Assembly (NCBI GenBank): GCA_964644135.1
Contig: CAZXWD010000057.1
Span: forward strand, 1-20,262
DNA: 20,262 bases
Direction of reading: 5' to 3'
Origin: an uncultured Bacteroidales bacterium
Lineage (GTDB): Bacteria > Bacteroidota > Bacteroidia > Bacteroidales > JAGOPY01
How positions within the stretch are numbered: the first letter of the stretch is position 1; each line of letters starts with the position of its first letter. The notes beneath the pieces are model-generated. The model was not told where the DNA came from and did not search any database. It saw nothing but the letters and a program-made list of their open reading frames with translations. This document shows, piece by piece, positions 1-20,262 of the stretch. Made by a program: the position numbers and the translations under genes.

Positions 1-453
1 AATATATCTGCGGCCCGTGTGCTTCACTGGATTTTCTGTTAAGAGTTTAACAAAAATAGTAAGTATAATAGTAAGTATTATGTTTCCAGGGCTTTGGAAG
101 AAAGGATATAATATAACTATCTAGATATCAATATTTAAAATAATGAATTGGCAGCAAATTTATATTGAATCTAAAGAGTTTCGGTGTACTTAAAATGTAA
201 TATACAAACGGGTTGCGCGGTTTGTATGTTATTGCTTTTACTTTGCGTTCCTTTGAGCCCCCGCCTGCCTTAGCAGTGCGGCTGGCAGGTTCGCGCCTTT
301 GTGGCTGACCCTTTATTTGCCATGAAAGCACTAAGCACGGCAATGTTAAATATTGCACTTTGGCAGCTACATCTCCACAGCCAAAATTAAGCGATACAAA
401 CCCTATCTTTCCGAAAATAACTTTATCCGGTGATATTTAAACTGATCCGTTTG

Positions 454-1377
454 CTAATCACCGCTATTGAAAAGCTCATCAACAGAGAAATAGCGTTCGC
501 CAGTATCGTAATTGAAGGTGAGTATCCGGGCGCCGGGGTCAATTTCGTTGATCTTTTTGTTAACGGCAGCCATGGAGGCACCTGTTGAAATACCTGCCAG
601 GATGCCTTCTTCGGCCGCGAGCCGCCTGGTAAATTCAAAGGCTTCTTCCTTGCTTACCTGTATGGTTCCGTCGAGGTACTGCGTGTAAAGGTTTTTGGGA
701 ACAAAGCCTGCCCCGATACCCTGGATAGGGTGGGGGCCCGGTTCCCCGCCACTTATAACAGGGGATAGTTCAGGTTCAACAGCAAATACTTTTACCGAAG
801 GGAATTTTTCCTGCAGGTATTTTCCAACGCCGCTGATATGCCCTCCTGTGCCCACACCTGTGATGAGGTAGTCAAAACCTTCGGGGAAGTCGGCCAGGAT
901 CTCATCCGAGGTAGCCCGGTAATGGATGTCAGGATTGGAAGGATTGTCGAACTGCATCGGTATCCAGGAGCCGGGTATGTTATTTGCTAATTCATTCGCC
1001 CTGGCAATGGCCCCTTTCATGCCTTCTGTTTTAGGGGTGAGTTCAAGTTCCGCGCCATAAGCAGCCACGATCCTTCGCCGTTCCAGCGACATCGACTCCG
1101 GCATCACAAGGATCAGCCTGTATTTTTTCACTGCAGCCACCATAGCCAGCCCGATGCCGGTATTTCCGCTGGTTGGTTCAATAATGACCGAACCTTCCTT
1201 CAAAACCCCGGCAGACTCGGCATCTTCTATCATTGCAAGGGCAATGCGGTCCTTGATGCTGCCTCCCGGATTGGCCCTTTCGAGCTTCATCCAGACTTCG
1301 TATCCCCGGGGATAAAGGTGGTTGATCCTCACGTGGGGTGTGCCGCCGACTGTCTGTAAAATATTTTCTGCCTTCAT
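454..1377 (-). CDS. cysK: cysteine synthase A (O-acetylserine sulfhydrylase), PLP-dependent
   Basis: 307-aa ORF. Carries the PLP-lysine region (NPGGSIKDR), the [10 protein letters not shown] glycine loop and GVGTGG, and is full length for the CysK/CysM family. Starts 17 nt after the cysE stop on the same strand. Confidence 0.93.
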
Positions 1378-1394
1378 ATCTTAGAAATTAGATG

Positions 1395-2300
1395 TTAAAT
1401 GATAAAATTTACCGGGTTTGCCTTTGTCTCTTTGTCCCTTACCTTGATCTTATTGTCGTGGTAAACAATACGGCCCGGGCCCACGCTTTTCGTAAGCCAG
1501 ACGTTCCCTCCTATTATGGTATCCCTGCCAATGGTGGTCTGGCCTCCAAGTATCGTACATCCGGAATATAAAATGACATTGTCTTCAATGGTAGGGTGAC
1601 GCTTTGTATCAGCAAGCTCCTTTTCAACGTAAAGAGCGCCCAGGGTAACGCCCTGGTATATTTTGACATTGTTCCCCACAACGGCTGTTTCACCTATAAC
1701 GATGCCTGTCCCGTGGTCAATAAAGCAATTCTTTCCTATTGCTGCCCCCGGATGTATATCGATGCCTGTCTTGGTATGGGCGTATTCAGTCATCACCCTG
1801 GGCAGCACCGGGACTTCCAGTTGATAGAGAATGTGTGCCAGGCGGTACACAATAAGCGCCAGGAAGCCCGGATAGGTCAGGATCACCTCTTCGAAACTCT
1901 CGGCGGCAGGGTCACAGCTTACAAAGAACCTTGCATCATCTAGCAGCCTGTCGTAAACTTCCGGTAATTCCTCAAAAAACCTTGAAACAGTTTCCTGTTT
2001 CGAATACTTAAGCGATGTATCCAGTGGCCCGAGCAGTTCACTGAAACGCTTCTTCAGGGAGATCAGCCGCAATTCAAGTTCGGCATCTGTAAGCGTACGG
2101 TTCTCTTTGATTGGAAAGAGAAGATTTACCATCTCCCTGGCCCAGCGCTGGGTTTCCTTGAGCGCAGGCACCTTGTTGCTCAGGCTGTTGTTCATCCTGA
2201 TGATCTTCCCGGCAAATTCATGCCCCGGGTCATATGCCTTTCCATCGTTCAATTTCATTTTGTCTCCTTTTACCATCAGAGATTTTAATCTTCTGATCAT
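1395..2300 (-). CDS. cysE: serine O-acetyltransferase, long form
   Basis: 301-aa ORF. The C-terminal left-handed beta-helix hexapeptide repeats (GIDIHPGAAIGKNCFIDHGTGIVIGETAVVGNNVKIYQGVTLG) and an N-terminal alpha-helical SATase domain are typical of CysE. It sits immediately upstream of cysK. The exact start is uncertain (alternative Met at codons 10 and 15). Confidence 0.9.
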   Translation of the reverse strand: MIRRLKSLMVKGDKMKLNDGKAYDPGHEFAGKIIRMNNSLSNKVPALKETQRWAREMVNLLFPIKENRTLTDAELELRLISLKKRFSELLGPLDTSLKYSKQETVSRFFEELPEVYDRLLDDARFFVSCDPAAESFEEVILTYPGFLALIVYRLAHILYQLEVPVLPRVMTEYAHTKTGIDIHPGAAIGKNCFIDHGTGIVIGETAVVGNNVKIYQGVTLGALYVEKELADTKRHPTIEDNVILYSGCTILGGQTTIGRDTIIGGNVWLTKSVGPGRIVYHDNKIKVRDKETKANPVNFII

Positions 2301-2449
2301 GAGTTAAACAAAGCTCAGAGGGTAATGTTTTTTAAAGGTTACCGGTGGAAATATTCCGGTAAAGGATTCCAGGGTAGCATTATCAGGTTGTCAGATTAAA
2401 CTGGTTCAGGTTAGTTCTAAAGATAGTTATTGCGCTGAAAAGCCATCAA

Positions 2450-3568
2450 TTACTCGGTTACAAAAATCTCTGAGTCCGGATGAAAAGCCAGCCAGGCAAA
2501 AGCAAAATGGTTGCCATGCGGAATTACAGTCAGTTGCTCCCCTTCATATTTTCCAGATATGCATTTTCCGGTGATATTCCAGGTTGACCCGGTTTGCCGG
2601 TCTCTGAAACCGTTGTCTGCTTTCTTAAAACGGAGTGTGTCGCCGTTGATTACCGGACTGAAAACCGTTACTGACCCAACTTTTTTTGACTCAGAGATAT
2701 TTTTCTCGTCCACAACCGAAACTGTTTTTGAGGTATAAAAAAGAACTATGGGGGTATTTTTAAAGCTATCGTTGATGACAGCCGTTTTATCGAAAGCAGA
2801 GAGCGGATAGATCTTGTATTCACCATCGATCCTTACGTCTATCACACGTTCCATCGCCGGCAGCCGGGGATCAACTTTACCTTGAAAAAGCCTTGGCTGC
2901 TTATTGGCCGGATCATCATATCCTGTGTATGGATTGGTCCCGTATTCGGTAAACTGGCCGGTTTCGGTGGATAATACCAGGCCATTGGGGTATGCATCAA
3001 AATATTCCTCCAGTGATATCAGCATGGAAGGAACCAGTTTTAACTCTGCACCGGCCAAAGAGCCTACAAGTGCCTGGCCTGTCAGTTGCTGCCACCAGCT
3101 TTCGGTTTGACGGTCCCACATCACCAGGTCGCTGTTGCGGAGCATTCCTGAAACACCAAAGTCAAGCAGATAGGATTTGCCTTTATATTCAAGCCGCCGG
3201 TCGTAAACCACTGCAGTATTGCAAAGCGGGCAGTAGGTGATCGAAACTTTCTTACCCCCTGCTTCATCATTCACAATTTCGTGATACATGAGTACACTGA
3301 GGGGATAGGCTTTGGCCTGTCCGTTGATTTCCAGGGCCACAACCGGTTCATGGCCAAAATAGGTATTGCCAGCCGTTTGCTGATCCCAGAATTTGGGGTC
3401 GTCGATTGGAGGTATTCCATCGGGGTTCAGCAAAGCTGTGAATTCATGAAGCGGCACAATGCGATTCGATGTGTCGGTTTTCCATTCTATTTCAAGGTTT
3501 TTAGGGTTTTTCTGTGCCATTGTTAAAAAAGGCAGTAAAAGAAGTGTTAATAAAATTGTCTTTGTCAT
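2450..3568 (-). CDS. secreted DUF3179-family protein (function unknown)
   Basis: 372-aa ORF with an N-terminal signal peptide (MTKTILLTLLLLPFLTMAQ). The conserved YCPLCNT motif and overall length fit DUF3179 as I remember the family; this was not checked against a profile. Confidence 0.6.
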   Translation of the reverse strand: MTKTILLTLLLLPFLTMAQKNPKNLEIEWKTDTSNRIVPLHEFTALLNPDGIPPIDDPKFWDQQTAGNTYFGHEPVVALEINGQAKAYPLSVLMYHEIVNDEAGGKKVSITYCPLCNTAVVYDRRLEYKGKSYLLDFGVSGMLRNSDLVMWDRQTESWWQQLTGQALVGSLAGAELKLVPSMLISLEEYFDAYPNGLVLSTETGQFTEYGTNPYTGYDDPANKQPRLFQGKVDPRLPAMERVIDVRIDGEYKIYPLSAFDKTAVINDSFKNTPIVLFYTSKTVSVVDEKNISESKKVGSVTVFSPVINGDTLRFKKADNGFRDRQTGSTWNITGKCISGKYEGEQLTVIPHGNHFAFAWLAFHPDSEIFVTE

Positions 3569-3570
3569 AA

Positions 3571-4038
3571 TTAAAAGTATTTATTGTATTCTATTCCGTT
3601 TGGTGGCGGGGGATCCTTGACGGCAGGCGTGTCAGCAGTTCGTAATGTTTCAAGCTCAACATGTATCCTTGCCGGTTTTGAAGTTTTTTTGCTGACCTCA
3701 GCCACTTTTTCAAGTCTTTCAGGAGTGAAAACAAAAAAGGAAATATCATTTTCTATGGCCCATTCGAGATAATCGTCATCTACAAATCCCATGATCATGA
3801 TGTGGCAGGCCTCTCTTTTAACTTCCAGGGCACGGCGGGCTTCTTCAACACTGAATACCGAGAAATGATCAACCCCACATTCCTCGATCATGGGAAGCAG
3901 ATCTTCGATCCCATGCCCATAAGCATTGGCTTTTATTACCATTGAGTATTTAACCCCCGGTCCGGCTTTCTCTTTCATAAACCGGATGTTGTTGTTCAGT
4001 GCGCTTTTGCTTAATTCTATGTATGATGTGAAAAGCAT
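3571..4038 (-). pseudogene. alr: alanine racemase N-terminal fragment (truncated after ~130 conserved residues)
   Basis: 155-aa ORF begins like a complete Alr (ALNNNIRFMKE...MVIKANAYGHG with the PLP-lysine; ...IHVELET). It then diverges into an unrelated tail and stops 2 nt before the DUF3179 start. About 200 aa of the TIM barrel and the whole C-terminal domain are missing, and no continuation exists in any frame. Confidence 0.7.
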
Positions 4039-4140
4039 GATTTTGTATTTTATCTGACTGGGGATAGGTTGGTATCGAGCTAATGTAATACCGTTTTCTC
4101 ATAAAAACTTAGATATTTCCTGATCTTTCTTTTTTAAGCA

Positions 4141-4449
4141 TTATTTCGTTATGGTGTAAAGCATAAAAAACCCAATAACTGCGAACAGGATGGCAATCCC
4201 CACTTTCATTTTGTCTTCCGGTATTGAACTCTGGATTTTAGCTCCAAGCTGCCCGCCAATGATCACGCCGGGTGCAGTAAAAATCAGCAGGTTCATTACC
4301 TTGTTATACGTTTCGGGACCTTCCTGAAAGAATGCGTAGAAATGGCCTGCCGATGCTACCAACATGGTAATTACCACCACAAAGATGGAAGTTCCCACGG
4401 CAACAGGCGGTGGTACTTTACAACGTGCTACCAAATTGTATTCATGCAT
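4141..4449 (-). pseudogene. C-terminal half of a TauE/SafE (TSUP, DUF81) family membrane transporter; N-terminal half absent
   Basis: 102-aa ORF matches the second 4-TM repeat of the TSUP family (PPVAVGTSIFVVVITMLVASAGHF...GGQLGAKI). No upstream continuation exists in any frame before the ATPase gene at 4609. Confidence 0.55.
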
Positions 4450-4608
4450 AGTTTATTCCTGTTCAATTGTGTGTAGTAGAATCTCTGGTAAATAAGTCGT
4501 TAGCAAAGCAAATCCTGACAAATTGAAGGTGTATTTTCCGGGAAGAAGTTTCAAATATCTAAGCTGATCCGGTATTTTGAATAACCGTATGGATGCTGAT
4601 CACAAATT

Positions 4609-6033
4609 TTAAACAGGATTGAACAGATCATCCAGTTGCAATTCATTTTGGACCAGGCCTGTGGAATAAATGTTTTTTCGCACTCCAAAGGTTGTTATCA
4701 TCGTCAGAAATACCGATTTGCGTGTTCCTGTTTCAGATTTAAAGGTCCCGATCTTGTTTCTTAATTCGGCTGCATATTTTTTAGAGATGGTGAACGGATT
4801 TATTGAAAATTTCATTTCACATAGATTGATAACCTGGTCGCGACGGTCGATGATAAGATCGACCTGAGTACCCTGTTCAGATGTTTTGCTTCTCCAGGAG
4901 GAAACTTTAGTATGAACTCCGCTAATTCCAAGAGATTGTTTAATTTGTGAAAGGTGATACAGGCACACCTGCTCAAAAGCATATCCGGTCCATGCCCTGT
5001 AGTTCGGAGTATCAATAAAATTTAACCAACTGGTATTATCTGCGTTTTTGTTTGGTTCAACGAATTTTAAATAGAAATGAGAATAAAAGTCAACCAATTG
5101 ATACAGGCTGTTCCTGGATTTTCTGCCAAAGGGAACATATTTTCTTATGAATCCACTATCTTCCAATTCATCCAAAATTCTTGTCGTGCTGCCTGCGTTG
5201 GGCAGACCTGAAAATCTTATGAGTTCATCCCTGTTTAATCCTTTTGATCGTTTGGCAAGTGCCCTGATAAGGCTCAGATGCTTTTCGTGGTTACTGAAAA
5301 GTGAGCGGTACAGATTATCAAATTCGTTACTCAGCAAACCTGTTTCGGAGAAGCATATTTTATCGATATTTTGCATCGCACTCAGCCCGGAACCTACTTC
5401 ATCCCAATAAAAAGGAATACCACCCAATGACATGTATAATTGAACGATCTGATACCGGTCAAGTTTTATGTTTTGTAATTGCAGAAGTTTTTCACATTCA
5501 TTTAATTTGAATGGTTCAAGCCTGATCTTTTTTGTGATCCGGTTGTGCAAGCCTCCCTTGTTATTGATAAGCTTGTTCGTCATCCAGGAAGTAGCGGAAC
5601 CGCAAACGATCAATAAAATATCATTTCGGGCAGAAGCCCAGCTATTCCAGAAGTGCTCAAGTGCCTGAAGAAAACTGGAATTGCGGGTATCAAACCAGGG
5701 CAGTTCATCTATAAAGACCACTTTTCTACCCTCCTGCGTTTCCAGCAAGCTGCTTAATTGAGAAAATGCTTTAAGCCAGTCACTTGCCGGCATAAATTCA
5801 TTAGCCTGAAACTGCTTTCCCAGCGCCAGATTAAAATTGGCCAATTGTTGCTTCATGGATGCATTGGCCAATGCGGTTGCCTGAAAGGTGAAATTATTTT
5901 TAAATGCATGCCGTATCAGGAAAGTTTTCCCAACCCTTCTTCTTCCGTATATAGCAACAAATTCTGTTTTTTTTGATAGAAGGGTTTCCTGGAGGTAAGA
6001 CAACTCTTTTTCTCTTCCAACAAATAATTGCAT
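4609..6033 (-). CDS. ATP-binding protein: archaeal-type AAA ATPase (PF01637-like) with a C-terminal DUF234 nuclease-like domain
   Basis: 474-aa ORF. Has a Walker A (YGRRRVGKT) and Walker B (VVFIDE). The C-terminal DLIIDRRD...INLCEMKF stretch is the PD-(D/E)xK-like DUF234 signature common in Bacteroidota paralog families. Confidence 0.8.
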   Translation of the reverse strand: MQLFVGREKELSYLQETLLSKKTEFVAIYGRRRVGKTFLIRHAFKNNFTFQATALANASMKQQLANFNLALGKQFQANEFMPASDWLKAFSQLSSLLETQEGRKVVFIDELPWFDTRNSSFLQALEHFWNSWASARNDILLIVCGSATSWMTNKLINNKGGLHNRITKKIRLEPFKLNECEKLLQLQNIKLDRYQIVQLYMSLGGIPFYWDEVGSGLSAMQNIDKICFSETGLLSNEFDNLYRSLFSNHEKHLSLIRALAKRSKGLNRDELIRFSGLPNAGSTTRILDELEDSGFIRKYVPFGRKSRNSLYQLVDFYSHFYLKFVEPNKNADNTSWLNFIDTPNYRAWTGYAFEQVCLYHLSQIKQSLGISGVHTKVSSWRSKTSEQGTQVDLIIDRRDQVINLCEMKFSINPFTISKKYAAELRNKIGTFKSETGTRKSVFLTMITTFGVRKNIYSTGLVQNELQLDDLFNPV

Positions 6034-6251
6034 GATAATTCAATTTGGCTGTAAATATATAACTAAACTATGTTATAGCCAAATAGAATTCCAGATATGG
6101 CTTTATGCTTATATTATTTCACGTTAAAGCCAAATTGAAATTCCTAACAGATTTATGTCCGCAGCCAAGTTCCATGTTAAGGATTATCTGAAAATATGAT
6201 CTTAAATTTATCAAAAAATAGTTACTCAAACATTCTGCACAAGCTGCGTCA

Positions 6252-7654
6252 TCACACATGCTCAATGTCACTGAAATCAGCAACAGTCTTGCTATCAGTG
6301 ACCAAATCTGAAAGTTGCAGTTTGTGGATGTCGTCAACACCATTGCTTCGGGCGAAAACTTTCAGTTCGTTGTTAATGGCGGTGTAAAAATTCACAAATC
6401 CTTTGACAGCTTTTGAGTGCAGGACCAATTTCCGGAGTTGCTCATTCTGGGTTGTGATCCCGACCGGACAGGTACCTGTATGGCACACCCTGGCCTGAAT
6501 ACAACCAATGGAGATAAGCGATGCCGTTGCCAGTGCAATCGCATCGGCACCCAAAGCCAGTGCTTTGGCAATATCTGAACTGTCTCTGAAACCACCGGTA
6601 ACGCATAGCGTCACCTCACTGTTTACTTTATCCAGATATTTACGCGCTCTGCGAATGACAAAAACAGGAGGAATCCCGACATTATCTTTTAAAAATCCTG
6701 GAGAAGACCCGGTTGCTCCACCGCGACAATCGAAGGTAATAAAATCCGGTTCAGCTTGCAATGCAAAAGCCAGATCGTCTTCAACATGCCCGGCCGCCAG
6801 TTTGATGCCCACCGGTTTACCATCAGTAATGTTTTAATATGGCTGACCATTTTCTTCAGGTCTACCAGACTATTCACCCCCGACAGTCTTCCCGGCGAAA
6901 CAGAATCCTCTCCCGCTTTCAAACCTCTTGTTTTGGCGATTTCTTCCGTGACTTTATGAGCCGGCAAATGACCTCCCAATCCGGGTTTTACGCCTTGTCC
7001 TATCTTTATTTCCACAGCATCTGCCTGTCGGATCGCATCATCATCATGCGAAAAAGCAGCCGTTCCCAGTTCATAAATATACTTTCTGGCCGCTTTTCGT
7101 GATTCAGGCAATAAGCCGCCTTCACCCGAGCACATGGCTGTACCGACCTGCGCAGAACCTGCTGCAAGCGCTACTTTGGCTTCTTTGGACAAAGCTCCGA
7201 ACGACATGTGTGAAACGTAAAAGGGCATGCTGAGCTCAAGCGGCTGCCGGGTAGTTTTTCCGATAAGGGTTTTGGTGTTCACCTCCACATCCTCATTCAA
7301 AGGCATTTTGTGTAATTGCGCACCCTTGAAGACGATGGTGTCCAACCCGGGGAATTTTTTTAAAGTACTCATGGCAGAGTTTTCGCTCTTTCCGCTTGCA
7401 GCGAGCTTCTGCACAGCAGCAATCCTTTTATCCTTGCTAAACCCTTCATTTTCAATAGTGCCGTCATCCTCAAATTTGGTGTACCAGTGCTGTCCGTCGC
7501 AAAAGGGTTTTGATTTGGAGTTTCCACAGCGGCAAAGTGCAAAAACGGCTTTCTTTACCGGAACAAAATTTCCGGCATCATTGGTGAGGCTTTTCAGGTT
7601 TTCAACTACTAAGGGGCCGTTTTTTGAAGTGCTTATTTTAATCTTTTCTGACAT
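6252..7654 (-). pseudogene. CDGSH iron-sulfur domain + FMN-binding glutamate-synthase-family (GltS domain-2-like) protein, interrupted by a single -1/+2 frameshift
   Basis: Two overlapping ORFs (6689..7654 and 6252..6812) cover the N- and C-terminal parts of one GltS-family protein. The N-terminal part has a CDGSH zinc-finger (CRCGNSKSKPFCDGQH). The reading frame switches at a T4 run at 6832-6835 (A4 on the coding strand). One extra A would give ...MVSHIKNITDGKPVGIKLAAG..., a continuous GltS-like sequence. Confidence 0.75.
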
Positions 7655-7736
7655 AAGCGTTAAATTTTTATGTTATAAAATAGCTGATTGATATTATTGA
7701 AGGCATAAGATGTTACTGTCAAAACCATTGTGTCAC

Positions 7737-8954
7737 TTATTCTTTTAGCCTTGTTTCAATTTTTATCTCCGAAAGCAGGGTTTTGTGCACCGGGCATTTG
7801 TTGGCAATTTCGAGCAAACGTTGTTGCTGCTTTTCATCCAGTTCGCCTTTGAGCTCGATGACCCGGGTGAAACGGTCTATTTTGGCTGAAGCGGAATTTT
7901 CACATTCACCACAATCCTCAGCATGAACTTTGCCGTGTTCTATGTGCACATTCACTTCCTCCACCTTCCATTTTTTGCGGTCGGCATACATACGGATGGT
8001 CATCGCGGTGCAGCTGGCCAGGCCTGCCGACACAAAATCGTAAGGTGTGGGGCCAAAGTCATTTCCTCCATAGCTTTCGGGCTCATCACCTGTTAAATAA
8101 TGATGGCCGGCTTTGATCTGAGTGGTGAATTTCTCCTCATTGCTTAAACTGGCCACTACCTGCATGTGTGTATCCGGCTTTTCATCCTCCCGAAAATCGA
8201 TATATCGTTTTGCCCAGTTGGCAATGACACCACCGATATAGTTAGAATCCTCTGCATTAGAAAGCAGGTGATCGGCGCCATCCAGCGAAACAAAGCTTTT
8301 GGGGTGTTTGGCGGCCTTGAAAATTCCGGCAGCATTGTCGATGCCCACGATTTTGTCTTGCGGTGAGTGTGCGATCAGGACAGCTTTCCGCAGGTTTTTA
8401 AGAACGGTAGACATATCCACGGCTTCCAGGTCGTCGATAAACTGCTTTTTGATGGTGAAAGGGCGGCCGCCGATGGAAACCTCCGCATAGCCTTTGCTGT
8501 TGATCTCTTCCAGGCCATGGGTGATCAGCCTGGTTACATGTTTTGGATCTGCCGGCGCCCCGATGGTGGCCACGGCAGATACCGAATCCATTTCGGCAGC
8601 AGCATACATAACCGCCGCCCCACCCAGCGAATGGCCGATGAGCAGCGAGGGTGCAGCGTAATTTTCTTTCAGGTAAGCAGCGGCTGTCTGCAGGTCCTGT
8701 ATGTTGCTGGAAAAATTGGTGTCGGCAAAATCGCCCTCGCTTTCTCCCAGTCCGGTAAAATCAAACCTCATGACGCCAAAACCCTCCCCGGTTAAAGCCC
8801 GGCTGATGTTGCGAATGGCCGAGAAATTTTTGTTACAGGTAAAACAATGGGCAAACAAAGCAAAACTAAGGGGTTTGCGGTCGGCAGGCAACTCCAGCCT
8901 TGCTTTCAGGGTAATCCCTTCGTTGTTTGTGAATTCTATTTTATTGGTTTTCAT
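7737..8954 (-). CDS. bifunctional alpha/beta-fold hydrolase / OsmC-Ohr family peroxiredoxin-like protein
   Basis: 405-aa ORF. The N-terminal ~260 aa is an alpha/beta hydrolase with the nucleophile elbow GHSLGG. The C-terminal ~140 aa is OsmC-like with paired Cys (SAGLASCTAMT ... ANKCPVH). Confidence 0.85.
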   Translation of the reverse strand: MKTNKIEFTNNEGITLKARLELPADRKPLSFALFAHCFTCNKNFSAIRNISRALTGEGFGVMRFDFTGLGESEGDFADTNFSSNIQDLQTAAAYLKENYAAPSLLIGHSLGGAAVMYAAAEMDSVSAVATIGAPADPKHVTRLITHGLEEINSKGYAEVSIGGRPFTIKKQFIDDLEAVDMSTVLKNLRKAVLIAHSPQDKIVGIDNAAGIFKAAKHPKSFVSLDGADHLLSNAEDSNYIGGVIANWAKRYIDFREDEKPDTHMQVVASLSNEEKFTTQIKAGHHYLTGDEPESYGGNDFGPTPYDFVSAGLASCTAMTIRMYADRKKWKVEEVNVHIEHGKVHAEDCGECENSASAKIDRFTRVIELKGELDEKQQQRLLEIANKCPVHKTLLSEIKIETRLKE

Positions 8955-9046
8955 GATAAAGAATTAATGAATTAACTGCTTCTATCAAAATAATCTAATC
9001 AGTTTGATTTTTCAAAAACGATTACGCTGTTGCATATAGATATCAA

Positions 9047-9322
9047 TTATTTTTCAATCGCAACCCCCTTCCAGAATGCCACCCGGCCTTTGATCCCTTT
9101 TGCCAGTTCACTGGGCTGGGGATAATACCAGGCCGCATCTTTGTTGATTTTACCATCCACTTCCAGATTAAAATAGGAAGCAGTGCCTTTCCACAGACAA
9201 ACTGTATGGGTTTGGGATTCAACAAGGTACTCCTTTTTTGCCGAATCGGCAGGAAAGTAACTATTTCCTTCCACATTAATGATATCATCGCTTTCGGCAA
9301 TGATCATAACAATGCGCTTCAT
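9047..9322 (-). CDS. DUF427 domain protein
   Basis: 91-aa ORF with DUF427 hallmarks (IAESDDIINVEGNSYFP...CLWKGTASYF...DAAWYYPQP...GRVAFW). Its start overlaps the DoxX stop by 4 nt. Confidence 0.8.
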   Translation of the reverse strand: MKRIVMIIAESDDIINVEGNSYFPADSAKKEYLVESQTHTVCLWKGTASYFNLEVDGKINKDAAWYYPQPSELAKGIKGRVAFWKGVAIEK

Positions 9323-9762
9323 GACTGTATCCTTTTTTTGATGAGGTGATCCAGACTGATTTTTCCGGCCCCGTTGATCAGCAATACAAACAACATCAGC
9401 ATGTAATACAGGGGTATTTCAAAGCCATTGTCGCCGGCATTAAAACCGTTGCCCCAGTGGACTGTAGCAATAGCTACAACCATGGTAATCATCAACGGGA
9501 TGGAGATAATGCGGGTAGCCAGGCCAAGAGGTAATAGGATCACTGCAGCCATTTCCGTTGTGGCAGCCAGGTAGGCATTCAGGCCGGGCAGAGGTATGCC
9601 CATACTGTCGAACCATTCTATGATGCCATTGATATTTCCCCATTTCATCATGGCGGGCATGTAGAAGCCATAAGCCAGTACAAGCCTCAGCAAAAGCAGG
9701 GGAATATCCTGCAGGTTTTTGAGTTTTTCGGTTATATTCCGATACATTGTTATAATTTTCAT
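9319..9762 (-). CDS. DoxX family membrane protein
   Basis: 147-aa ORF with four predicted TM helices and the DoxX-like LLRLVLAYGF motif. Probably translationally coupled to the DUF427 gene. Confidence 0.8.
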   Translation of the reverse strand: MKIITMYRNITEKLKNLQDIPLLLLRLVLAYGFYMPAMMKWGNINGIIEWFDSMGIPLPGLNAYLAATTEMAAVILLPLGLATRIISIPLMITMVVAIATVHWGNGFNAGDNGFEIPLYYMLMLFVLLINGAGKISLDHLIKKRIQS

Positions 9763-10056
9763 GTCTGTAAAAATTTAAAGTTGTTGAATTTTATTTGCTA
9801 ATGAAATTTCACCTGATTTGTAGGGATATTTCAAAAAACCTGACAAAAAAAGCTTGAAGAAAATTTGTTAACAAGGAATGGAATCAGTTCGACCTGATCC
9901 TGTTGGTGTAGCACCGGTTATGACGCTTCCAGTCCGGGTCGGTTCCGGTCTTGACTATAATAATCTCTGACCTTGAACTTGAAGAAGACTATAAAGTTTG
10001 CATGAATTTTAATGTGGGCTCTTTTTAATAAAAGGATATGGAGTGGAAAAGCAGGA

Positions 10057-10326
10057 TCAATAGCTATCCCCCAGCTTGCTTTTCGTTTCTTTTTTGAGCT
10101 TCTCAAGATCAATGGAAATATCTTCGGGTTCAACCATGTGGCTCATTGCCCGGTCGATCATATACGATTGCTTTTCATAGTTGCTGCAGGCGCTGCACAT
10201 GCTTTTATGTGCAGCAAGCTGGAGTTTTTCTATTATTGAAAGCTTGAAATATATTTTCTTTTCGATTAGCTCAGTCGCTTTAAAACACGAAAGAAATAAT
10301 ATATGCATTAATTTTTTCATCCCCAC
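10057..10326 (-). CDS. small protein with an HxxxCxxC motif; possible cognate anti-sigma factor
   Basis: 89-aa ORF starting 2 nt after the ECF sigma gene. It contains HKSMCSAC, a zinc-anti-sigma-like H-x3-C-x2-C. The start codon and function are uncertain. Confidence 0.4.
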   Translation of the reverse strand: MGMKKLMHILFLSCFKATELIEKKIYFKLSIIEKLQLAAHKSMCSACSNYEKQSYMIDRAMSHMVEPEDISIDLEKLKKETKSKLGDSY

Positions 10327-10328
10327 TG

Positions 10329-10883
10329 TTAGTTTTGGAACCAGTTACCGTCAATACATTCGCGCAAATTCAATTTTGCCCTGTGCATAATCTGCCAGAA
10401 ATTAGTAGGAGTAATTTCAAGTTCCTGACAGATATCCTCACCACTCTTATTTAAAAAATATTTCAGCTTAACGCAGGCATTCCATTTTTCCGGCAGTTCT
10501 TCCAAGCAATTTTTCAGCACTCTTTGAAAATCATGATCATCCAGTAAATTTGCTTCTTCGTGGTCCCATGCTTTTGGCCTTTTGTTCACAAACCAGTCAC
10601 CTTCATCGTCAAAGAAATCAACAAATGAGTTATTGATTGCTTCAGGAGATTTGGCCTTTTGCCTGTAAACATCAATGATCTTAAAATTCAATATTGAGAA
10701 AAGCCATGTTTTAGGTGAGCTTTTCCCCTCGAAATCATCTAATTTCTCTGCTGCTGCAAGAAAAGTGTCCTGTACAATATCTTTTGCCAGTTCCTCATCC
10801 GAAAGCTTGAACATTGCCCAACGGAACATGTCGGAGGAAAATGATTCAACCCATTCGGAAAGATTGTATTTATTTCTGGGCAT
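10329..10883 (-). CDS. RNA polymerase ECF-type sigma-70 factor
   Basis: 184-aa ORF with a sigma-70 region 2 (DIVQDTFLAAAEKLDDF...TWLFSILNFKIIDVYR) and a region-4 HTH (LPEKWNACVKLKYFLNKSGEDICQELEITPTNFWQIMHRAKLNLRE). Confidence 0.85.
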   Translation of the reverse strand: MPRNKYNLSEWVESFSSDMFRWAMFKLSDEELAKDIVQDTFLAAAEKLDDFEGKSSPKTWLFSILNFKIIDVYRQKAKSPEAINNSFVDFFDDEGDWFVNKRPKAWDHEEANLLDDHDFQRVLKNCLEELPEKWNACVKLKYFLNKSGEDICQELEITPTNFWQIMHRAKLNLRECIDGNWFQN

Positions 10884-11139
10884 AGTTTACCTGGTTGGCA
10901 CAATCTTAAGTAAGCTAAGATATACAAAATTTGTTTTTTGCAAAGAAATACATATTGCAGCCTGATTCGTGCTTTCTACCTTAAAAAAACGGACGAAAAA
11001 GCCGGGAAAGGAATGTTTTTTTCAGGAAATTCTTAGCATTGAAGCTGCGATTAAATCCTCCCTTGACTTTTTCTCCATTCTTATATAACTTAGTAAGATA
11101 TGTGATTTGATTTGATGCTTATCTGAAAATCCCGCCATT

Positions 11140-12198
11140 ATGAAAAAGTTTTTATTATTAACCGGTTTACTGGCCTTCTTTTTTTCAACACTCGCACAAA
11201 ATGACCATGATGCGAACGGTGTATTTGAGGTGGAACCCTGGGTGCAAACTACTGCAGACAGGGAATACGTGCATTTTGCAGATACTGGTGATGTATTGCA
11301 TACAATTCCAACGCCCGGAGGAAAATGCAATGCACTTACCTGGGACGGTTCAGCGCTATGGACTTCCGACCTGATCACAAGGACCATCTACAGGGTAAGC
11401 CCTGACGACGGCTCTGTTCTTTCAAGTTTCCCTTATCCTTCTGAATTTGATTATTGTGAAGGCCTTGCCTGGGACGGGACCTATCTGCTGGCTTGCGGCT
11501 GGGAATCATCCAACGGCTATGGGAGCAAGATATTTACACTTGATCCGGAGGATGGCGCAATAATAGAGTCTTTTTCATACCCACTCGAAGAACCCTGGCC
11601 CCATGGCATCACCTACGACGGCCAGTACATCTGGGCAAATGAGTTCAACACCAATTCACTTGACAAACTGGACAGGGAAACAGGGGAGATCATTCATTCA
11701 GTGCCTGCTCCGGGGGAGAAATCAGTTGGGGTGACATGGGATGGGAAATACCTCTGGTCAGATAATTATGAAGAGTGGGCGATCTACCAGATCGACCCTG
11801 CCGACGGGTCAATCATAACTTCATTTCCTGCCCCTACCTACAACCCGAGGGGAATGGCTTTCGACGGGCACCGGCTCTGGGTTATTTCATGGAATAACGA
11901 GACTATCTACCAGCTTGATGCCGGTCCGGCAGCGGTACCTGAATATTCCAGATCAGATTTGTCAATATTTCCGAATCCGGCATATGACCGTATCACGGTG
12001 ATTAATTTTAATACACCGGTCAGTAGAAAAGTTCTTTTGGTCGACATAACCGGTAAGGCAGTTTTATCCGGATTTATTCCAAAAGGTGAGGACAGACGTG
12101 TAATTTCCCTGGATGGGTTCAGCCCCGGGCTGTACACGATACTTTTAGAGGACGGGAACAGAGATTTCAGTTCCGCTAAAGTACTGGTAGTTAAGTAG
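11140..12198 (+). CDS. secreted repeat (beta-propeller-like) protein with a T9SS C-terminal sorting domain
   Basis: 352-aa ORF with a signal peptide. It has five ~45-aa repeats built on W/YDGxxLW...IY.(L/I)DP.DGS(I/V)..SFP.P. The C-terminal ~80 aa match the type IX secretion CTD pattern (LSIFPNPAYDRITVINF ... GLYTILLEDGNRDFSSAKVLVVK). Confidence 0.8.
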   Translation: MKKFLLLTGLLAFFFSTLAQNDHDANGVFEVEPWVQTTADREYVHFADTGDVLHTIPTPGGKCNALTWDGSALWTSDLITRTIYRVSPDDGSVLSSFPYPSEFDYCEGLAWDGTYLLACGWESSNGYGSKIFTLDPEDGAIIESFSYPLEEPWPHGITYDGQYIWANEFNTNSLDKLDRETGEIIHSVPAPGEKSVGVTWDGKYLWSDNYEEWAIYQIDPADGSIITSFPAPTYNPRGMAFDGHRLWVISWNNETIYQLDAGPAAVPEYSRSDLSIFPNPAYDRITVINFNTPVSRKVLLVDITGKAVLSGFIPKGEDRRVISLDGFSPGLYTILLEDGNRDFSSAKVLVVK

Positions 12199-12304
12199 GC
12201 CTTACTATTTATCAGAGGCTGAGAAAACCGGTTTGATACGATAAAGTCAAATTGCTGAGGTCTTACTGCAATATCCCGGGGAGAATTTTCTAATTTCGTT
12301 CCCT

Positions 12305-12505
12305 ATGAATTATATCACCCTTCCAACTACAGATTTCAAGGTATCAGAGATCATTCTCGGATGTATGCGCATCCATGAAACAGACCCTCAAAAAATCTCT
12401 AAGCTTATTAAAACAGCATTGGAAGAAGGGATCAACTTCTTTGATCATGCCGACAAATATGGCAACGGAATGTCTGAAGTTAAACAGCTATTACTTCGGG
12501 AATAA
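12305..12505 (+). pseudogene. aldo/keto reductase N-terminal fragment (66 aa of an expected ~300)
   Basis: Matches an AKR start (LGCMRI...ALEEGINFFDHADKYGNGMSE), then stops. There is no continuation in any frame before the next gene at 12558. Confidence 0.6.
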
Positions 12506-12557
12506 ATGAACAACAGTGGTTAAGTGTTGTTTTAAATTATAATTAATCTCATCTAAC

Positions 12558-13349
12558 ATGAAAAAAATCCCATTTAAAATCCTAATTATTATGCTGGTTA
12601 CAGGATTGTTCAGCCAATCGTGCAATCAGCTACAAGGTCCGGATAGCAGTAAAAAATCAAACATCGCAAAAGGAGAAAGCCCAAAGGTACTGTTTGTCCT
12701 GACAAGTCATTCTGAACTGGGCAACACCGGTGAAGAGACTGGCTTTTACCTTTCAGAAGCCTCTCATCCCTGGAAGGAACTTACCGAAAACGGAATCCAG
12801 GTCGATTTCGTTAGTATAGAAGGAGGCATGCCGCCGGTTGACGGCTTCAAGCTTGACGACCCTATTAACAAGGAATTCTGGGAAAGTTCTGAAATTCAGC
12901 AGGCGCTTGAAAATGCCCCGTCACCGGGTAAAATTGATCCGGCTCAGTACGATGCCATCCATTTTGTAGGAGGGCATGGTACCATGTGGGATTTTCCTGA
13001 GAATAAACAAATTGCTGACCTTGCTGCAGCCATTTATGACAATGGGGGGTACGTGACTGCTGTTTGCCACGGGCCTGCAGCACTTGTAAATATCCGCCTT
13101 TCGGACGGAAGTTACCTGGTTGATGGGAAAACGCTCACATCATTCACCAATGCCGAGGAAGAAGCGGTAGGACTTACGCAGGTAGTGCCCTTTCTTCTAC
13201 AGGATGTTCTTGAGGAAAGGGGAGCTGATTTTGTTGCTTCTGAAAACTGGACCGACAATGTACAGGTGAGTGACAGGCTTATTACCGGGCAGAACCCGCA
13301 GTCGGCATCAACACTGGGCAAAGAGCTTGTAAAATATCTCGAAAAGTAA
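12558..13349 (+). CDS. DJ-1/PfpI family (class I glutamine amidotransferase-like) protein, probable lipoprotein
   Basis: 263-aa ORF with a signal peptide ending ...GLFSQSC and a nucleophile-elbow Cys in AVCHGPAAL. Overall it resembles ThiJ/PfpI/Hsp31. Confidence 0.85.
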   Translation: MKKIPFKILIIMLVTGLFSQSCNQLQGPDSSKKSNIAKGESPKVLFVLTSHSELGNTGEETGFYLSEASHPWKELTENGIQVDFVSIEGGMPPVDGFKLDDPINKEFWESSEIQQALENAPSPGKIDPAQYDAIHFVGGHGTMWDFPENKQIADLAAAIYDNGGYVTAVCHGPAALVNIRLSDGSYLVDGKTLTSFTNAEEEAVGLTQVVPFLLQDVLEERGADFVASENWTDNVQVSDRLITGQNPQSASTLGKELVKYLEK

Positions 13350-13428
13350 TTCCGGTCAGGGTTTGCTGCAAAATAGGACTAAAATATTCTGTGGCAGGTT
13401 TTAATATGTTAACCTCTTATGGTATGTT

Positions 13429-13459
13429 AGCAGGGTTGAAAGATCCTGCTTTTTTTTTT
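13429..13459 (+). terminator. rho-independent terminator after the DJ-1/PfpI gene
   Basis: AGCAGGGUU-GAAA-GAUCCUGCU: a 9-bp stem (two G-U pairs) closed by a GNRA tetraloop, then T10 (13450-13459). Confidence 0.7.
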
Positions 13460-13477
13460 CTGTGAGCAAATACATAC

Positions 13478-13485
13478 ATTTGCTT
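13478..13485 (+). promoter_or_regulatory. Bacteroidota-type -7 promoter box (TAcaTTTG)
   Basis: Matches the TAnnTTTG consensus used by Bacteroidota sigma-A. It lies ~29 nt upstream of the ATG at 13514. Confidence 0.35.
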
Positions 13486-13513
13486 TTATTGCATAAACCA
13501 AAACCATTTATTT

Positions 13514-14224
13514 ATGAAATTCAAGTTGTTCTTTGTCTTGTTATGCTATCTCATCTCTTCCTTACCACTCTATTCACAGGTTTCCATTAATGAAGACGGA
13601 TCACCCCCTGCAGGATCGGCCATGCTTGATGTTAATTCAAACGATAAAGGTTTGTTGGTGCCACGTATGACTGCATCACAGAGGGACGGTATTGCATCCC
13701 CTGTTGCAGGCCTTGTTGTTTATGTAACTGATGAAAACCAGTTCAGTCTCTTCTCGGATGGTCAATGGAAGAGCTTAGTTATAGCTGATTCCCTTTTCTG
13801 GGCATCATCAGGGGATGATATTCACACCCTGAACTCTGGTAAAGTGGGTATTGGCACCTCTAATCCTCAAAACCAGGTTGAGGTTTATAATGAGGCAGGT
13901 ACGGCCAACCTATCCATAATCGGAAAAACAGGTTCCGGTGCCTCTGTCAGGTTGGAAAACCATGTTGATGATGATGCTGCACTGATCCTTGATGTCACAA
14001 GGGATCTCAAGTTTATCAATATGGCTTTAGATAATGATGCAGATATCGTTTTCAGGGTACAAGACTCCGATGAGGTTCTGAGGTTAAAAGGTAGCGGTAT
14101 TATTGAAGTGAGCGGTGAACTTGATATGAACGGAAACGAATCGAGGAATTTCGTCATTGAAAACCGTACAAGTGACCCTGCAAGCCCGCAGGTCGGGCAG
14201 GTCTGGATAAGGACCGATCTTTAA
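13514..14224 (+). CDS. secreted hypothetical protein with tail-fibre-like motifs
   Basis: 236-aa ORF with a signal peptide. Motifs include SAMLDVNSNDKGLLVPRMT..QRDGIASPVAGLVVYVTD and GKVGIGTSNPQNQVEVY. From memory these recur in Bacteroidota phage-tail-fibre-like or adhesin-like proteins. No T9SS CTD is detected. Confidence 0.6.
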   Translation: MKFKLFFVLLCYLISSLPLYSQVSINEDGSPPAGSAMLDVNSNDKGLLVPRMTASQRDGIASPVAGLVVYVTDENQFSLFSDGQWKSLVIADSLFWASSGDDIHTLNSGKVGIGTSNPQNQVEVYNEAGTANLSIIGKTGSGASVRLENHVDDDAALILDVTRDLKFINMALDNDADIVFRVQDSDEVLRLKGSGIIEVSGELDMNGNESRNFVIENRTSDPASPQVGQVWIRTDL

Positions 14225-14283
14225 TTTTTTAATTCATACATAATATATACAATGTATTTTTTTCGATCGAGGAGAATTTCTAT

Positions 14284-14320
14284 GTAAAAAAAGGCTGCCC
14301 GAAATGAGGCAGCCTCTTTA
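14284..14320. terminator. terminator hairpin between convergent genes (strong on the minus strand, weaker on plus)
   Basis: AGGCUGCC-cgaaauga-GGCAGCCU, an 8-bp GC-rich stem. An A7 run lies upstream (a T-run on the minus strand, serving the 14343..14927 gene) and CTTTAAAAT downstream. Confidence 0.65.
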
Positions 14321-14342
14321 AAATATTCTTTAATGACAGCTT

Positions 14343-14927
14343 TTATCTGTCTCCCACAATGTATTTCTTCTCCACTGTTCCGTCATCATACTGATAAATG
14401 AGTACAGTTCCTTTCGTATCCTTATGAACTTCCCGCCCGAAAATGTCATAGACTTTTACCAGCTTTCTTTCCGGATTGTAACCGGCCAAAGGCTCATCCT
14501 CAATGTTTGTAAAGGTATCCCTTACCAGGAAAATTATGCCTGCTTCAGGATTTGGCTCGGGATCGTCCCAGAAATTGTAGTGCATTTCCAGGGTATCATT
14601 CTGGAAGTAAACCACCTCGTAAAAGAAATGCTGGTAGAAGTATTGCCCTGCATAGACCGTTTCGAGGTACCACCAGTGGTATCTGTTTGTTTCTGCATCG
14701 AATTCACTTTGCTGGGTATTGGGGTAAATAGTGGGCATCAGGTGGCCTGACGTCTCTACATAGAATCCATCCGGTTCAATGGTCATGGTCATGGGATCGT
14801 TATATCCGTTCCATTCACTGCTGATATAACCACTCCATGTTCCCACAAAATCTTCGAAAGTATAAGATTGTCCGGAGGAAGAGATGAACATGAATAATAA
14901 TGAAGCTAAAAAGGTAATTTTTTTCAT
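14343..14927 (-). CDS. secreted hypothetical protein with a T9SS C-terminal sorting domain
   Basis: The track ORF is 14343..15080. The likely real start is the Met of the signal peptide MKKITFLASLLFMFISSSGQ (ATG at 14927). The aromatic-rich body ends in KLVKVYDIFGREVHKDTKGTVLIYQYDDGTVEKKYIV, which fits the T9SS CTD pattern. Confidence 0.65.
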   Translation of the reverse strand: MKKITFLASLLFMFISSSGQSYTFEDFVGTWSGYISSEWNGYNDPMTMTIEPDGFYVETSGHLMPTIYPNTQQSEFDAETNRYHWWYLETVYAGQYFYQHFFYEVVYFQNDTLEMHYNFWDDPEPNPEAGIIFLVRDTFTNIEDEPLAGYNPERKLVKVYDIFGREVHKDTKGTVLIYQYDDGTVEKKYIVGDR

Positions 14928-15242
14928 TCCTGATCTATTAATTGACATTTTCATTGAACCACTCATAAACATTGAATTTGGCTGATTGTTCACTGACTGG
15001 CTCTTTTTCCTGATTTTTTTGGAAAAATGACAGGTGTTTTCGACCCTTAAACCGATAACATGGCTCGGGCAAGGAAACATGAATGGTTTTTGTGAGGAGA
15101 TCTTCCCGAAGTAATGAAATAATTCGTAATTAGTTGAACTACTAACATTAATTCATGAAAAACAAGATCTTATCCGTCATGTTCAACTTACACGCCATGT
15201 CAATGGTTTATTTCAGGCAGGCGGGCGACAAAATACAGGTTT

Positions 15243-15557
15243 ATGAAAAGGTATTTTTATCTGGCCATAATCCTGATCCTTGCTTTTATCCTTGTCAAAA
15301 CATTATTTCGTCAGGAGAAAGGGTCACAAATACAAAATGTTTTAGATTATGATACTTCAGGTGAGATATCCCTGATCGGCGCCTGTCAACCCTATTATCT
15401 GCTTTCGGAAAAAGGTGATACAACTGTAGCCTTCCTGCTGCTGGCCTTGGTGATAATTTTTCTTTCATCAACGACGGTAAGAAATTTTATTTCCTCAATT
15501 CCCGATAAACCCAAAAAGACAATAGGTTTTTCAGCAGGTTCTATGACAAACAACTAA
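15243..15557 (+). CDS. hypothetical small membrane protein (2 predicted TM helices)
   Basis: 104-aa ORF with two hydrophobic segments. It has no recognisable family and may be spurious. Confidence 0.3.
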   Translation: MKRYFYLAIILILAFILVKTLFRQEKGSQIQNVLDYDTSGEISLIGACQPYYLLSEKGDTTVAFLLLALVIIFLSSTTVRNFISSIPDKPKKTIGFSAGSMTNN

Positions 15558-15667
15558 AAAACAAACGTAATTGACAGCACTATGAAAGCAGCTTGCACCT
15601 GATGATCAACATATTTCTGTGGCTGCAGAAAGCTTTCTTCTAAAATTGATTGATACCAAGATAAAAA

Positions 15668-16180
15668 TCACCTCTCACGGTGTCGATGTTTAACTTTCCT
15701 TTCGGATCCGTGCATCGGGCAACCGTAAAGTTCCCGGTACAGATTGGCCAGGCGCATTGCCTGCTCCGGTGTGCATACCTGCTTTAATGCCAGGTAATGA
15801 TCGATGTTTTCCTTTTGCAGGCGTACCTGAATATCCGCTAATTCCTCCGTCAGATCATTCAGATAACTTTTGTCAGGATCCGTTACTGCAAGTTCATCCA
15901 GGATTTCCCCGCGAAGTTTTTTAATGGAATCGGCCAGCGGTCCCGAAACTTTAAGGTATTCCCCACTGATTTGGTCTACCTGACGGGTTTGTTCATCGGT
16001 AAGATCAAGCCGCGCCTGGTAGAGACACCCGGGAGTAGCCCTTTCGTCACCGCAAGTGACCACAGAGGGTTTTACAGGATAAAAAAGATAGGCGCCTAGC
16101 GCAGCAAGATTCACTACGATAAGAAAGATCAATACCCGGAAAAGTAAACGGTTTTTATGATACATTTCCATGTTGCTCAT
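15668..16180 (-). CDS. periplasmic LTXXQ-motif protein (CpxP/Spy-like heavy-metal or stress sensor)
   Basis: 170-aa ORF with one N-terminal TM/signal segment and LTDEQ / CTPEQ helical motifs. It is the third gene of a sigma / anti-sigma operon, and its start overlaps the anti-sigma stop. Confidence 0.72.
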   Translation of the reverse strand: MSNMEMYHKNRLLFRVLIFLIVVNLAALGAYLFYPVKPSVVTCGDERATPGCLYQARLDLTDEQTRQVDQISGEYLKVSGPLADSIKKLRGEILDELAVTDPDKSYLNDLTEELADIQVRLQKENIDHYLALKQVCTPEQAMRLANLYRELYGCPMHGSERKVKHRHRER

Positions 16181-16623
16181 TGTTGATCGGTTAACACATA
16201 CAGCTCCTCTGCGGTAAAGTGATTGATGAAAAGTTCCTTTTTAAGTACTTCCACAGACTGTCCGGTGGCTTCGGGCGAAGTATTTGCACCCCCTTGGGTA
16301 CCAATAAGAAAACCCAGGCCGGCGGCAAGGATAAGTGTCAGCGTGATGAAAACCGGACGCAGGAAGGGAACAGCCTGGCTGGCCGGGGGATGCTGATTTT
16401 TCTCGAGGTGCTGCAGTATCCGTGTGGTTGCAAAAGGGTTTGGCTCCCGGGCCTTTTCCTGTTCAATGGCCGACTCCAATGCCCGGTAATCCTTCAATAA
16501 ATTGGCGCAGGAAGCGCATCTCCCGGCATGTTCTTCCAGGGCAGCCGCCTTTTCTGAAGAAAGCGTCCCTTCACCGTAAGCAAATAAATTGTTTTGTACA
16601 TCCCGGCAATCCATATCAGTCAT
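16177..16623 (-). CDS. zinc-finger (ZAS-type) transmembrane anti-sigma factor
   Basis: 148-aa ORF with N-terminal CRDVQ...HAGRCASCANLL (H-x3-C-x2-C) and a central TM helix (VFITLTLILAAGLGFLI). It overlaps the sigma gene stop by 4 nt. Confidence 0.75.
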   Translation of the reverse strand: MTDMDCRDVQNNLFAYGEGTLSSEKAAALEEHAGRCASCANLLKDYRALESAIEQEKAREPNPFATTRILQHLEKNQHPPASQAVPFLRPVFITLTLILAAGLGFLIGTQGGANTSPEATGQSVEVLKKELFINHFTAEELYVLTDQQ

Positions 16624-17198
16624 TTTTTTGAATATTCGTTAAAATGTTGGGCTAGAATTTTCTGCAAATTTTTTCTGGCCCGATGCATCAGCGATTCAAC
16701 CGACGATAAACTGGTATTCATTACCTCTGCAATATCTTTATAAGAAAGCTCTTCATACTTATGCAGGATAAAAGCCGTTCTCTGGTTCATCGGCAGGGAA
16801 TCAATAGCGTTTTTCAGCAGTTTGCGGTTTTCTTCTCTGGCTAACGGATTATCCTCCGTGGCGATCCCTTCCATTTTATTTTCATCCCTGCCCGCCATTC
16901 GAATTGCGTTTTCTATTCTCAGAAAGGCCTGACGCCTTTTAATTCTCTTCAATTCATTCAACGAACGGTTAACAGTGATGCGGTAAATCCAGGTGGATAG
17001 CGATGAAGACTGACGGAATTTCCCTATCGAATTCACGATCTCCAGGAAGACATCCTGTGCCAGGTCTTCGGCATCCTCCATATTGCCAAGGAAATAATAC
17101 GCTGTTTTGATGACTTTTTTCCGGTAGCTTTCAACAAGGCTGGTGATTGCCTTGCGTTCCTTTGCAATAACTCCTTCAATCAGTTCACTTTCTGTCAT
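16620..17198 (-). CDS. RNA polymerase ECF-type sigma-70 factor
   Basis: 192-aa ORF with sigma-70 region 2 (EDLAQDVFLEIVNSIGKF...TWIYRITVNRSLNELKR) and region 4 (LPMNQRTAFILHKYEELSYKDIAEVMNTSLSSVESLMHRARKNL). Confidence 0.88.
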   Translation of the reverse strand: MTESELIEGVIAKERKAITSLVESYRKKVIKTAYYFLGNMEDAEDLAQDVFLEIVNSIGKFRQSSSLSTWIYRITVNRSLNELKRIKRRQAFLRIENAIRMAGRDENKMEGIATEDNPLAREENRKLLKNAIDSLPMNQRTAFILHKYEELSYKDIAEVMNTSLSSVESLMHRARKNLQKILAQHFNEYSKK

Positions 17199-17230
17199 CC
17201 TTTCCAGCCTGGTTACCTAGCTATTTTAAA

Positions 17231-17276
17231 GAAAAAAAGCCGGGAAATTTCGATAGTGGTCATCCCTTTCCCCGGC
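17231..17276 (-). terminator. putative intrinsic terminator after the Cys-rich protein gene
   Basis: On the minus strand, GCCGGGGAAAGGG...CGAAATTTCCCGGC forms a GC-rich stem (6 bp plus 3 A-U pairs and one bulge) followed by T7. It separates the Cys-rich gene from the sigma operon. Confidence 0.5.
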
Positions 17277-17304
17277 CATCCGCAAATTACATCAAACTTA
17301 GCGA

Positions 17305-17694
17305 TTATTTCTTATCAGGCCCGTTTTTATTGCCGCAGGGGCCAACACAACCCGGATGATTTTTAGCGCCGGTGCCTTTTAGACAATTGGTGCCCTGACC
17401 TTTGCAGCAGTTCAGGTTTCCCTTGCTGCACTTTCCATCGGTAAAGTGATCGCAAGTCCCATCTTTGTTTGCGTCCACAAACTGACAGTCTTTACTCTTG
17501 CTGATCCCCCTGATTTCGGAATGATCGCATTTTCCGTCGCCGTCTTTATCGACAAATTTTCCGATCTCCGATGAAGTTGTTTTTGCCACTTTTGCCTCAT
17601 CCTTGCTGACTTTCGCTTCAGTTTGTGCAAAACCTTGTCCTGCAAGTAACAGAGTAAAAAGGAACACTAAAATAAATCCACTTACTTTTTTCAT
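17305..17694 (-). CDS. secreted cysteine-rich, Gly/Lys/Asp-rich small protein (possible metal-binding)
   Basis: 129-aa ORF with a signal peptide (MKKVSGFILVFLFTLLLAGQGFAQ). The mature part has 9 Cys and tandem DKDGDGKCDH / ANKDGTCDH motifs followed by CCKGQGTNCLKG...PGCVGPCGNKNG. No family recognised. Confidence 0.55.
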   Translation of the reverse strand: MKKVSGFILVFLFTLLLAGQGFAQTEAKVSKDEAKVAKTTSSEIGKFVDKDGDGKCDHSEIRGISKSKDCQFVDANKDGTCDHFTDGKCSKGNLNCCKGQGTNCLKGTGAKNHPGCVGPCGNKNGPDKK

Positions 17695-17881
17695 AGGTTT
17701 TTCTTGATTATTAGTAATACATTCTACTATTTAGACAACCGGACGGAAAAAAACTTGCGGCCGTGTAATCTTCTAGATCATGCAATCTCCTGCATCGCTC
17801 AATCATCTGCCTTTGCGTTATATAAAAAAAATTACTGGATCAGAATTTATGAGATTTTTTTGTTCCACGTAAAGCAGCCCT

Positions 17882-18388
17882 CTAAGATCTTTTGTAGCTA
17901 TCAAGGGCCTTTTTCAACCTGCCGGCGATATTTCTTTTCAGCCTTTGCGGAGAAATGACCATGACCCCGTCGCCAAGCCCCAGGATCTCCTTTTCAAGTT
18001 CATAATTTAACTGCACCTCAATTTCAAATGTTATGCCCTTACTATCCTTTGCAACAACTTTCTGACTGTGGTGCAACGGTTTGGTAACGACATACTGTGC
18101 ATGCTTATGGGTTACGAAAAGCCTCACCTTATCGGGCTCCTGGTCCGGGTTTACAGTTACCCCTATCACATCCCTGAAATATTCCTCCGGATCAAAATCC
18201 TCCCTTGTAATGAACGGGATGGCGGAAGGCTGGATATCCACGATCCGGTCGAGTGCAAGGGTCAGTACCGGGTCATCCTCCGTTTTAACACCTATCAGGA
18301 ACCACCTGTTCCTGAATTCCTTTAAAAGGTAAGGATGGAAATTGAACGACCTGGGCGACCGGGCTTTGAAAGATTGATAGTTGATCAT
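17882..18388 (-). pseudogene. WYL-domain regulator fragment (WYL plus C-terminal domain; N-terminal HTH missing)
   Basis: 168-aa ORF starts inside the WYL domain (YQSFKA...FHPYLLKEFRNRWFLIG...LALDRI). An in-frame stop lies 10 codons upstream of the Met, and the adjacent frames hold no HTH. Confidence 0.55.
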
Positions 18389-18495
18389 TACAGGCTTTTG
18401 CTGAATGCAAAAAGATTACGCACCCATTGCAGATTTTTGCCGCGACGTTCTGAAAAATAGCAGAATTCATTGATTGATATTTTATTAAGGAAAGT

Positions 18496-18503
18496 TATAT
18501 TTG
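18496..18503 (+). promoter_or_regulatory. Bacteroidota-type -7 promoter box (TAtaTTTG)
   Basis: Perfect match to TAnnTTTG. A TTG lies ~20 nt upstream, and an ATG sits 6 nt downstream at 18509. Confidence 0.4.
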
Positions 18504-18508
18504 CAGCG

Positions 18509-18595
18509 ATGAAAAAAATGATCCACAAATACCGTTCACTCCTAAATGGACAAGCGCCAGTTTTTGGTGGCCGATATAAATACCGGGATGGATAG
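18509..18595 (+). other. 28-codon ORF (MKKMIHKYRSLLNGQAPVFGGRYKYRDG) within a ~150-nt candidate small transcript
   Basis: It sits between a consensus promoter box and a strong intrinsic terminator. It is too short to appear in the ORF track, and whether it is coding or part of an sRNA is unresolved. Confidence 0.25.
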
Positions 18596-18627
18596 TTGTA
18601 TCTTTTAATATTGCTTTAAGAGGTTAC

Positions 18628-18658
18628 ATCCCGGTCCGTTGGATCGGGATTTTTTTTT
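18628..18658 (+). terminator. strong rho-independent terminator (plus strand)
   Basis: AUCCCGGUCC-guu-GGAUCGGGAU is a 10-bp stem with one G-U pair, followed directly by T9. Confidence 0.75.
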
Positions 18659-19080
18659 GGGATTGCGTCAACGCAGGAGAGTTGAGCCGGTCTGTAAAAC
18701 TGGTGCAAAACGCTTAGCAGGTTCGATTCCTGCCGTACATTAGGCGTACGAAGCCAAATTGGTGAGGCAATGGACAGTTAATCCATTCCCGGACTACAAA
18801 TCCGGGACCTGAAGCTGATCACTTCTGAAAATGATCGGAGGGAACAGCCGGGAGCATGCCGGTCCTTTTCAGCTTGCTGGGAAAGACAGTCGGAAGCCGG
18901 CCGGAGCAAGGGGATACCGCCTGTGTGCAACTGCTTGCTTTCTGAAACATGAATTTTTGACCGACCGGGGCCCACGGGCTCCGTGACAGATAAAAGGAGA
19001 TGCTTGAGAAACCAACCGGAGAATCCGGGCTTAACCGCGCTTCCGCCAGCTGAAGATGGCAGGCCCCCGACGCTCCCTTT
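18659..19080 (+). ncRNA. candidate structured ncRNA of unassigned class, with a tRNA-like 5' module
   Basis: A ~420-nt stretch that is clearly GC-richer than its flanks and has no ORF of 60 aa or more on the plus strand. Positions 18668-18733 fold as a D-arm-like hairpin, an anticodon-like arm (CCGGU-CUGUAAA-ACUGG with GUA in anticodon position), a 13-nt variable region and a canonical T-arm (GCAGG-UUCGAUU-CCUGC). The flanking 7-mers (GGGAUUG / CGUACAU) cannot form an acceptor stem. Several further GC hairpins follow (e.g. GGGGCC-cacg-GGCUCC at ~18967-18982). Strand and exact ends are uncertain. Confidence 0.35.
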
Positions 19081-19143
19081 TTAAAAAGAAAATTTTGATC
19101 ATTCAAAATATATTGAGCAACAATTATTAACCAAACAAAAAGA

Positions 19144-20247
19144 GTGATGAAGAAAGTAAGAATTAACACCGGAACCGTAGGGTTAGTCTACAGGAAGGAT
19201 AACTATAAGAGGGTATTGACTGAAGGTACCTACTTCTTGTCTCCCTGCGACAAAGTTGTAAAGTACGACATGGCTATGCCCTTCGTACCTTACACAGAAT
19301 TGAACATCCTGTTGAGGGATGAAAAACTGGCAGAACTGTTGACTGTAGTGAAAGTGGCAGATAACGAGATCGCATTGAAATATGAAGACGGTATCTTCAA
19401 GGGGGTCCTGACTCCCGGAAAGTACGCCTACTTCAAGGGAGTGATCGACTACACCTTCATAAATGTCGACCTGGGCAGGATCAGGATTCCTGAGAGCATC
19501 GACAAGACCATTTTGCAGAAGGCTGCTTTGGTAAATTATATCAGGGCATATGTGGTAGAATCCTATGAAAAGGGTATCATGTTCGTCGACGGAAAGTTCG
19601 AGAGGATATTGGACCCCGGGGTCTACTACTACTTCAAGAATGCAATTCCTATTACAGTCTTGAAGGCCGATATGAGGCAGTTGCAGATGGAGGTCAGCGG
19701 ACAGGAGATCCTGACCAGGGATAAGGCAGCTTTGAGGGTCAACTTCTACGCCCAGTACAAAGTAAAGGATGTAGAAAAGGCCCTGGTAGATGCCAAAGAC
19801 TACGAAAAGCAGTTGTATATCCTGTTGCAGTTAGCTTTGAGGGAATATATCGGGATGTTCACCCTGGATGAAATGCTGGAAAAGAAGGAGTCTGTATCCG
19901 GAAGCATCCTGGCATCCATCAGGGAAGCTGCAGAGAAGATCGGGGTCGAAGTATCTGAATGCGGTATCAGGGATATCATCTTGCCCGGCGAGGTAAAGGA
20001 TATCATGAACCAGGTACTGATCGCAGAGAAAAAGGCCCAGGCAAACACTATCACGAGGAGGGAGGAAACTGCCTCTACCAGGAGCTTGCTGAACACCGCC
20101 AAATTGATGGAAGACAACGGAATGTTGTTCAAGTTGAAGGAGATGGAGTACGTTGAGAAGATCGCAGATAAGATCAACAGCATCTCTGTAGCCGGCGGCA
20201 ACCAGATAGTAGACCAGTTGAGGGATATCTTCTCCCCCGGTAAATAA
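19144..20247 (+). CDS. SPFH/band-7 (stomatin-prohibitin-flotillin-HflK/C) domain protein with a triplicated N-terminal motif
   Basis: 367-aa ORF. The C-terminal two thirds are a typical SPFH domain plus coiled-coil (EILTRDKAALRVNFYAQYKV...LALREYIGMFTLDEML...IRDIILPGEVKDIMNQVLIAEKKAQA). The N-terminal ~170 aa carry three copies of a G.Y..G(I/V).....L.PG.Y.(F/Y) motif. No TM helix is predicted. Confidence 0.85.
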   Translation: MMKKVRINTGTVGLVYRKDNYKRVLTEGTYFLSPCDKVVKYDMAMPFVPYTELNILLRDEKLAELLTVVKVADNEIALKYEDGIFKGVLTPGKYAYFKGVIDYTFINVDLGRIRIPESIDKTILQKAALVNYIRAYVVESYEKGIMFVDGKFERILDPGVYYYFKNAIPITVLKADMRQLQMEVSGQEILTRDKAALRVNFYAQYKVKDVEKALVDAKDYEKQLYILLQLALREYIGMFTLDEMLEKKESVSGSILASIREAAEKIGVEVSECGIRDIILPGEVKDIMNQVLIAEKKAQANTITRREETASTRSLLNTAKLMEDNGMLFKLKEMEYVEKIADKINSISVAGGNQIVDQLRDIFSPGK

Positions 20248-20262
20248 TCAATCAGCCCCCCG

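Follow-up and report, generated by a model that had tools for sequence, protein, structure and literature searches.

A covarying, tRNA-mimicking RNA beside SPFH and RtcB genes of Bacteroidota, and a copy apparently rearranged by T-arm recombination in an uncultured Bacteroidales bacterium

What is encoded by a gene-free block that begins like a tRNA gene and lacks a paired acceptor stem? Such a block is found at positions 18659-19080 of a DNA stretch of 20,262 nucleotides (hereafter the window) from an uncultured Bacteroidales bacterium, between the remains of a WYL-family regulator gene and a gene for an SPFH/Band-7 protein (Table 1). An earlier note, made from the sequence alone, described it as a candidate for a large structured non-coding RNA, GC-rich and free of long plus-strand reading frames, with a tRNA-Tyr-like cloverleaf at the 5' end and hairpins downstream, and the features it listed are all present in the sequence. 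The longest plus-strand ORF has 51 aa, the minus-strand ORFs have 65, 116 and 48 aa (the first two had been noted before), and the GC content is 0.525-0.56 over 18700-19099 compared to 0.38-0.43 in both flanks. The GC-rich, ORF-free, hairpin-rich stretch that follows the Tyr-like part extends to about 19082, and the limits proposed for the block coincide almost exactly with those of the chimeric RNA region described below.

Protein coding on either strand was rejected on the basis of ORF lengths, lack of codon-position bias and the situation in related loci: compared to L002, the closest relative, the minus-strand ORFs exhibit 14/17/14 substitutions at codon positions 1/2/3 together with 1-nt and 2-nt indels and are rejected as genes, and no long ORFs were found in the 700 nt 5' of the SPFH gene in about 75 loci. 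Among known RNAs, no Rfam family (including tRNA, tmRNA, RNase P, GOLLD and ROOL) reaches its gathering score in the window. ARAGORN calls neither tRNA nor tmRNA anywhere in the window, permuted forms covered, and tmRNA is also missed in a relaxed Rfam scan (E<=10). The short motifs that had been thought reminiscent of RNase P fall within two covarying helices (B and C) in the 3' domain, and cmscan of 18400-19250 at E<=10 returned no RNase P match. Relaxed matches to several small RNAs at 18628-18657 are due to the terminator alone. Folding of single sequences gives z = -3.2 and -3.5 for the two strands; as both fold equally well, the folding energy is uninformative on strand or function. In Rfam scans of related loci (ten at the gathering score, three relaxed) the notable matches were to the tRNA clan and YrlA alone.

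Table 1. Positions of the predicted and annotated elements in the window.
Feature	Positions	Strand	Details and basis
WYL-family regulator, C-terminal half	17882..18388	-	WYL + WCX, 168 aa; Pfam
Mini-ORF	18509..18595	+	28 codons (MKKMIHKYRSLLNGQAPVFGGRYKYRDG); promoter-like TAtaTTTG, Bacteroidetes type, in front
Intrinsic terminator	18628..18657	+	10-bp stem, 6 G-C pairs, 3-nt loop, T run; terminator scan
Tyr(GUA)-type tRNA-like gene of locus-specific kind, 5' three-quarters	18659..18733	+	alignment with 18 tRNA-Tyr genes
Orphan acceptor 5' strand	18659-18665	+	GGGAUUG; sequence
D-like arm	18668-18685	+	UCAA-CGCAGGAGAG-UUGA; sequence
Anticodon-like arm	18687-18703	+	CCGGU-CUGUAAA-ACUGG; GUA at 18694-18696, U33, 7-nt loop
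Variable region	18704-18716	+	13 nt; sequence
T arm	18717-18733	+	GCAGG-UUCGAUU-CCUGC; sequence
Putative recombination junction	18717..18735	+	one T arm in the window, two in L002, ~584 nt apart
YrlA-like closed-acceptor tRNA mimic	18715..18777	+	T arm, hairpin, D arm; cmscan, covariation, model R1
Acceptor-like hairpin	18734-18750	+	CGUAC-loop-GUACG; part of tRNA mimic
D-arm-like element	18753-18768	+	GCC-AAAUUGGUGA-GGC; part of tRNA mimic
Anticodon-arm-like hairpin	18770-18786	+	AUGGA-CAGUUAA-UCCAU, 7-nt loop
Anticodon-arm-like hairpin	18788-18806	+	CCCGGA-CUACAAA-UCCGGG, 7-nt loop
H-type pseudoknot	18811..18837	+	loop-complement test across 52 loci
Pseudoknot stem 1	18811-14 with 18822-25	+	GAAG with CUUC
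Pseudoknot stem 2	18815-21 with 18832-37	+	loop CUGAUCA with UGAUCG; spans A-rich linker 18826-31
3' domain	18838..19082	+	~270 nt in family; profile match, covariation
Closing helix	18838-43 with 19074-79	+	GAGGGA with UCCCUU, then U tract 19078-82
Helix A	18889-91 with 19055-57	+	covariation
Helix B	18904-11 with 19035-42	+	covariation
Conserved internal loop	18912-18 / 19031-34	+	GGAUACC opposite UUAA; family form GGAUACC/UYAA
Helix C	18919-23 with 19026-30	+	covariation
Helix D	18939-43 with 19007-11	+	UUUCU with AGAAA; full-length alifold and window fold
SPFH/Band-7 protein gene	19147..20247	+	~366-367 aa; Pfam Band_7 123 bits, residues 136-307

The identity of the block becomes apparent from a set of 80 Bacteroidota loci that encode the same SPFH/Band-7 protein. 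The usual gene order comprises a divergent WYL regulator, same-strand tRNAs, a non-coding RNA of 490-650 nt, the SPFH gene and a gene for the RtcB RNA ligase; in the fuller intact order an operator-like inverted repeat follows the WYL gene, and the RNA is preceded by a tRNA-like gene of the Tyr(GUA) type and, in some cases, by further tRNAs. At least 73 of the 80 loci have this RNA next to their SPFH gene; it is always encoded on the SPFH strand, and its end lies 40-200 nt 5' of the SPFH start. Several loci come from cultured isolates, those with the locus intact including Chryseolinea serpens DSM 24574 (L018), Chryseosolibacter histidini PWU4 (L006), Roseivirga seohaensis SW-152 (L021), Fulvivirga marina (L029) and Pseudochryseolinea flava (L030). 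RtcB is present downstream on the same strand in 51 of the 70 loci with enough sequence, including L002, while the window ends at 20262, before any RtcB position. In four loci (L016, L020, L022 and L024) the large RNA is absent, and SPFH comes directly after the operator and the Tyr-like tRNA. The RNA itself is composed of a 5' domain carrying AAGACCUGAUGAG...UUUCUGUAUAG...AUGCUGCUU, one to three tRNA mimics, anticodon-like hairpins with an H-type pseudoknot, and a 3' domain of about 270 nt. RNAalifold predicts 74 pairs in the full-length consensus, of which 51 display compensatory changes. It also draws a helix between the 5' and 3' domains (GCGGAAA/UUUCCGC), which we do not claim: its sides are nearly invariant and the re-pairing test (117/2000) is not significant.

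The first 75 nt of the block exhibit tRNA hallmarks, namely a D arm, U33 with a 7-nt anticodon loop, and a T arm of the GTTCGAnTC type, and can be aligned position for position, up to the T arm and with divergence beyond it, with 18 tRNA-Tyr genes of the locus type called by ARAGORN. Identity to the syntenic tRNA-Tyr(GUA) genes of relatives is 72-80% (E down to 7e-12), and in view of these syntenic matches the likeness to tRNA-Tyr is attributed to homology and not to chance. The fragment and the locus-type genes carry C8-G9 in place of the U8 usual in the tRNA core. The fragment has no match to RF00005 in either the gathering or the relaxed scan; the tRNA-Sec model aligns with 18667-18733 at 23.7 bits in the relaxed cmscan, with both acceptor strands deleted. 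The conclusion that this cloverleaf is not a working tRNA was sound, with the acceptor unpaired and no ARAGORN call: the 7-bp acceptor stem and the discriminator of a functional tRNA-Tyr are missing, CGUACAU after the T arm is not complementary to GGGAUUG, and CCA is absent. On the other hand, the suggestion that an acceptor-less Tyr cloverleaf might be a module of a larger RNA did not hold, as it is the remainder of a separate tRNA-like gene; in L002, L082 and many further loci this gene is undamaged and its acceptor stem pairs. L002 retains the matching 3' acceptor strand (GGGAUUG/CGGUCCC).

How the gene came to be truncated is suggested by the comparison with L002. Window positions 18407-18735 correspond to L002 4681-5011 and 18717-20262 to L002 5577-7116, with an overlap of 19 nt; the alignment contains one gap only, of 585 columns, with T arms at its edges. 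These two arms in L002 are the Tyr-like tRNA's own and T arm 2 of the large RNA, and we conclude that about 585 nt were probably removed by recombination between the two near-identical T arms. The loss comprises the 3' end of the Tyr-like gene, tRNA-Lys, tRNA-Asp, the operator-like repeat and the 5' domain of the RNA, and an independent Logan contig (L001) exhibits the identical junction. By a second deletion of about 530 nt, with the junction near 18407, the regulator gene has lost its N-terminal half (L002 4151-4680 has no counterpart in the window). The intact, L002-type state is most probably ancestral, because the 5'-domain profile matches 65 of the 80 loci, including L002 and the metagenome loci L082 and L083, whereas nhmmer (E<=10) found no 5' domain in the whole window, where the first mimic module is missing as well.

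The part retained downstream of the junction includes an embedded tRNA mimic at 18715-18777, which had escaped recognition in the earlier note. It combines a T arm, an acceptor-like hairpin closed by a loop, and a D arm. The relaxed cmscan aligns 18715-18768 with model positions 29-81 (of 114) of YrlA at 20.8 bits, and our model R1, of which the window is itself a seed member, scores 53.8 bits on 18715-18777; by our own count R1 matches of at least 48 bits occur in 73 of the 80 loci, and the window contains one such module only. In alignment A3 (43 loci) 93% of the paired cells of the mimic can pair, versus 70% after shuffling, and the covariation score is 0.683 versus 0.234, reached by 0 of 500 shuffles; here and below, several alignments are plain MAFFT alignments of divergent, phylogenetically related sequences, and counts of shuffles should not be read as probabilities. 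From the window to L002, pair 3 of the D arm changes from U-A to C-G and the closing pair of the AUGGAcunnAAAUCCAU anticodon-like hairpin, an element with a constant position across loci, from A-U to C-G.

The pseudoknot that follows is supported by variation among 52 loci with the pattern GRAG-N6-9-CTYC followed by an A run. Its loop has 42 distinct sequences in these loci. At 40 of the 52 loci the loop is followed by a perfect complement of 5 bp or more, compared to 7.4 +/- 2.6 (maximum 17) on re-pairing loops from different loci; stem 2 exhibits changes on both sides at 6/6 pairs. The 3' domain was detected by nhmmer with a profile from which the window and L002 had been left out; the match, at 18808-19096, is full length with E=6e-21. 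In alignment A2 (36 loci) its paired cells amount to 81% versus 66% in shuffled alignments, with a covariation score of 0.491 versus 0.223 (0 of 500 shuffles reach it), and 30 of the 34 pairs change on both sides. The closing helix has a mean of 8.4 bp within a locus and 6.5 bp between loci, a value reached in 0 of 2000 permutations, and helix B differs between the window and L002 by compensatory A-U/G-C and G-C/A-U changes. As a constrained fold of the 3' domain in the window placed pseudoknot stem 1 in a wrong register, it was used for local hairpins and helix D only. The features by which membership in the family is recognized in this region (the pseudoknot, the closing helix, helices A-C and the GGAUACC/UYAA loop) can all form in the window, and all tested helices in the parts that the window has kept are supported by covariation. 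The reading of the block as a large structured non-coding RNA is thus borne out for 18715-19082, which is conserved and covaries in related Bacteroidota loci, as the note had proposed to check; its alternative of a tRNA pseudogene plus gene remnant is partly right, for the 5' 75 nt and the adjoining WYL gene, and not for 18715-19082.

Among known RNAs, the closest analogue is YrlA (RF02553) of rsr-yrlBA-rtcBA operons, in which a T arm precedes a closed "AS" stem-loop and a D arm (PMC4201824); YrlA of M. smegmatis is reported to be cleaved by RNase P. The module described here shares this order and shape, with the closed stem-loop in the place of the acceptor stem, its strands enter and leave at the variable-loop/anticodon side as in YrlA (PMC4201824), and both RNAs adjoin an RtcB RNA ligase gene. 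RF02553 scores are 45.2 bits in L018, 35.3 in L014, 31.3 in L003 and 20.8 in the window, all below the gathering value of 69 bits. However, the neighbour of YrlA is a Ro/Rsr (TROVE) gene, whereas here it is an SPFH/Band-7 gene and no TROVE domain was found in the scanned window ORFs. In place of the Ro/Rsr-binding end helix of YrlA, the window and its relatives have outer stems that are unaligned or contain non-standard pairs. The YrlA motif GNCGAAN0-1G is not found in 18600-19147 of the window; its commonest form among relatives is GUCGAAGG, with 9 of 21 instances, taken by us to represent the variable-loop/T-stem junction. Besides, the family RNA is about five times longer than YrlA, contains up to three modules and real anticodon-like arms, and has a pseudoknot and separate 5' and 3' domains.

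The neighbourhood, on the other hand, recalls a prediction by Burroughs & Aravind 2016 (PMC5062991), in which, as cited elsewhere, Band-7 and RtcB are accompanied by a cognate tRNA-like RNA, "b7a-tRNA", said to bear a strong resemblance to a genuine tRNA. The same neighbourhood is found here, with SPFH in the window and RtcB in 51 of 70 relatives, and so is the same idea of a cognate tRNA-like RNA; as far as the short citing summary of b7a-tRNA goes, the Tyr(GUA)-type gene with C8-G9 is the obvious candidate for its equivalent, truncated in the window. Judged by the same summary, the RNA of 490-650 nt encoded after this gene is distinct from b7a-tRNA and far larger. No Rfam family fits this large multi-domain RNA.

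More distant parallels exist. tmRNA and circularly permuted tRNA genes also place tRNA-derived T-arm and acceptor modules in a larger RNA, and the permuted order T arm, acceptor, D arm is that of the family mimic; unlike tmRNA, the mimic is devoid of an open acceptor end, CCA and a tag reading frame, and as its acceptor is closed by a loop, aminoacylation is not expected. GOLLD and ROOL are alike in size class, in the number of helices and in adjacency to tRNA genes, but they have no Rfam match in the window or in 13 related loci, and the RNA described here has a fixed chromosomal SPFH-RtcB context and is not phage-associated. The 2016 study is said to have drawn an analogy with vaults, in which an SPFH-like protein occurs with a small structured RNA. 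Vaults (MVP with its SPFH-like shoulder, vault RNA and the TROVE-domain protein TEP1) likewise combine an SPFH-fold, cage-forming family with a structured RNA; this likeness is pure analogy, and the N-terminal 135 aa of the SPFH protein have no match.

The genes on both sides are in a different state of preservation. In the regulator remnant, the WYL profile enters at its position 18 on residue 2, and WCX follows (Pfam); the L002 orthologue has 337 aa, so that about 170 N-terminal residues are missing, presumably including the DNA-binding HTH domain. A full-length WYL regulator gene lies upstream at 34 of 67 loci. The SPFH reading frame is undamaged, with 92% amino-acid identity to L002; the nearest relatives of its product with solved structures are stomatin, QmcA and HflK, and the N-terminal extension of about 135 aa has no relative among solved structures or in NCBIfam. 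The exact sequence of the product is not on record. Elsewhere in the window, Glu_synthase is divided between two ORFs, and of Ala_racemase_N and TauE there are fragments only.

The terminator upstream ends directly 5' of the Tyr-like element and is preceded by the mini-ORF, the stretch of which is about 99% identical to L002 with a single amino-acid change. The final codons of this ORF, ACCGGGAU (18582-18589), have their complement in the 5' arm of the terminator: in the MFE fold of 18505-18662 ACCGGGAU is paired with AUCCCGGU in an antiterminator-like arrangement, while the shorter 18560-18662 yields the terminator. Lys, Tyr, His, Asn, Gln, Asp or Phe are encoded by 12 of the 28 codons, but we make no claim of tRNA-specific sensing, this content being, by a rough estimate, not clearly above that of a typical protein.

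Taking these observations together, we regard it as very probable that the block is the RNA part of an SPFH-RtcB RNA-repair locus, rearranged by a T-arm deletion; the intact RNA is a putative stable partner of the encoded proteins. Recombination between T arms would have joined the 5' three-quarters of the Tyr-like gene and a part of the RNA made up of its last tRNA mimic, its pseudoknot and its whole 3' domain. Homology, synteny, covarying structure and the deletion are read from the alignments; for function we argue by analogy with YrlA/Rsr/RtcB. By this analogy the intact RNA would be a tRNA-mimicking companion of the SPFH-RtcB module, in the role of scaffold or cofactor or, alternatively, of a decoy or sentinel directed at toxins that cleave tRNAs, and it would be made from the operon transcript with its 3' end at the closing helix and U tract (CUUUCUUUUU). 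With the 5' domain, the operator-like repeat and the N-terminal half of the regulator lost, the window copy would be at best partly functional and deregulated; since a strong terminator also lies upstream, it may never be made.

It might further be supposed that the whole stretch is debris of a decaying locus, too young to have eroded. We lean against this view, even though two independent deletions relative to L002 have removed the RNA/tRNA/operator-like part and the regulator's N-terminal half, a strong terminator lies directly 5', and further genes (Glu_synthase, Ala_racemase_N, TauE) appear broken. Every covariation-supported helix of the retained part is intact, the 3'-domain profile scores higher in the window than in L002 (67.5 vs 57.1 bits), at least four compensatory double changes distinguish the two, and the SPFH frame is preserved.

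Alternatively, the RNA could be a cis-acting 5' leader of the SPFH-rtcB operon, with the closing helix and U tract as a conditional terminator and without a stable trans-acting product; its tRNA-like parts would respond to a signal, for instance an activity that modifies or cleaves tRNAs, or a protein, and this signal would set the read-through into SPFH-rtcB. The invariable strand and the short distance to SPFH agree with this, as does the U run that follows the covarying closing helix in nearly all loci; a helix and U tract directly 5' of SPFH suit such a leader equally well, and the window and L002 possess a second, classical-looking mini-ORF with terminator and antiterminator upstream. However, at 490-650 nt and with its one to three complete tRNA mimics the RNA greatly exceeds known attenuators, the nearest analogues, YrlA and YrlB, are stable RNAs excised from an operon transcript, and the four loci that lack the large RNA indicate that it is not required for operon expression. 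We consider an exclusively cis-acting role unlikely, while a leader and a stable RNA can both hold.

That the tRNA fragment is an att-site remnant of a tRNA-targeting integrase and the remainder island cargo is highly improbable: partial tRNA copies are typical of island borders, 17810-18735 has a synteny history unlike that of its flanks, and the sigma/anti-sigma genes at 15058-17810 are missing in L002, but att remnants retain the 3' end of the tRNA and here the 5' part is retained, the missing part corresponds exactly to what an internal deletion from one T arm of the locus to another would remove, none of the more than 20 window ORFs has a domain of an integrase, transposase or recombinase, and the SPFH family has no relatives in a viral contig collection, on which ground a phage origin was likewise rejected.

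Returning to the stable-partner reading, a more specific version of it is doubtful at present, namely that in intact relatives the approximately 600-nt ornate RNA is a subunit of an SPFH-cage/RtcB repair particle and that the window represents a domain-deletion allele. If true, such a particle would be a bacterial counterpart of Ro-Y RNA or of vaults, and the closed mimics, together with anticodon-like loops that vary, would bring the ligase to broken tRNAs or act as bait for anticodon nucleases.

RtcB repair operons are widespread; Proteobacteria, too, have rtcR-SPFH-rtcB loci, such as P. aeruginosa PA14_60630. The well-delimited, covarying, tRNA-mimicking RNA described here is a candidate partner for the SPFH protein and the ligase, and a candidate for Rfam and for structural work. 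In the tRNA arrays next to the family loci, tRNAs for Tyr, Asp, Asn, His, Lys, Gln, Glu and Phe, the usual targets of anticodon nucleases, are over-represented, suggesting a connection with toxin or phage conflict. It accounts for a long gene-free gap that recurs 5' of the SPFH gene in Bacteroidota annotation, its apparent rearrangement in the window indicates that T-arm repeats are able to drive deletions in such loci, and the principle known from YrlA would be extended to a Ro-independent system.

The ORF-free, GC-rich block at 18659-19080, which an earlier note had taken for a candidate large structured non-coding RNA headed by a tRNA-Tyr-like cloverleaf without an acceptor stem, contains the cloverleaf features as described there (see table), and the CGUACAU following the T arm is indeed incompatible with GGGAUUG. 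The elevated GC content was also borne out (0.525-0.56 over 18700-19099 vs 0.38-0.43 in the flanks), and the only ORFs beyond those already reported are two short ones. Of the searches proposed in that note, ARAGORN called no tRNA or tmRNA in the whole window, and no Rfam family reached its gathering score there. A relaxed Rfam scan of 18400-19250 gave two matches that are weak but informative: to tRNA-Sec (23.7 bits, 18667-18733, with both acceptor strands deleted in the alignment) and to the Y RNA-like family YrlA (20.8 bits, 18715-18768, model positions 29-81 of 114). Folding of the single sequence was uninformative (z of -3.2 and -3.5 for the two strands).

Features of the tRNA-like element, its leader and nearby genes (window positions)
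Feature	Position	Strand	Basis
Promoter-like site TTGATA-16-TATATT, or TAtaTTTG	within 18474-18657, 5' of tRNA-like element	+	sequence
Mini-ORF, 28 codons	18509-18595	+	sequence
Terminator, strong	18628-18657	+	terminator scan
Acceptor 5' strand GGGAUUG	18659-65	+	window sequence
D-like arm	18668-85	+	window sequence
Anticodon-like arm, loop CUGUAAA	18687-18703	+	window sequence
Variable region, 13 nt	between anticodon-like arm and T arm	+	window sequence
T arm	18717-33	+	window sequence
Metal_resist protein	15668-16180		
zf-HC2 anti-sigma factor	16177-16623		
ECF sigma factor	16620-17198		
Cys-rich protein, 129 aa	17305-17694		

For comparison we used 80 loci from GTDB species genomes, each encoding a relative of the SPFH/Band-7 protein of the window. 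The best relative, L002, comes from an uncultured Bacteroidales MAG and has an SPFH protein of 92% identity. Sequence matching equates window 18407-18735 with L002 4681-5011 and window 18717-20262 with L002 5577-7116, the two blocks sharing 19 nt located exactly at the T arm, and the pairwise alignment contains a single gap of 585 columns. In L002 the Tyr-like element has pairing acceptor strands (GGGAUUG/CGGUCCC) and is followed on its 3' side by tRNA-Lys, an inverted repeat, tRNA-Asp, about 190 nt of conserved non-coding sequence and a second T arm, GCAGGUUCGAAUCCUGCC, near-identical to the first. The window arrangement is the product of recombination between these two T arms. The same junction occurs in an independent Logan contig (L001, run SRR15425351), and its origin by assembly collapse is unlikely because the shared repeat measures only 17-19 nt. 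Another deletion, with its junction near window 18407, spans about 530 nt (L002 4151-4680) and takes about 170 N-terminal residues of the WYL regulator, leaving within 17882-18407 a gene remnant whose ORF encodes a partial WYL domain and a WCX domain. The operator-like repeat of L002 (TTGCGCAATATGATTGCGTAA, 5242-5262, between tRNA-Lys and tRNA-Asp) lies inside the 585-column deletion; the window has lost both the N-terminal half of the regulator and its putative binding site.

The Tyr-like part of the window belongs to a tRNA-like family that is specific to this locus type and is marked by C8-G9 and by conservation of its D loop; the window follows this family from position 1 through the T arm and diverges thereafter. 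The Tyr genes of related loci, in which C8-G9 replaces U8, reach no more than 31-47 bits against the tRNA model of Rfam. In four loci with no called tRNA-Tyr (L005, L008, L018 and L030), another tRNA-like 3' half (…GGGAAUCCCAGUUCGAAUCUGGGUAAGGCCAC), uncalled by ARAGORN, lies about 60-100 nt 5' of the 5' domain described below, and may be a further divergent tRNA-like partner.

Conservation between loci is maximal 375-600 nt 5' of the SPFH start. Elements occur in a fixed order: a 5' domain, YrlA-like modules, anticodon-arm-like hairpins, a pseudoknot and a 3' domain. The 5' domain comprises AAGACCUGAUGAG, a hairpin with the loop UUUCUGUAUAG, and AUGCUGCUU; a profile built from nine loci detects it in 65 of the 80, at -480 to -1085 from the SPFH start (mostly -500 to -800), and has no match anywhere in the window at E<=10. 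Behind it stand one to three modules. In each of them a T arm and a closed hairpin (5-7 bp) are separated by two nucleotides from a D arm, and RNAalifold on 43 loci predicted exactly these three helices. In that alignment 93% of cells pair vs 70% in shuffles, the acceptor-like hairpin varies at all six pairs, and the covariation score of 0.683 (vs 0.234; slid controls 0.09-0.22) was reached in 0/500 shuffles, although such counts, here and below, overstate significance because the aligned sequences are related, which the slid-partner and re-pairing controls address in part. A covariance model of the module gave at least one match of >=48 bits, usually two, in 73 of 80 loci (tallied manually from the table, and taking in the 42 loci used for model building), all of them between -700 and -330; the window, also used for building, has one module (18715-18777). 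Junctions of ordinary adjacent tRNA genes scored 20-45 bits on this model. The reading of the modules as ordinary tandem tRNAs fails in L013 and L021, where the strands, read manually, pair solely as local hairpins. Next in order come one or two anticodon-arm-like hairpins with 7-nt loops, often AUGGA-CUNNAAA-UCCAU.

The pseudoknot (window 18811-18837) is of H type, with the order GAAG, loop, CUUC, A-rich linker and loop complement. A perfect loop complement of at least 5 bp was found in 40 of the 52 loci carrying the sequence frame, compared with 7.4 +/- 2.6 (maximum 17) when loops were re-paired between loci, and the loops comprise 42 different sequences. For the 3' domain, about 270 nt long, 36 loci were aligned with MAFFT, unfitted, and RNAalifold placed in it three long-range helices; these surround an internal loop, GGAUACCG/GCUYAAY, that is conserved. 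To these we added the pseudoknot and a closing helix, in which a GAAAG segment 3' of the pseudoknot pairs with CUUUC just 5' of the terminal U run (mean 8.4 bp within loci vs 6.5 bp between loci, reached in 0/2000 permutations). In the combined structure 81% of cells pair vs 66% when shuffled, 30 of 34 pairs change on both sides, and the covariation score is 0.491 vs 0.223 (0/500 shuffles). On a profile built without the window or L002, window 18808-19096 is a full-length match to the 3' domain (E=6e-21, 67.5 bits) and L002 scores 57.1 bits; the window sequence allows every covariation-supported helix of the retained part. Comparison of the window with L002 shows compensatory double changes: in helix B (18904-11/19035-42) from A-U to G-C and from G-C to A-U, in D-arm pair 3 from U-A to C-G, and in the closing pair of the anticodon-like hairpin from A-U to C-G. 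Selection has therefore acted on the structure, in one lineage or both, since the window and L002 diverged. Element length ranges from 491 to 653 nt in 26 loci. For 16 elements of 513-641 nt, the consensus over the full length predicts 74 pairs, and compensatory changes occur in 51. Two metagenome contigs retrieved with the pseudoknot sequence of the window (L082 and L083) carry the entire arrangement in compact form: operator-like repeat, hairpin, intact Tyr-like tRNA, 5' domain, two modules, pseudoknot, 3' domain and SPFH gene.

The RNA ligase gene rtcB directly follows the SPFH gene on the same strand in 51 of the 70 loci with enough downstream sequence, L002 included (the L018 protein gives 272 bits in Pfam); the window ends 15 nt past the SPFH stop codon, and there the linkage is known from relatives. 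Upstream, a divergent WYL-WCX regulator, with or without a PhyH domain, was found in 34 of 67 loci, and nearly all loci are free of long ORFs within 700 nt of the SPFH start. An inverted repeat, CTRCGCAAAAAGAYTGCGYAG, a likely operator of this regulator, stands just 5' of the first RNA gene of the operon in 33/80 loci (e.g. L003 -806, L014 -857, L016 -168), and has no match in the 2.5 kb upstream of the window SPFH gene. L016, L020, L022 and L024 have this repeat, then a tRNA-Tyr-like gene alone and the SPFH gene, with no large RNA. In ten loci (L013, L021, L023, L040, L041, L044, L057, L060, L067 and L076) the stretch that separates the large RNA from the SPFH start codon contains a second conserved near-palindrome, AATTATTGGCCAATAGTGATA, 50-200 nt 5' of the SPFH start. 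A role as another operator or as part of a promoter is conceivable for it, and the window has only AATTATTAACCAAAC at the corresponding place. Same-strand tRNA genes lie upstream in about 45 of the 80 loci, 114 in all (19 Tyr, 14 Gln, 13 Asp, 12 Lys, 12 Phe, 9 Asn, 5 Glu and 5 His among them). These arrays (L002-L081, up to 2.6 kb upstream of SPFH) are variable, and the eight specificities named, which are the usual targets of anticodon nucleases, account for 89/114.

Immediately 5' of the window tRNA-like element, 18474-18657 looks like a translation-coupled attenuator ahead of the RNA genes: the final codons of the mini-ORF, ACCGGGAU, are complementary to the 5' arm of the terminator, and this antiterminator pairing is the minimum-free-energy fold of the whole leader. 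The leader is about 99% identical between the window and L002, the RNA 3' domain only 83%. Several genes in 3571-4449 and 6252-7654 look broken, owing either to gene decay in the organism or to assembly frameshift errors: two overlapping ORFs (6252-6812 and 6689-7654) divide a glutamate-synthase-like sequence between them, Ala_racemase_N is represented by its N-terminal part alone, in a 155-aa ORF, and TauE by its C-terminal end alone, in a 102-aa ORF. The 15058-17810 block, which holds the last four genes of the table, separates the WYL remnant from genes that adjoin it in L002; either the window has gained it or L002 has lost it.

In YrlA, which is bound by Rsr and encoded alongside RtcB, the T arm, closed "AS" stem-loop and D arm constitute tRNA mimicry, and RNase P cleaves the M. 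smegmatis form, whose stem has 7 bp (PMC4201824; bioRxiv 10.1101/312249). The modules of the large RNA share this design, whereas the window element falls outside YrlA on score, Ro-binding helix and rsr linkage. The rtc locus of P. aeruginosa also contains an SPFH gene (PMC13086221); SPFH proteins assemble into large cages, and the closest solved relatives of the present one are stomatin, QmcA and HflK/C. According to the summary in bioRxiv 10.1101/312249, a cognate tRNA-like RNA (b7a-tRNA) for Band-7/SPFH next to RtcB was published in 2016, and its authors noted that YrlA sometimes adjoins Band-7. The Tyr-like tRNA of the present loci is probably b7a-tRNA. The 490-650-nt architecture of 5' domain, pseudoknot and 3' domain has no counterpart in Rfam 15 or in the searchable literature, a scope outside which the 2016 original falls. 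Hence the Band-7-RtcB idea is already known, and the multi-domain architecture appears to be new, subject to that original.

The window copy has lost the tRNA 3' end, the 5' domain, the operator-like repeat and the N-terminal half of the regulator, and its remnant sits directly 3' of a strong terminator. If expressed at all, it would be transcribed either from its own promoter or by read-through of transcription begun at that of the mini-ORF, outside WYL control. That the remnant is functionally dead is a substantial possibility, though less likely than not. As a family, the large RNA is conserved, structured, non-coding and physically tied to SPFH-RtcB, with a core that repeats the YrlA design. 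The operon transcript would be the source of the intact RNA; processing of the upstream tRNA would define the 5' end, and the closing helix with the U tract the 3' end. The RNA would work together with the SPFH protein and RtcB. Through a surface shaped like tRNA it may recruit the ligase or organise it, or it may serve as bait for tRNA-cleaving toxins, an option with which the variability of the anticodon-like loops and the composition of the tRNA arrays are compatible, without proving it.
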